DNA of 64,000 nt from a phage, in NCBI GenBank assembly GCA_025611195.1, contig GCA_025611195.1_4718.1; one strand, 5' to 3'. Numbering within the stretch: position 1 is the first letter of the stretch; every line of letters begins with the position of its first letter. The notes under the pieces were generated by a model. The model worked only from the letters and a program-made list of their open reading frames with translations. It did no database searches and was not told where the DNA came from. Of this stretch, positions 1-64,000 are shown one piece after another. The position numbers and the translations under genes were made by a program.

Positions 1-342
1 GATCCGTTTTGCCCCCTTTGCTTTTCCAAGTTCAATCGCACGTATTGCAGCATCCAACTCAGCCTGATTGTTCGTTACATTGAAACCCAAAGCCTCTAAC
101 TCATCCACGTATTCCTTGGGTTCGACAAGCACAGCGTCTTTAGGAAAGTTGAGTTTAGGGTCAACATAACCGTATTGTGTTGGTTTGGGCTTTCCACTTT
201 TTGAAGGTTCCAAGGTGCCTTTTATTTCTTTCACCATATCGTAGGTGTAGCCATGCACGCCATAGCCACCATACCCACTCGATGTTGGACGGGATCCTCC
301 ATCACAGTAGAAAACGGCACCAAGCTCAGTATTTCCTGCCAT
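1..342 (-). CDS. RNase H-like protein, N-terminal part (gene runs off the window start)
   Basis: Minus-strand ATG at 342..340, open to position 1; translation MAGNTELGAVFYCDGGSRPTSSGYGGYGVHGY...TNNQAELDAAIRAIELG resembles RNase HI catalytic motifs (DG[GS] and TNNxxEL). Not in the ORF track because it is truncated. Confidence 0.5.
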   Translation of the reverse strand, partial: MAGNTELGAVFYCDGGSRPTSSGYGGYGVHGYTYDMVKEIKGTLEPSKSGKPKPTQYGYVDPKLNFPKDAVLVEPKEYVDELEALGFNVTNNQAELDAAIRAIELGKAKGAKRI

Positions 343-392
343 TGTAAACCTCATTAATCATTGTCCGTATGATAGCCCAAAGTTGTACGGTA

Positions 393-944
393 TTACCGAT
401 TACCGTCAGTTGACGTTGGTTGATTGCGATCGATTTTCATTGACCGTAATTTTCCACCATTAGTTACACACTGATTGCGCTGTTCGACGGAGGTCAGACT
501 GTTACAGACATAATAAGTATCGATAAAACGCTCAACGCGTTCTTGAAACTTCCTCCCGGCAACTTGCTCTTTTTCAAAAGTTCGTAACGCACGATCGACC
601 TCACCTTGGAGAATCCGGTTCTGTTCAACCATACTGTCGATTAAACGGCCTCGCACTTCGTTCGATGTATAGAGTTGATGAATCAGTTCTCGGTTGGTGT
701 CTCGCGCATAGCGCAATGTTGTATTTTCCTGACGTAAACTATTCGCCTCAGCCATCAAGGTAAAGATTTTTTCGCCAGCAAATAACGTCACGATACCCAA
801 CACGATGAAAAAACCCGTAATCAAGAATATCGAGGACTGTCGAGCTCCATCTCGACGATAGCGTGTGGGTGGTCGCTTACTTCGCCGAAACAACTCGCGA
901 AGAAAAGGGAAAAGCCAGGGCAACGCCTTGAGTGTAGTAAACAT
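393..944 (-). CDS. hypothetical membrane protein (N-terminal TM helix plus coiled coil)
   Basis: ORF 393..1235 trimmed to ATG at 944 preceded by AAGGA; hydrophobic segment IFLITGFFIVLGIVTLFAG followed by heptad-rich region; upstream part of the ORF overlaps the long + gene. Confidence 0.45.
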   Translation of the reverse strand: MFTTLKALPWLFPFLRELFRRSKRPPTRYRRDGARQSSIFLITGFFIVLGIVTLFAGEKIFTLMAEANSLRQENTTLRYARDTNRELIHQLYTSNEVRGRLIDSMVEQNRILQGEVDRALRTFEKEQVAGRKFQERVERFIDTYYVCNSLTSVEQRNQCVTNGGKLRSMKIDRNQPTSTDGNR

Positions 945-998
945 GCGTGTGTCCTTGATAGTATGAAATTTCCAATACAACTTAACCGAGGACGTCGA

Positions 999-2339
999 AT
1001 GATTAGTATTTTTGGTTTTTATACGTACAAAGGGTACGCTAATAACCACCCAAAAACCACGGCGAAATTCGGTGAGTTCAGCCAGCATAGTGCTACGTTC
1101 AGTCGCGAGATCGGCATCTATACCAACACGGCGTACGCACGTACGACCCTGCTGGTATTGAATGCAGAAAACGAAGCTGGTGAAGCACAAACGCTGGATG
1201 ACAACACCGCAAATCAGATTCTTCAGGTTGGTCAATGGTTGCTGGAAAAAGCCTCATCGGGCGAAATCCAGGATGACAGAGACCAGGTTATCAGCTACCT
1301 AAAAGACGACTTCACAACGTATTTGGATTCTATCGACATCCCGACACCCACCACCGATGGGAAAGTCTATCTACCGGCGTGGATCAGTTTCAAGATAACC
1401 GCCACAGGTGATGTTGTCAAGATATGGCTGTCTGATAGCGTATTCCAAAGTCAATATCCAAAATACGAATATGAAGTCGTTCCTCCTGTTCCTAAGGATC
1501 AGTTAGACACCTTCTTCGAAGATCTGGCAACGTTGAAGAAACTGGTTGACAGTCGAAGTAGCGAGAAACTGACCGAAGAAATCAACGAGGTGCGCGACCA
1601 ATTCCCAGACACACAATTGTGGACGAAAACCTATAAAGCGTACGATTACACCGACGATTCGAAATACATCGATACCGATTGGACGGTGATTATCTACGGT
1701 GCAGCAGGTAACAATATTGATAATATCAAGGAGTTCCTGCAAAACTGGATTCTTAGCAATAGTACGCACGGACGCCCAGACTGGGAAATCGTTCTGCCAG
1801 ATCTTTTTATTCCGACAGAACACATCTTCATCCCGATCTGGAACCGTCACAGCGCTCCGGAGATGACCAATCAGGCACGTATCTATAGTCCCATCTTCGA
1901 TGATTCGTTGATGGATACCTACCTGAAAAACTTTGCTGATGGTTACGGTGAAACCGCCGAAGTCCGTAAATCGCTTCAAGCGGTGCCGACGCTATGGCGT
2001 TCGATCGGTTTCTTAAGTGTTGGTAACTCACGTAACCGTGATGGTAAACTTAAGTTCTACGATCGTTGGCCGCAATACGCGCTCATCAGCACAACCAGTA
2101 TTGATATTAACCGCATCGACGACGCGACACGTGAATTCATCACGTTCACTTACGAAATGCTGAAACTGGCGGAATCGCTTACTGAAGACGACCCGGTACC
2201 GTTGGGTTATAGTCGTGTTACGCGTGGTAGCAATAACTTCTTAGCGAAAAGCCACAACGATGTTCAGTATCTCTTCTTAACAAAAGAAGCGTTCCTGAAG
2301 AAAATGCCGGATGAAGCCGACACACCTGTTGGAGGTTGA
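999..2339 (+). CDS. hypothetical protein
   Basis: Long ORF 963..2339; ATG at 999 has GAGGA 6 nt upstream, ATG at 963 has no SD; no recognisable motif. Confidence 0.55.
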   Translation: MISIFGFYTYKGYANNHPKTTAKFGEFSQHSATFSREIGIYTNTAYARTTLLVLNAENEAGEAQTLDDNTANQILQVGQWLLEKASSGEIQDDRDQVISYLKDDFTTYLDSIDIPTPTTDGKVYLPAWISFKITATGDVVKIWLSDSVFQSQYPKYEYEVVPPVPKDQLDTFFEDLATLKKLVDSRSSEKLTEEINEVRDQFPDTQLWTKTYKAYDYTDDSKYIDTDWTVIIYGAAGNNIDNIKEFLQNWILSNSTHGRPDWEIVLPDLFIPTEHIFIPIWNRHSAPEMTNQARIYSPIFDDSLMDTYLKNFADGYGETAEVRKSLQAVPTLWRSIGFLSVGNSRNRDGKLKFYDRWPQYALISTTSIDINRIDDATREFITFTYEMLKLAESLTEDDPVPLGYSRVTRGSNNFLAKSHNDVQYLFLTKEAFLKKMPDEADTPVGG

Positions 2340-2341
2340 TT

Positions 2342-2968
2342 ATGGCTGTAACACGCATGACGCCAAGTCCCGGTGCGGTCGGGGTATTCACAGTATCCGC
2401 GCCGTTCTCCGTTGGTGCGTCAACGCTTTATACCGTTACAGCGTTGCGTAGATTCAGTGAAGTTATTGGTAGCGGAATCGATCTATTTAAGGAACTGTAC
2501 GAACCGTTATCGATAGACAAACCCACATTCGATGCGCATCTCGAAGCGAATGCTTATCTCGTTACGTTGCAACCGGATTACGGTGCGCCCGTACTGGTAC
2601 CCGATACGTATATCACATCGTACCCAAAGAACGATTCATTGCGGTATCGTCGCATTATTCTGGGTATCGATTTCGGGCCTCTTCCTCCAGGTCTTGACCT
2701 TTCGTATTTAACAACAATATTGAAAGGTAAGGCCAGTGATATTCTTGGTGTCGAACCTGAAGTTAAAATAATGGAAATCACTCTCGATGATACCGTTACA
2801 CAGGAACAACATCAGATAAACGAAGCCCGTCGTCAGGCTGCGATAAAAGAGCGAGATACCATTTACGCACGCTGTGAAACGCAAGAGAAGCAGATAACAG
2901 CTTTACTTGCAACCCAAAAGCAACTTATCAAATTGCTTCAGGACGCCGGAATCAATCCGACACCTTAA
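2342..2968 (+). CDS. hypothetical protein with C-terminal coiled coil
   Basis: ORF 2336..2968; ATG at 2342 preceded by GGAGG, stop of upstream gene overlaps (translational coupling). Confidence 0.5.
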   Translation: MAVTRMTPSPGAVGVFTVSAPFSVGASTLYTVTALRRFSEVIGSGIDLFKELYEPLSIDKPTFDAHLEANAYLVTLQPDYGAPVLVPDTYITSYPKNDSLRYRRIILGIDFGPLPPGLDLSYLTTILKGKASDILGVEPEVKIMEITLDDTVTQEQHQINEARRQAAIKERDTIYARCETQEKQITALLATQKQLIKLLQDAGINPTP

Positions 2969-2974
2969 CATATT

Positions 2975-3006
2975 CCCTCCTCCTTCCCTTACGGGTTGGA
3001 GGAGGG
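2975..3006. terminator. conserved two-tier GC hairpin (family copy, inverted orientation)
   Basis: CCCTCCTCC/GGAGGAGGG 9-bp stem enclosing CCC-TTAC-GGG; lies between convergent genes; A10 run at 3021..3030. Confidence 0.45.
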
Positions 3007-3041
3007 TTATGCCGTCAAGCAAAAAAAAAATGATAGTCACG

Positions 3042-3063
3042 GACCCTCCAATGAAGGAGGGTC
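3042..3063. terminator. GC hairpin
   Basis: GACCCTCC aatgaa GGAGGGTC, 8-bp perfect stem just downstream of the 3077 gene stop. Confidence 0.4.
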
Positions 3064-3076
3064 GTGACCGTCAGTT

Positions 3077-3778
3077 TTAGGATGTAGATAATCTCGCGTA
3101 CTTCTGGCGAACATGGTTCTTACGGCGAACTTCGTCATCCTCGTCACGCCATTCGAGGTAAGCAACGAATCGACGTAACTGTGCTGCTGTCATCGTTGAC
3201 GATCGGTCTTCTACATCTAGAACGACGTAACGAACGCCACCAACATCATCGCATTCAACGTAATTGAATACCATAAGACCATCACCGTATTCAACGACGG
3301 TAACTTCGAACCGTTTCTCGAACAAATAAAACAGTTCTGATTCGATGATCATCGGAATGACGCTTATATCAGCACGATCGAGGATTTCCATCATCGCCCG
3401 TAACGCGCGAGGAGTATGGCGAGCGAACTGACCGTTAAAACGTTCTCTCATCGCTTGTTCCACGCCATCTGTTTTTGTTCCAAACCAAGGACGTATTACA
3501 GATTTCGGTGGTGTAAGACGAAAGCGATATGCTTGTATAAACAACAGAATATCAGCGGCGTTAGGAAATTCTTCCTGGTCTTCGTATATCTTGCGGATAA
3601 TATCCGGAATCGTAACCATCAAGTATTTCTTATCGCCTCCCACTTTCTCGAGATTAGCAATATGCCCTTCTACTACCGGCTGGTAAACGAAATTATACCA
3701 ATGACGGTATCTTGCGGCACGCTGGTAGTTCGGGATAAAATTAAGAACAACATTCACTGCACGTTTTAACGGGTTCAT
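3077..3778 (-). CDS. hypothetical protein
   Basis: ORF 3077..3781; ATG at 3778 with GAAGGA upstream. Confidence 0.55.
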   Translation of the reverse strand: MNPLKRAVNVVLNFIPNYQRAARYRHWYNFVYQPVVEGHIANLEKVGGDKKYLMVTIPDIIRKIYEDQEEFPNAADILLFIQAYRFRLTPPKSVIRPWFGTKTDGVEQAMRERFNGQFARHTPRALRAMMEILDRADISVIPMIIESELFYLFEKRFEVTVVEYGDGLMVFNYVECDDVGGVRYVVLDVEDRSSTMTAAQLRRFVAYLEWRDEDDEVRRKNHVRQKYARLSTS

Positions 3779-3792
3779 CAAAAGGATCCTTC

Positions 3793-4206
3793 TTATGTTC
3801 TAATATGCACATCGTCAATCCCCTCGGTAATCCAGCCGATGGGAAGGACAATCGTTGTTATCGTGTTATGGGTGTAGGGATTAAGAAAATGGAAATAGTA
3901 ATTTTTGTTAGACTGTTCGATGCGCAGCTCGAGCTGCGCATCTTCAGGTAACCGCAACCAAGCACCGTACAGTTCATTAAACTTACGCTGAATTTTACCG
4001 GGGTTCATTGGAACCCTACGACCACGGTGGCGTAGCTGGCGTAATGATTCAATCAAACACTCAGAGATACCCATCACCGTTCCGTTATCGCTTGTATCAA
4101 TAACGATGAACTCATGTGACCCACGGCCATGATAGAATCCAGCAACAAGCGCAACGGCGACAACGACAACCGTACCGATACCTACGTACCAATAGTAAAC
4201 GTCCAT
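3793..4206 (-). CDS. small membrane protein
   Basis: ORF 3793..4227 trimmed to ATG 4206 (GAGG upstream); N-terminal hydrophobic helix VGIGTVVVVAVALVAGF. Confidence 0.45.
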   Translation of the reverse strand: MDVYYWYVGIGTVVVVAVALVAGFYHGRGSHEFIVIDTSDNGTVMGISECLIESLRQLRHRGRRVPMNPGKIQRKFNELYGAWLRLPEDAQLELRIEQSNKNYYFHFLNPYTHNTITTIVLPIGWITEGIDDVHIRT

Positions 4207-4217
4207 AACAGCCTCAC

Positions 4218-4751
4218 TTATGCCCAATAGTCGGCGAGCGGTTTCACCTTATTAATGGGTAACTGTACTTTACCGATGTTCTCTACATCCGCATCAGCGT
4301 AGAGAACGATTTTATCGTCGTCTCTTTCCCAACGAATAATAAATCGACCAGGAAGAAGATTACCCTGTTCAAGAGATGCTGTAACCTGTTGTGTTAAAAC
4401 AGACAACCAAGCAGGCATCAGTGTTGCAATATCTAAGTCATTTGACCACTCAGCACGTTGCTCCACTGGACGCAACATACGTTGGACGGTGCGTTGAACT
4501 GTTGCGGTGATATAGCCTTTATCTTCGTCACTGATTGGATCCGGACGAGACACGAAACGTTCAGCAGGCTTACGGGAAATATACTCATGTAGTTTGATGA
4601 GTGGTGTTGTCATAGTACTCGCTCCATCAGAATGTAATTGGGTAACCCGCAGGGTTGTCTGCATGTTATTCAGAAGCGCAAAAGCGCCATAAACAACAAC
4701 GATACCAAGTACAGCCAAAACAGAAATCATTAACGTGTATTGCATTGTCAT
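4218..4751 (-). CDS. small membrane protein
   Basis: ORF 4218..4793 trimmed to ATG 4751 (GAGGGG upstream); N-terminal TM helix LMISVLAVLGIVVVYGAFALL. Confidence 0.45.
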   Translation of the reverse strand: MTMQYTLMISVLAVLGIVVVYGAFALLNNMQTTLRVTQLHSDGASTMTTPLIKLHEYISRKPAERFVSRPDPISDEDKGYITATVQRTVQRMLRPVEQRAEWSNDLDIATLMPAWLSVLTQQVTASLEQGNLLPGRFIIRWERDDDKIVLYADADVENIGKVQLPINKVKPLADYWA

Positions 4752-4846
4752 CTTCCCCTCATACGCATCTTGAAGATTAGTTAAAAACAACAAAAGAAAA
4801 AACGATATAAAGCAAGGTCCTCTGATATCAGAGGACCTTGGATCAA

Positions 4847-5503
4847 TTAGCTTGCAGCATCTTCATTCGTATCAGGTTTGCTTCCCCCTAACAAACCGTC
4901 AAACAGACCCGTATGTTTCAGGTAGAAGAGAGCGATAGCGCCCATCGCTGCTGCGCTCGTCGCCGTTAACGCAACCCCAGCACGATACTGCCATTTACGG
5001 TCAGGCTTTTGATCAAGCGCCATACGACGCATGTATTCAGCCTCTGCTTCATTCCGATGAATTTCGGATTCTGCCAGACGGGCTAAGGTATCGCGGTCCA
5101 GGTTATCATAACGTACGTTCATGGTGGTTTCCTCTTGTTTGGAAGTTGATTGCTTGGTGAATTCTTGATCAACAGTCGTTTCGGTTGGTTCAAACGGCTG
5201 GTTGTTCATTTTCTGATCTTGATTGGTCATGATAGACTCCTTCGATTTTTGAGACGAAATTGATTTAAACCATCGTGGATGGAGGTATTCGGTTTTACAT
5301 GTACAGTTAAGTTTCTCGTGCATGAAAGCGTAAAAACGTTTTGCGCCTACACGTAAGGCTTTCAGCATTATCCATCCACGAGCACTCAAACGGTGTAGCT
5401 GTTGTGGTATATCTAGTTTCCTAGCCAAGCGAAAGTATCTTTCAATCACTTCGATAGGAAACCATTGTTGTTCCACATCGGTGAGACTGAAAGTCTTATC
5501 CAT
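4847..5503 (-). CDS. hypothetical protein with C-terminal transmembrane anchor
   Basis: ORF 4847..5530 trimmed to ATG 5503; C-terminal hydrophobic segment VALTATSAAAMGAIALFYL; strong internal AAGGAG+ATG at 5229 could mark a second start. Confidence 0.45.
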   Translation of the reverse strand: MDKTFSLTDVEQQWFPIEVIERYFRLARKLDIPQQLHRLSARGWIMLKALRVGAKRFYAFMHEKLNCTCKTEYLHPRWFKSISSQKSKESIMTNQDQKMNNQPFEPTETTVDQEFTKQSTSKQEETTMNVRYDNLDRDTLARLAESEIHRNEAEAEYMRRMALDQKPDRKWQYRAGVALTATSAAAMGAIALFYLKHTGLFDGLLGGSKPDTNEDAAS

Positions 5504-5527
5504 GATTGAAATCTCGCTGGCTTGCTT

Positions 5528-5551
5528 CACCTAGGTAATATAGCCGTGAAA
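5528..5551 (-). promoter_or_regulatory. conserved TATATTAC-containing motif (candidate phage promoter)
   Basis: Plus-strand CACCTAGGTAATATAGCCGTGAAA; about 25 nt upstream of ATG 5503 on the minus strand. Confidence 0.45.
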
Positions 5552-5652
5552 AATGTTGGAGTACATCGAATTCCACCACCGCGGCTATTTTATGGGCTAA
5601 GAGCCTAAACCAATCATCTTCGAAATCATCATCTACGAAACAGGAACCTATC

Positions 5653-6474
5653 ATGGATAAAGTATTTGTTTGTAAGCTGTTTACTAATGGCAATAGCCAA
5701 CCGATGTATCTGACCGATCCTGTTCTGGGTAATCGAAACAGCACCGTATTTAAAGAAGCTATCGATTACGCCAAAAACAAAGCCGTGAGAACACTGACGT
5801 CCGATGACTGTATCAATGGTATCACGTGGGCAGAGTTATTCGGCGATGCTGTTAGACACTTCATTCGGGATGCAAGAAAACAGGAAATCAGCCTCACGAC
5901 TATTGTTGTGCGCGAAAACGCAGAAATTTTATCAAACGTTTTGGTTGATTTTAGTGACGTTTACGTGTTTAATCCAGAGAACACTTTTGAACAATACCTT
6001 GCTGCCCTGAACAAACAGCTCGGTAAAGATATTCATCCCGAATTCGCCAAGTTAACGTATCAAGTACTTTTTAACGACGTCGATCCAAATACGAAGATCA
6101 ATACCAGCTTGTCGCCCCTGGTAAAGAAATACGGATCGGTTCTTGCTACAGCAACACCCGCCATCGATGGCGGTTATGATATCGAATTAGATGGTCCATT
6201 AAAAGAACAAGAACCTACTGGGGTTCGGGCAATACACCATACCCTCGTCGTTAAATCCGATGGTTGTGATGAGCATTACGCTATGACAAACGATGAAAAT
6301 AATCACCGTTTAACTCAAGCGATCGGTGTTCTACGTTATACCGAACCAACCACCGTAGACGATTATACTTCGACAACAACGCACACCACGTGTTTCATTT
6401 TCATTTATCCAAATGAAAGTGTGTACATTACTGACTGCTACGGCAACACTGTAGATAGCTTACGTCGTTATTAA
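5653..6474 (+). CDS. hypothetical protein
   Basis: ORF with ATG and AGGA upstream; followed by a UUCG-loop hairpin plus T-run. Confidence 0.55.
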   Translation: MDKVFVCKLFTNGNSQPMYLTDPVLGNRNSTVFKEAIDYAKNKAVRTLTSDDCINGITWAELFGDAVRHFIRDARKQEISLTTIVVRENAEILSNVLVDFSDVYVFNPENTFEQYLAALNKQLGKDIHPEFAKLTYQVLFNDVDPNTKINTSLSPLVKKYGSVLATATPAIDGGYDIELDGPLKEQEPTGVRAIHHTLVVKSDGCDEHYAMTNDENNHRLTQAIGVLRYTEPTTVDDYTSTTTHTTCFIFIYPNESVYITDCYGNTVDSLRRY

Positions 6475-6480
6475 TCATCG

Positions 6481-6505
6481 AGCCTGTCCTTCGGGGCAGG
6501 CTTTT
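6481..6505 (+). terminator. intrinsic terminator with UUCG tetraloop
   Basis: AGCCTGTCC-TTCG-GGGCAGGCT stem-loop followed by TTTTAT, 7 nt after the stop of 5653..6474. Confidence 0.6.
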
Positions 6506-6809
6506 ATGCTGCTAAATATCGGGAATAAGAATTAACAAAATAGGAAAATGGTGTGAATATAACACAAAGGAGGGAGATGATTATGTTACTCATTCTAATG
6601 GAGAGGGCGTTGCTGGCGGGTATATGCGCATTCTCTGTTAAACACGCTGTTGCTATCATGACTGAAGAAAGGCGTAATACGCATAATGTATTACGCTGAA
6701 AACAATGTCTGCATTAGTGTATGACGAGAAATCGTCGAGGCCCCCGTCTTCACGAGGGCCAACACCTATGCGCGACTATTTACCATCTACGAAACAAAGG
6801 GTTATAAAC

Positions 6810-7118
6810 ATGAGCAATTTGAATGTTGAATTTACTTCAACAACGCCTGTCATGAATGGCGTTGGTACTGAAACCAAGATCGTATTAGAACCCATTCCGG
6901 GGTTACGTGATCTCGGCGATTTTTACCAACTGATGCCACGTATACGGAAAGCCTTAAACAGCATCGATCTCGATTCTGATAAAGATTTCCAACACGATAC
7001 AGAAAATACCGATCATGTGCTGCTACCATCAGGAGTAGCAAAATTCACCTACACGCAAACATTGAAAGCCTCCGATGGTGAAATCCGTCGTTTTATTGTT
7101 GAAGTAGAAAGCGCATAA
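6810..7118 (+). CDS. hypothetical protein
   Basis: ORF 6705..7118; ATG 6810 has AAAGGG upstream, whereas ATG 6705 lacks an SD and would add a P/S/R-rich extension; start uncertain. Confidence 0.4.
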   Translation: MSNLNVEFTSTTPVMNGVGTETKIVLEPIPGLRDLGDFYQLMPRIRKALNSIDLDSDKDFQHDTENTDHVLLPSGVAKFTYTQTLKASDGEIRRFIVEVESA

Positions 7119-7122
7119 AAAC

Positions 7123-7154
7123 CATCCTCCCAACCCGTCAGGGAAGGGAGGATG
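7123..7154. terminator. conserved two-tier GC hairpin (family copy)
   Basis: CATCCTCCC/GGGAGGATG stem with loop AACCCGTCAGGGAA; between convergent genes. Confidence 0.45.
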
Positions 7155-7171
7155 AAATATGCCGTTATATG

Positions 7172-7801
7172 TTATTCAACAAATCCCGCGTTCAACAAAT
7201 TGTCGTAAACACGATTAGCGACATCAACAGGAGAATGTGTGTTACTGGTGTCTATACACAACGTTTTCGCGTCGCCGAGATAGTCCATAAAATCCATGTA
7301 ACGATAACGTCGTTTATTGAATGTCGCTTCATCGATGTTATCAAACATCTGATGTTTAGCGTGGCGAACACGGAACCGTCTTAAATACGTAGGATAGTCA
7401 ATATCCAGATAAACGTAGTAAGATGGCATGATAATCGACGGTAGGTTCGGCAACAACGCATCAAACAGCTTAACGTTAGCATCATTAACCTGATAAACGT
7501 ACGTCGAAGCAATCGAACGATCGCTAAGCACAGTCTTCCCTTCGTTAAGGGCTGGATGAATCACCTTATTGAAGAGATGATTCCGTTGCGACATCATCGC
7601 CAATAGTTCAGTTTCTGGATCGAATCTGTTCGTTGGCGTCTGATCTTCCAGGATAAGTTTACGAATCGCTTCTCCGTAGAGTGTACCGCCGGGTTCACGT
7701 ACAACACAGACATTGTTTAAACGACTGTGTAAAGACGAGATAACCGAACTCTTTCCTGAATAATCCAGACCTTCAATAACGATATATTTATTACGAGACA
7801 T
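7172..7801 (-). CDS. tmk: thymidylate kinase (dTMP kinase)
   Basis: P-loop KYIVIEGLDYSGKSS, REPGGT and LSDRSIASTYVYQ motifs match the Tmk family; ATG at 7801 with SD. Confidence 0.8.
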   Translation of the reverse strand: MSRNKYIVIEGLDYSGKSSVISSLHSRLNNVCVVREPGGTLYGEAIRKLILEDQTPTNRFDPETELLAMMSQRNHLFNKVIHPALNEGKTVLSDRSIASTYVYQVNDANVKLFDALLPNLPSIIMPSYYVYLDIDYPTYLRRFRVRHAKHQMFDNIDEATFNKRRYRYMDFMDYLGDAKTLCIDTSNTHSPVDVANRVYDNLLNAGFVE

Positions 7802-7817
7802 TCCCCGCTCCAATTAA

Positions 7818-8999
7818 CTATTTCGTTTTTGCCGTCAACGGTTGCGATACCGTAATCTCGACACGATTCTCATCGGTACGTTTAACGATGATAAGGTTGC
7901 GCTCGTCACCGAATGGTTCTGCTACCTTGGAAGCCTCTTTAAGATTTTCAAGAATCTCACCGAAAGCTTCAAATACCGCAAAACCAGAGCTAACATCAAT
8001 TCTTACTAAATGTACACGCATATCGTTTACGGTAACGGTGTCATCCGTCTTGAACCCGCAACAGGAGGGTAGACAGAACTGACCATTAACGCAGTTATCT
8101 AAGTATGCTTCACCGCCGAACATTTCTATTAACGTCACCGGTTTAAATGTTTTCTCTGGGAAAGCACTATTAAGGGTATCGTTTCCGTTCACGAACCAGA
8201 TCGTTACTTTATCTTCGGAATACGCTAGTCGGTACGGTTGGGTTGCGGACGCTTGCGCTTTATGCTGGTTAAATAACTTTGATTTTGTCGCAATCGCAGC
8301 ACGACCTTCGACGTCGAAGTACAGAACTTCATATCCAACACATCCGATAAACACGCGACGGTTATTAAGTTCCGGAATTCTGACTAATAATGCTTCACCG
8401 TTGTATCCAGTAGGAACAATACCGCGTAGGATGATAGATTCATTGTTCAATACCGAGTTATCTGCAGTGATACTTCGCATTACCGCTGGCGTCACTATTT
8501 TATCTGCGGTAGGTTCAGGTTGCTCAGCAATGCGGTCAAAAGGTTCGATGGTTACCGCGGGAACGAAGTATTCAACTATATGCTTGTTTTCAGCACCAAC
8601 GTCCATGACGGTGATCTGCAAACGCGTAGCATCCGAATTCAATGCCTGTCTCACACGTTCTGCATTAGGAGTATCGCGGTCAATATGAATCAAGGCTTTT
8701 ACCACACCGTCGTCTTCCAACCATCCTGTTAAAACGCGACCGACGATATCATTCACGTCACGAATCGGGAAGCGCAGTTCAGCGCCATCGAGCACTGCTT
8801 CGATTTTACTGCTAGTGACGGGCACCTTACCGTCGTTAAGATGTGCCAACAGACCGGTTAATGCATCTTCACTAACCGGATATTTTGTCGTTGTACTGAC
8901 CAACGGTACGATAAAACGATCTTCGCTGTATTTCTCTGCACCACAGATAACCGGGACTTGAGGGCATTGATCAACTAGGCCCCACTCAACAGTATTCAT
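7818..8999 (-). CDS. hypothetical protein
   Basis: 393-aa ORF, ATG with GAAGGA upstream; tightly packed in operon with tmk. Confidence 0.55.
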   Translation of the reverse strand: MNTVEWGLVDQCPQVPVICGAEKYSEDRFIVPLVSTTTKYPVSEDALTGLLAHLNDGKVPVTSSKIEAVLDGAELRFPIRDVNDIVGRVLTGWLEDDGVVKALIHIDRDTPNAERVRQALNSDATRLQITVMDVGAENKHIVEYFVPAVTIEPFDRIAEQPEPTADKIVTPAVMRSITADNSVLNNESIILRGIVPTGYNGEALLVRIPELNNRRVFIGCVGYEVLYFDVEGRAAIATKSKLFNQHKAQASATQPYRLAYSEDKVTIWFVNGNDTLNSAFPEKTFKPVTLIEMFGGEAYLDNCVNGQFCLPSCCGFKTDDTVTVNDMRVHLVRIDVSSGFAVFEAFGEILENLKEASKVAEPFGDERNLIIVKRTDENRVEITVSQPLTAKTK

Positions 9000-9031
9000 A
9001 ACGTTTTCCTTCTTGGGTTTTGTACATGTTG

Positions 9032-9646
9032 CTAACGGCGTTTTGTACCAACCTTCCCATTTCGATGGTCGTCAAGAATACGCCATTCTTCGAACAGGAG
9101 TTCAGCTGCGAAATAACCTACGGCGATGCTGTCTATCGCATGCTCATCAAGATTCGCTAACACAACACCGTTTCTGGGTGTGATGTTCATGAGGTTCAAC
9201 ACTTTCTGGCGAACATCGTCCTTACCGACACGGGACGTCATGATCCCAACGGCGCGTTTTGCGCTTCGGTTATCAACCCCTAAGAAAGACACCGTAGGGT
9301 CAAAATCGATAACCGTTGTCTGAATCGCTGAAAACAGTTCACTGAGCGCCATACCGCTTTGCTTGAAACGACCGATAAACGGTGTTTCACAAGCGACCGC
9401 TTGCGGTTGGTACTCTTGCAATAACGATGTCAGCGAACGACGATGTTCTTGGATACGTGCGGCACGGTTACCGTATCCAAGAGCAATATCGCCATCAGGA
9501 TCATATCGGCGTGAGGCGTGCCATGTCCCCGCATAAAGCAGTTCAATATCTTCGACACGCACGTCCAAACGCAGTAACGACGCACCGAGTGTATCGGTGC
9601 CAGGGTCGATTGCCAGAATATCGTAAGCGTATTCTGGTGGGATCAT
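9032..9646 (-). CDS. RuvC-like Holliday junction resolvase
   Basis: ILAIDPGTDTLGASL near N-terminus, acidic PQAVACETPF and LDEHAIDSIAVGYF segments resemble the RuvC catalytic core; start ATG 9646 overlaps the upstream stop (ATGA). Confidence 0.6.
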   Translation of the reverse strand: MIPPEYAYDILAIDPGTDTLGASLLRLDVRVEDIELLYAGTWHASRRYDPDGDIALGYGNRAARIQEHRRSLTSLLQEYQPQAVACETPFIGRFKQSGMALSELFSAIQTTVIDFDPTVSFLGVDNRSAKRAVGIMTSRVGKDDVRQKVLNLMNITPRNGVVLANLDEHAIDSIAVGYFAAELLFEEWRILDDHRNGKVGTKRR

Positions 9647-10455
9647 GGTGTTACAACAGCCTCTACTGACCACGGGAAGGTTTTCGCAATAACGCCTTCC
9701 AGGAAGCGTTCAACTTCGGCTTGCTCATACACCGAAAGCTTTTCAAACGGCGTTTGGTCCTCGGTTAAACCCACCGCATGAATAGGACCCAGATCTTTAA
9801 CCAGGGTAACTTCGCCTTTAACGCCTTCACGTTTAACGATAACCGCATGGTCATTAACCTTAGGGTCGTACAACACACGCATCATGGTTACCGCATCATC
9901 CGGTTCATAACCGAAATCGATCGCAACGCGAGCACTCGTCCCTTCTTCATCCAAGAGCTTGCTCAACGCTTTACAACGGTCTTCAATCCAATCCAACGCA
10001 ACCACGGTTTCTTGGCGTAGCTGAACCTCAACTTCTTTTCCTTGTTCGTCGATACGTTTCACGGTAACAAAATCACGCAATAAGCGGTCAGGAAGAAGGG
10101 AAGCGATAAGTTCAACGTTGGGTTCGGGTTTATCGTTTTCCAGAATGATGGTCGCTTGTGCGTCCAGATGTTCTTTAAAACGGATGTAACGTGTTAATCG
10201 CAGAACTTCATCCTGGGATTTTGCGTCTTCGGGAATAATCTCCGTCATGACGTTATAAATCTTTTCAGCGAACGTTGGAATTACGGTGATTGTAATTCGT
10301 GCTGGTGTACCACGCTCCTGGTACTCATCGGCTAACTTCTTTGCCATCCCGTTAAAGTAGGTCTGGAGAAACGGTTGTTGGGTTAAAAACATTTTCTCCA
10401 GATCGGAATAGCGATGCTTGCGCGCGTGGCCTAGCTTCTTCATGGGCTTTTTCAT
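9643..10455 (-). CDS. hypothetical protein (between SbcC-like and RuvC-like genes)
   Basis: ORF 9643..10458, ATG 10455 with AAGGA upstream; no Mre11/SbcD phosphoesterase motifs seen. Confidence 0.55.
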   Translation of the reverse strand: MKKPMKKLGHARKHRYSDLEKMFLTQQPFLQTYFNGMAKKLADEYQERGTPARITITVIPTFAEKIYNVMTEIIPEDAKSQDEVLRLTRYIRFKEHLDAQATIILENDKPEPNVELIASLLPDRLLRDFVTVKRIDEQGKEVEVQLRQETVVALDWIEDRCKALSKLLDEEGTSARVAIDFGYEPDDAVTMMRVLYDPKVNDHAVIVKREGVKGEVTLVKDLGPIHAVGLTEDQTPFEKLSVYEQAEVERFLEGVIAKTFPWSVEAVVTP

Positions 10456-10476
10456 CAACAGAAATCCTTATTTATC

Positions 10477-12933
10477 TTAAATAATCGTGACGTGTTCGTT
10501 ATACGTTTCAGGGAGGATGATGTTCGTTTTATCAAGAACCATACACTCAGCTTTACGGAATGATGCATGGTTGATAACATAGTGGCTGATGAACCACACT
10601 TGGCTTACGCGATGACCATCGACCAAACGACGAACAAAATCCATGGCATTAGATTGGTGCTGCGGATCAAATGTTGATGCGAATTCATCTAACATCAACG
10701 GATAATCCGTAAACCCCTTGTAATGCATCATCGCGATGATAAACGCGATATTGATAATTTCCTTTTGTCCCTTACTCCCATAAACAATATCTTTTCGCGG
10801 CGTCGGATACTTCTCAGTTAAAAGCGGAAAACGATAGTTCAATCCTTGCGCGTCGATAGCACACGGAAGTATCTGAAGTTGGTATTCCCAAATACTCGAA
10901 ATGATACCGTTCATGTATTCAACGAACGCGTTGATTGGACCAGCGATTGTTTCGGCAATCAATCCGTTGGATGGACTCAACTCATCCAGAACAAGTTGTG
11001 CGTAACTGAGCTGTTCTTCCACCTCTTTTTGCGTTGTTTCCAACTGAGCCAGAAGCTGCTGGTCGGTTTTAGCTTCCTGTAACTGCTGTTCGACATGACT
11101 TATCCGGCGAACCGTATCAGACATCGCAGCACGTAGTGATTTCGTGTAAAGATGCTGTAGATACTCCAACCACAGTTGCGTTAACGCTTTATCGCTACTA
11201 TCAGAACGTACCTGATCTTCCATAATCGCCGTAATGGTTTCCAATCTACCTTCCGTAGCTGTGATGGCTTGTGTTAACCGTTCAACGGTTGTTAACAACT
11301 CTGTCCTGTTCTTATAAAGCAGTTCTCGACGTTGCTGTAATGGTTCAACATCAACCGCTTGTACACGTTCGAGCATATCCTGAAGATGTTTACGTTCTTG
11401 CTCGGCTTGTGTATAACGCGCGAGTTTCTCGAATGCAAGCAACCAGTCGTTAATGATGCCAATACTGCGGAATCCTAAACCGTTTTTGCGGCCTTCTTCC
11501 AGCAGATTATCCCACATGGGTTTAATAGCGTAATAATCTTTCGTCCAACGCGTTAACTGACGATGCTGTTCCATCCAAAGCGTATAACGCTGCACCTTCT
11601 CATTAAGTTCGGCTAACGATTTCTCCTGTTCTTCAACCCAAGCGCGACCCTTCTGAATACGTTGTTCAATGCTCGCTTTGCTGGTCTTTTCTGTCTCACC
11701 AACATGAAAGCGATAATTGCATTTTGGACAGCTGGTCTGGGGTTGATGGTTAAGATGGTCAAGATGCGCTTCCAAATCGGCTAACGCGTGTTTCGCGTTA
11801 CGCAAACGCATTCGTGCCGCCTCTTCCTCCTTGATGTAAGCTTCAGCATCGTAAACATGATAGGTGTTGTCGGTATCAATCCATTCTTGCAATAGTTCCG
11901 TTAACGGAGCCTGAACTTGCGTGAGCTGTTGTAAACAAACCGCGGCGTCCAGATTCATCGTTAAAAGCTCACCTGGATGATCATGCTGAAGTTGTTCGTC
12001 CAAACAGGCAAGGCGGGCTTTAATCTGATCGATATCGCCTTCTCCAGACTGTTTCAACTGGTCAAGGATATTATCGATACCCAACAGCTCGTCAACCTGA
12101 CTTTCGAGTTTCGCATTCGCATTCGCGAGTTGCTCTCTTAGTTCAGCCAGATTCCGCTGTTCTTGTTGCGATGTTCCTCCTTGGTAACGAACAACCGCAC
12201 GAAGAAGCTCGCGATTAAAATGATGGGCACGTTGTGCGGATTCCAGAAGCTGTCGTTGATCAACATCGCTATCGAATAACGGCAATCCCATCATCGCTTC
12301 GAGCGCCGAGCGTTGCTGCTTTAACTCTGCTTCCAATCCCTGGTGGTCGGTTCCAGTGTATTTCGCTTCAATTCGCTGTGATGTTTCAACCAACTTATTC
12401 AATGTGTGCTCATTCACCGCTTTCAGTGAACGTACCTGTTGCTTAACAACCTGAAACAGCTCAAGCGCATAATCGACGTTAACCGGGCATATCTGCGTTA
12501 ATCGTTCGCGACGTTTCATCGGTCCCATTTCGGTGAACTGGTAAGCTGTTTCGTAACCTAACAACAAACGAATGGTGTCGTCATTAAGTTCGAAATGTTC
12601 TTCGATCAGTTTCCACTGGGCTGGTTGTGTGCCACCACCATTCAAGTTCTCACTGTCGTTAACGTAGAACTCGTGCTTAAACCCTTTTTCTAAACGACTG
12701 ATAAGACGGTATTGCTTATTACGGTGTTCGCAGCGGTACTCGTAATACCCGTCTTTATCAAAATCAGCGCGCTCGGGAACGGTTGGATACAGCAAAGGCA
12801 GTAGACTGCTCTTACCCGAACCATTACTACCTAGAATGAGTTGTACGGGATTATCTGGCCGGATGACCAGCTCCCGAATCATCCCGGTATCAAAACGATT
12901 GAATCCACGTAAGTGGAGATAGGTGCATCGCAT
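10477..12933 (-). CDS. SbcC/Rad50-like SMC-family ATPase
   Basis: N-terminal Walker A LILGSNGSGKSS, long central coiled coil with mid-protein CPKC zinc-hook, C-terminal Walker B LMLDEF and H-loop FISHY; start at 12933 or 12969 uncertain. Confidence 0.7.
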   Translation of the reverse strand: MRCTYLHLRGFNRFDTGMIRELVIRPDNPVQLILGSNGSGKSSLLPLLYPTVPERADFDKDGYYEYRCEHRNKQYRLISRLEKGFKHEFYVNDSENLNGGGTQPAQWKLIEEHFELNDDTIRLLLGYETAYQFTEMGPMKRRERLTQICPVNVDYALELFQVVKQQVRSLKAVNEHTLNKLVETSQRIEAKYTGTDHQGLEAELKQQRSALEAMMGLPLFDSDVDQRQLLESAQRAHHFNRELLRAVVRYQGGTSQQEQRNLAELREQLANANAKLESQVDELLGIDNILDQLKQSGEGDIDQIKARLACLDEQLQHDHPGELLTMNLDAAVCLQQLTQVQAPLTELLQEWIDTDNTYHVYDAEAYIKEEEAARMRLRNAKHALADLEAHLDHLNHQPQTSCPKCNYRFHVGETEKTSKASIEQRIQKGRAWVEEQEKSLAELNEKVQRYTLWMEQHRQLTRWTKDYYAIKPMWDNLLEEGRKNGLGFRSIGIINDWLLAFEKLARYTQAEQERKHLQDMLERVQAVDVEPLQQRRELLYKNRTELLTTVERLTQAITATEGRLETITAIMEDQVRSDSSDKALTQLWLEYLQHLYTKSLRAAMSDTVRRISHVEQQLQEAKTDQQLLAQLETTQKEVEEQLSYAQLVLDELSPSNGLIAETIAGPINAFVEYMNGIISSIWEYQLQILPCAIDAQGLNYRFPLLTEKYPTPRKDIVYGSKGQKEIINIAFIIAMMHYKGFTDYPLMLDEFASTFDPQHQSNAMDFVRRLVDGHRVSQVWFISHYVINHASFRKAECMVLDKTNIILPETYNEHVTII

Positions 12934-12960
12934 GCTATGATAATCCTTCTTCGATACCTT

Positions 12961-12976
12961 CTGAACCATGGTTCAG
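12961..12976. promoter_or_regulatory. perfect 16-bp palindrome CTGAACCATGGTTCAG
   Basis: In the divergent region between the SbcC-like gene and 13047..14135. Confidence 0.3.
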
Positions 12977-13046
12977 AATGCGAAGCTGAAGCCATACTTC
13001 AGCGTTATTTTCTATATCGTTATTTAAATCAGTAGGAGATTACAGC

Positions 13047-14135
13047 ATGAGCGATCTGGCAACAGACAACCGCACAAAAGGGAGTCAGTTAGCTCCAGAC
13101 AGCAACGTAAGCGTTTTCCGTATCTTTGCCTTGGGTACCGTTGCTGCCGACTTTTCCAATAAAAGTCTGGAGGAAGATCCGAACCAGGCGCTGGAGGTCT
13201 TTCTTGACGAGATGATGTCAGGTGCTGACGGGAAAGTTGAAGCGGCGGGAAGCGTGAAAGAAGTTAGTGCAACAGACGCTCAAGGGAACAGTTATACCGC
13301 AAAAGCGGCAACAACAACCAGCGTACAGTGTTACTGGTTACCCTTTGGTAGTAACCGGATGACAGCACCTAACTTGAGGAAAGGTCAGCGTGTGGTGGTC
13401 TGGCGTACTGCCGATGAAGAACAACTCTACTGGCAGCCCAAAGGAGGGGATAGTGAGCTGATGACCATGGAATCGGTTATCCTCACCGTCAGTGCACGTC
13501 CTAGCGCTAAGAAGGACCGTAAATCGATTTCAACGGAAGACTGCTATTACCTAATGGTTGATACCTTTCTTAAGAAAGCGGTTATCGGTACAAGCGCACA
13601 GCTTGGTGAAGTTACCCAAGTCTACATGGAACTTAATCTGGACGAGGGTTACTTACAGGTTGCGGACAGCGTCCATCAAAACCTACTATTGCTCCATTTT
13701 GTCGAGCATATGCTGCGATACCAAAACCAGGACGACAGCATTATCGACGTAACAAAAAAGAACATCACATTCCAATGCGAGGATACGCTCAAAGCAATCG
13801 CTAAGAACGATATCCGAATGAAAGCAAAAAATATTTATACGGAATGTGAGAACTTTGAACGTACCAGCAAAACAGAAAGCGTTACGAGTCAGAATGTTTC
13901 TTTGAAATGCGATCGCTACACCGCGCAAGTATCAGGACAAACCATATTCAAATGTCCGAATACGGTATTCACCGGAGCCGTGAGTTTCACTGGTGAAGAC
14001 GGAAACACGATGACATTGAACGGTAACTTCATACACGTCGCGGGATCTTGGCGTTCACCAAGCGGAACAAACGTGTACACTCACGACCACGGTGGTGTTA
14101 AATCCGGTAGTAGTAGAACCGACCCGTTTCAATAA
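13047..14135 (+). CDS. hypothetical protein (possibly structural)
   Basis: 362-aa ORF, AGGAG SD; beta-rich C-terminus ending in YTHDHGG; function not recognised. Confidence 0.5.
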   Translation: MSDLATDNRTKGSQLAPDSNVSVFRIFALGTVAADFSNKSLEEDPNQALEVFLDEMMSGADGKVEAAGSVKEVSATDAQGNSYTAKAATTTSVQCYWLPFGSNRMTAPNLRKGQRVVVWRTADEEQLYWQPKGGDSELMTMESVILTVSARPSAKKDRKSISTEDCYYLMVDTFLKKAVIGTSAQLGEVTQVYMELNLDEGYLQVADSVHQNLLLLHFVEHMLRYQNQDDSIIDVTKKNITFQCEDTLKAIAKNDIRMKAKNIYTECENFERTSKTESVTSQNVSLKCDRYTAQVSGQTIFKCPNTVFTGAVSFTGEDGNTMTLNGNFIHVAGSWRSPSGTNVYTHDHGGVKSGSSRTDPFQ

Positions 14136-14158
14136 AACAAAAAAGAAATATAACATAG

Positions 14159-14193
14159 CCTCCTTCCCCGGCCTTGGTGGCTAGGGAAGGAGG
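14159..14193. terminator. GC hairpin (family-like stem, different loop)
   Basis: CCTCCTTCCC/GGGAAGGAGG 10-bp stem; between convergent genes; A-rich run upstream. Confidence 0.45.
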
Positions 14194-14208
14194 ATTATAG
14201 TTTATTTA

Positions 14209-14598
14209 TTAACGCACTGCGTTCTGGATGATTTCTTTTCCGATCTTAACCAAAGCAGGTATCTGCACAGCGGTTGCGCCTCGATGACGAAACGCGGTCG
14301 TTAACGCGGTATCGATACTCACAGCACGTCCGTGGAGACGATCGAAATAGACTTGCGTGATTGCAGCAGCGTAATCCTTTCGCTGTTTCTTGGTTTGGTT
14401 TAATAGCGCCGCACTATGGCTAACGATGAAGTAAGCGATTAAGAAGAACGCCGCCGACCGCGAACCGGGTAGAAAACCTTGTCGCTTAGGAAGCATCTCA
14501 CAATCGCGAACAGTATTATCGTTCGCGAGCTCATCCATGTCAACGCAGCATAATTTTGCATAGGTGTGGAGATAGTGGGTAAAAGTTGAATTTAACAT
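14209..14598 (-). CDS. small hypothetical protein with one TM helix
   Basis: ORF 14209..14646 trimmed to ATG 14598 (GAGGA upstream). Confidence 0.45.
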   Translation of the reverse strand: MLNSTFTHYLHTYAKLCCVDMDELANDNTVRDCEMLPKRQGFLPGSRSAAFFLIAYFIVSHSAALLNQTKKQRKDYAAAITQVYFDRLHGRAVSIDTALTTAFRHRGATAVQIPALVKIGKEIIQNAVR

Positions 14599-14704
14599 GT
14601 TTCTTTCCTCGATTACAATGAGTTCAATGTATAGCTTAAACGTCACAGAACGACGTGTAGCGATTTGTTTTAATTTCTAAGGGGTTTCCTTATCTAAGAT
14701 TGAT

Positions 14705-15067
14705 TTAAAGCGTTCTGAAGAGTTCTGTATCGTTCTCGTCACGTAAACACGCTTCGTTCAACAATTCAGCTAACAACTTCGACCGAACTTCAACAAATGT
14801 CCTGAGGCGATGCTTCCATTCTAAACAGACGGTGTATGAACGATCTAACTTTTTGTGCTCGACGATAGATGCCGTGCAGTAGGTTTCGCGTTTATTCACA
14901 TCGTCCCAAACATCACGAATGATCGTCAAGCCTTTCTCAGTACATGTAAACGTTATAACGTAGTGATTGTTCGCTACTTCAACACGAACATCAGTAAATT
15001 CGTTTCGTAACGATGAGGTCTTAGTTAAACGATCAATAGCGAGCGATAAACCAACACGTTGTTGCAT
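14705..15067 (-). CDS. small hypothetical protein
   Basis: ATG 15067 with AGAGGGG upstream. Confidence 0.45.
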   Translation of the reverse strand: MQQRVGLSLAIDRLTKTSSLRNEFTDVRVEVANNHYVITFTCTEKGLTIIRDVWDDVNKRETYCTASIVEHKKLDRSYTVCLEWKHRLRTFVEVRSKLLAELLNEACLRDENDTELFRTL

Positions 15068-15068
15068 A

Positions 15069-15494
15069 TCAGATCCCCTCTTTCAGAATCTCATTAAGGC
15101 CGTCAGTAATCCAGTCGAACTTCGTCTTAATCATAGCTGGGGTCAATCCGTATACTTCCCACACAAGCTGTGGTTTATGTGTTCCATCGTCCAAACAAAG
15201 CACATCGATTGAGAGCATCATACCGCCCGTCAGTTTCATGTTCTCACAACTACGAAGATATGCGGATTCTAGCAATACTTTCCCTAACGCGGTGCAAGCA
15301 AACGTTAACCGGGAAGAATACATGTACGATGAAGTTTTACAGTAGGTTGCTGATATCGGTTGAATATGTTTGCGGAGTTTGGCGTCTTCACGTAAAAGCA
15401 GTAACGTGCGATGTAAACGCGTATGCTCGGTAACCGATGGGCTATATTCACCGATACGCTCTTCGACTACTGATTTAGGCCATTTAATTTCCAT
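15069..15494 (-). CDS. small hypothetical protein (MEIK- N-terminus)
   Basis: ATG with GAGGAAG upstream; abuts neighbouring genes. Confidence 0.45.
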   Translation of the reverse strand: MEIKWPKSVVEERIGEYSPSVTEHTRLHRTLLLLREDAKLRKHIQPISATYCKTSSYMYSSRLTFACTALGKVLLESAYLRSCENMKLTGGMMLSIDVLCLDDGTHKPQLVWEVYGLTPAMIKTKFDWITDGLNEILKEGI

Positions 15495-15509
15495 GTTATC
15501 TTCCTCGTA

Positions 15510-15953
15510 TTAACACTGTGTTCCATTCGATAAGCGGGTGGTATCAAAACGATCCAGTTGGTGTACAATGCTATCAGCAACACGATGCAAATAGTGTATT
15601 TTGTCCATTCGTGAAATCGCAGAAATCGTCCAGCAAGCCTCTGACGTCCAATAGGTGCCGTCTTCACTAAGGCTAACGTTATAAACTAACTTCGTCATCA
15701 CATTTCTCGCCTTATGCTCAGCAGACCAGAATATGTTTTCTAACACATCCTTCCCCGTTTGTGAAAACACGAACCCAAGCTTCACGTCGAAGTCGGATGC
15801 TTCAAGATTAACGCAGTGAAGATGATTCTCTAACGGCGCAAAAGAGGCTAAACGTTCCAGCGCATGTTGCAGTGTGGGATGATCGAGCTTTTCGAGATCA
15901 TCCACAGGTTGTTCAGGTACAATCGCGATCGATTTACAGAATTTAATTTCCAT
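15510..15953 (-). CDS. small hypothetical protein (MEIK- N-terminus, possible paralog of 15069..15494)
   Basis: ATG with AGAGGA upstream; same N-terminal MEIK start and similar length to neighbour. Confidence 0.45.
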   Translation of the reverse strand: MEIKFCKSIAIVPEQPVDDLEKLDHPTLQHALERLASFAPLENHLHCVNLEASDFDVKLGFVFSQTGKDVLENIFWSAEHKARNVMTKLVYNVSLSEDGTYWTSEACWTISAISRMDKIHYLHRVADSIVHQLDRFDTTRLSNGTQC

Positions 15954-16065
15954 GGTAGGTTCCTCTTGATAGTGGTTGATGATAGTAACGGGGACGGCGA
16001 TGTCCCCTTGGTTTCTTATTGCCCCGCCCGAACCCGATGGGGTACAGGCGGGTGATGTTGATGCG

Positions 16066-16473
16066 TTATAGCGGCATCAGACGTTCTTTAAGTTGGGTTA
16101 ACTTATTTGCAACGATGTTCTCAACGCCGATCATCTTGTTCATGTTGTCGAGGGTATCCTGCCAGATGAAAATATCCACGGAACCGGTTCCGACTAACGC
16201 GTTCTCAGGACGATGGTCACGGGTCACGTAGCGTGGTCTCTGCGGGCAGGTTTGTAACTCGATCCAAAGCGCATCTAACGGACCACGGTCCGTGACACCT
16301 AAGGCGAAGAATTCACCTCGTACGACCAGAACATCATCAGCCGTCCTGACGCGGGTTGATCCTTCGTACACCAATTCCATCTTTGCTCGACAGGCTGGGT
16401 TCTCGTTCCACGCCTGGACGGCATCGGCAAGGGCTATTGACGTTGCGGTGGTGTTCGTTTGATCATGTTGCAT
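16066..16473 (-). CDS. small hypothetical protein
   Basis: ATG 16473 with AGGAG upstream. Confidence 0.45.
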   Translation of the reverse strand: MQHDQTNTTATSIALADAVQAWNENPACRAKMELVYEGSTRVRTADDVLVVRGEFFALGVTDRGPLDALWIELQTCPQRPRYVTRDHRPENALVGTGSVDIFIWQDTLDNMNKMIGVENIVANKLTQLKERLMPL

Positions 16474-16550
16474 TCTAAGCTCCTGTAACGCTATCTAAGC
16501 GTCGTTTTAAGTTAAGGTATAGTTTCCCTTCCTTGGGTTCGTTTATTGCG

Positions 16551-16826
16551 TTACACGGCTTTACAGCTTGCGTAAACCACAACTGTTCCGTTGTTGATTG
16601 CCTCAACAACATCCTGGGTCAGTTTGGTCGCGAGTTTATTATCCGCACTCGGTACGTAATAACCTTCCCCTGTTTCAGTGACTAGGCGATAACGTACTAA
16701 TCCTACCGCACGCTCGACGCGTATCACCTTTTCAAGTTTGTATTTGATGATCTTCGTCAGGCTGACGGCGTCTGATGCGTAGATTGCTTTATAAACCTTG
16801 TTCTTTGCTGTCGGTTTCATCAACAT
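16551..16826 (-). CDS. small hypothetical protein
   Basis: ORF 16551..16889 trimmed to ATG 16826 (AAGGA upstream) to avoid overlap with the upstream gene. Confidence 0.4.
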   Translation of the reverse strand: MLMKPTAKNKVYKAIYASDAVSLTKIIKYKLEKVIRVERAVGLVRYRLVTETGEGYYVPSADNKLATKLTQDVVEAINNGTVVVYASCKAV

Positions 16827-16848
16827 GGTTTCTGTTTTCCTTGGTTTA

Positions 16849-17682
16849 TCACGATGCCAGGTCAGCGATATCCCAATGGGTATAACCAACCTCGCGGATG
16901 AGCTCTGCTGTTTCTTCGAACAGTGGGGTAGGGCTAATGACCGGTAACCATTTCCCCTCTCGGGTTATCTTGACTTCGACGGTCTGTAAGTTCGTGTTCC
17001 AACGAACATCATAAACCAGCGCATAGCCAAGAGGATGAACAAGTCCATCTTGGTTAAATGTCTCCAAAAGACCTCGTACGTCTTCTTCGTAGGATGTTTT
17101 CGACAAGACAGCACGTACTCGTCGCAGTCTCTTCGTGATAACCTTTCCCAGCTCGATGCTCTCCCAGCCTGTCATGACGCAAGGATTGTCATCACGACGA
17201 AGAGACCGAGAAATATAAATAGAATCGCTCGCGGTAAGGTGTACCCACCCAAGATCGCAGTATGCGACAGGTCGTGGTGATTCTCCTTCGATAACCGTCG
17301 GTTCATCCAACATCGCCACAACACCGCAGTCTGCGAACTCCGGCGATACTTCATCCAGCATCTTAATACGGCTTTCTTGGCCGGTATGGTCAGGATCAAC
17401 ATGCGCGTAGTAGTAATTAGGCTCTATCGCACGGTATTGCGCAATACGTCTACGGAAGTCAGGATCCTGCATTCCCAGCGGATGGTAATACGCAAGCTGT
17501 TGCTTTATACCATCCTTGATTACCAACAGAAGATCTTCGCGATCTGATGCGGGATCTTCCACCACGATGTATTTAACAATCGCTTTCAGGTTCTTAACGA
17601 TGTTATCCGGAAGTTTCTCGATATCTCGAGCATCGTAGACGCGGTTAACTACAGTGCTTACAAGGTGTTTTGATAGGCTCAT
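16849..17682 (-). CDS. hypothetical protein, paralog of 18039..18821
   Basis: C-terminal VHPLGYALVYDVRWNTNLQTVEVKITREGKWLPVISP aligns with VHPLGFAWVSEVRYNPRKKRVEAKVLNERWLPVVQP of the other gene. Confidence 0.5.
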   Translation of the reverse strand: MSLSKHLVSTVVNRVYDARDIEKLPDNIVKNLKAIVKYIVVEDPASDREDLLLVIKDGIKQQLAYYHPLGMQDPDFRRRIAQYRAIEPNYYYAHVDPDHTGQESRIKMLDEVSPEFADCGVVAMLDEPTVIEGESPRPVAYCDLGWVHLTASDSIYISRSLRRDDNPCVMTGWESIELGKVITKRLRRVRAVLSKTSYEEDVRGLLETFNQDGLVHPLGYALVYDVRWNTNLQTVEVKITREGKWLPVISPTPLFEETAELIREVGYTHWDIADLAS

Positions 17683-17751
17683 CGATGATCTCTCTTTGTT
17701 ATTTCTACCGATAACTCGGCATAAGGGGACAATGATGTCCCCATGTTCATG

Positions 17752-18042
17752 TTAACTCCCTCTGTGGCATGAAAACAGAGCGTCTAATTGCTCCCGTTGT
17801 TCTTTTAAGTATGCGGGAAGCTGGTCTTCCCGTACCGTTCCGATTTCCAACGTGATGTACCAGCGTTGTTCGGAAGCCTGCCATTGAAAACTGCTCTGTA
17901 ACCTCAGGATGTTGGGATCGTGTACCATGCTTGCGCTGTAACGGTTGAACCAATTCAGGTATTCTGCTTTCCCTTCCTCGTCGGCAACGTAACGCTGCAC
18001 GCTGTTCTTCCCTTTGTTCTCGTATCCTGTTGCACGTATCAT
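17752..18042 (-). CDS. small hypothetical protein
   Basis: ORF 17752..18096 trimmed to ATG 18042 (AGGAG upstream, ATGA overlap with upstream stop); an alternative frame 17747..18091 is also open. Confidence 0.4.
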   Translation of the reverse strand: MIRATGYENKGKNSVQRYVADEEGKAEYLNWFNRYSASMVHDPNILRLQSSFQWQASEQRWYITLEIGTVREDQLPAYLKEQREQLDALFSCHRGS

Positions 18043-18821
18043 GCGAACGTTTCTCCTGTAACGTGTTGTGGGCGTTGTAGCATGGTAGCATCCCATTGTA
18101 CGATCCGGCTCCGGCTTACCCGCATCATGATGGATTCATCGTCAAGCCCTGGTTGCACAACCGGTAACCAACGTTCGTTAAGCACCTTCGCTTCAACCCG
18201 TTTCTTGCGTGGGTTGTAACGCACCTCGCTAACCCAAGCGAATCCAAGCGGATGGACCACCCGTGGATAATACATGCGAAGCAATTGATGCATCCGATCC
18301 AGTACCTCCAGGTCAGCATCGGTCAGGTATGGTTTCACCATGGTAAGCTTTTTGGTGTAATACGTTCCGGTGGTATGATTGATCCAACCAGGAAGCACGT
18401 GATGGAACCCTACCTGTAATGGCGTATCCCCGTTCACCTTCAACCAACCGTATCGCCCTGTCGCACGTCCCTCATCGTAAGCAACTTGTGCAAGCTGATC
18501 GATGAACGCACGATCGGTGATCTCGATGCGTTCCACCCGTTCATCCAACGCACCGCGTACCACGAATCCGCTCGCGCTCATCCGCGCAGGATGCTGGCTG
18601 CGATGCGCGTACCAATTCTTGTTGCCGGTAAGCAGGTAAGGGTACGTGTGAGCACCCCGCCAAACAACCGTTCCGTTCGTCCCATCAACACAGTGTACAT
18701 ACATCCCATCTTGACCGTTGTTGTAGCATGCTACCTTCACGCATTCGTTTTGAACATCGCTCGGTAACGCCAGGTATTCACCTTCGGTAAACATGGTATC
18801 AAAAATGATTTCGTCGTTCAT
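18039..18821 (-). CDS. hypothetical protein, paralog of 16849..17682
   Basis: ATG 18821 with AGAGGA upstream; first gene downstream of the AT-rich region. Confidence 0.5.
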   Translation of the reverse strand: MNDEIIFDTMFTEGEYLALPSDVQNECVKVACYNNGQDGMYVHCVDGTNGTVVWRGAHTYPYLLTGNKNWYAHRSQHPARMSASGFVVRGALDERVERIEITDRAFIDQLAQVAYDEGRATGRYGWLKVNGDTPLQVGFHHVLPGWINHTTGTYYTKKLTMVKPYLTDADLEVLDRMHQLLRMYYPRVVHPLGFAWVSEVRYNPRKKRVEAKVLNERWLPVVQPGLDDESIMMRVSRSRIVQWDATMLQRPQHVTGETFA

Positions 18822-18911
18822 CTAAAAAAGATCCTCTGTTTTTCACGTTAATTAAACAACGTATTGATTTCTATTTAACGCAATACGAACATTGTACGTA
18901 TGCATCATGAA

Positions 18912-18929
18912 GGTAATATAGTCGTGAAA
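18912..18929 (-). promoter_or_regulatory. conserved TATATTAC-containing motif (candidate phage promoter)
   Basis: Plus-strand GGTAATATAGTCGTGAAA; about 90 nt upstream of the first gene of the small-gene cluster (ATG 18821). Confidence 0.45.
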
Positions 18930-19031
18930 GGATTTGCATTAAAGCAAGGGTTTTGTTTTAAGAAGGGATGGATTTAGAAGAGGTGTTTCAAGGAAGGTAA
19001 ACGAGGATAGGTATTTTGATTTAAGTAAGAT

Positions 19032-19396
19032 GTTATCTGTATTTGTTAAAAGTGTATTGTCTATGTTATCTTGTTTATCTTAGGTTATGTCTTATTGTTT
19101 AATCGTTTTATCTTTGTAGGTTAAATTGTTCTAGTTATCTTGTTGTATAAAGTAATTCAATAAGCTTATCTTCAAAATGATAAATAACTTGTGTTTATTG
19201 TACATGCTAATCAAAAAACCATTTGTGATACTCTTCTTCACGTTGTTCATCAGAGTATCTCGTCTATACTCATTGCATTCGTATACGACATAACCGTTAT
19301 ACGCTAACGCTACGCTTATAGCTTGATAACTCTAAGGATAAAAACATAAACTCGCTTCGCTCGTTTAGTTTTTCTTTTTCTTAGAGTTATCTTGTT
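19032..19396. repeat. iteron-like direct repeats (GTTATCTTGTT) in AT-rich non-coding region
   Basis: Exact 11-mer at 19065..19075, 19134..19144 and 19386..19396, plus at least four degenerate TTATCTT copies at 19032..19180. Confidence 0.5.
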
Positions 19397-19557
19397 GCTC
19401 GTCTCTAAAGGACTTCGCTCCTCCCCCGTCCCCCGAAGGGGCCGAGGTCGTGGAAATTTTACTTTCCAAATACATTTACAACATCTGTAAACTTTTACTC
19501 CAGGTACTTAATCTTATCATTAGAAATTATAAAGAGAAGAATAAACACAAACATAAA

Positions 19558-19589
19558 CCTTCCTCCAACCCAACAGGGAAGGAGGAAGG
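19558..19589 (-). terminator. conserved two-tier GC hairpin (family copy)
   Basis: CCTTCCTCC/GGAGGAAGG stem, loop AACCCAACAGGGAA; directly after stop of 19603..20496. Confidence 0.45.
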
Positions 19590-19602
19590 GGATTAATTAA
19601 AA

Positions 19603-20496
19603 TTATTCGGAAACGTTGTAACCGAATACCGCTTTACCGTAGGTGTGAGTACCGTCAGCTAATGACAGCACCAACACGTGGTTGTACGTAGCGTTAACGC
19701 CTTTATCGGTGGAATCGGTGGTAGCACCGTTATAGACGAAAGTAGCCGTTTGCAGATTGGCTTTCAGCTCGGTGATGATCTCGTCGCCCACACCCGTCTG
19801 CTCTTTGATCAGCGTGGTCAGGTTACCTGCCAGGCTTTCATCGATCTTGGTTTCGTTACTGGTAATCGCCTGTAAACCTGCGGTGTAGGTACTGAAGTCT
19901 AACGGATAGGTTAACAGACGCGCTGAGGTCTTGGTGCCATCGCCTTCATCAACGTAGGTTAAGTTACCCAGGTTGGTAACCTTGATGATGTTGGACAGAT
20001 CCAGCGTGGTGTTATAAACCTTAACTTGAACAGAACCGTACCAAGCCAGCGAATCTTCTTTGGCTTTCAGGGTGATCGTCTGGATACCATGATCGTCGAA
20101 GGTAACCGGCGTAGCTAACGTATCGGCTTTGATGTCTTTCGCTTTATCCAGGAACTTCTCACCGGAAGGTGTGATCATACCGTAGCGTTGAGCTACAAGG
20201 TCAACCACATCACCGATGGTGGTGTTTTTATTAACGTTAACGCGTACGGCGATCTTCTGGAACCACTTAGCCAGATCCAGACGATGATAGGTAACATCGC
20301 GGTCATTGAAGTAAGGAGTACCTTCACCAGGGCTAAGCGTTAAAGTTGCATCTGGAGCAGAATCGCTTTTGGATTTAAGAACGTATTTAAGGTCGGTGGG
20401 TTTGAAGTTGGCACCCGTATCGGCGTTGAGTGTGTTAATCTCATCAACGATAAGTTGCCAAGGTGTTTTTAAAGTAAGTGATACTTGAGCTGTCAT
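19603..20496 (-). CDS. putative virion structural protein (YxRxDL / LAW[TY]GSV paralog family)
   Basis: Motifs YHRLDLAKWF and SLAWYGSVQVKVY shared with 20643, 31567, 33389 and 34251 genes; fairly host-adapted codons; GAGGAAG SD. Confidence 0.55.
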   Translation of the reverse strand: MTAQVSLTLKTPWQLIVDEINTLNADTGANFKPTDLKYVLKSKSDSAPDATLTLSPGEGTPYFNDRDVTYHRLDLAKWFQKIAVRVNVNKNTTIGDVVDLVAQRYGMITPSGEKFLDKAKDIKADTLATPVTFDDHGIQTITLKAKEDSLAWYGSVQVKVYNTTLDLSNIIKVTNLGNLTYVDEGDGTKTSARLLTYPLDFSTYTAGLQAITSNETKIDESLAGNLTTLIKEQTGVGDEIITELKANLQTATFVYNGATTDSTDKGVNATYNHVLVLSLADGTHTYGKAVFGYNVSE

Positions 20497-20533
20497 TTTC
20501 TTCCTCGATGGTTGTTACATTACTCTCAAAAGA

Positions 20534-20547
20534 TGTAAACGTTTACA
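20534..20547. promoter_or_regulatory. perfect 14-bp palindrome TGTAAACGTTTACA
   Basis: Centred in the 146-bp divergent region between two codon-optimised structural genes (19603..20496 and 20643..21185), flanked by TATATA runs. Confidence 0.35.
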
Positions 20548-20642
20548 GAAATTAATATATCTTTATATATAAAATGTAAATACTATGGAGAACGACTCCG
20601 ACTCTCCTTTTCGACCATCAAAAAATCAGAGGATACATAATC

Positions 20643-21185
20643 ATGGCCTTAGACTTTAACAAAGCAGCCAAATCCCTTCTGCTTGATCTTATCAACACCA
20701 AAGCAACCCGCCCACTGACTGAAGAAGAACTGCAGTTCGGTACTCCGGGAGCATCTTCCGAACATGAAAAGAACACCGTTATCCAGCTGGATGCTGCAGC
20801 TGAAGCAGCTAACCTGCAGGGTACTCAGCAGTTCTACTACGATCGTCTGGCTCTGTCCGAAGTTTTCGCTGATGTAACCAGCGATGTTACTTTCGAACTG
20901 CCGCACGGCACTGACAGCATTAAGGCTTCCGAGCTGGTAAGCAAGCTGGTCACCAAATTCGGTCTGGCTTCCCTGACCGGTGAAATCAATGAAGAAACCT
21001 TCCAGCTGTCTGCTGGCACTGTTGGTGAAGTAACCCTGACTGCGATCGAGGGTGGTCTGGTATATACCGGCACCCTGCAGGTTGCACTGACCTACGCACC
21101 AGCACCGAAAGACGAACTGGCAACCGTTCTGGCGAATAACGTAGCTGAAGGTTTCGTGAAACCTGAAGTTGCTGTCGTTGGCTAA
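20643..21185 (+). CDS. abundant small structural protein (short member of the same paralog family)
   Basis: Strongly biased codon usage (CTG, GGT, ACC, GAA) like the capsid gene; motifs FYYDRLALSEVF and GGLVYTGTLQVALTY; GAGGA SD; double stop codon. Confidence 0.6.
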   Translation: MALDFNKAAKSLLLDLINTKATRPLTEEELQFGTPGASSEHEKNTVIQLDAAAEAANLQGTQQFYYDRLALSEVFADVTSDVTFELPHGTDSIKASELVSKLVTKFGLASLTGEINEETFQLSAGTVGEVTLTAIEGGLVYTGTLQVALTYAPAPKDELATVLANNVAEGFVKPEVAVVG

Positions 21186-21384
21186 TAAGCACGTAGAGCA
21201 ATAGTATGGGTTTTGTACAGCTCGGCTATTGCTCTTCTACAATTTGGTTGTAACAATCTGCGTGGTTGCACGCTTATCTTTCTCAATGAGCGCTTCATAC
21301 GAAGCGTGGTGTTGAAAGGGTTGTGGATCTCCTCAAGCGGCCAGGGACCCAGACCAACCTGAATAAACACAAACACATGTTAAG

Positions 21385-21416
21385 CCCCTCCTCATCCGTT
21401 ATTGGGTGGGGAGGGG
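21385..21416. terminator. GC hairpin with U-rich tail
   Basis: 13-bp stem CCCCTCCTCATCC/GGGTGGGGAGGGG (two G-U pairs), loop GTTATT, then TCTTATACGTCTTTAT; between convergent genes. Confidence 0.45.
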
Positions 21417-21479
21417 TCTTATACGTCTTTATGCGTTCCGTTCGTTCTGGAGCGTTTTAGGACGGTTTATGATGGTGTT

Positions 21480-22115
21480 TTACTCAACACTGAACCCGTT
21501 CAAGATGATCGCTTCATAACGCTTACGTTCACGACGTTTGCGTGCCTGCCAACCGTAGATGAATTTCTCATCTTTCTCGCGTCGCTCTGCTAACTCGATG
21601 TAATAAGTGCTCTGCATATCCAGCATCGCATCGATGAGATAATCCTTACCGGTTGCACCACGCTTAGCGATGTATGCGTCGAGCGCGCTTAACGTCGCAG
21701 GTCCCATCAAACCGTCGGCGTTGATATTTTTCCAGTAAGTTTGGCGGTTGTTCATGACGTTCAGATAACGCTGGAGGTTCTTAACCGGAACGGTTTTGCC
21801 TGCGTTGATACCCAGGTCAAAGAGACGATCAGCCAAGAACACGGAACGTTTCATGACCTCATCAAGCTTCATCTTATCCCAGAAGTGGGTCTTGTAGATA
21901 AAGAACGCCATTTCCGTGGTAAGGTTACGCATGTTACCGTCCCAGCCGAATTTCGTTTTCAGCGTGGTTTTGTATTGATCGGCGAGTGTTTTCGTAATGC
22001 CGTGGTTCGTGATTCCGCCCGAATCATCGGGATCGTCGACGTAACCTGCTTCGATGCTAGTTTTGTCACGAATTATGAATTCGCAAGTAAAATCTTTTTC
22101 AGTAATCTTAGCCAT
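21480..22115 (-). CDS. endolysin (GH108-type lysozyme with C-terminal peptidoglycan-binding domain)
   Basis: N-terminal EAGYVDDPDDSGGITNHGIT matches the GH108 catalytic motif; GAGGAG SD 5 nt before ATG. Confidence 0.75.
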   Translation of the reverse strand: MAKITEKDFTCEFIIRDKTSIEAGYVDDPDDSGGITNHGITKTLADQYKTTLKTKFGWDGNMRNLTTEMAFFIYKTHFWDKMKLDEVMKRSVFLADRLFDLGINAGKTVPVKNLQRYLNVMNNRQTYWKNINADGLMGPATLSALDAYIAKRGATGKDYLIDAMLDMQSTYYIELAERREKDEKFIYGWQARKRRERKRYEAIILNGFSVE

Positions 22116-22241
22116 TAGAACTCCTCATTTAAATAACGATTTAGAGGAACAGGAAGGGTCTAGAACGCGATAAACGATTTAACCCAGGCAAACCCTAGAT
22201 TAAACTTTTCGAAGCGTTACAACGCGTTCTAGAACGCTGAA

Positions 22242-24290
22242 TTAAATACCCTTGGTTCCTTTCACGTGATGTGCAATTTCTTCAACCATTGCACGCAGGG
22301 CACGAAGTTGTTGGTCGTGTTCATACCAACCGCCTAACAGAACCCCGCTATACACCATGGTGTCAAGACTTAACAGCCCTTTATCTGATACGTTGATCAT
22401 TTCCGGGAACTGTTCTTGAACACGCTGTGCGATAACACCGATCTTCTCGACATCAGGATCGTAGTTGTGACGGAAACGAGCGAGTCCGCTATGTGCCATC
22501 TCACGTAAACGATCACTGAAAGATTCCGGATGGTCTTTCAGATAACGGATGTCATGTTTACTGCGTTCATCAGAACGGATGTATGCGTTAGGAACATCGA
22601 TGTTGCTGTTGAAGTACAGCGCACTACCGCCACCGGCAGAGTTCCCCCAATAGAAGCTGGTTAAGATGCTACCCCCGTTACCTGTAACGTGCACCGTGCT
22701 GCCTACACGGGTTCCCCCACTACCATCAACGAAGACAAGCTTGTTCCCGCTGTAAGAACCCCAGAACAAACGGCTGTCGATGATGTTTGTTGCAGCGAGG
22801 CGAGCGTTACGTGGTGTAGAATACACGGTGTTAACATCTTGCTGTGCTTGCGCATCGGAAGCGATACCGTAGTTCTGAACATTCCCTAAGCCTACCTGGG
22901 CTTTGTTAACGGCGTGAGGGTTATCCCGACGGTTAGCGTGAGCATTAACCAGATCGCCCGCCAGTTTTTGAATAGCCCAGTTGGTAGATTGTGGCGTCAT
23001 ATAGCGGTTAGTTGCAGAACCACCTTGCGCTTCAGCTTGGTTAGCAGTTGGATAGTTCTCAACGCTTCCCAACCCTACCTGTGCTTTAGACACTTGGTGC
23101 GGGTTGTTCTTGTCGGCGATGTGCGCATTAAGCGGAACTAACGCGAAGGTCTCAATGGACGCTTTGGTGGTGTTCGGTGCCATTAATCGGTTAGCTGCAA
23201 CACCCGCACGCGCTTCTTCTTCAGAAGCCATCGGATAGTCTTGCACATTCCCTAACCCAACCTGCGCCTTGGTTACTCTGTGTGGGTTGTTGTAATCGGC
23301 TTTATGCGCATTAAGTGGAATCAATGCGAACTGTTCAATCGCTGCAACGGTACGTAGCGGTGTCATGAAACGGTTGTTCGCTGTTCCGGCTTTCGCCTCA
23401 TCATCCGAAGCGGTCGGGAAGTTATCAACGTTCCCAAGGTTAACCTGTGCTTTGGTGACGCTATGTGGGTTATCTCGACGGTTAGCATGCGCGTCGACTA
23501 GATCGCCCGCCAGTTTAGCAATCGCCCATCCAACCGTCTGTGCTGTCATGTATCGGTCAGGTGCGGTACCGGCTTCTGCCTCCGCCTTGTTTGCGGTAGG
23601 ATAGTTCTGTACGTTACCTAGTCCGACTTGGGCTTTTGTTACTTCATGCGGGTTATCGGTACGGTTAGCGTGCGCGTAATGCAGATCGGTCAGATCTTTA
23701 TCCGCTGCTTGCATGTCTTTGCGTAACTGATCGATTGCCGCCCAGAGACGGTTATCGGACGCAGCATCACCGATGAGTATTGCGGCTTTTAGCGAATAGA
23801 TCGCTAAGCAAAGATGTTCGGTACCGTAGATAGCACTAACGTGGTGGATGTGTGGTTCAGGCGGATAAAGTTCCGGTTTGTTCTTGATGTCGTCCCAGTT
23901 GATCGGACGATCGTCAAGTTTGAGTTCTTCGATAGCCTGATACAACGCATCAATAAGACTTACGTAAACACCACCGATGATACGATAGTCGTTAACTAAT
24001 GTACCCTCGATGTCATCGTTGATGATGGCGATGGCCGCACAGATTTCTTTACCAGCGTAAAGCGTAGCGTCCTGATACAAGAAAATGGGTTTGTAATCCA
24101 CGCCGCGTACCAGTGTCTTACCGGTAAGCTTTTCGGTGATAACCAGACTTTCGGTGAAGAACGGTCCGCCATCGAGGGCGTAACATTTATTCTCGGTTCG
24201 TGGAACGGTGTGCTCTTCACCAACGATGTGGTTGCTATCGAGCGTGCCGGTCCAGTCCTCGGGGTACTTCAGGGTAATTGGTGTTGACAT
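22242..24290 (-). CDS. tail fibre protein with C-terminal intramolecular chaperone (S74-like) domain
   Basis: Five NPHxVTKAQVGLGNVxNY repeats; C-terminal ~110 aa beginning SDERSKHDI resembles the self-cleaving chaperone domain of fibres/endosialidases. Confidence 0.8.
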   Translation of the reverse strand: MSTPITLKYPEDWTGTLDSNHIVGEEHTVPRTENKCYALDGGPFFTESLVITEKLTGKTLVRGVDYKPIFLYQDATLYAGKEICAAIAIINDDIEGTLVNDYRIIGGVYVSLIDALYQAIEELKLDDRPINWDDIKNKPELYPPEPHIHHVSAIYGTEHLCLAIYSLKAAILIGDAASDNRLWAAIDQLRKDMQAADKDLTDLHYAHANRTDNPHEVTKAQVGLGNVQNYPTANKAEAEAGTAPDRYMTAQTVGWAIAKLAGDLVDAHANRRDNPHSVTKAQVNLGNVDNFPTASDDEAKAGTANNRFMTPLRTVAAIEQFALIPLNAHKADYNNPHRVTKAQVGLGNVQDYPMASEEEARAGVAANRLMAPNTTKASIETFALVPLNAHIADKNNPHQVSKAQVGLGSVENYPTANQAEAQGGSATNRYMTPQSTNWAIQKLAGDLVNAHANRRDNPHAVNKAQVGLGNVQNYGIASDAQAQQDVNTVYSTPRNARLAATNIIDSRLFWGSYSGNKLVFVDGSGGTRVGSTVHVTGNGGSILTSFYWGNSAGGGSALYFNSNIDVPNAYIRSDERSKHDIRYLKDHPESFSDRLREMAHSGLARFRHNYDPDVEKIGVIAQRVQEQFPEMINVSDKGLLSLDTMVYSGVLLGGWYEHDQQLRALRAMVEEIAHHVKGTKGI

Positions 24291-24303
24291 AACCTGGAGG
24301 TCC

Positions 24304-26907
24304 TTATAACGTGACTGTACCTAATTTGGTTGTCTTATTGAGATTGATGACAGAAATCTGGGTATCGCTGGTCGTAATCGTCCCGATGTTAACGCGCTGC
24401 CCTTTATCATCTTCTTGCTTGTGGATGGTTAACTCCAATTCTAACTGGTCGCCATTAGGAACAACGGAAACGTACCATGTTTTATTACCTGGTGAGCTAT
24501 TATAGTCTTTTAGGTTATAATGGCCTTTAGGTAGGGTCATGACTTTACCAGCAAACAAGCAAGTGATGTCTTCGTTGATGTAGATATCGTAACCGGAAGC
24601 AGCAACGACCGTAGAAACCATGTAACGGTTTTTAACAGCGAGAGCTTTATATTCCGCAACGGAATTGCCGACAACACTAAAGACTTGACCGCCATTACCC
24701 ATCACCGTAGAGACTGCGGCATCAACATAACCGATTCCCCACACCGGATGTACGTTCCAACGATAGCCGCTTGACTGTAGGTAAGCATACAAACCTTCAA
24801 ATGCGATGGTTGTCCAGTTCCCATCGTTTTGTCGTCCAGCTCGGAACTGATAGGTGTTCTGGTTCCCTGCAGACTGACGTAAATACGGAACATGTCCAGC
24901 AACAAGCCACCCATCACTCACCTTCTTGTAAGCTAATACACCCCAGGCGGCATTCTGACTGTAGATATTTGTTGAATCGGGGTCTTCGACATAACCCAGC
25001 AGTTTGGTTACGCCCGTCACCGTAATAGCGCCTTTACGTGCGGATACGGTAACCTCCGCAGCGATTCGTCCATGTACGCGTGTGCTGGTATTACAGCCAG
25101 CAACAAACAGAATACACGGTGCGTTTGTACCATCTGGAGGTACGGCTAACGCATGCTGCCACCGACTGACGCCAGACACCTTGTTTCCGGTATATGCGTT
25201 CCACACGAGCTGTCCGCCTGCTTGCAGGTTGGCTGCGGTTATGCTGATGGCTTCACCGGAAGGTGCGAGTTTGGTGGCGTCGTATCCGATTTTACCGGAT
25301 AAGTTTGAATCAGTTAAATAAGACCCGCTAACTACCGTATTGTCATCGCTTAAATGTACGGTTAGGAAAGGTCGCGACATTTGACCTGCGCTAACCACCA
25401 CGTTGTTGGAAGGCGGAAAACCGTAAACGTCAATACCTTCTCCCTGATAACGGTAATCGAGATTCCAGTCATAGGTCACTAGACGAGCCTCAAAATTACC
25501 CTGTCCACCACCCGTACGTGAGTTAACGAAAACCTTGTTTTTAGAAAAGAAACCCAGGTAACCATGGGACGCGAGTGCACCTACGATGCGATCCCCGACG
25601 TTTTTCCAGTATGAGTCGTACTGTATTCCACCAGTAGGACCGAGTTTGGCGAGTTCGTCGAACACATTTCCAGAGAAACCGTTGATGGTGTACGATCGCG
25701 CTTGGGGGGCGGATAAATTGTCGTTTTGGATAATGGCTACCTGACCGCGTTCGTTGATTTCGATATTCCCGGTACCGTTACCCGAACGCCATTGCCAGAA
25801 ACCATCGTTATACTCACTTGTTCCATCGGTTGTAGTAGATGGTCCTACCCAGTCTATCCCGCTATCTGTTGACACGTATGTGGATTGTCCAGCGCCCGGG
25901 TTCATGCTGTAACTGTTGTTGGCGGTTTCAAAATCGAGATAGAACTGATGTAGCCCGTTCTTTTGCTGGTTTTTGCGGTTGTTCGTCCACCATGCCGAAG
26001 CAATCAGAATACGTGCTTTAGTACCTTTGGTTGCTGCGAGCATACGAATCTGAGCACGCCAGACGGTTTGACCGATCCCATCAGAAGGGAAATCGTTAGT
26101 AGTTATGCGGTTGCAGACAATCATCTCGGCACTGTTGCTTATCGCCGTTCCTTCTATCGTTCTACCGCTAATATTCGTAAGCTGTGTAGCCGCTACGCTG
26201 CCACCGCTGGGACCGATGGAAGATTTGGTTACGGTATAAACATTTAAGTAGAGTTTATAACTGTTAGTGCCAGCGATAGCGATGTAGATTTTACCGTTAA
26301 TTTCCCAACAGCAGATATGCGGTGATGTATCAACAAAGTTGGCAAGACTACCATCAAGATACATGGCGACATGTTTGGATGCGTCAAACGTTCCGTCTGT
26401 CAACGCGATAAACATTTTAGGGCTGCTACCGTCTTCAAAAGCAGCTTGACCTAACATGATACCGTTCTGGTGACAGTATATCACCGTAGGAATACGATCG
26501 AGCGTTGCGGGCTCATAGCGGCGGCTGGTTGGAATAACTTCAGTGATCTGTCCGTTTTGATTTGTTTTACAGATAACGTAGTAAACCCCTTTCTTTACGC
26601 TGTTCGTTGCCGAACGCAGTAACACGATGGTACCATCGGATTCACGGCATACGCCGTAACGACGGTATTTGTCGTTTAGACAGATAGCACCATCAGCGGA
26701 GCCTTCGATTGCCAGAGGAAAATAACTTTGATCCCCAACCTGTTCGATATCGGTTACGCCGATATCGATGTATTTTTCCATCTCGGTGTCGAACTCAGCG
26801 GTACTATAGGCACCGAGATCGCTCGCCTTTAGTCCCGTTGGGTTGTCGCGACTGGCGATACGTGTATTAACGCTACTCACCAGTTCACTGAACTTTTTCA
26901 TTGCCAT
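24304..26907 (-). CDS. large tail/receptor-binding protein
   Basis: 867-aa G/S/T/N-rich ORF between the fibre genes; N-terminus carries RDNPTGLKASDLG, a single fibre-repeat-like motif. Confidence 0.55.
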   Translation of the reverse strand: MAMKKFSELVSSVNTRIASRDNPTGLKASDLGAYSTAEFDTEMEKYIDIGVTDIEQVGDQSYFPLAIEGSADGAICLNDKYRRYGVCRESDGTIVLLRSATNSVKKGVYYVICKTNQNGQITEVIPTSRRYEPATLDRIPTVIYCHQNGIMLGQAAFEDGSSPKMFIALTDGTFDASKHVAMYLDGSLANFVDTSPHICCWEINGKIYIAIAGTNSYKLYLNVYTVTKSSIGPSGGSVAATQLTNISGRTIEGTAISNSAEMIVCNRITTNDFPSDGIGQTVWRAQIRMLAATKGTKARILIASAWWTNNRKNQQKNGLHQFYLDFETANNSYSMNPGAGQSTYVSTDSGIDWVGPSTTTDGTSEYNDGFWQWRSGNGTGNIEINERGQVAIIQNDNLSAPQARSYTINGFSGNVFDELAKLGPTGGIQYDSYWKNVGDRIVGALASHGYLGFFSKNKVFVNSRTGGGQGNFEARLVTYDWNLDYRYQGEGIDVYGFPPSNNVVVSAGQMSRPFLTVHLSDDNTVVSGSYLTDSNLSGKIGYDATKLAPSGEAISITAANLQAGGQLVWNAYTGNKVSGVSRWQHALAVPPDGTNAPCILFVAGCNTSTRVHGRIAAEVTVSARKGAITVTGVTKLLGYVEDPDSTNIYSQNAAWGVLAYKKVSDGWLVAGHVPYLRQSAGNQNTYQFRAGRQNDGNWTTIAFEGLYAYLQSSGYRWNVHPVWGIGYVDAAVSTVMGNGGQVFSVVGNSVAEYKALAVKNRYMVSTVVAASGYDIYINEDITCLFAGKVMTLPKGHYNLKDYNSSPGNKTWYVSVVPNGDQLELELTIHKQEDDKGQRVNIGTITTSDTQISVINLNKTTKLGTVTL

Positions 26908-26919
26908 TATTCACCTCGA

Positions 26920-27405
26920 TTAAATAGGCGAGTCGGGAAGCTGACCATCATCGATCTCGATGGCGGCCACCTTACGTGTCGCAGCAAGATGTGATGTACC
27001 CTGGACTTTGTTCCAGGTACCGATACGCATGGTGTTTTTGTAGCTGCTATCGCTATCGTTCAGCGTGTAAACAAAACCGCTATCGGTTACGGCAAGATAG
27101 ATCCAGCCTACAGACTCACTGATACCCGACACGTCCAAAGTTGTTGCTGGCACCGTCCCTACCACCGTGTTGTATTCCGCTGTACCTTGGCCAATGCTGA
27201 TCCGCCCGTTGCTGTAACTGGCTGCCGGAAGCGTTTTATTTCGACTGAAGAAAAGAAACGGAAGGTAACGCTGGGTAACAAGCGGTGCAAGTTTAGGAGC
27301 CACTTCGGTCTTAGTGTAGACATCTGTTTGTTCTGGCGTTACCTCGTGAGGGTTCTTTTGGGTAAGATACGTTCCCCATTCAGAAAGCAGTGTTGATAGC
27401 TTCAT
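26920..27405 (-). CDS. small tail-fibre-associated protein
   Basis: N-terminal KNPHEVTPEQTDV resembles one fibre repeat; lies in the fibre module. Confidence 0.5.
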   Translation of the reverse strand: MKLSTLLSEWGTYLTQKNPHEVTPEQTDVYTKTEVAPKLAPLVTQRYLPFLFFSRNKTLPAASYSNGRISIGQGTAEYNTVVGTVPATTLDVSGISESVGWIYLAVTDSGFVYTLNDSDSSYKNTMRIGTWNKVQGTSHLAATRKVAAIEIDDGQLPDSPI

Positions 27406-27409
27406 GCGG

Positions 27410-27919
27410 TTACCCCATGTAACGTTTTTGGCCGAGGATGAAGACTTTGTTAAATACCACCGAAGTGATTCCTGATGCGTTACAGCTTACCTGCCCGACG
27501 CGAATTGCTGTTGACGTATCGACCCCAGCACTACTCTGCCAGCTCCAATCAATCGATCCGTCTTTCTGATGAATGAAAAGATAACCGGTTTTGTTCGCCC
27601 AGTCGGAAGTAAGATTTTTGATGTCTAACGTTCCTTTCGCCAGAATATAGTCGGTACCGGCGATCATGACGGGGATTTCAGGATACGAGATTACCGTACC
27701 GCTAGCGGTAACGTTGCTGATGCGATCACTACGGATATCGGTACAATCACCGAAATACGCTACGGGGAGTATCCCCTTAGGTAGCTTTTTGTCGATTCTC
27801 GTATCGATCGTGCTTTTATCGGGTGCGTCGATTTGCGCTGCAGTGACTTGGTTAGGGTTATCCTTCCTTGCATACCACGTCGTCATGCGAGCACCCAACT
27901 CACTCATTTTTGTGCCCAT
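27410..27919 (-). CDS. small tail-fibre-associated protein
   Basis: ORF 27410..27925 (GTG) trimmed to ATG 27919 with AGGA upstream; N-terminal RKDNPNQVTAAQIDA motif. Confidence 0.5.
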   Translation of the reverse strand: MGTKMSELGARMTTWYARKDNPNQVTAAQIDAPDKSTIDTRIDKKLPKGILPVAYFGDCTDIRSDRISNVTASGTVISYPEIPVMIAGTDYILAKGTLDIKNLTSDWANKTGYLFIHQKDGSIDWSWQSSAGVDTSTAIRVGQVSCNASGITSVVFNKVFILGQKRYMG

Positions 27920-27976
27920 TTTCACGTCCTATCGAAAAATAAAAAGAAGGAAAGGTGGGTAGAACCCACCCATCCA

Positions 27977-30130
27977 TTATAACGTTTCGAAGTCTTTTGC
28001 CTTGATGACCGCGTTGAAGTTGGCAAGGAATTCCTTAAGTAATGCTTGGAAAACATCGCGGAACGCCGCGTTCGTCTTCAAGCTGGTTAAATAATCGTTC
28101 TTAAGGTAATCACTAAGCTTACCGATCTTCTGCATTGTCACGCCTTCATCGTTCTCTCCGGGTTCCTGGCTATTGATATTAGCCCACTTGATCCCTTCGA
28201 GATCGCCATCAGCAAGGAAGTTAGCTGGCGTCTCATCATCGTTAAGGATTTTGATCGTGTCGCTGGATTCAATACCACCGTAAGCTTCCAGAAGCTGGTT
28301 GACGGTCAACTTATTGACGTTGATTGAACCATTAGCACCATCGATACCGAGTCCGGTACCCGTGATAGACGTTGCTGAAAGATCGATTGGTCCGGTTAAC
28401 TTACCCCCATTGATAGGGAGCGCACCGACTTGTTCGGCTGTGTGCGTGTGATCTGCTAACGCCGCGAACGCTGCAATCGACTTGTAAGTCGAGTACGGTG
28501 TCATGTACGCCGTCTGGTTAGTCCTGTCAGCAGCTTGCACATCGGTGGCGACAGCAAAGTCCTGTACGTTCCCTAACCCCACTTGTACCTTGGTTACTTC
28601 ATGCGGGTTACTCTTATCGACAACGTGTGCTGCAAAACCATCACCTGCTAAAGCGATGATCGCTGCTTTTGTCGCAGCCGGTGTCATATAGCGGTTGGTC
28701 GCTACACCTGTTTGCGCTTCCACATCAGAAGCAACAGGGTAGTTCTCAACACTCCCCAACCCAACCTGGGTTTTCGTTACCCTGTGCGGGTTCTCGGTAT
28801 TTGCGATGTGGCTACTGAACCCTTGACCAGCCATTTGCTCGATCGCGTAACGAACAAGTATTGGTGTCATGTACTTGTTGTTAGCCTGACCGTCGATCGC
28901 TTCTTGGGTAGTAGCAACCCCAAAGTTCTGCACACTTCCCAGACCGACTTGGGCTTTTGTCACCCCATGCGGGTTATTGGTGTTACCGATATGTTCGGTT
29001 ACGGTTGGGGTGATTAACGCTGCGATAGCGGCGGCTGTGGTCGCAGGCGTCATGTATTTGTTGTTAGCAACACCCGCACCAGCTTCCCCATTAGACGCTA
29101 CACCATAGTTCTGTACGTCCCCCAGCCCTACCTGTGCTTTCGTAACAGCATGAGGGTTGTTATTATCCTCGGTATGGGTTGTTAACGTAGCGTTGACATG
29201 ATCGATGCGTGTACTTAAGCCGTCCGTGATTGCCTTGATTGCTGCTCGTACACCCGCTGGAGTCGTGTACAGATTAGTGGCTGTACCGGTAACGGTTGTA
29301 TTATCATCGGCTACACCGTAGTTCTCAACGTCTCCGAGTCCCACCTGGGCTTTGGTCACCTTGTGTGGGTTGTTGCGGTTACTGATGTGTGCGGCGGCAC
29401 TATCACCACTAAGGTTAGCGATCATCTTGCGCGTCATCGCCAACGTCATGTACAGATTTTCACCGACAGTTTCCAGATCGCTCTCAGTCGCTGTTGTGAA
29501 ATTCTGCACATTCCCTAAGCCCACCTGGGCTTTCGTAACGCCGTGGGGATTATCGCGTCGATTCTCATGCTGTACTAACGCAGTCATTGCTTTATTGAAC
29601 CCTTCTTCAAGCGGTTCTTTCAATGACTCGATTGCAGCCACCACATCGTCCCACGTCATTGTGTCGGTTTCGACATTATGTTGGTGGTTGATTGGTGGGA
29701 ATACAGAAGGAACGTCGGCAACCTTTTCCCAGAACGTAACACGAGGATCGTAAAGGTTGTTGGCTAAAACGTTAAGAATTTGTTGTTGATCAAGTGTAAA
29801 CTCACCCCCCAGTGAATAGTAGTTCAGTTGCAACTGTCCACTGAATGCGGTGTCCAACAGCATGATGGAACCGTATAATTCCAGGCCGGTCAGCGCAGCC
29901 ATGGCACGGAAGGGGTGAGTGCATAAAAAGTCAACGCCTTCTTCCAGATACGCGTTTGTTTCAGGGTTGTAGATCTTTAACCCATTACGAAAATAGGGTG
30001 CGTATTTAGGAACGAGAAAGTTAAATCCGGTCCCCGTGGAAGGACGGACAGTGACGAGTTCTTCTGGAACCCATGCGCCATCCAAATTCCCCTGCGGGTT
30101 ATACGGAAGGCGTTTAATTTCATCTGTCAT
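27977..30130 (-). CDS. tail fibre protein
   Basis: Six NPHxVTKAQVGLG(N/S/D)V(Q/E)N(F/Y) repeats; N-terminal region similar to that of the 22242..24290 fibre; no chaperone domain. Confidence 0.8.
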   Translation of the reverse strand: MTDEIKRLPYNPQGNLDGAWVPEELVTVRPSTGTGFNFLVPKYAPYFRNGLKIYNPETNAYLEEGVDFLCTHPFRAMAALTGLELYGSIMLLDTAFSGQLQLNYYSLGGEFTLDQQQILNVLANNLYDPRVTFWEKVADVPSVFPPINHQHNVETDTMTWDDVVAAIESLKEPLEEGFNKAMTALVQHENRRDNPHGVTKAQVGLGNVQNFTTATESDLETVGENLYMTLAMTRKMIANLSGDSAAAHISNRNNPHKVTKAQVGLGDVENYGVADDNTTVTGTATNLYTTPAGVRAAIKAITDGLSTRIDHVNATLTTHTEDNNNPHAVTKAQVGLGDVQNYGVASNGEAGAGVANNKYMTPATTAAAIAALITPTVTEHIGNTNNPHGVTKAQVGLGSVQNFGVATTQEAIDGQANNKYMTPILVRYAIEQMAGQGFSSHIANTENPHRVTKTQVGLGSVENYPVASDVEAQTGVATNRYMTPAATKAAIIALAGDGFAAHVVDKSNPHEVTKVQVGLGNVQDFAVATDVQAADRTNQTAYMTPYSTYKSIAAFAALADHTHTAEQVGALPINGGKLTGPIDLSATSITGTGLGIDGANGSINVNKLTVNQLLEAYGGIESSDTIKILNDDETPANFLADGDLEGIKWANINSQEPGENDEGVTMQKIGKLSDYLKNDYLTSLKTNAAFRDVFQALLKEFLANFNAVIKAKDFETL

Positions 30131-30162
30131 GATGCGCCCTTTACAAGTTGTTAGTAAGTGTG

Positions 30163-30180
30163 GGATACCCTGGGGTATCC
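30163..30180. promoter_or_regulatory. 18-bp palindrome GGATACCCTGGGGTATCC
   Basis: Between divergent starts of the fibre gene (30130) and 30235..31515; AATATTACTGTAAC lies 20 nt downstream. Confidence 0.3.
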
Positions 30181-30234
30181 TGTGTTAACAGCGGTAAAAT
30201 ATTACTGTAACTATAAAATAAGGGGGCCTCTCCC

Positions 30235-31515
30235 ATGTATACATTGGTAAAAACTTACGGATTACCCGTAGGTTCCGGCACGGCCTGGACAGCACTTGAG
30301 GCGGGTGAAAGTGTCCTGAGTACGTTGTTCTCAGCGTATCAAAAACTCAAGATCCAGGTTCATGAAAGCTATGCTGACCAGCAACAAGTTATTGATCTGT
30401 ACACATTTCAATCCGAGCTTCAAAACAGCAATGACACGCTCAATGCGTGGTTGAAAGCGAAATCGGATGCGCACACCAACCTTCGAGGACAGCCTGGTGA
30501 GCTGTCGATTAAAACCCACAAGCTTTATTGTCACGACGTTATTACCGTAGGCTTTCTCCCTAAAGTCGGTAATAGCGGTTATCATCCGAGCAACGCGATC
30601 CCTGAGTCGGAACGTACCGATATCCTGTTGACGAAAGCGGATACGAATTACGAAAATATCGGCAAACATTGCTTGTTCACCGTAGGCGGTTATGTTCATC
30701 CTCATGTTTACGGTAAAGACGTCGGTGTCTATATCCAGGGTGGGTTCGAGACAGCACAGCGTAGCCAAGAAAACGATATCGGCATGATTGATTTTAGTCG
30801 TATCGGGAGTTTGGAAATCCACGCTATCACAGAAGAGATGCTTGCTGATTCCACGAAGCTCTTGCCGTATAAGGACGAGATGTACTTACGGCTACCACGC
30901 AAGGTCGCCGAAGATGAAACCGTCGCGCTTGTGTTCGGGGGATATCTACACCTTCTTGACGATTGTTACACGATCGTTAGTGACACGACGGCAAAAATAA
31001 ACTGCAGAAACATGTTTCTGTATGAAAGATACTTCCGCTCCCGCAAATACCTTGATTTAACGTCTCTTGGTATTCTGTTGAACGAAGAAGACCCGCAGTC
31101 CGATATTGTTGCCAATCGTTTACTGTCTGATAAGACTTTAAAAGCATGGGTGACACACCCCTGCAGTTTCTGGGTGTATATCAAAGCAACATCGATTCAG
31201 GTTACACAAGAACCTTTACCACGAAGTGGTGTACCAGGACAATATTTCTTAGGTAAGAAACCGGAAGGACTGATTCGAGCTGACCTCGGTGAGTTACCGG
31301 CTTACGTGCAGACCTATGAAAAACCGTTATGGGTACTTCACTCACGCTGGGGACTTCGTAAGAACATGTTGTTTGAAAACACGTTGTACAAACATACACG
31401 CGTTAAGCGGCTTAACGATACACCTTATCTTCACCAGGTCTGGTTGGAAACGCACGCGACGTTGCAGACAGTACATAAGCTCGAATTGATCGATTCCAGT
31501 CAGAAAAACAAATAA
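30235..31515 (+). CDS. hypothetical protein in tail module
   Basis: 426-aa ORF, ATG with AAGGGGG upstream; only + gene within the tail module. Confidence 0.5.
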   Translation: MYTLVKTYGLPVGSGTAWTALEAGESVLSTLFSAYQKLKIQVHESYADQQQVIDLYTFQSELQNSNDTLNAWLKAKSDAHTNLRGQPGELSIKTHKLYCHDVITVGFLPKVGNSGYHPSNAIPESERTDILLTKADTNYENIGKHCLFTVGGYVHPHVYGKDVGVYIQGGFETAQRSQENDIGMIDFSRIGSLEIHAITEEMLADSTKLLPYKDEMYLRLPRKVAEDETVALVFGGYLHLLDDCYTIVSDTTAKINCRNMFLYERYFRSRKYLDLTSLGILLNEEDPQSDIVANRLLSDKTLKAWVTHPCSFWVYIKATSIQVTQEPLPRSGVPGQYFLGKKPEGLIRADLGELPAYVQTYEKPLWVLHSRWGLRKNMLFENTLYKHTRVKRLNDTPYLHQVWLETHATLQTVHKLELIDSSQKNK

Positions 31516-31525
31516 ACAAACATAA

Positions 31526-31557
31526 CCCTCCTCCAACCCATCAGGGAAGGAGGAGGG
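31526..31557. terminator. conserved two-tier GC hairpin (family copy)
   Basis: CCCTCCTCC/GGAGGAGGG stem, loop AACCCATCAGGGAA; between convergent genes. Confidence 0.45.
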
Positions 31558-31566
31558 AATATGTTG

Positions 31567-32472
31567 TTATGCCACGTATAACGTTAGATAACCGTCGATG
31601 AGCGTATTCATCACACTGAGTTGAAGTACAACAGCTTTACGAGCGTCTGTACGTACACCAAATGGTAGTGTTTTGAAATGCTCTGGATCGGCTATTACTT
31701 TCGCATTCTGCAAGTTGAGCGGTCCAGGTATTGACGACAATACCCAACGATCGTTGGCCGTAAGACCGTCGATCTCTTCAGAGAGACCCAATTGCAGTGC
31801 GTTCATTTCTGCGATTAATGCCTCCGATTGTGTATCACCTGAGGTTAACGTATACCCATCAGTAAGTGACGTTAGAACATCATCAGACATGAACCAGTTG
31901 TACGAAACAATAGCGCCTGGGAGTTTATCACTATCTCGATCGATGAGATAATTCAACCCAGCCAACATATTGTTGCGAATGAGGTTGTTGAGGTCGTTAT
32001 GTCCTGAAGTTAACTCAACAAGTAATTGACCAACCCATACTTGGTTACCAGGTTTAGGTGTTATCGCAACATGTATCGGTGATTTGGATTTATCCAGATC
32101 CGCGTCGACAATCTCGGTTTTATTGAGAAGGATACCGTACGTTGATGCTAAGACAGGTAATATCTCAGAGACCTTGGTCAGCGCGTCTAAGGTTTCGATC
32201 TCGATGGGCCAGCGGTGCTGGCCACCAGACCAAATACCCAGTTTACCAAGATCAACGCGGTTATAATAGATGTCGACAGAGTTCACCAGCCCTGAACCTG
32301 GTTGGGGATGCACAGTTAACTTGCTGTTACGCTTGTACCCTGTGCTTTCAGAAGCCTCACCGATAACCAGTTTATCCAGCGTTACGCCTCGAGCATCGAA
32401 ATCGCTATGCTTTCGAATCAGCCGAAAGAGGATTTCTTTCGATTCTAACCCTAGGATTTCACTGTACTCCAT
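31567..32472 (-). CDS. putative structural protein (paralog family)
   Basis: Motifs YYNRVDLGKL, NQVWVGQLLVELT and ANDRWVL...LNLQNAKV shared with 33389 and 34251 genes. Confidence 0.55.
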   Translation of the reverse strand: MEYSEILGLESKEILFRLIRKHSDFDARGVTLDKLVIGEASESTGYKRNSKLTVHPQPGSGLVNSVDIYYNRVDLGKLGIWSGGQHRWPIEIETLDALTKVSEILPVLASTYGILLNKTEIVDADLDKSKSPIHVAITPKPGNQVWVGQLLVELTSGHNDLNNLIRNNMLAGLNYLIDRDSDKLPGAIVSYNWFMSDDVLTSLTDGYTLTSGDTQSEALIAEMNALQLGLSEEIDGLTANDRWVLSSIPGPLNLQNAKVIADPEHFKTLPFGVRTDARKAVVLQLSVMNTLIDGYLTLYVA

Positions 32473-32487
32473 TTAACACCCCTTAGG

Positions 32488-33372
32488 TTACGGTAGGATT
32501 TCTGCGCCTGTCGGGCCTGCCTTACGAGCTTCCAACGCACCAAGGTCGTATTTCAACGTCAGCGTATCGTTGGTGGTAAATAGGTTGTGGTAAGTCGAAA
32601 TCAGATCGGTAACCTGTGCGCCTACGATTTCGTTCATGTCGAAGGTAGAACCTTGACCATCTTCAGCACGAACGATTTTGTCACCAGCAGAGACCATCCC
32701 AATTTCAGAAATAACCGCGTACTCTTCACCACCTTCGGTGAGTTTAGCCACATTGAGATATTCGTTAATATCCCATGGTGTCCAGACCAAAGAGACCTTA
32801 CAGCTATAATCGTAGTACTCTCCGGTCGCCACCAGAATTCCTGTTGTTGGAATATCCGGTCGGGGCGGGTTGAGGTTCTTGTCGGTTGGATGCCATTCGA
32901 TGGTCTGAGCAACACCATCGATGTACTTGGTATACCGCATGGAGCGGACAACGTTATCGAAATCGATACGACGACCGTAATAACAGATGTACTTTTTACC
33001 GTTTTCCAGCGTCTCAATACGACGTAACCCAAATTTAGCGCGTTCGTCTGTGGTCAAATCGTTACCAACTTCACGCATCACGAAAGGTTTGATTTTCCAT
33101 GGTGAAAGATCGCTTGCTTCGTGAGCGATCGGCATCGAGGAAGGGATGCCGTTAGCGTTGCGGATGAATTCGTGACCTTGGTTGCCGATACAGAAGTAAC
33201 GTACAGCAGGATTACCCTCGGGGTAAATCTTTGATTGAATCTGAAGCTTTTCGTTCAAGGTGCTGTGTTCTTCCCACGCATGAGGAAGACCGAGCGTAAG
33301 GTTCGTTTGTACTTGACCGCCGATAATCGTACGGACGATACGATCGGTAGCACGGATTTGTGTAGAAGCCAT
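32488..33372 (-). CDS. putative structural protein
   Basis: 294-aa ORF embedded between paralog-family genes; no recognised motif. Confidence 0.5.
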   Translation of the reverse strand: MASTQIRATDRIVRTIIGGQVQTNLTLGLPHAWEEHSTLNEKLQIQSKIYPEGNPAVRYFCIGNQGHEFIRNANGIPSSMPIAHEASDLSPWKIKPFVMREVGNDLTTDERAKFGLRRIETLENGKKYICYYGRRIDFDNVVRSMRYTKYIDGVAQTIEWHPTDKNLNPPRPDIPTTGILVATGEYYDYSCKVSLVWTPWDINEYLNVAKLTEGGEEYAVISEIGMVSAGDKIVRAEDGQGSTFDMNEIVGAQVTDLISTYHNLFTTNDTLTLKYDLGALEARKAGPTGAEILP

Positions 33373-33388
33373 GTCTTTTCCTATTTAA

Positions 33389-34240
33389 TCAGTTATATTG
33401 CATCAACAGGATACCGCCGTAGTTCGTGCAGTAATCTTGGCTAAGCGTAACGATAACAGCGTTAGCGAACGCAGGGTTAACAGGATAACCCTGTGCGATA
33501 AGTTCTGTTGTTTTACCGGTTGCGAGTACGGTAGCCCCGTAAAGGTTGTTTTCGTCTTCACGGCCGTTATAAACCCATGGGGTTGGTGCAACGTTGTTGA
33601 ATAAGCTGACCATTGCGCTTAGGTTACCACCAACCTTTAACCCGGCAAGATCGGAACGGATTGCCGTGCAGTCTATAGCGTAACTGTAGACCAATGCCTG
33701 GATACGATTTGCGGTGTAGTACGGGAAATTGAGACCGGTCATCACCGAAGTCTTCATCATCCCCGCAATATCGTGGGCACTATCGAGGAGGTAGAATGTA
33801 ACACTTCCCGTCCAAGCCAATCCGGTGTTTTTCAATTCTACGACATGAGGGAATGGGTATTCATCACCTCGTACAATCGGAGAATCGACGCAGCTATCCT
33901 GATCGATAACGATTCCGTACGTCGATTGGATCAGAGGGATAAGATCGTGCGTTGTTTTAACCCCGGCGTCGATAGCAAGCTTCGGTTCCATTCCCAAGAA
34001 GAAGTCTTGGATAGGGATACGATCGTACCACACGTAGCTGCTTTCACGGTATTGTGCTGGCGTTACTGTTGCCGAAGGCGATACCTTAGCGCGGGTGTTC
34101 CGTTTATACGCGTGGTTTCCGTTTTCAGCAGCATCCGTGATCTCAAGCGCATCGAAGTTAAAGTCGAAGTCAGGATTGGCTGCCTGAATAAGTTCGGCGA
34201 CCAGTACTTTAGGACTTTTGTTTAACAATTTCTGACTCAT
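33389..34240 (-). CDS. putative structural protein (paralog family)
   Basis: Motifs WYDRIPIQDFF, GLAWTGSVTFYLL and YCTNYGGILLMQYN. Confidence 0.55.
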   Translation of the reverse strand: MSQKLLNKSPKVLVAELIQAANPDFDFNFDALEITDAAENGNHAYKRNTRAKVSPSATVTPAQYRESSYVWYDRIPIQDFFLGMEPKLAIDAGVKTTHDLIPLIQSTYGIVIDQDSCVDSPIVRGDEYPFPHVVELKNTGLAWTGSVTFYLLDSAHDIAGMMKTSVMTGLNFPYYTANRIQALVYSYAIDCTAIRSDLAGLKVGGNLSAMVSLFNNVAPTPWVYNGREDENNLYGATVLATGKTTELIAQGYPVNPAFANAVIVTLSQDYCTNYGGILLMQYN

Positions 34241-34250
34241 TGTTTATTCC

Positions 34251-35198
34251 TTAGCCTTGTTCTTCTGGAGAACGACCCTGGAGGCTTGCGGTATGTCCGT
34301 CGACGTTGTAATAGAAAATCAATGGACCGCCGACAGCAGTACAGTAGTTTTCATCCAGACTGATCTCGATACCGTATTGGTAACCCGCTCGTGCTGGAAT
34401 ACGTCCGCCTAACTCGCCGTTGAAAGCCACTTTAGCGTTATACAGGTTATACGGTGCGATGTTGTCGTCTAATACCCAACGGTCGGCGGTCATTTCAGCC
34501 AGAAGATCGGCGACCACCACATCGCTAATGACTGTACCTGTTACCAGCGAAGCCAGCTGCTCACCGTAATCGGAAGTATTGCGACTGTAACTGTAGATCT
34601 CACCGCTAGCGCGTACGCCCTGTCCGAAGAACTTAAGACCATCAAGCTCTTTGATTGCGATAATATCATCAAGATTCGGTACACGCGATTTCATCAAGAT
34701 ACGAACACTTCCCGTCCAAGCCAGGCAACTAGATACGACACGGAGCAATTGTCCGTTAACGGTATCCCAGTTAAGTTCGTCGTTGACAATTTCTTCTGCG
34801 GTAAGGCCGAGACCGAAACGTTCTTTGATGATAGGCCAGATATCACGCATCTTGGTGGCATCTGGCGCATCGATAAGAATAGGTGCTACGTTACGTAGAT
34901 ACGCACCGATGTTAATACGATCGTAATACAGCGTCGTCGAACCTTCATAATCGTCTAACTCGGTAAGCTTAGCGGTTGCTGTTGCCGTAATCTGGGTATC
35001 ACGCTCGTAGGCGCTTTGGTTGGTGGTTGGTGTCCCTAAAACCAATAATTCAGGGGTTAGAACATGTTCTCCGTTCTGAGGTGGGTTATCGTGGTTGATA
35101 AGACCATACACGAGATCGGATGAGGGTAAAGAGACGTCGACCGGGTAAAGTTCGGTGTCGTCAATAGTTGTTACCGTATCACTCACGGTGACCTCCAC
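34251..35198 (-). CDS. putative structural protein (paralog family)
   Basis: Motifs YYDRINIGAYL, CLAWTGSVRILMK and YCTAVGGPLIFYYN; start is GTG at 35198, or GTG at 35186 which has GGAGG upstream. Confidence 0.5.
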   Translation of the reverse strand: MEVTVSDTVTTIDDTELYPVDVSLPSSDLVYGLINHDNPPQNGEHVLTPELLVLGTPTTNQSAYERDTQITATATAKLTELDDYEGSTTLYYDRINIGAYLRNVAPILIDAPDATKMRDIWPIIKERFGLGLTAEEIVNDELNWDTVNGQLLRVVSSCLAWTGSVRILMKSRVPNLDDIIAIKELDGLKFFGQGVRASGEIYSYSRNTSDYGEQLASLVTGTVISDVVVADLLAEMTADRWVLDDNIAPYNLYNAKVAFNGELGGRIPARAGYQYGIEISLDENYCTAVGGPLIFYYNVDGHTASLQGRSPEEQG

Positions 35199-35245
35199 GC
35201 CAGGAATTAATTAAAAAAGACTTTACGATTTGCTGCACTATCACG

Positions 35246-37657
35246 TTAAGCGTCCTCGATAGGCAAAGGTTTAACAATCAAACGATTGAGCGGATTCGAT
35301 AGACGCATACTGATAGGCTTATACGCAACATGATTCGTCTCACTTAGAACCGCTGACCTGAAACGACCATTCACCTGTTTGTAGATTGGTTCTATCCAAA
35401 GACCTCGAAGGTCATGTTTGCGGAAACGCTGTTCGAACGGTTTGATCGGGTTTATAGTCAGCCCATGCAACGACTCCGACAGTAAACGCTCACGAAGATC
35501 GCGTGGTGCCCGACCTGGGAACGGCGCAAGCCACAAACCATCGAGTGGGTTTTTACGGAAACGTAACGAGATAGGATCACTGACGACTTGTGCCCAATAT
35601 TGCGTACTGAATCGAACGGTTTGAGTATTCTCGTAACCGCTACAATCGCACCAGGTTGGTTTCGGAGGCGCTTCCAAACTTTCAACCGCTGATTCACGCC
35701 AGTTCGTCATCGGGTTGTTATCATGTACGAATTTGATAACTTCCGTAGCCTGGTTATCCGTATCGTGAACGTTTGCTTGCGCCCAGTCTTCCCACAGTTC
35801 TTCACTACCGCGTACTAAACTCGAACCAAGACGAACGGCGATTTTGTTTAGCGGCTTGATTGGATCGCTGTTGATTGTCTGGATAAAATGGATGGTGTAA
35901 CTGCTCAATGTCTTAAGCAGCTGCAGCATTCCGTATTGAATATCCTTAAGACTGGTGACATCTTCCAAATCTTGACCGGTGGCCTTTGTGAAGATATCGA
36001 GAGCTAGGATTCCCGCCTCTTCTTGACTGATTGCGTCAAGCTCCCAATCCATCGCTAAGAACCATTCCTTGTAAAGCTGACCGATACCGAAGTCGACACC
36101 AACATCCATGTAGAAATTTTCAACGATCGCTTCAGCCATGCCTCGAGCTTGATAATGTTCTTGGAGCTGGTACATGAACTGATGACGACGCCAGCCTTGG
36201 TAAATCTCGGTAACGACGTTGAGAAACTCTTCAGTACTGACGACCGCACGCAGCGTCACTTGCTTATCCAAACACCACCAGATCAGTTTATCGGGAATGA
36301 TAGCAGGATCGGTAATGCTGCGGAGATGGTCGAATGTCGGTAGCGTCAATACCCGGACATGGTTAGCATGTATCTTAGGTACTTCAATCAGCGTCATGCC
36401 CATCGAATAGTTAAGCAAGTACAAGAACAGCTTGTATGCATCTTTCATCGACATCGTCATGGTATCACCCGTCACCGGGTTGGTTGTCGTTAACCGTGAC
36501 TGATACATGCCTATTGCGCTAAGATGGATCCATTCATTCAGTAGGAAATCATACTTAGGATACAATTCACTGTCTGTAAGGTCTTCCGCTTCACTTTCCA
36601 ACACCTTGGTCGTTAAGGTGTTGTTGTCGTGCATCGACATCTTCTCTATTGTGCGGTTAAGCTCGGTATAATACTCTGCTTCGTTATCCCGCGCTAAAGG
36701 GAACTGTTGCTGCATCACGGTGGTGACCTTACGTCTTACCGTACCGTTGCCGACGATCTCTTGAAGGTTAAGCGGTTTACGCTCCATGTAAACTGTAGGT
36801 TTTAACGTCTGAGGTATCTCGGAAGCGTCTTGTTTGATCGAGAACGCACCGATTGGAATTCCACGTTCGGTTAATACCTTTTGAATGAGCTTATCGTAGT
36901 TTTCCGTTCTGCCCATGTTTCTTTCAACGTAAGCGATGTTACGATAGAACCAGAGCATTTGGGATTCGGTCATGTATCGCTCGAAACGATCGAGACCTTG
37001 ATGGCTTGCCAGATAACTCCAGATATGGAAGCTATGGGCATAATGGGTATGACAGTTTTCCCAACGAATACCTTTTATCATCTCAGGTATTTGTGTGAAT
37101 AGGATGGCGTATAACGCAGGCCAATGAAGCATATCGACGCTTTCATACGCCGGATGTTCCCAACGTCTAAAGTAGTCGTCGATTTCCTGCTGTAACCGTG
37201 GAATAAGGTTGGCCTCGCGCGATTCAACCTCTCGTGTATCGTACCAGAGAATCTCATGATTGCGTGCCGCAATTGCTTTCTCGATATCGATGGGGTTAAG
37301 GATACCCAAGATCAACATACGTTGTTCCGGGTACCGCGCAATTAAACGATTGAAATAATCTCCACCATACGCGTACTCCCTTGCCGTCATGCGGTGCCGT
37401 AACATGTTTTCCTTGGTGAACTCGATCTCTTCGAGCGTATCCAGGGAATTTACGGTCATCATTGTCTGACAAGGATGATACTCGCCAGCGAGATTCATGT
37501 AGTATAACCACGTGCGTGGGTCGTCCCCGACGGCCATCTGGTAGACTTCGGAAACCTTGAGGTTTAACCGTTCTGCCGTGATGTCGCTTTTAATAATCAG
37601 GGTGTCCGTTAGACGCTGCACGCTTTCCGAATAAAGCTGATAGTCAGTGTTGGACAC
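35246..37657 (-). CDS. large hypothetical protein with C-terminal RFRK...GLW repeats
   Basis: ORF 35246..37726 (TTG); GTG at 37657 has GGAGGA 6 nt upstream and avoids overlap with the divergent + gene; start uncertain. Confidence 0.5.
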   Translation of the reverse strand: MSNTDYQLYSESVQRLTDTLIIKSDITAERLNLKVSEVYQMAVGDDPRTWLYYMNLAGEYHPCQTMMTVNSLDTLEEIEFTKENMLRHRMTAREYAYGGDYFNRLIARYPEQRMLILGILNPIDIEKAIAARNHEILWYDTREVESREANLIPRLQQEIDDYFRRWEHPAYESVDMLHWPALYAILFTQIPEMIKGIRWENCHTHYAHSFHIWSYLASHQGLDRFERYMTESQMLWFYRNIAYVERNMGRTENYDKLIQKVLTERGIPIGAFSIKQDASEIPQTLKPTVYMERKPLNLQEIVGNGTVRRKVTTVMQQQFPLARDNEAEYYTELNRTIEKMSMHDNNTLTTKVLESEAEDLTDSELYPKYDFLLNEWIHLSAIGMYQSRLTTTNPVTGDTMTMSMKDAYKLFLYLLNYSMGMTLIEVPKIHANHVRVLTLPTFDHLRSITDPAIIPDKLIWWCLDKQVTLRAVVSTEEFLNVVTEIYQGWRRHQFMYQLQEHYQARGMAEAIVENFYMDVGVDFGIGQLYKEWFLAMDWELDAISQEEAGILALDIFTKATGQDLEDVTSLKDIQYGMLQLLKTLSSYTIHFIQTINSDPIKPLNKIAVRLGSSLVRGSEELWEDWAQANVHDTDNQATEVIKFVHDNNPMTNWRESAVESLEAPPKPTWCDCSGYENTQTVRFSTQYWAQVVSDPISLRFRKNPLDGLWLAPFPGRAPRDLRERLLSESLHGLTINPIKPFEQRFRKHDLRGLWIEPIYKQVNGRFRSAVLSETNHVAYKPISMRLSNPLNRLIVKPLPIEDA

Positions 37658-37684
37658 GATCGGTCCTCCAAGGAGCCAGTGTAA

Positions 37685-40591
37685 ATGAACGATATAAATA
37701 AAGGGCGCGTCGCCCTCGAACGTCAAATGAGCAATAATGACGTTGCGAAGGCACTCATGAACAAATTTGTCGCTCCTGCTCCGCAGTCACGTCTTTATAA
37801 TACACGTGATGCGGAAGGAGCGAGCGGTCGTTTCGGGTTAGTTGTTCCCGACCAAATGACGATGAACACGGTTACGCGTGCGACCGCGACAAACATCGAG
37901 GATAATAAAAACATTCTCGAGCTGTTCCCTGAACTTAAACGCGTGATGCAGATCTACGTTGCCGCGTTGACGAACCCTAACGATCTTAAGACGGTCGAGA
38001 TGTTTATCGATAGCGAAGATTTCCCCGGTAGGGTCGCAGAAATCGTTCAGCCGATGATCGATACCATCGACACGCATTTTAAGAATATCTATAAAATAAA
38101 GACGCTTATCCCTCGTATCATCGAAGACGTCTTCTTTATCAAGGGCAGTTATAACTTCGTTGTTCTGCCAGAAAGCACGCTCGACCGCGCTATTAACGGT
38201 AACGGTCAACTGAAACTTGAAGAATACGGATTTAGAGACAACCACTTTGCAAGTTGGGGGCTTTTAGGTAACGATAGTCGCAAACGTCACGAAAATCAAT
38301 TACCTTCGACGGTTTCGATGGAAGATTATTTCTCAGGCGTTAATGAAACCATACCGTACGATCCCGTTGTCCGTATAGACAGCATTAAGTTTACCAATAC
38401 CCTGCTTCGTGATAAGGACGGTAAATTCATTGAAGCGAAGATCGATATTCCGGATATGGTTACGGTTGTCGATAACCCGGATATCCTCCGTATGCCTATT
38501 TTGCATCAGCGTCGAGCAGCGACAGCGGTGCAGCGTGCGTTACGCGCGAACACATTAGGAGGTAGTGGTTTGGTAACGCTGTCGGGTGATCCAACCCAAA
38601 CCGCTAACCGACGCGAGCTAACGCAAGAGCAGGTTAACGAGATTTGGAATAAACTCAACATCCAACGCCACACTAAGGTATCTCCCGTTTACGCGTTGGC
38701 AACCCCAGATACACTCGATCGTCAAAGTGTTGGTCACCCCGGCGTGATGCATGTACCGCCTGAGGCATTAGAACCAGTACATGCGCCAGGTGATCCGGAG
38801 AACCATATCGGGTATTTAGTTCAGTTGGATGAGTTTGGTTATCCGGTGCGTTTGGTTGAAGATGCGGCGTATTACAAACAGTTGGAAGGTCGGTTGTCGA
38901 AGATCACCGCGGATATCGCAGGTACTTCAAGCAACGGCATGGCGAGCGAGATGATCGGCGCGGCCAAGAACATGGTCCAAGGTACGTCATGTAATCAAGT
39001 AGACATGTCGGCCTTCGTATCGTCGTACGAATCATTGATGCAGCGCTACATTGTTGAACGTATCGTCAACGGTTATCTTGGTAGTGCGGTGGAGATCGGT
39101 GCGACATCATCGTTTTACCTATCGATGCTTGCTCGCAGTCTCGCCCACAAGCAGACTCGTGTTTTGTTTATTCCTCGTGAGATGGTGACATACATCGCTT
39201 ATGAATACAACAAATACGGTATCGGTCGTTCACTGCTTGAAAGTACGAAGATGATCTCGTCGCAACGAGCCATGCTCATGGTTCAAGAACTGATGGCGAA
39301 AATCAAAAGTTCGTTGAACTATACGACGCTAAGCGTAATGCTTGAAGACACCGACAGAAACCCGGTCGATACCGTCGAACAGGCATTACATAGTTTCGCT
39401 CGCGTCTACCAGTCTGGTTTCCCGTTGGGTGAAACTAACCCAATGGATATCATCAACGCGTACGAACGAAGCTCGATTCGATTGAAGGTTGAGGGGAATA
39501 ACCCACGCTTCCCGAAATTGAATACAGATGTCAGCGTTGAGCAGCGTAACTATCAGTCTCCTGATAACGAATTGATGGATCGTTACCGCCGTGACCATTT
39601 CATGGGTTTGGGAGTTTCTCCAGAGATTATCGATACTTCCTACCAATCTGAATTCGCGGCTTCTGTGATTACCGCCAACGCGATGCAAGAGAAGCAGTTC
39701 ACGGTTTGTCGTGAGGTTATCACGAACGGCTTAACTGATCACATCAAGAAGTACACGGCTTACAGTCCTGTATTGTTGACGTCGCTACGAAACACGGTTC
39801 GTGCGAACATGTCTAAGCTCTCCCAAGCACAATTGAAACAGCTTTTTGGTAGCGATTTCGAAAACGGCGTTATTCGTAACGTTAATGCTTATCAGGAGAT
39901 CGACGACCAGTCAGCAACAATGGACCTGGATTATTCTAAACCGGAAGTTCAGGAAGTTATTGCCGATGCTTATGTATCCATGTTCTTAAACAGTCTGCAG
40001 GTGCGTTTACCGAACAGCAATGCTCGCCGCCTTGAAGATCAGGTACGTGAATATAATCAGTACAAGGAAGCGATTACAGCGCAACTTGATGATTATTTAA
40101 CCCCTGATTACGTCATGGGTCTGGGTGGGGTTGATGAAACAACACTGCAGATGATCCGCGCATGCATTATTGGTACCGCGATGCGTACGTGGGCAAAAGA
40201 GAACAACTTCAATCAGGAGCTGGCTGATCTCTTCAGTCTTGACGATAAGAAGAATGCCGTGCAAGATTGGAAACGTGCATCCATGGAGCATATTGAAATC
40301 ATGGGTAAATGCATGGGTGATTTTGCATTGTATATTCAGAATCTGACGAAGAAGATTGAAGAGAAGATGGGGGATCAAGCACAGGACGGCAGCGTTTCAT
40401 CTGATGGTTCTTGGTCGTCTGATTCAAGTAGTGATACCGGTTCTTCTGATGACTTTGGTGGTGATGATTTCGGGGATACCGATTTCGATACCGAAACGAT
40501 GGAGGAAACCTCAACAGAGGAGACAACCACGTCTGAGGATACGACTACCGACACAACGTCAGAAGACGAGACTTCAGGTGATATTGTCTAA
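37685..40591 (+). CDS. large hypothetical protein with acidic S/T/D/E-rich C-terminal tail
   Basis: 968-aa ORF, AAGGAG SD before ATG 37685; last ~70 aa are almost entirely S, T, D and E. Confidence 0.55.
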   Translation: MNDINKGRVALERQMSNNDVAKALMNKFVAPAPQSRLYNTRDAEGASGRFGLVVPDQMTMNTVTRATATNIEDNKNILELFPELKRVMQIYVAALTNPNDLKTVEMFIDSEDFPGRVAEIVQPMIDTIDTHFKNIYKIKTLIPRIIEDVFFIKGSYNFVVLPESTLDRAINGNGQLKLEEYGFRDNHFASWGLLGNDSRKRHENQLPSTVSMEDYFSGVNETIPYDPVVRIDSIKFTNTLLRDKDGKFIEAKIDIPDMVTVVDNPDILRMPILHQRRAATAVQRALRANTLGGSGLVTLSGDPTQTANRRELTQEQVNEIWNKLNIQRHTKVSPVYALATPDTLDRQSVGHPGVMHVPPEALEPVHAPGDPENHIGYLVQLDEFGYPVRLVEDAAYYKQLEGRLSKITADIAGTSSNGMASEMIGAAKNMVQGTSCNQVDMSAFVSSYESLMQRYIVERIVNGYLGSAVEIGATSSFYLSMLARSLAHKQTRVLFIPREMVTYIAYEYNKYGIGRSLLESTKMISSQRAMLMVQELMAKIKSSLNYTTLSVMLEDTDRNPVDTVEQALHSFARVYQSGFPLGETNPMDIINAYERSSIRLKVEGNNPRFPKLNTDVSVEQRNYQSPDNELMDRYRRDHFMGLGVSPEIIDTSYQSEFAASVITANAMQEKQFTVCREVITNGLTDHIKKYTAYSPVLLTSLRNTVRANMSKLSQAQLKQLFGSDFENGVIRNVNAYQEIDDQSATMDLDYSKPEVQEVIADAYVSMFLNSLQVRLPNSNARRLEDQVREYNQYKEAITAQLDDYLTPDYVMGLGGVDETTLQMIRACIIGTAMRTWAKENNFNQELADLFSLDDKKNAVQDWKRASMEHIEIMGKCMGDFALYIQNLTKKIEEKMGDQAQDGSVSSDGSWSSDSSSDTGSSDDFGGDDFGDTDFDTETMEETSTEETTTSEDTTTDTTSEDETSGDIV

Positions 40592-40622
40592 ACGGATGTA
40601 AAAAAAAATAACACATAGTTAA

Positions 40623-40657
40623 CCTTCTCCCCAACCCGATGAGGGAAGGGGAGAAGG
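40623..40657. terminator. conserved two-tier GC hairpin (family copy)
   Basis: CCTTCTCCCC/GGGGAGAAGG stem, loop AACCCGATGAGGGAA; A9 run at 40600..40608; between convergent genes. Confidence 0.45.
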
Positions 40658-40673
40658 GCTATGCGCTATTTAA

Positions 40674-40952
40674 TTATTTTCGAGAGGTTAACCACGATTC
40701 AATTGCGGTGAGGTTGCATTTCAGTTCACGCCAACTAGGGTGTGGTGGGATCACAGCACCTTTGTCGATTACGGTTAGCTGAACCTGGTACTTCTGTTGC
40801 ATACGCGCTACCGTATCGCTTACCGAGAGGAAAAGCTGGTAACGTTCGTACGCTGTCAGTTCGCGGTCCTGATAAACCGCGTAGGTGGCTAACGTAACTT
40901 CGCGTAAGTCCTTTGCGTCTACAGAGACGGTGATGAGTTTATATTGACTCAT
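40674..40952 (-). CDS. small hypothetical protein
   Basis: 92-aa ORF between hairpin element and the Q/P/Y-rich gene. Confidence 0.45.
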   Translation of the reverse strand: MSQYKLITVSVDAKDLREVTLATYAVYQDRELTAYERYQLFLSVSDTVARMQQKYQVQLTVIDKGAVIPPHPSWRELKCNLTAIESWLTSRK

Positions 40953-41014
40953 ACGGTTTCCTTATCGACTAGGGTATTGCAAACTACAATACCCGTCATC
41001 GGATGATAACTTAA

Positions 41015-43573
41015 TTACTGCTCTTCACGTTCCAACAGATACTCGGAAGCGGTAATACCGTTTACCGTACGTACTGCTTTCAGACGAGTATCATCACTCA
41101 GAATCACGGTAACAGACTGCAGACCTTTTACTTTGGTCTCGAAGGTCTTGAATACCTGATCCAGCATACGAGCAATGCTTGGGTTGGTTGCAGCCGATGC
41201 GTGAGTGTAACCATTCTGGTTCAGCTTCAGAATCTTGGCGTTGGTTGGTACACGAAGAACAACATGCGGACGCATTGCGAACACACTGTGGTTAAACCAG
41301 TAAGCATCGTTACTATCTTCGTCGGTGACGATGTCTGGATTAACACGCATGTCTTCGGTAGCCGCGTCTGCCAAACGACGTTCGATTTCGTCAGCATCCA
41401 GAGAGCCGTCCTTCTCCAGTTCTGCACGATACTCACTCATGGCAACCAGATGACGTTCACGATTCGCTGCAGATTTTTCGTGAGCGGCTTTCAGGTAGTC
41501 ATGCATGTTGTACAGTTCTGCTATGGAAAGACGAATGTTCCACTGACCTTCGCCGTCACGATTGCAGTAGAGACACTTCAGCATGTTGACCCAGGTGTAG
41601 TAGCAATTGGAGAACTCATCTTCAATGAACTTTTGATCCATTTTAAGATCGTGAATCAGCCAACCGGACAGTTCTCCGATATCATCAACGAAGCTAGAGA
41701 TGGTGGTTTCAGAGAAGTTCTTCGGTACGATACGTTTGATCAGCTTGTTAACGTCTTTGGTCATGCTATCGTTCAGGAAATGCCAAATACGCAGAGGGAT
41801 GACGTCACGATACTGTTGCATGATCTGACGATAAGCTTTGATATCGTCGCTACGACCTTTATCAATAGACAACGCGTCCAGGAATTCATGGATAGCATCC
41901 AGCTCTTTGTCGGTATAGGTTCCCAGATAGGAATTGACCGTGGCAAGGAATGCTAATGCGTCGTTTTGGTTGACGTCAGTGTTGGTCTGCTGAATGATCG
42001 CTACTGCAGCTTTGGTTTCAGCATCCTCAACGCTTGACGCTGCGATCGCGTCGGTAACAGTAAACAGTTTCATTTCGCGCTGTTCGCCGACAACGATCGG
42101 TTCACGTTGAATCGGTTTGTTAAGACTAACGCGAACAACTTCTGCTTGCGCGATACGATCCAGTTTTACCATTTCCTGCTCTGCCATACGACGAGCGGTT
42201 GGATCTGATTCAAGTTCGATGTATTCCACTTCTTCCTCCGTGAGGGATGTAATGTCAACAATGGTTTCATGAAGAATTCCGTTTTCGTCGATACGTGCTC
42301 GACGAGCGAAGTGTCTGAAGTCATACAACGTTGGCCAGCGACAATTCGGCGCGTAGTCTTTGGCCTTCAAACGCATCTGCATAAATTCTTCATGTTGAAC
42401 AACACGACCGTAACGCTTAGCATCTTCGGTCGCATCAATTGGATTAACGGTCTTTGTTACCGTAGCGGAACGAGCCGTACGAATGGGTTCCGGTTTAGTC
42501 TGCACAGGTTCAGGTTGAACGGATTTCTGTTGTCCGGCCTTAACATGCCATTCGGGTTCTTCGTACCGTTCAGCAAATTGCTCGGCTGCTGCAAAGATAT
42601 CATTGATGCCACCAATATCTCCTTCTGGGTTCGTCGAATATACCCGTGGTTGCGGTGCCTCATAACGCGGCGCTGCGGTAGCAGGTGCGTCATTAACGAT
42701 AGGATCGTCATCACCAACATCGTACAAACGGTTGAACGCACAATCCTTCGAATCGATATACGATGGAGCTTGTGGTTGGATAACCGTCGGTCGAGGCTGT
42801 GCGCCGTATCCCGGCATTGTTGGAGCCATACCACGCATAACTGCCGGGTTAGGTTGGTATTGTGGTTGTGGGTAGGTTCCACCATACGTGGGATATGCGG
42901 GCTGTTGCGGTTGACCGTACCCACCGCCAACCATCGCATTTGCTTGCGGCCCACGGTAAGTCATCCCCAGTTGCATTACCTGCTGCTTCAGACCACGGGA
43001 CTTCTGCGCTATTTGCGCTAGACTCCCACTTTTATTTAGCTGCGTGTACTTATTCGCGGCTTCCGGGTTAATGCGCGATAATTCAATCGCACGATAATAT
43101 TCCGGGTATTGATTGGCTTCAAAGAGCCAGGTTACGAGGTGATACAGCGCAACTGTGCTCACAGCAGCAGAGACGATCTGGTCGTTGGACGCATTCTGCG
43201 GCATCGGGTTGATGTAAGAGAATACGTTCCAACAACAGTCTTCAACAAGCGATTCCATCATCATATCGTTATTGGTGTAACGTGCGACGAACTCGGTTTG
43301 TATTTTATCCTGTTGGGCGAAGTCTTTCAGGACATTGAAGACGGCTTGACGGATTTTGACGATCGTCGCTTCTTGGGTGATGAAGTTATAGTTCTGCTGA
43401 TATGATGGTTGTTGGTACTGTGGTTGTTGATAGGTGTTATTCGGGTATGCGCCGTACGGTGGTTGCTGGTACTGTTGCTGGCGAACCTGCTCAGCCGCAT
43501 AATTAATCGTGCTCGCATAAGGGTTTTCGCTGTAGCCCATTTGCTGATACATGTTGTTACTGCCATTATACAT
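41015..43573 (-). CDS. large protein with Q/P/Y-rich low-complexity regions
   Basis: 852-aa ORF; N-terminus and a central segment are QQPxYG-type low complexity. Confidence 0.55.
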   Translation of the reverse strand: MYNGSNNMYQQMGYSENPYASTINYAAEQVRQQQYQQPPYGAYPNNTYQQPQYQQPSYQQNYNFITQEATIVKIRQAVFNVLKDFAQQDKIQTEFVARYTNNDMMMESLVEDCCWNVFSYINPMPQNASNDQIVSAAVSTVALYHLVTWLFEANQYPEYYRAIELSRINPEAANKYTQLNKSGSLAQIAQKSRGLKQQVMQLGMTYRGPQANAMVGGGYGQPQQPAYPTYGGTYPQPQYQPNPAVMRGMAPTMPGYGAQPRPTVIQPQAPSYIDSKDCAFNRLYDVGDDDPIVNDAPATAAPRYEAPQPRVYSTNPEGDIGGINDIFAAAEQFAERYEEPEWHVKAGQQKSVQPEPVQTKPEPIRTARSATVTKTVNPIDATEDAKRYGRVVQHEEFMQMRLKAKDYAPNCRWPTLYDFRHFARRARIDENGILHETIVDITSLTEEEVEYIELESDPTARRMAEQEMVKLDRIAQAEVVRVSLNKPIQREPIVVGEQREMKLFTVTDAIAASSVEDAETKAAVAIIQQTNTDVNQNDALAFLATVNSYLGTYTDKELDAIHEFLDALSIDKGRSDDIKAYRQIMQQYRDVIPLRIWHFLNDSMTKDVNKLIKRIVPKNFSETTISSFVDDIGELSGWLIHDLKMDQKFIEDEFSNCYYTWVNMLKCLYCNRDGEGQWNIRLSIAELYNMHDYLKAAHEKSAANRERHLVAMSEYRAELEKDGSLDADEIERRLADAATEDMRVNPDIVTDEDSNDAYWFNHSVFAMRPHVVLRVPTNAKILKLNQNGYTHASAATNPSIARMLDQVFKTFETKVKGLQSVTVILSDDTRLKAVRTVNGITASEYLLEREEQ

Positions 43574-43608
43574 TTCTTACGATCCTTTTTATTTTATTCG
43601 GTTATGTG

Positions 43609-45405
43609 TCAATCGATTATGTCACGATCGTTAATTTCTACAATTTCTTCATCGAATCGACCGACGTCTTTCTTCAAGCCTGCATTTGTTGCTGCAACGT
43701 CATTTGCGATTTGTGGGGTAATGATTAACCGACCGCGTTCATCGATAGGTGCGTACATACTGAACTTCTGACGTCCGGTTGGTTCGGAGTGTGGAAGATT
43801 CAGATAGCTTGCGCAGAACGGGATGGAACCACTCACCAAACGACTCTCGTCAGCCAACGCAGCACCGCCTGCATTTTGGCTCTGGAGAACAACATGCGTG
43901 CTCACTTTGAACAGCATGCAATCGCCCGGTGACTGAATCGATGTTGCCACTTTCTCACGCTTATCACGATTGCTCTGGATATTGAGAATCGCTTCCGTTG
44001 CAACTTGATTGCGCAACGCCTTCTGTACATCGCGATTGGTCATCTCTTTACGGTTGTTCTGTCGTTTACCACGTTCCGTGGTTTTAAGATGGAACCCCAG
44101 TTTAAAGATGCTTTTACGCACATCCTCCATGACGTATTCCAACACCATCAATTCCTTACCGAACATCGTCGTGGTATCAACACGACTCATTTCGATAGTA
44201 ACGTTGTCAATCAGATACGCCATAAATTCGTAGAAGTCGTCGCAAGGAATATTTTCCTGTTTGAACTTCTTCTGTTGAATTTCATCAACGTAAAGATCGA
44301 GACTGTCGATGTGGTGGTTTACATCACGCAACAAACGCGCATCCGCATTGTTGTTATTAAAGATAATCAAACCGAGTAATGTACGCCAATGGTCTGGCGC
44401 ATTAGCGAACTCTTCAACCGGATAGTCTTCCGGGAAACGATCGTAATAACGGTCGATGAGATATAAGAACGCGCCGACAAGGCCAAGAACAATACGTTCC
44501 GTACCTCCACGTCTTACAGCGATTTGAATATCGGGATGTTTATAACGTACAGCGTTAGCGCTACGGCTTTTACCGCTTTTGCTGATACTAAAGCCTTTAG
44601 GAATAACCCCCATGGTGCGATAGATTACCCATTGGTCGCGCGGAAAATCGCGTTCAGCAAGATTCCGTCCGGTGACGGCTTCGACGCCAGCAAAACGTCG
44701 GAAACATTCACCCACCCCATACTTCGCAAAGAGATAGTGACCCAGTGTGGTTACGCTGGTGTGGTTGATGTTGTCACCGTTCACTTTACTTTGTTTGGTA
44801 AGATGATAGATTTGCGACCAGGGTAACGACAGGTAATGACGATAATCGATACCCGTTGGTGTATCATTGCTCAGGAACTGATACGGTGTACGTTTAACCG
44901 TGATTTTGTCACGCGGAAGCATGATGAACGCCATGTCTTTCGTGTAACTGATTACAGGGTCAGCGAGCACTGCACTGAGAATGAAGTTCGCACCACGTAG
45001 ACGCATTTTACCACCCTGACCTACCGCGGGCAATAGGAGAGGATGTCGGATAATGCAGTAGTCCTTTCCTGGTTCGCGGCGGTCACCTGATTCCATCGCA
45101 CCATACCAGCGGAATTCTAGCATCACCATAAACACGTCGGAAGGTGCAAGGTCGAAGGTCAGCTTACCGCTATCCTTCCCTTTGGTTTTCTTTCCTCCGC
45201 TTAAGTAGTGGAACTGTTCGCGGGCCATACAACGACGCAGGCCATGATACACCAGATCCTTAGGTAAACTATCTTTGCTGTTCCGCCAAAGACGATCAAC
45301 ATAGGACTCAACATCTTGCATCTTATCGACGACGATGTTGCGTGCTATCTTCTCGTTCATCTTCGGTGCAAGCTCAGCGACAGCTTTGCAGAATCTAGGA
45401 TCCAT
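43609..45405 (-). CDS. hypothetical protein
   Basis: 598-aa ORF with no internal stops. Confidence 0.55.
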   Translation of the reverse strand: MDPRFCKAVAELAPKMNEKIARNIVVDKMQDVESYVDRLWRNSKDSLPKDLVYHGLRRCMAREQFHYLSGGKKTKGKDSGKLTFDLAPSDVFMVMLEFRWYGAMESGDRREPGKDYCIIRHPLLLPAVGQGGKMRLRGANFILSAVLADPVISYTKDMAFIMLPRDKITVKRTPYQFLSNDTPTGIDYRHYLSLPWSQIYHLTKQSKVNGDNINHTSVTTLGHYLFAKYGVGECFRRFAGVEAVTGRNLAERDFPRDQWVIYRTMGVIPKGFSISKSGKSRSANAVRYKHPDIQIAVRRGGTERIVLGLVGAFLYLIDRYYDRFPEDYPVEEFANAPDHWRTLLGLIIFNNNNADARLLRDVNHHIDSLDLYVDEIQQKKFKQENIPCDDFYEFMAYLIDNVTIEMSRVDTTTMFGKELMVLEYVMEDVRKSIFKLGFHLKTTERGKRQNNRKEMTNRDVQKALRNQVATEAILNIQSNRDKREKVATSIQSPGDCMLFKVSTHVVLQSQNAGGAALADESRLVSGSIPFCASYLNLPHSEPTGRQKFSMYAPIDERGRLIITPQIANDVAATNAGLKKDVGRFDEEIVEINDRDIID

Positions 45406-45444
45406 TACTCACTCCTTTCAGAAAGTTGCTTAAGCAGATTAAAG

Positions 45445-46881
45445 TTACTTTTTCGATGACGTCTTCTCAAGAATCTTGAAAAAGGTCATACCTATACCGA
45501 CAACGGCCGCAGTTATACTCGCAGCGGCTTTCCAAACATCGACGTTACGTTGACGTCGCGCTTCTTCCGCTTCACGTTGTCTTTTTGCCTCTTCATCACG
45601 TCGACGTATCTCAGCAGCAAACTCGTCGTGCTTACGTTTGGCTTCTTCGTCTCGACGACGAAGTTCAGCGACGAATTCTTCATGTTTGCGTTTGGCCTCG
45701 TCATCACGACGTTTTAAATCAGCTTGATAATCTTCGTGTATTTGTCTACGTAGATCATCTTGACGTTTCATTTCGGCTTGGTGTTGTTCCATCCTACGTT
45801 TTGATTCGTCTCTAAGCTGATCGAGTTCGGCTTTGTGTTGTTCATCGCGCAGCTTTGCGTCGGCGCGATGCGCTTCGTGCATCTGTGCGATAACCGCCTT
45901 GTGTTCATCCGCCATACGCCGCATTTCAGCCATCACCCCTTTAAGGGTTTCTTCTGATGACTTACGTTCATAGCTACGCTGGTCGAAATCATTTTTGTAG
46001 GCTTCTTTTTGGATGGGGTCGCGCCAATGCAATGCCGATTCACGTGTCGGAAAAACATTATACTTCCACATCTCTTTTTCCAAATCTTCGACCGGTACGA
46101 AGACGGAGTCGTTATTCCCGAAGGTAACCAACATACCTGGCGCGCCTGCTCCATTCGTTGGTTTTATTTCGAACGCTTTCCCCAGCACGTTAACCCATAG
46201 GCTATACGGATTATGAAAGTCGGGCGGCGTCCAATGGATAGTGAGTTGCGTTCCGAGAATCCGGAAACCCTCTGTCTTTCCTGTCAAGCTCCGCGCACAT
46301 GTTGCGATGTAGGGGTGATCAATCCCTTTCGTAACATGGTCTGCGCTTTTGTATTCTCCTTTAACTTTTACGATTGCCACGTTGATTTGCGCGACATAAA
46401 TAGGTTGATTAAAGTTCAACGTGTTGAGGTCAATTTGACATATCTCATCCAGCGTATCGTACCAGTCTTGCTGGTCTAATAGACGCGGTATTTTCTCTGT
46501 GTTAACGGTGCGATGGATATGCGGTTTCCTTATCGCATAACCGGTGCCGTTTTTAACGCGGAGTATATCCCGACGTCTACCCGCGTAGACGAAGTTTCTG
46601 AATGCACCATTCGCATTAGATATGTCATGGCTGTCAACTATTACAGGACTACGAAATTTTGAACGTCGTACGATCCTGAATGTATTGCCGTCCTCAACTC
46701 TACCAGGAATGTACTGGAACATATTGTCGGAGGTGATAACCAACACGGTATGGCCGGATTCATTAATACATGCCCACCCTAATTCCAGGTCATACAACGG
46801 TTCAGCATAACCGTCAATGCGATATGCGTGCGTACCATCCCACGGTTCGAACGCGGTATCACATATTGGCATGGAGGGCAT
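45445..46881 (-). CDS. coiled-coil protein with tandem RRRDEEAKRKHEEF repeats and C-terminal TM anchor
   Basis: ORF 45445..46887 (TTG) trimmed to ATG 46881 with GGAGG upstream; about three 18-aa charged repeats then hydrophobic AAASITAAVVGIGMTFF. Confidence 0.5.
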   Translation of the reverse strand: MPSMPICDTAFEPWDGTHAYRIDGYAEPLYDLELGWACINESGHTVLVITSDNMFQYIPGRVEDGNTFRIVRRSKFRSPVIVDSHDISNANGAFRNFVYAGRRRDILRVKNGTGYAIRKPHIHRTVNTEKIPRLLDQQDWYDTLDEICQIDLNTLNFNQPIYVAQINVAIVKVKGEYKSADHVTKGIDHPYIATCARSLTGKTEGFRILGTQLTIHWTPPDFHNPYSLWVNVLGKAFEIKPTNGAGAPGMLVTFGNNDSVFVPVEDLEKEMWKYNVFPTRESALHWRDPIQKEAYKNDFDQRSYERKSSEETLKGVMAEMRRMADEHKAVIAQMHEAHRADAKLRDEQHKAELDQLRDESKRRMEQHQAEMKRQDDLRRQIHEDYQADLKRRDDEAKRKHEEFVAELRRRDEEAKRKHDEFAAEIRRRDEEAKRQREAEEARRQRNVDVWKAAASITAAVVGIGMTFFKILEKTSSKK

Positions 46882-47031
46882 CGTCAACCTCCATCAGATT
46901 GAAAACTATCACGCATAATGCATTTCCCTTTTCTTGTTCTTATCAAGCCGACAGCCGACGGTTTCAGCATCGTCCCTAGCGCGAGAACGACCTTACGTGT
47001 TGTCTATGCCTTATTAATCGCAGGCGTCTGT

Positions 47032-47055
47032 CACCTAGGTAATGTAAGCGTCAAA
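47032..47055 (-). promoter_or_regulatory. variant of the conserved motif (candidate promoter)
   Basis: Plus-strand CACCTAGGTAATGTAAGCGTCAAA; about 150 nt upstream of ATG 46881. Confidence 0.35.
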
Positions 47056-47089
47056 TTTTTTCTATTTATAACGATAAACGGCATAGAAA

Positions 47090-47119
47090 CCTCCCCCAAC
47101 CCTTACGGGCTGAGGGAGG
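47090..47119 (-). terminator. GC hairpin (family copy, inverted orientation) in capsid-gene 3' region
   Basis: CCTCCC/GGGAGG stem enclosing CCC-TTAC-GGG; a second hairpin CCGGA..TCCGG lies at 47140..47155. Confidence 0.4.
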
Positions 47120-47218
47120 CTGACTTATGTATCACGGTGCCGGATGAATGTCCGGTGCAATGAAACCATCCGCAACGTTGTCGTCAAGAATATCATCCAA
47201 CGAAGCAGCTACGGTAGT

Positions 47219-49441
47219 TCAGTTAGTCTGAACCGGCAGCTTGATGTTTTCAGTGTAGACCTTACGCAGGTTCACAACGTTAATCAGACCCAGCAGCGGG
47301 CAGTTGTTAACGAAGCGGCAGCGAGGCTGAACCATGGTTTCTTTAGAAACCTGACCGTTACGGGTAACCTGAGCAACAGATACCAGTTCCGGTACATACA
47401 GGAACATACCGAAGGTCAGCGGATCCGGAGAACCCTGGATACCACGAGACAGGGTCACGAAGATCTTATCACGCAGCAGGACGTTCGGGTTATCTACAAC
47501 CACGAAGTTGAAGCTTACACCAACGGTACGGAAATCACCATCGGTCTGCAGGAACTGCGGGATGTAGTTGTCGGTTGCTACTACGCAACGCGGTTTCTCA
47601 TCAGCGTTGGAAGACAGCAGCTGCAGAGCTGGCTGATAACCAGACTCGGAGTACATGCGATATGCCATCTCACGAATCACGTTCATGATCGCAGCGGACA
47701 CTTCGGCACGACGTTCTGCAGTGGTGGTACCCTGAACAGATTTCGCCAGGTCCAGATTGATTTCTTCGAACCACGGACGGATCAGGTAACGACCGAAACC
47801 TTCGATCTGGATATCACCGAACTGACGGAAGCGAGAGGTCGCAACCGCTTTCAGTGCATCTTTGTAGCTGAACAGTTTCTCAACCATCAGGTTGTCGAAA
47901 CGTGCGTTAGCAGCTTGGATCAGAACGTCCAGGTCAGCAGCGTTTTCTTCCCAATCCAGCGGACGAGGAATAGAGAACGGAGCCAGCAGGCCGATTGCGT
48001 AACGTTCTTGCTTCATGTTGAAGTCAAGGTGTTTACCACGTTCACGACGGTTGCTGTTGTTACGGCGAATACGCAGTTCGTAACCAACCAGTTTGAAGCT
48101 CAGGTCGTCAGCCAGGTCTTTAAATTCTTGGCTCTTACGCGGCTGTTCGATGTTGTCCTGATCAACCAGGCGATACAGTTCAGCGTTAGCACCGTTAACA
48201 CGCAGACCTGCTTTCTCTACGTTGGAAGAACCGTAAACTTCGATAGCCAGCTGAGCAGCAGATTTCGCATCGATGATGTCCTGCAGCGCTTCAGCTTTCG
48301 CGCCTTTAACGTCAACGGTGTTCTCATCAACGAAGATGGAGTGGGTGTCGAACGCCAGGGTCATTTTGCGGAAGTCGCCTTCCAGGGATTTCTGGAAACC
48401 GTTGGTAATCAGACCGGATACGTCGAACGGAACGTAAGAGGTCTTGCTGTGCTTGGCTGATTTGATTTCCACCAGGATTTTGGTCAGCGTGATCTGAGCA
48501 TCCAGCGCGTCGGTGTTGTCGCTGTAACCGTTAGCCAGAATGCTATCGTCTTCAGCGATACCGATCATGTCGATCAGTTTATCAACAGCCAGGTAAGACG
48601 TTTTGTAAGTTACGCCTTTGATCTCGATGTCGCGCGGAGCAACGATAGTTTTGTCAACGAAGTACTGCGCGTTAGCATCGTCAGCACGATAGATCGGATG
48701 CAGATCGGTCACGTCGTTGGACAGAACGTCGTTGTACATGAACGCATCCAGCAGCGGACGACGTACCCAATCAGCCGGAGTACCGTCAGCGTTACGACGC
48801 AGGTGGTTGAACACCAGCGGACGACGGAAAGATACATCATAACCGATCTGGTTCGGAGCCAGAACGATGGTGTTGTACAGTTCGTTACCCATGCGGCTCA
48901 GACGAGAAGCCTTCACGTTGAACACAACGGAGTACGGCATCATGTCACGCAGTTCTTTCTGGTCGTAGGACAGCTGAACCAGTTCTTCAGATTCGCAACC
49001 GCAGGAATCAGCAGCCATCATGACGAAGTTAGAGCTGTCAACTTCACGGCCAGACGGAGTGGTGCTGATGTTCATGGAACGTGCTTGTTTAGCATATTCC
49101 ACCGGGTTGCCATGAGCCAGCATGATCAGTGCTGCTGCACGAGCCTGCTGTGCGTTCATGGTGAACAGCTGTTCTTCAATACGCTGCTTCTCTTCCGGAG
49201 TGGTGGTTTCGAAGCCCAGCATGGACAGAACCGGTTCTTCTGCTTTACGGATGTCGCTGCTGAAGCTCTTAACATCCATATCGTTAACCAGTTTGTCCAT
49301 GGATTTGAAATCAACCTTAGAAGCAGATTCCATAGACAGGAAGGTGTTCTCCAGACCTTTGTCTGCTGGTTTGCTACCATTAGCGGTCAGGAACTGGCGA
49401 GTGGCCGCGACCTGTTGGCTAAGAAGGGTTTTATCATTCAT
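47219..49441 (-). CDS. putative major capsid protein (jumbo-phage type)
   Basis: 740 aa, strongest host-optimal codon bias in the window, AAAGGA SD; size fits phiKZ-like capsid proteins; the assignment is inferred, not motif-proven. Confidence 0.6.
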   Translation of the reverse strand: MNDKTLLSQQVAATRQFLTANGSKPADKGLENTFLSMESASKVDFKSMDKLVNDMDVKSFSSDIRKAEEPVLSMLGFETTTPEEKQRIEEQLFTMNAQQARAAALIMLAHGNPVEYAKQARSMNISTTPSGREVDSSNFVMMAADSCGCESEELVQLSYDQKELRDMMPYSVVFNVKASRLSRMGNELYNTIVLAPNQIGYDVSFRRPLVFNHLRRNADGTPADWVRRPLLDAFMYNDVLSNDVTDLHPIYRADDANAQYFVDKTIVAPRDIEIKGVTYKTSYLAVDKLIDMIGIAEDDSILANGYSDNTDALDAQITLTKILVEIKSAKHSKTSYVPFDVSGLITNGFQKSLEGDFRKMTLAFDTHSIFVDENTVDVKGAKAEALQDIIDAKSAAQLAIEVYGSSNVEKAGLRVNGANAELYRLVDQDNIEQPRKSQEFKDLADDLSFKLVGYELRIRRNNSNRRERGKHLDFNMKQERYAIGLLAPFSIPRPLDWEENAADLDVLIQAANARFDNLMVEKLFSYKDALKAVATSRFRQFGDIQIEGFGRYLIRPWFEEINLDLAKSVQGTTTAERRAEVSAAIMNVIREMAYRMYSESGYQPALQLLSSNADEKPRCVVATDNYIPQFLQTDGDFRTVGVSFNFVVVDNPNVLLRDKIFVTLSRGIQGSPDPLTFGMFLYVPELVSVAQVTRNGQVSKETMVQPRCRFVNNCPLLGLINVVNLRKVYTENIKLPVQTN

Positions 49442-49590
49442 TGAAAGTATCCTTTACAGAATTAACTTATATAAGTCGGTCGATAGACCATAGCGTACAC
49501 GCGTGCATGCGCCACTATAGTATCAGTAAACACTTACCGTTATTGAGGTTGTGATACAACACTAAAAATGCCGCATAACTTTTCCCTACG

Positions 49591-50211
49591 TCACAAACGA
49601 CGCAGGCGATAATGGATGGAACGATTGGTGCAATATGAACGGAACAGCGGCAATTGCGCAACTTCCGCAAGACTCATATTAATTCGCAGATGTTCAATAA
49701 CGGCGCTGTAGTTATCAGCAATACGATCGCTCAATAACTCTTCTGCCAATAAAGGAAGACAATCGACAACAATCGCGATCACATCCTCATTAACATAACG
49801 CACCCGAACACTCAACGGACGTTTGTCTGGGCTGTAAGTTGGATCCGCCAAACGACGTTCAATATCACGCGGATAGCTCGTCAGTAAATGGTAATAACCA
49901 TTGTCATAACGATTGATGTACTCACACAGCACATCAACATTCTTCTCCGACGGCAAACCTGTTTCGTCATAGTGATACGCAAACATACCACCAAGTAGGT
50001 TGTTAAGATGTACCGCAGGGTTCGCTTGTTCGTGTTCTTTCGTGATGAAGAAAGGCACGTTTTGGGCTGCGAAATAAAAACCTACATCATTGGGCGATAG
50101 TATGCCGAAAAGACTTTTAGGATCCAACAGCACCTGTAAGTCATCACGCGCATTTCGAATAATCGCGTGTTCTACCCAATTCGGAACGACGAGATATCGG
50201 AGTTCCTTCAT
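49591..50211 (-). CDS. hypothetical protein
   Basis: 206-aa ORF immediately upstream of the capsid gene promoter region. Confidence 0.5.
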   Translation of the reverse strand: MKELRYLVVPNWVEHAIIRNARDDLQVLLDPKSLFGILSPNDVGFYFAAQNVPFFITKEHEQANPAVHLNNLLGGMFAYHYDETGLPSEKNVDVLCEYINRYDNGYYHLLTSYPRDIERRLADPTYSPDKRPLSVRVRYVNEDVIAIVVDCLPLLAEELLSDRIADNYSAVIEHLRINMSLAEVAQLPLFRSYCTNRSIHYRLRRL

Positions 50212-50250
50212 TATGATTACCTCTTTGCAAGTATCGAAAGGATTGAGTCG

Positions 50251-51861
50251 ATGGACCCAAAACAGATAGCCATTAAGATTATTACGTTACTGTTTCGTAA
50301 CGCACAATTGAACCATCCCGATCCCAGTACGATCGACCATGTTAAATCCGTCTTAGATAAAGTCGAACCCCCGAAAAACCATCTCGCTACGGACATAGAT
50401 AGAGAGGTTTTCAACAACCTGATGAATACCATTCATTGGATGCTGGAACAACCGTTATCGGAACCTTTCGACAAACAACAGTTGTTACAAAGGATACGTT
50501 TAGATTGCCTTGAGCAAAGCAATCTTTACGAGATTCTTGCCGACGGACTGTACGATATCGAAGACGATGCTCATATCAGTAAGGTCTGTTCGCTTTATTA
50601 CAACGAATTGCGTAACCTGGTTACCCGCCGTCGTGTTTTCGAAACCTTTAGAAACACGTACATGGATATCAGTAACGGGCGACTTGGGGATAAAGAATTT
50701 TTCGATGCGATGGCGAATTTGAAATTATCGCTTGATAGTATCGAAATGGATACCGAAAATCCCGAAGAGATGTCGTGTATGGTTGATGGCTTTATTGCCG
50801 ACAGCGAAGACGATATCGAGAAAGTCGAACGCATGTTCGTCAAAGCGATGGAACGTAACAGTCCTGAAGGTGGGTTTGTAACCGGCTGGCAAGGTTTTAA
50901 TAAAATGTTGGGGTCGGTCGGCGTTTTACGTCGCGGTACCTTAGGACTGATTGGTGCAATGCAGCACCGAAATAAATCGGGTGTGTTGTTAAAACTGTTC
51001 ACGCATCTGGCATTGTACAATAAACCTCATTTCTTTTTTCCGGAGCGAGCAAAGAAAGCATTACTGATTCATTTGTCAACAGAAAACGAAGTAGAAGAAA
51101 ACACGCTTCAGATATACAAGAACATGCGAGAACAGGAAACAGGCGAATATGTCGATATTCGTAAGATTGACCCTCGCGAGGCATCACGTTATGTGTTGAA
51201 GGTGTTCAACGATGCGGGTTTCTCTGTTTGTATGCGCCGTGTTGACGGGATGAGTTACAAACAACTCGCTAATCTCATCGACCATTTCGAACGCATGGGT
51301 TATGAGGTCATGGCGTTGTTCATTGACTATCTGAAAATGTTCTCATCGGAAGGGCTGGATAGAAATGGACCGACCGGCGCATGGCTACAAGAACTCTTCA
51401 ACAAAGTCCGTAACCTCTGCAGTGTTAAACGTATTTTAGGTATGACCGTACACCAGCTGTCATCCGACGCGAAGATGCGCGCACGTGATGGTAACGACGA
51501 AGAGTTTGTTGACCAGGTCGCAGGCTTAAGTTACTGGGATGGTTGTAAAGGGATTGACCGTGAGATCGATCTTGAAGTGATTGTTGATATCGTTAAGGAA
51601 CCGGGTAAACGTCAAAGCTGGCAAGTCTTTGCATTAGGGAAGGACCGTCAACCGGATAACGGTTCAACAAAACCTGAGGATAAACATTTCACAATGCCAT
51701 TCCAAACCATCGGGATGCTTCCTGATGATTACGGTAAGAAAGCAGTATACTGCCGTAAGGTTGGTGGACAACCGGTCTCCGAGGGAGGTAAAGGTCCGTG
51801 GAACAAATTCGATGAAAATGCAGCACCGAGTAATGAATTACAATTTGATTTAGAATTTTAA
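50251..51861 (+). CDS. hypothetical protein with degenerate P-loop/RecA-fold-like motifs
   Basis: ORF 50167..51861 trimmed to ATG 50251 (AAAGGA upstream); segments GAMQHRNKSG, ALFIDYLKMF and TVHQLSS weakly resemble DnaB-type helicase motifs. Confidence 0.5.
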   Translation: MDPKQIAIKIITLLFRNAQLNHPDPSTIDHVKSVLDKVEPPKNHLATDIDREVFNNLMNTIHWMLEQPLSEPFDKQQLLQRIRLDCLEQSNLYEILADGLYDIEDDAHISKVCSLYYNELRNLVTRRRVFETFRNTYMDISNGRLGDKEFFDAMANLKLSLDSIEMDTENPEEMSCMVDGFIADSEDDIEKVERMFVKAMERNSPEGGFVTGWQGFNKMLGSVGVLRRGTLGLIGAMQHRNKSGVLLKLFTHLALYNKPHFFFPERAKKALLIHLSTENEVEENTLQIYKNMREQETGEYVDIRKIDPREASRYVLKVFNDAGFSVCMRRVDGMSYKQLANLIDHFERMGYEVMALFIDYLKMFSSEGLDRNGPTGAWLQELFNKVRNLCSVKRILGMTVHQLSSDAKMRARDGNDEEFVDQVAGLSYWDGCKGIDREIDLEVIVDIVKEPGKRQSWQVFALGKDRQPDNGSTKPEDKHFTMPFQTIGMLPDDYGKKAVYCRKVGGQPVSEGGKGPWNKFDENAAPSNELQFDLEF

Positions 51862-51887
51862 ACGCAAAAAAAAAAGATTGTACGGTT

Positions 51888-51919
51888 CCCTCCTCCAACC
51901 CGTAAGGGAAGGAGGAGGG
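51888..51919. terminator. conserved two-tier GC hairpin (family copy)
   Basis: CCCTCCTCC/GGAGGAGGG stem, loop AACCCGTAAGGGAA; A10 run at 51866..51875; between convergent genes. Confidence 0.45.
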
Positions 51920-51934
51920 TTATGACCGCGGTGG

Positions 51935-52261
51935 TTAACTTATCGTCATAAATTCGCTTGGTGAGAATTTCCAACCATTCTCATTGAGAAGTGTGTTGAG
52001 TTTCGCTGCGACGATAAGCCATGCATGCATAGCCGTTATGTCGTATTGGCGATTCACTCGACGTTGGTTTTCGATATTGATTTGCTCCTGTTCAGTGATG
52101 TTTGGATAGAGTGAGATAGCGCTGGGCTTACCCAACGCGCTAGTCATCACCGCAGTACATTCACTGATAATGTTGTTTAAGTGGTAGTTGTATACCGTTC
52201 CACGCATGACGCGATGACGGCATTCGATAATAGCGTCGTAAATGATTTCTCGAGTAATCAT
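51935..52261 (-). CDS. small hypothetical protein
   Basis: 108-aa ORF following a hairpin element. Confidence 0.45.
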   Translation of the reverse strand: MITREIIYDAIIECRHRVMRGTVYNYHLNNIISECTAVMTSALGKPSAISLYPNITEQEQINIENQRRVNRQYDITAMHAWLIVAAKLNTLLNENGWKFSPSEFMTIS

Positions 52262-52267
52262 GATAAC

Positions 52268-52669
52268 TTAAAACATACGTTCGTTTTTAGCACGTGCGGC
52301 CATTACCAGATCGTAGATACCCGCGGTTCGTAAACATTCGTCGTAGTAACGATGTGCGCCTTCCTCAGCCATCCATGATAACCCACGACTATCCGCAACA
52401 ATAACCAATTTGTTATTGTTGAATGCACACACAACACGGTAAGTCGCGTTGTTATTCGGATCGCGAGTGATCAGTTCATAGACACCGTTAACAGGTTTAC
52501 TGAATTCGCCATTTAACGGGACGAGTTCGGTAGTACCTTCAGCAAACGTTACGTTGATCGGAGAAGGATCTTTAGCGATAACAGTATATTCCACATTGTG
52601 TTCTTTACTGGTCATAATGCCGAAGTAAGAACTGATAGGAGAACGCGGTACACTAAGAATATTAAACAT
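52268..52669 (-). CDS. small hypothetical protein
   Basis: ORF 52268..52771 trimmed to ATG 52669 with AAGAGGA upstream. Confidence 0.45.
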   Translation of the reverse strand: MFNILSVPRSPISSYFGIMTSKEHNVEYTVIAKDPSPINVTFAEGTTELVPLNGEFSKPVNGVYELITRDPNNNATYRVVCAFNNNKLVIVADSRGLSWMAEEGAHRYYDECLRTAGIYDLVMAARAKNERMF

Positions 52670-52739
52670 GAAAGTTGTCCTCTTAATTGGATATAAATTG
52701 TTGAGTTTGTGATTGGGAAATGAAAACGTTGTTTCGGTT

Positions 52740-53312
52740 TTAGACGATGAGTGACCAGGTGGTAAGCACACCGCTTGCGAATTCGAGCTTAAGACGTTTA
52801 CCGATAAGTTGTTGTTGAATCATCTTTTCAGTGATACGTCGATCTTGCTGAACCGCTTTATCAAACGCTTCTTTCGCTTCGGCTTGGTAGAAGTTCGTTT
52901 CTTCGTTGTCGTCGATCTCTTCGAGAGCGTCATCGTCGATGTCAGCAAGTTTCACTCGACCGTTTTCATCAGGTTGTTCTGCAGGCTCATTGTCATAAGG
53001 CGTGTCTTTTGTTGGTGCGACACGATGATGCAACTCGACCTGTGTTAACATGATCTCCATCTCACCATCGATAGGGATGATTTCATCGGCGCAGCCGTTT
53101 TCGGTCAGCTCTCGACTTTCCAGTAATGTCGTGGTGACAGAGAACACCTCTTCAACAGGAACCTCATCATCGTCGATAGTGTTAACCGTATTGCTGGTAA
53201 CTTCGGCAACGACCATCAAATCGAATGCGTGAGGATCACCTGGCATTTTGATTCCTGGAAGTTTGTTGAGGTACCAAGGATCGAGAATCATGATTTCTGG
53301 ATTAAACATCAT
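52740..53312 (-). CDS. acidic hypothetical protein
   Basis: 190-aa D/E-rich ORF with GAAAGG upstream of ATG. Confidence 0.45.
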   Translation of the reverse strand: MMFNPEIMILDPWYLNKLPGIKMPGDPHAFDLMVVAEVTSNTVNTIDDDEVPVEEVFSVTTTLLESRELTENGCADEIIPIDGEMEIMLTQVELHHRVAPTKDTPYDNEPAEQPDENGRVKLADIDDDALEEIDDNEETNFYQAEAKEAFDKAVQQDRRITEKMIQQQLIGKRLKLEFASGVLTTWSLIV

Positions 53313-53383
53313 TTTACCTTTCTATGTTAGGTGGATTGCGGATAGAAGAATCAATGCATAAACTAATTTAAGTTTGTTAAGGT

Positions 53384-54286
53384 TTACTTAGCCTTTGAGT
53401 TATGCGGACTAACATGCTGTTGTACTCGTTGGATTGTATCGTAGTACGGGTTAGATTGGTTGAACATGTTGTTGTGTGGGGGATAGCCATATGGCGCATT
53501 TTGCCTTGTTGGTGAGAAACCTTGTTGAGAAGGACGGTTTGAATTAACCGCGAGTACGTAGTAAACCAAATTTTGACGGTCGAATGTTCCTTCGTTTTTG
53601 AAAGTGTCGGCGTAGGCTTTTACCGCTGGAGTGAGCCTATCACCATCGGCTGTAATAATTGTACCGTCTGGGTAAACTTCCCGAACGACGCACCATGTTC
53701 CGATGAGAACATCTTTAGGTGCTGTATTACCATATCCGGTTGTAACGGTAAGGTAAGTATCGAACCCTTCAGAACAACAAGGATGACGATAGATGGGTCC
53801 TGTCATTTCCGTTCTATCGGTATCGCTACATTGTTCTATTGAGAGCGATGATGTGTCGGTTTTGAAATTGTCAAATTCTTTCTTTAAGTCGATTACGGGT
53901 TCTTTCGTATAGTACTTCTTGATTGCTTTGACGTAAAGATCAGGAACGGTTGTCAGCAATCCGTTATACCTGATTCTCAGGTTTTCGAGTAATCCAAAGA
54001 TGCTCGCGCATGCCTGTTCGCGAGGTTTTGTAAGATAAGAGATCCCCTCAGGAACGCTGGGATCTTTGAGAAAGAAGATTGCGTTATTGTCGTTGTGCGA
54101 TGCGTTGAAGAAAACGATTGATTCGATATATACGGAGCATAGGCTGTCATTGGCGTCGTCAGATAACACCCAGATGCACTCATCGGTCGTCTTGTTTAAA
54201 AGTTCTGTTTTGTCGACCAAACGTTGTTTCATTGCGAGGAAATGTGCCTGTTGTTCAGCAGTTAATTCACGATAAATAGTGGTCAT
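53384..54286 (-). CDS. hypothetical protein, paralog of 54372..55145
   Basis: ORF 53384..54364 trimmed to ATG 54286 (AAGGAG upstream); shared segment YRHPCCSEGFDTYLTVTTGYG...WCVVREVYPDGTIIT vs YIHPECHTTYDRYLTITGG...WRMIREIYPDGRIVT. Confidence 0.5.
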   Translation of the reverse strand: MTTIYRELTAEQQAHFLAMKQRLVDKTELLNKTTDECIWVLSDDANDSLCSVYIESIVFFNASHNDNNAIFFLKDPSVPEGISYLTKPREQACASIFGLLENLRIRYNGLLTTVPDLYVKAIKKYYTKEPVIDLKKEFDNFKTDTSSLSIEQCSDTDRTEMTGPIYRHPCCSEGFDTYLTVTTGYGNTAPKDVLIGTWCVVREVYPDGTIITADGDRLTPAVKAYADTFKNEGTFDRQNLVYYVLAVNSNRPSQQGFSPTRQNAPYGYPPHNNMFNQSNPYYDTIQRVQQHVSPHNSKAK

Positions 54287-54371
54287 GTTGGGCTCCTTGA
54301 TTACGATAAGGATGATTGCGGTTTTGTGGGTTTGGTAGGGCCCTAAACAAAGGAACCCTACCAATATTAGG

Positions 54372-55145
54372 TTAATCAGGATCGGCGTAGAAATGGTGAG
54401 GATAGCCGGAGTACGATCCTGCGTTACCGGCTATGGATTCTTTCTGGGAATCGACGACGAGCGCATAGAACTGTCGGGAATTTGTTAGCGTTGAGAAATA
54501 AGCGGAAAGGACTTTTTCATTCAATGCATCACAAGGTAGGCAGGTGCGACCGCAAAACGTCACGATACGGCCGTCAGGATAGATCTCACGAATCATTCTC
54601 CACTCACCGATATCCACTGGTGATGGCGCTGCTACACCACCTGTTATCGTTAAGTAACGATCGTACGTGGTATGGCATTCAGGATGAATATAGATCGGCT
54701 TGTTCGTTTCGACAGGTTCCGAAGTATCTCGACGACTAAGAAGCTCAACGACTTCAAGATAAATCGTTGGTAGATCGCGGAGAATACCGGTGCTACGACG
54801 TTTCTTTGTGATTCGCGGACGAATCTCGTTGAGAGCGTATTCGAGCTTACGTTCAGCTTCGTACGCATCGAGTTTTATCAAGCGACCCGGTTCATCGGAA
54901 TGATCCTGAGTTACGTAAACGAAATACGTGTCGCCTTTTGCAGCGTGAAAGATTCGAGCGACCTTAAATGTTTCTACGGTACGATAACCAAGGCGCGATT
55001 GATTTTCCACAGGAGAAAATATCCAATGCCGTCCTTCGTCAGCCTCAACAATTTCGTTGAAACTATCTGTCTGTTCTGGGACCTGGTAGTCAGCCAGTAA
55101 TGTGTCGAGAGCATCATCAGCCAGTTTGATGTAAATATCTGTCAT
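54372..55145 (-). CDS. hypothetical protein, paralog of 53384..54286
   Basis: ATG 55145 with GAGGA upstream; preceded by the TATATTAC-type motif and a palindrome. Confidence 0.5.
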   Translation of the reverse strand: MTDIYIKLADDALDTLLADYQVPEQTDSFNEIVEADEGRHWIFSPVENQSRLGYRTVETFKVARIFHAAKGDTYFVYVTQDHSDEPGRLIKLDAYEAERKLEYALNEIRPRITKKRRSTGILRDLPTIYLEVVELLSRRDTSEPVETNKPIYIHPECHTTYDRYLTITGGVAAPSPVDIGEWRMIREIYPDGRIVTFCGRTCLPCDALNEKVLSAYFSTLTNSRQFYALVVDSQKESIAGNAGSYSGYPHHFYADPD

Positions 55146-55201
55146 GTTTGTATCCTCGGTTATTAAGAGAAATTTACAGTGATAACAGTAAGCGTTGTTA
55201 T

Positions 55202-55225
55202 CACCTAGGTAATATAGTCGCGAAA
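55202..55225 (-). promoter_or_regulatory. conserved TATATTAC-containing motif (candidate promoter) overlapped by a palindrome
   Basis: Plus-strand CACCTAGGTAATATAGTCGCGAAA; about 57 nt upstream of ATG 55145; inverted repeat GTGATAACA-N8-TGTTATCAC at 55179..55204. Confidence 0.45.
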
Positions 55226-55259
55226 TAAACTGGAGTAATGCGCTTAAGACAGCATAAAC

Positions 55260-55291
55260 CCCTCTCCCAACCCGTCAGGGAAGGGAGAGGG
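55260..55291 (-). terminator. conserved two-tier GC hairpin (family copy)
   Basis: CCCTCTCCC/GGGAGAGGG stem, loop AACCCGTCAGGGAA; immediately after stop of 55296..56663. Confidence 0.45.
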
Positions 55292-55295
55292 AATA

Positions 55296-56663
55296 TTAAA
55301 CGGTTGGACGAACGGTATTGTCTTTTTCTGGTGCGATCCATAACGTGACCGTACCATGGCATGTCCACTGTGGTTCACGTACAGAAGAACCCGCCATCGT
55401 TACAGCGCAATCGGTACGCATGATGACCCCATATGCTTCGCAGAGGTTGTTATCCTGCATCCACACAACTTTAGCGGGCATACCGGGATACAACAGATCC
55501 ATGTTTGCGTATTCCCACACCAACTGCATTGTTCTACCGCGTAATCCAGCAGTATTGCTTATTTCACGCCATCGGTTATCGGTTACGCGTCCCATCCCTT
55601 TCGCCACCTTCACGTTATCGCTACGCTCTTCAGTTACGTACTCGCTAACGTTTACGGTACGACTGATTATGGTATCGCCCCCCTTTGATAATGTCATCCC
55701 CTGACTCATCTGACTTGCCGAAACAAAACGCCCACCCGCATTACCTAACAACGAAGCCGCGTTATTGACGTCGCTTACCGACGCCCCTCTCGTACATGCA
55801 ATTTCCACGTATTTGTCGCGATTGATCCAGGTCTTGTCCATACCCGGAAACATATCGGCAGGATAGTTGTAAAAGATAGCTGTACGTCGACCGTCAGAGA
55901 AACGGGTTTCGTCGTATAAGGGGTAGATATACAGATACGGGGATTGATAATAACAACCGACATCTGCTGAATAAATACCAACCTGGTTCTGGATTTTATC
56001 TACGAGATCCATCGCATTGGTACCGTGTGGAAGAATAAGCAACTTGAATGGGTTGTCGTTATTCGGTGCAACGATATCCACACCCTGCATTTTGAATCCG
56101 GTGTCAGCTTCAACCGCAGAAAGTATCTTGCTGAATTCAAGGCGCAACACATCCAGCACTTTCGATCCAGTATAGTTCTCACCGGTTTCTGATTGCATGA
56201 AGCTTTCAAGAACAGGATCGAACAGTTGAAATTGAAGATCGACCATTTGTTCGTAGTCTTTCTTCGAAGAATCGGTTGCGGTACGTTCGTCGGTAGCAGA
56301 CATACGACTGTCTACGGTTGTTAAACAGACCGCCCGGTAGACATAAGCCTGTGCGGCATCGTCTACGGTTTGGCGTTGTCCGCGCATCAGGCTGTACGCC
56401 TGCACGATGATGCGCATTTTAAGTTGTTGTTGGTACGGTAGAATGTATTTTCCGTAACTGCCTGGTGGAAACTTTACAGAGATATAAAGTTCATCCCCTG
56501 CGTTACGTTCATAGTCTCGATACGTGTGGACTTGAGTCACTAAAGGAACAGACACCGTCATTGACGGCGTGATTAATTCCGCGGTGACTTTATACGCAAC
56601 AGCAACAGCTTCCTGCGCAAACGTACCGATATACCGTCCTAACGGCGTCTGTTTGTAATCCAT
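55296..56663 (-). CDS. putative virion protein
   Basis: 455-aa ORF in a tightly overlapping run of long minus-strand genes near the capsid gene. Confidence 0.55.
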   Translation of the reverse strand: MDYKQTPLGRYIGTFAQEAVAVAYKVTAELITPSMTVSVPLVTQVHTYRDYERNAGDELYISVKFPPGSYGKYILPYQQQLKMRIIVQAYSLMRGQRQTVDDAAQAYVYRAVCLTTVDSRMSATDERTATDSSKKDYEQMVDLQFQLFDPVLESFMQSETGENYTGSKVLDVLRLEFSKILSAVEADTGFKMQGVDIVAPNNDNPFKLLILPHGTNAMDLVDKIQNQVGIYSADVGCYYQSPYLYIYPLYDETRFSDGRRTAIFYNYPADMFPGMDKTWINRDKYVEIACTRGASVSDVNNAASLLGNAGGRFVSASQMSQGMTLSKGGDTIISRTVNVSEYVTEERSDNVKVAKGMGRVTDNRWREISNTAGLRGRTMQLVWEYANMDLLYPGMPAKVVWMQDNNLCEAYGVIMRTDCAVTMAGSSVREPQWTCHGTVTLWIAPEKDNTVRPTV

Positions 56664-56665
56664 GT

Positions 56666-57271
56666 TTAACGACCCCGTTGCTGTTGTTGAATGATGAATT
56701 CTTCGATCTTCGTGCCACGGAATTCGCTGTGACGAACTGCTTGCAGCTGCTCTTCAACGGTTGGACCAGCGTGGAGACCACCACGACGTGCACGGTTGAT
56801 GCCGATGCGACGACGTTGACCGATTTCACGCAAACGTGAAGATAATCCGCTCATTTCGGTTGGGTCTTTAATACGACCGCGTGCAACGTTCCACAGACCA
56901 CCCATGAACTCTTCGAGAATACGACTGGCTTCGAGAGATGGTACGCGTGCGTTAGGATCGTTTTCGAGATTGTATTTAACGTATTCCGTGTGTTCCAGAA
57001 GAAGCATGAACATCTTCATGGCGTTCACGTCAGGATTTGCAATACGCATAGGGACACCACGAGAATGCTTCTCAGCAGCCTGCGGTACGGTGAGCTGTGC
57101 GGGCACCTCTTCGTTCATGGTCATATCGTCGATTTCTGCAACCCCTGAAGAGTAGACACCGCTGACCTCATTGGTGTAATTGTCCACCATGAATTTACGG
57201 GGAATCCAGAATTCGAATTTACGTTCAAATAGACGTTTGGTTGGAGTATCTTTAACGTGTTGTAGACTCAT
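56666..57271 (-). CDS. hypothetical protein
   Basis: 201-aa ORF whose stop overlaps the next start. Confidence 0.5.
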   Translation of the reverse strand: MSLQHVKDTPTKRLFERKFEFWIPRKFMVDNYTNEVSGVYSSGVAEIDDMTMNEEVPAQLTVPQAAEKHSRGVPMRIANPDVNAMKMFMLLLEHTEYVKYNLENDPNARVPSLEASRILEEFMGGLWNVARGRIKDPTEMSGLSSRLREIGQRRRIGINRARRGGLHAGPTVEEQLQAVRHSEFRGTKIEEFIIQQQQRGR

Positions 57272-58584
57272 GGCTCAATAGCTCCTGCTCGTAACAGCAT
57301 AATAACGAACGGTGTGAAATAATAACGGTCCAGCGGAGAAAGCAACGGTAATGCGTCAACCATCTGTTTCAGTGCTGGGTGACTGATCGCTTTCTCATCG
57401 ACCATATCACGCACCATACTCTCAATGATTGTCATTGGGGCTTGGTTGCGATAGAAAGCCTCTGTGAAAACATAGTACGGATCGTCTGCTACCGATGGAA
57501 ATAACGGAACGTCGTCATACTCCATCGATGTATGATTGGTCACCAATGGGTTTGTCGGCGGTGTGTTTTCAGGCACAGCCAACTCTTTACCTACGTCTTC
57601 ACCGAGCGACGTGGTCGCAGGCCACATACAGAATCGCGCCCCGCTAAAACGAATCCCACCTGCAGCTGGGTACTGATAGAAACGCTTTGTTGACAACAGT
57701 GTGAATTTCACCGTCAACCGCGCCTCGTCTTCCCGACGTCCGTCCATGACCCATTCAAAGACAGAAATCGCGTTCGCTTCCTGGCTATCATCTACATTAA
57801 GACGTCCGAAGTTCCATGAGGGTTTTCCTTCAAGCGACGACCATAATTTCGTAAACGCGTTAACACACCAGGGGTCGTAGGTTGCAGCATCTTGACCAGG
57901 AACAAGCAGCGTGTTTAATTCACGGCTGTAAAATTCGTGGTAATACGCGTGACAAAGTCCCAGCGCACGACGGAGATAATCATACTTACGATTGTATTTC
58001 TCCGTTGCCATTACGGGATGTTTTCCGTGCTTTAACTGGTCTTGGTCGTACAGTGTATCCTCAACGATTTTCGCTTCCAGTTCGATAAGCTGTTTTTCGT
58101 CAAGAATACGCTGGAAGGAAATATCGCATTCGTAAGCCGGTGCTAAGCTGATGTTCTTCGGTGTGATTCTGGTGATAGTGTACACCGCGATACGATGATC
58201 GAGACCGGAGATTAACAGCATGTTACCTAAAAGAGGAACCGATACTGCCGGAAGTATACACGTACCCTCGGATTGAAAACGTGCGGTACCGTTGTCGTAC
58301 GACGGCGTCAATGACGACATTAACTTGATAGGGTAATGTCTGATACGACGGTACTGTTGTTCGGCGATATCGCGGTTAGCTTGAAAACTGCTTTGTTCAT
58401 CATCACGACCGAGAATCTGTTCGTAATAATCACATTCTACGGAATAACCGGATGCGTAATTCACCAGTCCGATTTGACTATTGTATTGCTCATCCACCAC
58501 CGCAGAACGATAAACATCGTCGCGAGCCTTCGCAGGCTGTTGGGGGTTGATGATGGGTTTCGCGGGCTTCTTAGCGAGCGCCAT
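57268..58584 (-). CDS. putative virion protein
   Basis: 438-aa ORF overlapping both neighbours by a few nt. Confidence 0.55.
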   Translation of the reverse strand: MALAKKPAKPIINPQQPAKARDDVYRSAVVDEQYNSQIGLVNYASGYSVECDYYEQILGRDDEQSSFQANRDIAEQQYRRIRHYPIKLMSSLTPSYDNGTARFQSEGTCILPAVSVPLLGNMLLISGLDHRIAVYTITRITPKNISLAPAYECDISFQRILDEKQLIELEAKIVEDTLYDQDQLKHGKHPVMATEKYNRKYDYLRRALGLCHAYYHEFYSRELNTLLVPGQDAATYDPWCVNAFTKLWSSLEGKPSWNFGRLNVDDSQEANAISVFEWVMDGRREDEARLTVKFTLLSTKRFYQYPAAGGIRFSGARFCMWPATTSLGEDVGKELAVPENTPPTNPLVTNHTSMEYDDVPLFPSVADDPYYVFTEAFYRNQAPMTIIESMVRDMVDEKAISHPALKQMVDALPLLSPLDRYYFTPFVIMLLRAGAIEP

Positions 58585-60136
58585 AGCGTTTCACTCCTAC
58601 GATGGTACCGACAAGAATTCTCGGTACGAATAAACTACGATGTTTGAACCATGAAGCGGTTGTTGGGATACGTTTGATGGCTTCGATAAGCCCGATTAGC
58701 GTATAACATCCCCGGCTGTTCTTCTTAGGCCAGTACTTTTTATCTAAACCTAATACCGCAAACAGTTCATCCACCAGATTGGGATAACAACACAACGCTT
58801 CAAGCGTCTCAACCTGTAACTGACTTAAATCTAACAGTATCGCCAGACGAACGTGGTAATCACTCCGTAAGTCTAACTGATCTTTCGCTTCAAGATCACC
58901 AACGTCGGTTAATGTCCACGCGTCTCTTGCGTAGCGGTATTTACCCTTCCAAACCTCAAGGAAAAAAGGAGATTGGTAATGGCATTTTGACCATTCTGGG
59001 TACTCGCGGAACCACCGAACAAGATCGGGATGGAATTCACCTTCTTCGGCTAACGCGTCCAACGTCACCAACAGGTTAGGTTGTTCAGGATCGATAGCGA
59101 GTAGCGCGGTGAAAAGCGTGCTTGATGGAAGCTCGGTCTCCACGCTCGATGGTGGCAGCCATTCATCCAAATCGGGATACCGATACGCTTGAATCGATGC
59201 ACCCTGTTCCGGCAAGAACGAATCACGAAGAATGTCCTGATACTGCACCACCATACCACCACGACGTGCACGGGATTTATCACGCACCGAGAGGCTCGGT
59301 TTGTAAAGGTACTCTTCGGGGAGTATCTGTTGGTGTACTTGAACCGGATACCGTGCTACGATGTGTGTTGGTGTGTCGTACGTGTAACGGTAAGAGAATG
59401 TAGCGTTGTACGAAGAACTGTTCTCATTCTTCTCTGGCTTCGGAGCGTCAGTGAAATCAAATTGACCAGAGATCTCTTCTTGCATTTCCCTGATAACCAA
59501 TTTAACGCTCTTACCGTCACCTGCGACTGTCGTCATGGTGGTTGCACGGTTGTCGAACCCGTCTCTAAGGTATTCGCTGAACTTATCCTTGTAACCCGCT
59601 ATTGCTTCTCGGTGTGTGTGAATAACTTTTAACAGCATGAGAAACTGTGTAGGGATCGCATAGCTGTATTCAGCACTGAGAAACGCGGCAACATGCTGAC
59701 TTGTGAGCAAACGTTTCATGTCGTACCACCAACGTTCGGCGGTGACCTGATCCTCGAACCGTTTGGTGATCTGCATGGTCGCAACCATCGTACTGTAAAC
59801 AGGTACTAGCGATACGCCAAGGTTACGGTCTTCAAATACTGGAAGACTGTTTCGTTTGTAAACGGTATCGTACATGGACGCCTGTTCTTCAGGAACAACG
59901 TTAAGCTCGATTTGGATAAACCCGTCAGCAGGCCCTTTTACATCCTGATCAACAACTTGCGGCGGTTGCTCGTTCGCAGCGCTCATTTTAGCGTGAAGAG
60001 CTTCCCCTCGAAAAAGAATATTCTCGCGATTGTAATCCCACCCGCAAAGCTCGCTGATCTGCCGTAATACCGCGATTGCAACTGGACGTGTTACCGTCGC
60101 GTATACGTCATTGATTTTTCGATCAAGTTTAGGCAT
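58571..60136 (-). CDS. putative virion protein
   Basis: ORF 58571..60163 trimmed to ATG 60136 with GAGGA upstream, overlapping the upstream stop. Confidence 0.55.
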   Translation of the reverse strand: MPKLDRKINDVYATVTRPVAIAVLRQISELCGWDYNRENILFRGEALHAKMSAANEQPPQVVDQDVKGPADGFIQIELNVVPEEQASMYDTVYKRNSLPVFEDRNLGVSLVPVYSTMVATMQITKRFEDQVTAERWWYDMKRLLTSQHVAAFLSAEYSYAIPTQFLMLLKVIHTHREAIAGYKDKFSEYLRDGFDNRATTMTTVAGDGKSVKLVIREMQEEISGQFDFTDAPKPEKNENSSSYNATFSYRYTYDTPTHIVARYPVQVHQQILPEEYLYKPSLSVRDKSRARRGGMVVQYQDILRDSFLPEQGASIQAYRYPDLDEWLPPSSVETELPSSTLFTALLAIDPEQPNLLVTLDALAEEGEFHPDLVRWFREYPEWSKCHYQSPFFLEVWKGKYRYARDAWTLTDVGDLEAKDQLDLRSDYHVRLAILLDLSQLQVETLEALCCYPNLVDELFAVLGLDKKYWPKKNSRGCYTLIGLIEAIKRIPTTASWFKHRSLFVPRILVGTIVGVKRYGAR

Positions 60137-60512
60137 CGATGTCATCCTCGCTAATTTCACCATATCCTTGTTGTCGATATCCGGTATAATGAATCAGACT
60201 GCTCTGTAGAAGCTCTTTAACGAGCCCTAGACGCGTTTTATCTGCTTCATTGGACGTTTCCATTAATGTTTCTATTTCGTTGTTTAAAACAGCGTATAGC
60301 GCTTCTAACGGCAATCCTTGGATGATTGGTTTGCTGGTGCCTTCTGGCAATGCCGCAACAGGAATCTGCACGACGGTTTCATGCGCAGTATGCGGGTTAA
60401 TACGACAAATATACATACCTGGTACTGAATGTCGCGGGCACGCCGCTACCAAGCATGTCTGTTGTTGCGCACCGTTAAGTGCGAGTGGTAGAAATTTTGC
60501 TTCACGTCTCAT
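60129..60512 (-). CDS. small hypothetical protein
   Basis: 127-aa ORF. Confidence 0.45.
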   Translation of the reverse strand: MRREAKFLPLALNGAQQQTCLVAACPRHSVPGMYICRINPHTAHETVVQIPVAALPEGTSKPIIQGLPLEALYAVLNNEIETLMETSNEADKTRLGLVKELLQSSLIHYTGYRQQGYGEISEDDIDA

Positions 60513-60563
60513 CGCAGATTCCTGTTTGAAAGATAAGATATCACATGATGGTCGACAGCATAA

Positions 60564-60585
60564 AGCCCACCCCGAAGGGCGGGCT
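60564..60585 (-). terminator. hairpin with UUCG tetraloop (minus strand)
   Basis: Minus-strand AGCCCGCCC-TTCG-GGGTGGGCT followed by TTATGCTG, 16 nt after stop of the 1127-aa gene. Confidence 0.45.
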
Positions 60586-60600
60586 GTTTATGCGCACGGA

Positions 60601-63600
60601 TTACTTGTAGGCACCGCAGTGTGCTTTGATGAGGAAAAGCACCGCTTGCATCGGTTTATTGAACTGTTGCCATAACGTCAATGCCGGATGGAACAACCAA
60701 TCTTCCAGGCCAAGAACAATACCGTAGTTAACGACATTATTAACATCGTTCTCAACGTTGAGTTCGCTATCCAGGAATTTATCGATTGAACGCAGGGCCT
60801 GCATGGCGTTGTCAGCAATAAGCCACGCTTCATGCGCTTCACGAGCCGCACGGAGCAATGCTTCCAGTTCGCTGGTGCTGGCTACCGGTAACTCCTCACT
60901 GGTGAGGTCGTCAGAAACCGTAAACTGGCGATTGATACCGGTGTAGATCCACTGCATCAGTTTCGCCGCTTCCTCGTTCGGGTTGTTACGTGTTGTCGCA
61001 TAGGTCGCGCTCATCTTCACGATATGCGTTTCACCAAGATACGCTTTGGACCCAACGCCTTTACGATCGCTGTCTTTCCACGGCTGTACGGTAGCGACCA
61101 TGAGCTTATCCCATTTCTGAATAGGAATACGCTTCAGACCAACAACCGATCCGGCGGATGTTTCGGACTGGTTGCTCTTCCGCACTTCGCCGAGTTCACG
61201 ATCGATAGCAACGATTAATTCACGCGTCATGTTACCAAGCATTTTGATTTCACCCAACGCAGCGATAAGCTTCTTCACATCGGTAATCGGTTCACCACCG
61301 ATGGTAAGATGACGGATGAAACGTTTCAGAATAATCCGTTCTGCTGCTGGGTTACCGCGACGCGCTTTAGCCAACGCTTGCTGTGTTTCGGCGAACAGCT
61401 TATCCCATGGAGCCGTAGCGGCGGTATAGTAACGGTGGTTGGTTTCAATCCAGTTACCGATACGGTTGACCGCACTCTTAACGGTATCCATGAATCCTTC
61501 CATCGCAATTTCGGTAGCTTCGACGTTACCCTGGAAGTTATCAGGACCGATCTCGCGTGCCGCTACCAGAATACCTTCCACCGCACTCACCGCATGCCGA
61601 CCGATAGCCAGATTTCGCTGTGCTTCTTCAGCACGCTCAACGAATTCCACCACTGCAGGATCGTCAACGATTTCCGCCTCGACAACAACACGTGTACCCG
61701 CATCACCTTCCAATGTCTCGATAGTGACAACCGGATCGTTTTCACCAGCAACATCCTGGTACTCTTCCTGTTTGAGTTCGCCGTTATCGGCCGCTGCGAC
61801 AGCGGTGAGTATACGGACGGTAACATCACCGAGTTCTTTCGCAGCGAATCCGTAGACGGTGCATGCTGTTGTCGCAAAGTTCATCAGTGCGCGTGTGCGT
61901 TTAACGATGTAGCCAACGCCGTAGTCACTACCGTTCTTATCGAGGTCGCGGATTAACCGTTCAGCTGTCTCCTGAAGTTGTGTAGCTGCTTTCAGAAGGT
62001 CTTCGTTAAACAGTTTCGTTGACGCATCGATCAGCATATCAACGCTAACGTTAGACGGTACGGCATCATCCTGCTGTTTCATGGCGCTAAGTTCGTCGCG
62101 GAACTTACGGATACCGTCTAAAGCGGCGTCGGCACTATGTCCGAACGCGGCCACGCCAGACATTGTTGTTGCTGTCAGCATGTCCGTATCAGCGTTTGGA
62201 CTTTCGCCTTCTTTAAGATCCTTCAGCTGGTCGAAGAACTTACGGGATGCTTCAGCGATACGTTTGCTGTCTTTTACCGCGTTTACGATTTTATCGACGG
62301 ATTTAGCATCGTTCGCAAGCAGCGTATCGAGTTTGTTCCATTCGACGTTGACTTTCTTTTCATCCGAAGTATTACTCGGTGGAGGAAGCAGTTTCATCAC
62401 CGGTGCTGTGCGTTGTTCTTTGGTCAGCTTGTTGGCCTTCCCTTCGATTTTTTTCTTATTAACACCAAAGAGATTTTTCAAACGCGCCACGAGGGCTTTT
62501 AAGAACTTCGCGACCGCTTCGTAAACCGATTTCAGAATCTGTTTAAAGCGACCCGGCTGCTTTTCCCCGTCTTCCAGATTAAGATCGCTGTTCAGCGCGA
62601 CATCAAGCTGTTTGTACGATTCCATGATGTATTCGTCTTTGATTTCAGGACGAATCTCGAAGCTTTCCATCGGACCTTCAGCCGGACGGAATTCCATTTT
62701 CAGTTCGCCTTGCAGAGTAGGGTCGACAATGGCGATCGCTTCACCCTGACCATCAGCGTTAAAGCGTTCAGCGTAACGAGTACGACGAACAATAACACTC
62801 TTATCCCCATCAAGACGACGTACCACCATGGTGCCAGGAATGTACGGTTGTTCTGTTTCAATGACGGTAACATCTGTCTCACCTTCACCGAGAATAACCG
62901 ATGCGCGCTGTTCAACAACAGGAACATCTAATACACCACGGGCTTCCAGCTCTTGATGAATTTCGAACGACTCTTGTTTCAGATCTTTATCTTCTTCGTT
63001 TTCGTCGTCTTCATCGTCACCTTTGGTGTTTTCATCACCCTCGGTGGTTTTGGTGTCGGCAGCATCAGCATCGGCGTCTGCGTTGGTGGGTTCTTCGGAC
63101 GCAGGTTCGGCGGTGCCGTCCTCGGTAGGCGTTTCATCAGCGTTATCGACATCAACATCGCCTTGCAGTTCTGTTTCCTGAGCAACTGCTTCGGCTTTCT
63201 GCTCGCCGGTATTACCGTCATTAGCGTCGACAGCAGGTTGTTCGTCAGCGACGGTATCTTCAACCTTTTCTACTTTCTCTACGACACGTTTAATCACAGT
63301 GACTTTGATGGGTTCTTCCGTTGTTTTGGTTTCTGGTACCGCATCGGCTACCGCAGGTGCTGTTTCAACAACAGGTTCTGCTTCTTCCGGTTCGACGACA
63401 CTACCTTTAACACCCTCGGTAGTTTCCGCAGGTTGTGCTGCCTGTTCGATTTGTGTTGGGTTGGTTGGATCGATGGCGTTAGCCGCATCCTGAATCTTGT
63501 TCTTCAGGTTATCGCGGTCAGCGTTAACGGTCGGGTCATTGGTCACTTTCGGTGCCGGTGTTTCGGTCGGTGCGTTTGCCGGATACGGGTTCTTCGGCTC

Positions 63601-63984
63601 TTCACCAGGTGCGGTTGGTACCGCGATCAGAACGAACGGTTGAACATCGTTACCGTCTTCCATGGTCACGCCACCGTTGCTCGGTGTGAAACGAATTCGT
63701 AAACTACCATCGATAGGACGGGTCACAATAACAGCACGCACGACATCCTCACCGTTTTCATCCGTGCTACGAATCACACGAACGGCGTCATCAACAGTAG
63801 CCCCTTCCTCGAGCGTATCTGATTCGATCGTCGCTTCGATGCTGTCTGGCCGTGCCGCTGTAGGTAATGCGATCACTTGCTCTTCTTTATCGGTAGAAAG
63901 CGTTGCTTTGACTTCGATGGGTGTATCGCCGCTTTCCAGGTTAAGATGCGACTTACGCATCAGATCAGCTAACGATTTTTTCAT
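60601..63984 (-). CDS. giant acidic protein (possible head/internal protein)
   Basis: 1127-aa ORF with AGAGGA upstream; central ~200 aa are extremely E/D/T/P/A-rich. Confidence 0.55.
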   Translation of the reverse strand: MKKSLADLMRKSHLNLESGDTPIEVKATLSTDKEEQVIALPTAARPDSIEATIESDTLEEGATVDDAVRVIRSTDENGEDVVRAVIVTRPIDGSLRIRFTPSNGGVTMEDGNDVQPFVLIAVPTAPGEEPKNPYPANAPTETPAPKVTNDPTVNADRDNLKNKIQDAANAIDPTNPTQIEQAAQPAETTEGVKGSVVEPEEAEPVVETAPAVADAVPETKTTEEPIKVTVIKRVVEKVEKVEDTVADEQPAVDANDGNTGEQKAEAVAQETELQGDVDVDNADETPTEDGTAEPASEEPTNADADADAADTKTTEGDENTKGDDEDDENEEDKDLKQESFEIHQELEARGVLDVPVVEQRASVILGEGETDVTVIETEQPYIPGTMVVRRLDGDKSVIVRRTRYAERFNADGQGEAIAIVDPTLQGELKMEFRPAEGPMESFEIRPEIKDEYIMESYKQLDVALNSDLNLEDGEKQPGRFKQILKSVYEAVAKFLKALVARLKNLFGVNKKKIEGKANKLTKEQRTAPVMKLLPPPSNTSDEKKVNVEWNKLDTLLANDAKSVDKIVNAVKDSKRIAEASRKFFDQLKDLKEGESPNADTDMLTATTMSGVAAFGHSADAALDGIRKFRDELSAMKQQDDAVPSNVSVDMLIDASTKLFNEDLLKAATQLQETAERLIRDLDKNGSDYGVGYIVKRTRALMNFATTACTVYGFAAKELGDVTVRILTAVAAADNGELKQEEYQDVAGENDPVVTIETLEGDAGTRVVVEAEIVDDPAVVEFVERAEEAQRNLAIGRHAVSAVEGILVAAREIGPDNFQGNVEATEIAMEGFMDTVKSAVNRIGNWIETNHRYYTAATAPWDKLFAETQQALAKARRGNPAAERIILKRFIRHLTIGGEPITDVKKLIAALGEIKMLGNMTRELIVAIDRELGEVRKSNQSETSAGSVVGLKRIPIQKWDKLMVATVQPWKDSDRKGVGSKAYLGETHIVKMSATYATTRNNPNEEAAKLMQWIYTGINRQFTVSDDLTSEELPVASTSELEALLRAAREAHEAWLIADNAMQALRSIDKFLDSELNVENDVNNVVNYGIVLGLEDWLFHPALTLWQQFNKPMQAVLFLIKAHCGAYK

Positions 63985-64000
63985 AAAGCGTTATTCCTCT

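Follow-up and report, generated by a model that had tools for sequence, protein, structure and literature searches.

A copy-number-variable family of two-domain paralogs behind a predicted early promoter in a Goslar-like jumbo phage

Two tandem paralogs and their domain architecture

The window, i.e. the whole 64,000-nt stretch of phage DNA that was analysed, contains on its minus strand two adjacent genes, A (54372-55145, 257 aa) and B (53384-54286, 300 aa), the second with an AAGGAG sequence ahead of its ATG and with orthologs of equal length in relatives. The regions flanking the pair are 94-95% identical in blastn to Escherichia phage vB_EcoM_Goslar, and by its sequence the window is that of a Goslarvirus, a nucleus-forming jumbo phage. 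Goslar itself (MK327938), a nucleus-forming jumbo phage of the Chimalliviridae, has a genome of 237 kb. Both genes lie in a slot bounded by the gene for a 455-aa virion protein on one side and by a conserved gene for a 189-aa protein on the other. Just past the stop codon of the 455-aa gene there is a GC-rich inverted repeat, CCCTCTCCC...GGGAGAGGG (55260-55291, minus strand), conserved in relatives, which forms a terminator-like hairpin at the upstream edge of the variable slot. The 189-aa gene (52740-53312, minus strand), located directly downstream of B, encodes a protein with a pI of 4.15 and 42 Asp and Glu residues against 15 Lys and Arg, for which no family match was found. Sequences containing TATG, the core of phiKZ late promoters, were read by eye on the minus strand at 53330-53345, upstream of the 189-aa gene, and at 55240-55250, just after the GC-rich hairpin, and both are conserved.

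BLASTP aligned A with B at E=3e-17 and 37% identity over ~119 residues (A146-251 / B160-271), so that the similarity is real and far beyond chance, and the motif by which the initial annotation had recognised a tandem pair with a common C-terminal domain falls inside this alignment. Comparison of the A and B ortholog groups as profiles (hhalign) gave a probability of 99.5% and E=2e-22 over 230 columns, matching A 1-254 with B 1-271, and the tandem paralogy and the common domain are thus borne out in both the pairwise and the profile-profile comparison. A scan of the locus for inverted and direct repeats found no nucleotide-level repeat between A and B, indicating that their duplication is old.

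An exhaustive hmmsearch with an A+B profile against 1.84 billion representative proteins returned four real clusters, which we designate A (254-271 aa), B (277-300 aa), C (286 aa) and D (291-300 aa), and one repetitive false positive. A further profile search added C-domain-only proteins of 148-150 aa, in which the MTxIY start of the full-length members is missing, and a 134-aa protein encoded in some loci matched the N-domain profile (E=1e-12 to 1e-14) and had no match to the C-domain profile. Homologs of A formed 19 clusters, with full-length ORFs kept at 47-95% identity, and homologs of B formed five; the proteins returned by word-indexed searches all come from ~240-kb contigs, which belong to assemblies of E. 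coli, Salmonella and Shigella or to metagenomes. Profile searches of the rest of the window and of the entire Goslar genome yielded no additional family copies, and A and B had no match in 50,697 phage records (tblastn), in complete E. coli genomes or in plasmids (both megablast). Searches of Pfam, PHROGs, NCBIfam and PADLOC, in which the neighbouring genes were also scanned, gave nothing at or near thresholds for A, B, C or D, and there was no match for the family in the PDB sequence-profile search or in the BFVD structure search, nor any significant fold match. As judged from these searches, the family is confined to Goslarvirus, the Goslar-like giant phages of E. coli and Salmonella, and comprises four full-length types besides N-only and C-only forms; it is undescribed until now and has no recognisable relatives or fold.

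In the full-length members an N-domain of alpha/beta type (~135 aa), which evolves fast, is connected through a linker to a conserved C-domain (~85 aa) rich in beta structure, and the protein ends in a disordered tail with many aromatic residues and histidines. In the AlphaFold models, built from a 35-sequence family alignment, the N-domains of A and B reach a pLDDT of ~80-93. The N-domain of A covers roughly residues 1-138 (54732-55145; pLDDT 80-93) and is joined by a linker to the C-domain, roughly residues 150-235 (54441-54698), which was modelled at pLDDT 60-83; the tail (54375-54440) is disordered (pLDDT <50) and carries an invariant YPHHFY motif. In B, the N-domain (roughly residues 1-125, 53912-54286) is followed by a long linker (53807-53911), the C-domain (roughly residues 161-250, 53537-53806) and a disordered tail rich in Y, P, H and N (53387-53536), all of these segments, as those of A, being encoded on the minus strand. 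Judged by their sequence properties, the family proteins appear to be soluble and mildly acidic, with no evident hydrophobic segment at the N-terminus.

Seventeen residues are invariant across all paralog types, and all of them except the initiator Met belong to the C-domain (Y152, H154, P155, D162, Y164, L165, V177, G180, W182, R186, E187, D191, G192, T196, G199 and P204 in A numbering). Among A orthologs C198, C202 and C205 are also invariant and C157 is nearly so, giving a CxxxCxxC arrangement plus a fourth Cys; this set is missing from B, C and D, and a Cys4 zinc-binding module was considered for the C-domain of A only. The aromatic/His motif of the tail reads GYPHHFY in A, GYPPHNNMF in B and QPYNHNRFGNNF in D, is invariant among A orthologs, is kept in a 25-aa remnant found in Goslar (see below), and may be a short linear interaction motif.

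Both A and B are under purifying selection, with dN/dS of 0.04-0.32 among close relatives, compared with 0.01-0.06 in the structural genes that flank them, and are therefore real genes; in one comparison the value for the N-domain reaches 0.6-0.7. The genes of the family are constrained, yet evolve faster than their neighbours.

Relationship of the N-terminal domains and exchange between phages

The initial annotation had described the N-termini of A and B as unrelated, proposing a duplication followed by N-terminal replacement. According to this model only the C-terminal domain was duplicated, or an unrelated sequence replaced one N-terminus, and A and B would be fusions with non-homologous N-termini. 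The restriction of the A/B BLASTP alignment to the C-terminal ~119 residues, the identity of just 28% in the N-domain compared with 45% in the C-domain, and a cassette-like replacement of N-domains seen between alleles of A are all in its favour. However, when the alignments were cut to the N-halves only, these still aligned in hhalign with a probability of 95% and E=2e-8 over 120 columns, whereas N-versus-C control comparisons gave E=0.1-0.2. Moreover, several BLASTP alignments between paralog types span the proteins end to end, the 134-aa N-only protein fits the shared N-domain profile with the E-values given above, and the start MTxIY..L is common to all full-length members. The predicted order of secondary-structure elements is also identical in the N-domains of the A and B models, consisting of a beta strand, two helices, four strands, a long helix and one or more terminal strands. 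Non-homologous N-termini thus appear very unlikely for this pair, and the full-length profile match, the match between N-halves, the modelled element order and the common start together point to a whole-gene duplication, with the N-domain diverging faster than the C-domain.

Replacement of the N-terminus, set aside for the A/B pair, does describe the relationship between gene A alleles of different phages, which have exchanged homologous but very divergent N-domains as cassettes. When the window was compared with the related locus L011, the flanks, the C-domain of A and B were 94.5-94.9% identical in nucleotide sequence, whereas nucleotide similarity was undetectable across the N-domain of A (window 55125-54698). 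Likewise, the two A proteins are 36% identical in their N-domains and 95% in their C-domains, and dS is saturated (2.6) in the A N-domain only, against 0.2-0.26 elsewhere. The breakpoints of the exchange are located just after the MTDIY.KL start and at PIY.HPEC, where the C-domain starts. This comparison of sequences documents a swap of the A N-domain as a cassette between phages of 94-95% identity.

A predicted early promoter and the variable slot

Upstream of A, at 55207-55225 on the minus strand, there is a motif of the early (virion RNA polymerase) promoter type, TTTCGCGACTATATTACCT, with its core TATATTAC at 55209-55216, followed by the palindrome GTGATAACA-N8-TGTTATCAC (55179-55204, minus strand), which has 9-bp arms and is retained in Goslar and other relatives. 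Both elements had already been pointed out in the initial annotation, and the promoter proved to belong to a recurring class. The 19-mer TTTCRCGRCTATATTACCT is found exactly three times in the window, where 0.05 occurrences are expected, each time on the minus strand and ahead of a gene; the other two copies of the motif are at 5533-5551 and 18911-18929. By itself the 8-mer TATATTAC shows no enrichment in the window, with 3 occurrences where 1.9 would be expected, and only the extended 19-mer is informative.

A scan of the whole Goslar genome identified ~13 equivalent intergenic sites, all on the minus strand and facing the downstream gene, including one at 172978, directly upstream of gp189, which encodes the chimallin nuclear-shell protein. 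Chimallin is an early gene in phiKZ-like phages, and the phiKZ promoter motif reportedly belongs to the early class. A G is present exactly 6 nt after the TAYATTAC core in 16 of 16 sites (13 in Goslar and 3 in the window). Experimental mapping in phage AR9 gave the early consensus AAATATATATTAT-(6N)-G, also written ...ATATATTAT-(6N)-G, the G being the start used by the injected virion RNA polymerase, and the predicted promoters of phiKZ (TATATTAC) and 201phi2-1 agree with the motif of the window. The Goslarvirus sites share with these early promoters the core, the 6-nt spacing to the G and an intergenic position facing the downstream gene, and differ from that of AR9, which has an A-tract, in their extended upstream half, TTTCRCGRC. 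The AT-rich core TATATTA[C/T], the G located 6 nt downstream and the site ahead of the chimallin gene support the assignment, by sequence, of the window motif to the jumbo-phage early (vRNAP) promoter class, TAYATTAC-N6-G. In a scan for sigma-70 promoters and terminators no signal rose above shuffle expectation and none lay at the promoter of A, and no Rfam match was found in the region 52500-56000.

By analogy with the AR9 start, transcription would initiate at the G at 55202 (minus strand), 6 nt after TATATTAC. The palindrome may be an operator but, because it begins at this predicted start, could equally be a stem-loop at the 5' end of the mRNA, and RNA folded from +1 forms a 7-bp 5'-terminal stem-loop of -6.7 kcal/mol. 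A stem-loop at +1 is present in 9 of the 16 predicted transcripts, a weak enrichment over background (Mann-Whitney P=0.035), which lends weak support to a 5' hairpin as a general property of early transcripts.

Between A and B there is a hairpin, GGTAGGG...CCCTACC (54334-54362, minus strand), that is devoid of a U-tract, and no terminator was seen between the two genes or after B. Therefore, the transcription unit probably continues into the 189-aa gene and the next two genes, the 189-aa gene being probably co-transcribed from the same early promoter as A and B, and such read-through would explain why the promoter is kept where the array has been deleted. A hairpin of the form GGTAGRG...CYCTACC is present upstream of the last family gene in every locus (L002 5793, L003 5784, L011 5793), with a loop that in the window, L011 and L012 is reverse-complemented relative to L002-L005. 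A family-specific 5' leader, CATCCTTATCGTAATCAAGGAGC (54292-54314, minus strand), holds the Shine-Dalgarno sequence of B. The leader pattern occurs once in the window and nowhere else in Goslar, and in the fetched loci its exact form is found only upstream of B-type genes. The leader CATCCTTAYCGTAATCAAGGAGC or a close variant precedes the B-, C- and D-type genes examined and matches at no other site in the window or in the loci fetched; it was hence part of the unit that was duplicated.

The blastn breakpoints and the Goslar annotation indicate that the segment 53361-55140 (1780 bp, containing both genes) is absent from Goslar, where only 89 bp take its place. In relatives carrying a B-type gene the slot holds A+B, 210aa+A+B, 134aa+A+B or 210aa+134aa+A+B, where the 134-aa gene encodes the N-only protein; in those carrying a C-type gene it holds A+C+D, 134+A+C+D, A+C+D', 134+A+C+D' or 210+A+C+D', where D' encodes a C-domain only. 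B and D occupy the same position, with a common leader and downstream flank, and are just 27-30% identical. Loci were also fetched via the flanking 455-aa gene, giving a sample that is not biased toward carriers. No family gene is present in three of the nine resolved loci of this sample (Goslar, L025 and L031), D stands alone in one (L034), and two to four family genes are found in the other five, so that copy number among relatives ranges from 0 to 4.

Where the 210-aa gene occurs, it lies between the 455-aa gene and the promoter (L003 4226-4858, L006 3738-4448, L024 4115-4846), and it is absent from the window. An assignment of its product as an R-S-E ADP-ribosyltransferase, suggested by the spacing of LYRG, SFTD and QREY read by eye, was rejected, as Pfam, PHROGs and PDB gave it no support.

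The three null loci share an identical 25-aa ORF, MTLLIRDPSEYENTRYNHNQFGNNF, which at the DNA level corresponds to the promoter region joined to 45 nt from the beginning and 30 nt from the end of a D gene, and L034 represents an intermediate in which the promoter is followed by an intact D. This plausible ORF is an in-frame deletion remnant of a D-type gene, identical in three independent genomes. In Goslar it is annotated as gp047 (MK327938 49584-49772; L001 4381-4569), a 62-aa product whose start lies upstream of the early promoter, and the same allele occurs near 8171 in L025 and L031. Because the annotated start precedes the promoter and the ORF joins the two ends of D, gp047 is a deletion remnant with a wrong start. 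In a metagenomic contig (L013 5832-6500) a C-type gene is cut to 222 aa, diverging after residue ~201, apparently by a frameshift, as another sign of ongoing decay of the array. Since Goslar forms plaques without any of these genes, the family is dispensable.

Proposed role of the family

The best explanation of the whole, which we judge somewhat more probable than not, is a two-domain family exclusive to Goslarvirus, arranged in a hypervariable array under an early promoter and encoding dispensable accessory proteins that act on the host. Genes of the A/B family are the promoter-proximal genes of a unit behind the predicted early-type (virion RNA polymerase) promoter. The array arose by tandem duplication of whole genes, 5' leader included. 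Recombination at the conserved starts of the genes and at the boundary between the domains reshuffles it, and stepwise deletion leads to its loss. The early-type promoter, the dispensability of the genes, their presence/absence and copy-number polymorphism, the cassette exchange of one domain and the restriction to a single genus lead us to infer that the proteins are cytoplasmic early accessory factors that act on the host and serve either counter-defence or host takeover. Target specificity would lie in the variable N-domain, and the conserved C-domain together with the tail would provide a shared activity or docking.

The array is of a familiar kind, a multigene family restricted to one lineage and located in a hypervariable region of a phage genome; its nearest analogues are the T4-like internal-protein (IP) locus and the early ORFans of phiKZ-like phages. 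In principle, nothing found so far is surprising. The T4-like IP locus holds lineage-specific genes, varying in number between conserved genes and differing among close relatives, whose products have a short common N-terminus. The Goslarvirus slot resembles it in its varying gene number between conserved genes and in the short conserved N-terminus, but has an early-type promoter and two-domain paralogs of 250-300 aa with no sequence similarity to the IP proteins. The early host-takeover proteins of phiKZ-like phages, such as the degradosome inhibitor Dip, are lineage-restricted, have no recognisable domains and act in the host cytoplasm. The A/B family resembles them in being early-type, lineage-restricted and devoid of recognisable domains, with a presumed host role, whereas it has no sequence or fold similarity to proteins such as Dip, and it varies in copy number and shuffles its domains. 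PUA-like or YTH-type alpha-beta folds and small beta-barrels of the OB/Mop type are also among the closest known systems, with no fold match reaching significance.

A more specific version of the host-acting role can be formulated, although we regard it as rather unlikely in its entirety. The family would be a counter-defence or immune-sensor decoy system of modular build, restricted to Goslarvirus and made in the first minutes, before the phage nucleus, in which each N-cassette neutralises a different host factor and the C-domain and tail, with a previously unseen fold, provide the common mechanism. Once the nucleus has formed, jumbo phages of this kind are protected against many defences that target DNA, and host factors can act earlier.

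Three other roles are less well supported than an early role in the host. The genes could serve phage-phage competition, superinfection exclusion or the modulation of persistent (carrier-state) infection, given that almost all genomes of Goslarvirus stem from assemblies of bacterial isolates rather than from plaque isolates, that Goslar, the one plaque isolate, is without the array, and that presence/absence polymorphism is typical of such accessory functions. However, the 25-aa null allele is also carried by L025 and L031, which are not plaque isolates, so that the array has been lost outside the plaque isolate as well, and the idea that it is tied to Goslar as the only plaque isolate is weakened; a role of this kind seems unlikely.

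The proteins might instead be packaged in the virion as internal or ejected proteins, like those of the T4-like IP locus or the inner-body paralogs of phiKZ, with MTxIY as the packaging signal. This would fit the position of the slot among virion genes (those of the major capsid protein, the head-tail joining proteins and the 455-aa virion protein), the conservation of the extreme N-terminus in all paralogs, and a hypervariability like that of the T4 locus. In internal proteins of this type a prohead protease cuts off the N-terminal targeting sequence; the family has the conserved MTxIY..L start, to which no cleavage motif could be assigned. It is nevertheless very unlikely, since the promoter is of the early-consensus class found also ahead of the chimallin gene and is the sole recognisable one directly upstream of A, where a late-type motif was not identified, while the C-domain-only forms have no MTxIY start and Goslar makes functional virions without the family.

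Decaying or selfish filler, transiently maintained and with no adaptive function, would account for the frequent deletions, truncations and the frameshifted C copy and for the viability of phages without the genes, but is the least likely of all in view of dN/dS values that in many lineages are far below 1 for either domain, of the residues invariant across all paralog types and of the full-length ORFs kept at 47-95% identity.

The preferred explanation remains that of dispensable early proteins acting on the host. Because the laboratory model Goslar is a natural null, gain-of-function tests are simple. The analysis also corrects the annotation of Goslar gp047 and gives a working early-promoter consensus for the genus. 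Goslarviruses have by now been recorded in hundreds of isolates of E. coli, Salmonella and Shigella, and in a dispensable family behind an early-type promoter, present in 0-4 copies and with swapped N-domains, it is reasonable to look for determinants of host range, counter-defence or persistence. If the modular counter-defence version were true, the slot would be the first described anti-defence diversity hotspot of a chimallivirus.

Follow-up and report, generated by a model that had tools for sequence, protein, structure and literature searches.

An inverted repeat at the predicted start site of an early promoter in a Goslar-like jumbo phage as a possible leader stem-loop

The stretch of DNA analyzed here, referred to as the window, comprises 64 kb of a phage contig (GCA_025611195.1_4718.1). 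Positions 53000 to 58000 share 95% identity with Escherichia phage vB_EcoM_Goslar over 64% of the query, and, judged by its sequence, the window phage is a Goslar-like, nucleus-forming Escherichia coli jumbo phage. The locus contains, on the minus strand, the terminator of an upstream gene, a predicted promoter, a palindrome, and two genes (Table 1), the second of which had been claimed in the original prediction to be a paralogue of the first, as BLASTP bore out. Pfam and PHROGs searches with four neighboring proteins returned nothing for the two paralogues. An AF2 model of the 257-aa protein (pLDDT, 68.5) had no match with an E value below 0.4 when compared with the PDB by Foldseek, and this fold search gives no hint of a DNA-binding or other function. 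The 257-aa protein has 19 homologues (P0001 to P0019), mostly on roughly 240-kb contigs; these contigs (~236 to 250 kb) belong to assemblies labeled E. coli, Salmonella enterica, and Shigella sonnei, and Goslar-like phage genomes appear to be present in isolate assemblies. A search of the locus against complete E. coli RefSeq genomes and PLSDB plasmids gave no match.

Table 1. Features of the locus, with positions in the window
Feature	Position	Strand	Description
Paralogue, 300-aa protein	53384-54286	minus	37% identical over 119 aa to the 257-aa protein by BLASTP (E = 3e-17)
First gene of the unit, 257-aa protein	54372-55145	minus	No Pfam/PHROG match
Second predicted leader hairpin	55149-55178	minus	In the MFE fold of the 60-nt leader, the Shine-Dalgarno GAGGA (55153-55157) is paired with UUCUC (55167-55171)
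Palindrome/predicted leader stem-loop	55179-55204	minus	Arms 55196-55204 and 55179-55187, loop 55188-55195
Predicted transcription start G	55202	minus	By homology; invariant G 6 nt past ATTAC in Goslar-like copies and phiKZ
Spacer CTAGGT, 6 nt, -6 to -1	55203-55208	minus	YTnnnT consensus in all copies; last two to three bases in the stem
Predicted early promoter core, TATATTAC	55209-55216	minus	Identical octamer upstream of phiKZ early genes and Goslar chmA (gp246)
Upstream promoter part, T-rich tract plus C(A/G)CGAC, here CGCGAC; ccagtttatttcgcgac	55217-55233	minus	Common to 14 Goslar and 4 window copies
Terminator hairpin of the upstream gene (55296-56663)	55259-55292	minus	GC-rich; -26.8 kcal/mol, z = -4.25; followed by UUUAU at 55254-55258

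The stop codon of the upstream gene lies at 55296 and is followed by the terminator hairpin, an equivalent of which is found in Goslar and at all orthologous loci. With its tail, GGGGTTTATGCTGT, the terminator agrees with the consensus of phiKZ terminators, ...GGBYTTATKYYGT, which includes a TTAT motif (PMC10914365). The tail GG(G/T)TTTATGC(T/C)GT is seen on terminator hairpins ahead of early promoters both here (55254 to 55292, minus strand) and at 47080 to 47120, and since it matches the phiKZ consensus, the termination signal seems to be common to the chimalliviruses of Pseudomonas and E. coli. At the other end of the intergenic region, the ATG of the 257-aa gene (55145) comes after the second predicted leader hairpin. 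The UUCUC and GAGGA pentamers of this hairpin are invariant in all orthologous leaders and therefore offer no covariation to test; going by the predicted fold, the hairpin could serve translational control. A sigma-70 promoter scan of positions 54900 to 55500 found no sigma-70-like site, and an Rfam scan of the same interval returned only two chance-level snoRNA matches (E = 0.3 to 0.5), both away from the palindrome.

The palindrome is present as originally described, an inverted repeat reading GTGATAACA gtaagcgt TGTTATCAC on the plus strand, with perfect 9-bp arms and an 8-nt loop, and an additional wobble pair, G55205-T55178, is possible. Its reported overlap with a conserved motif was also found, with 3 nt of the right-hand arm (plus strand) shared with CACCTAGGTAAT (55202 to 55213). 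On the minus strand, the junction reads TATATTAC CTAGGT G-ATAACA.... At promoters with the spacer CTAGGT, TACCTAGGTA (55202 to 55211 in the window) is itself a perfect 10-bp palindrome containing CCTAGG, which explains a minus-strand match to the motif with two mismatches.

Perfect inverted repeats of at least 9 bp with a loop of at most 12 nt occur at nine loci in the 64-kb window, versus a mean of ~3.3 hits in composition-matched simulated sequences, with nested hits at one locus counted separately; on this control, the size of the palindrome alone is not beyond chance in 64 kb. By our own arithmetic, ~0.008 such repeats would be expected to land within ~40 nt of any of the four promoters, and the palindrome is notable through its position and conservation, not its size. 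Compared with shuffled sequences, the fold has z scores of -3.8 to -4.4; the 45 nt from the predicted +1 fold at -6.7 kcal/mol (z = -4.3), and the 60-nt leader folds at -10.9 kcal/mol (z = -3.8). The palindrome does not look like an intrinsic terminator; it was not flagged by the terminator scan, has G-C pairs at 3 of 9 positions, and is followed by the tail CUGUAAAUUU. The DnaA box and the Fur box match the palindrome in neither sequence nor spacing, and both identities were rejected.

Elsewhere in the window, two divergent genes are separated by a perfect 20-bp palindrome, TTCTGAACCATGGTTCAGAA (12959 to 12978), which includes part or all of the start codon (ATG) of ORF 10477 to 12969 on the minus strand, and a 24-bp loopless palindrome (3919 to 3942) lies within ORF 3793 to 4206. 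Of the other long perfect inverted repeats, the one at 4813 to 4840 is intergenic and, given its T-rich minus-strand tail, probably acts as a terminator; others were found just ahead of the ORF at 6705 (6672 to 6696) and inside an ORF (52396 to 52421).

The conserved motif, TAYATTAC-N6-GA in full, occurs four times in the window (55216, 47046, 18920, and 5542) and 14 times in Goslar. Every copy is directed toward a gene, and in Goslar one of them precedes chmA (gp246), which encodes the nuclear shell. All four window copies are on the minus strand, and one strand likewise carries all 14 Goslar copies. The identical core, TATATTAC-N5-T-G, precedes phiKZ early genes, including the shell gene PHIKZ054, and the octamer TATATTAC has 22 copies in phiKZ. 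The early promoters of phiKZ, AR9, and 201phi2-1 are similar in having a T-rich tract upstream, in preceding early genes such as the nuclear-shell gene, and in numbering 14 to 30 copies per genome (PMC5312081, PMC8244752); in phiKZ, the T-rich element lies upstream of -19 (PMC8244752). The motif thus combines an AT-rich core and an upstream T-rich tract with a purine 6 nt downstream and a co-oriented position before known early genes. That it is a promoter, as originally claimed, agrees with these comparisons, by which we read it as a virion-RNA-polymerase early promoter of the form TAYATTAC-N5-T-G. Unlike phiKZ-like early promoters, the Goslar-like copies have CACGRC in front of the core and YT behind it, and in many of them the start region is part of an inverted repeat that comes next, of which phiKZ has no excess.

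AR9 early promoters read AAATATATATTAT-(6N)-G+1, with the start on that G (PMC5312081; see also PMC7598289), and in phiKZ and phiR1-37, transcription starts 6 nt past the consensus (PMC5312081; see also PMC7598289, PMC8244752). The G after 6 nt is invariant in 4 of 4 window copies and 14 of 14 Goslar copies and is also found in phiKZ copies. From these mapped starts, the shared core, and the invariant G, we infer a minus-strand start at G55202, which is base 3 of the left arm of the palindrome and corresponds to G49718 (minus strand) in Goslar; a literature search for a 5'-end map of Goslar-like phages found none. Relative to this predicted +1, the palindrome covers -2 to +24 with its center near +11, and with the genes on the minus strand, it does sit where a start on that strand was originally expected.

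A perfect dyad in this position, centered near +11 and covering +1, resembles a lac-type operator (lacO1), and it had originally been read as a repressor operator; on this reading, a phage-encoded dimeric DNA-binding protein would bind to it and block the promoter. The half-site TGATAAnA is found again at the paralogous promoter upstream of Goslar gp075, and the Goslar annotation includes putative DNA-binding proteins, gp115 ("weakly similar to transcriptional regulator") and gp119 (SANT/Myb). The operator-like geometry stands, but variable spacing, a C/G swap, and unrelated repeats at other promoters leave the repressor mechanism unsupported, and we consider it highly improbable.

Related leaders were gathered by pattern scans of IMG/VR and metagenomes and from contigs encoding homologues of the 257-aa protein, giving 19 distinct sequences, each a version of the window leader or of the paralogous leader that precedes Goslar gp075. 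When the RNA is taken from the predicted +1, the same 5'-terminal hairpin is formed in 16 of the 19. In an alignment of 17 sequences, 89% of cells are paired versus 32 to 74% in slid registers, and the pairs with -3, -2, and -1 are formed in 15, 16, and 17 of the 17 leaders, respectively. Within this alignment, pair 13-38 is seen as G-C, G-U, or A-U and pair 20-31 as C-G or G-C; the gp075-type paralogous leaders have a C-to-G change in one arm and the matching G-to-C change in the other. The covariation, with a score reached by 13 of 500 shuffles of the 17-sequence alignment, is modest, with few apparently independent events at two pairs. Opposite -1 and -2, the partners read AC, AT, GC, or GT, all of which can pair with T-1 and G-2 on the sense strand, by Watson-Crick or wobble pairing. 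The spacing between the arms is variable, being N8 in the window, one nucleotide shorter in L095, N10 in unit 3 of L027, and N13 in L071 (the range for homologous leaders is also listed as N8, N9, N10, and N13).

The GATAACA/TGTTATC stem occurs with four different loops at two loci, and the window-type hairpin is retained where the downstream proteins are only 47 to 58% identical. Damaged stems were found in L097 and L098, which have two central mismatches, and in L070. The leader of the latter (L070:974+) is a hybrid of a gp075-type left arm (GATAAGAG) with a gp047-type loop and right arm, its stem is mismatched, and it looks like a recombination product of paralogous promoter cassettes.

A stem kept with wobble-compatible and two seemingly compensatory changes, variable spacing, and a C/G swap fits a nucleic-acid stem and would be awkward for a dimeric repressor. 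In contrast to a lac-type operator, the half-site spacing is not fixed, the C/G swap is symmetric in both arms, and the outer positions are asymmetric in duplex DNA yet retain G-U pairing in one strand. Nor was a candidate repressor found near the site, the two downstream proteins having no Pfam, PHROG, or PDB-fold match. A gene-specific operator is therefore unlikely on the grounds of variable spacing, the C/G swap, wobble-only variation, and the lack of a candidate protein nearby.

Between the gp046 and gp048 homologues, Goslar has a 62-aa ORF, gp047, and the window has the two paralogous genes. The same promoter and leader are thus found with different cargo: gp047 in Goslar and L007, the paralogue pair in the window, and a distant paralogue in L043. 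The paralogue pair is syntenic in L035, L090 to L092, and L095 to L101, and L090 has an additional 210-aa gene upstream of the cassette. Comparison of window positions 53384 to 55145 with Goslar 49584 to 49772 (L001:3381-3569) shows a break at the start codon, only ATGAC being common. The cassette of terminator, promoter, and leader is ~90% conserved while the downstream genes differ, and the composite of terminator and promoter is present at both 55216 and 47046.

This arrangement is similar to the PeSL cassettes of T4-type phages, in which stem-loops can overlap promoter elements (PMC2839356). As in those, an intergenic terminator hairpin and an early promoter are combined and repeated in the genome, and different ORFans lie behind the same cassette (gp047 in Goslar, the two paralogues in the window). 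Unlike those, the window promoter is of the phage-polymerase type and not a sigma-70 promoter, and the palindrome is not terminator-like, since it has no U-tract and sits downstream of the core.

Many Goslar-like early promoters have a different inverted repeat at the same place, with the left arm formed by their own start region. Examples are CCTTCATGA-6-TCATGAAGG, CCTTAGTGA-6-TCACTAAGG, CCTCTATGA-6-TCATAGAGG, CCTGTTTGAC-4-GTCAAACAGG, TTCATGATGC-3-GCATCATGAA, and AGGTGAAGC-13-GCTTCACCT, the middle figure being the loop length. The original claim that the other three motif copies of the window lack the palindrome is correct insofar as GATAACA...TGTTATC occurs only at 55216, but at 18920 another stem-loop, unlike that of the palindrome, begins at the same predicted +1; in the fold test, the copies at 47046 and 5542 had no start-site hairpin. 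Because the repeats are so diverse among promoters, a repressor operator shared by them is ruled out.

Across 21 nonredundant promoter families, positions -7 to +3 pair better with the sequence downstream of the same promoter than with the downstream sequences of the others (permutation P = 1e-4), and the excess is also found for -7 to -1 alone (P = 0.0013). A hairpin from +1 or +2 occurs in 10 of the 21 families and in 20% of GA-start controls (P = 0.004). With -7 to -1 included, the structure excess (-9.9 versus -6.8 kcal/mol, P = 7e-4) is greater than that for +1 to +36 (P = 0.013). The sense strand folds slightly better than the antisense strand by -0.85 kcal/mol (P = 0.08), with 22 versus 12 G-U pairs. 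About half of the early promoters, that of chmA among them, are without such a repeat, and stem length, loop size (3 to 13 nt), and the place of +1 in the stem differ between promoters.

Start-region complementarity was not in excess at 20 promoters of the whole phiKZ genome (P = 0.72, 0.30, and 0.33), and inspection by eye of the early promoters in the first 50 kb of AR9 found no obvious start-site hairpins. From the negative phiKZ test, the hairpin is not general to promoters of this type but is a trait of the Goslar lineage. The phiKZ nuclear-shell leader (45582 to 45630, L084) contains three consecutive loopless palindromes, TAGTATACTA, CTAAGTACTTAG, and TTCTTGATCAAGAA.

Pairing reaches -2 or -3 at the window promoter and up to -7 at others. 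RNA-level selection cannot explain pairs at -1 to -7, since an RNA starting at the G would be without those bases. Three explanations remain: the start may lie further upstream, the repeat may act in DNA, or it may have arisen by fold-back or template-switch copying together with cassette recombination. Since the pairing extends 2 to 7 nt upstream of the predicted start, both a DNA-level role and a mutational by-product have to be considered.

As a DNA-level element, the repeat would form a hairpin of the nontemplate strand in the open or scrunched complex, or a cruciform, and would tune initiation or escape of the virion polymerase or mask the start at shut-off. The preferential pairing of the nontranscribed positions -7 to -1 with their own downstream sequence and the greater structure excess when these positions are included point in this direction, as do the -3, -2, and -1 pairs kept in 15 to 17 of 17 sequences of the window family. 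Perfect arms of 9 to 10 bp that join -7 to +2 or +3 with +8 or +9 to +17 (Goslar 226695, L013, L027, and L030) would be impossible in an RNA starting at the G. On the other hand, the varying place of +1, loop size, and stem length present no uniform geometry to a polymerase, wobble pairs favor one strand, about half of the early promoters do without the repeat, and it is missing from phiKZ promoters with the same core. Moreover, no such mechanism is known for multisubunit virion polymerases, and we consider a DNA-level element unlikely.

The promoters of the N4 virion RNA polymerase are similar in that they combine a virion-packaged polymerase with early promoters that have an inverted repeat. 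By contrast, the N4 hairpins lie upstream of the start, have 5- to 7-bp stems and 3-nt loops, and occur at every early promoter of a single-subunit enzyme (PMC4496689). The repeats of the window lineage lie across or downstream of +1, are variable, and are absent from about half of the promoters. The position of the repeat, loops of 3 to 13 nt, and the absence of a hairpin at 47046 and 5542 do not fit an N4-type hairpin promoter.

In several related genomes, a module of 22 to 53 bp was found between TATATTAC and the old start region (L015:3046-3140; L027:8836-8640, minus strand; L030:6529, minus strand; L013:4372; L082:5258, minus strand; and Goslar 226695, minus strand, L006:30695). In each module, a new sequence resembling a start region (C-YTnnnTGA) is joined through a short loop to its exact inverted copy, and in most cases the module is followed by the conserved linker CGACG(C/T)(G/A)TAA..GTTAC. 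Two such units stand in tandem in L027. All pairs in the module stems are Watson-Crick pairs, without mismatches or wobble pairs. The 10-bp hairpin TTCATGATGC/GCATCATGAA has the loop CAT in L015:3046+ and ATG in unit 2 of L027, as after a DNA-level flip of the palindrome.

The inserts and the inverted loop lend some support to the third explanation, in which the repeats would be by-products of cassette evolution with little or no function, arising either through fold-back or template-switch copying or from recombination of paralogous cassettes. Perfect, wobble-free module stems are as expected for recent duplications, and the L070 hybrid of two paralogous leaders has a broken stem. Compensatory changes can be mimicked by template-switch correction. 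Against a by-product, the window-type hairpin has been retained although the downstream proteins diverged to 47 to 58% identity, several wobble states and varied loops occur with the stem intact, and the GATAACA/TGTTATC stem encloses four different loops at its two loci. We consider a by-product, too, unlikely. A broader conjecture, which we regard as distinctly unlikely, is that in the Goslar lineage the virion-polymerase start region is coupled to a downstream inverted copy that acts in DNA, for example, as a nontemplate hairpin or cruciform that sets promoter strength or switch-off, and that such copies spread as modules inserted between the TATATTAC core and the old start.

From the sequence, its fold and conservation, the promoter identified by homology, and the different stems at other early promoters, we tentatively prefer to read the palindrome as a 5'-terminal leader stem-loop on an early mRNA, carried within a cassette of terminator, promoter, and leader. 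A Goslar-like virion RNA polymerase would transcribe the early mRNA from the TATATTAC-N5-T-G promoter. The transcript from G55202 would begin 5'-GAUAACA-acgcuuac-UGUUAUC..., a predicted 7-bp hairpin with zero unpaired 5' nucleotides. In E. coli, 5' stem-loops shield transcripts from RppH and from 5'-end-dependent decay by RNase E (PMC2948425). By analogy with ompA, RNAI, and rpsT, the leader hairpin would hinder attack by RppH and 5'-end-dependent RNase E, and the early message may thereby live longer. The order of the cassette would be terminator, promoter, leader hairpin, and anti-SD/SD hairpin, kept while genes are swapped between genomes.

As in the T7 phi10 leader and T7 GGGAGA leaders, the left arm of the predicted window hairpin would be made up of the bases transcribed first, which are constrained by the promoter. 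With a start at G55202, the hairpin would also resemble the 5' stem-loops of ompA, RNAI, and rpsT in beginning 0 to 2 nt from the 5' end, inside the limit of 4 nt for such stems, and the host is again E. coli (PMC2948425). Unlike these systems, the window RNA would have a short, AU-rich stem (7 bp, -6.7 kcal/mol), and complementarity continues upstream of the predicted start, for which the known examples have no need. Besides this upstream pairing, the leader stem-loop reading is opposed by the natural variants with a broken stem (L097/L098 and L070), by the thin covariation, and by phiKZ early leaders, which are without such structure, so that a hairpin is not needed by this type of promoter.

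Promoter-proximal 5' hairpins, cassettes of promoters and stem-loops, and phiKZ-like early promoters are known already. The literature searched contained no description of start regions of these promoters being systematically coupled to an inverted copy further downstream, or of the hairpin modules. The timing and tuning of the first transcripts of nucleus-forming jumbo phages, which are made by the injected polymerase inside a vesicle, are poorly understood, and for the E. coli model Goslar, knowledge of early transcription is limited to the promoter consensus. A search for a repressor of the palindrome is probably the wrong experiment. A promoter-linked hairpin would offer a concrete target for mutations that probe the stability of early mRNA or initiation by the virion polymerase, one that varies from gene to gene and is exchanged along with the promoter. 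For engineering, a "consensus early promoter" cassette may act differently with and without the leader stem. If the inverted copy acts in DNA, it would add a new level to the promoter architecture of multisubunit viral polymerases.
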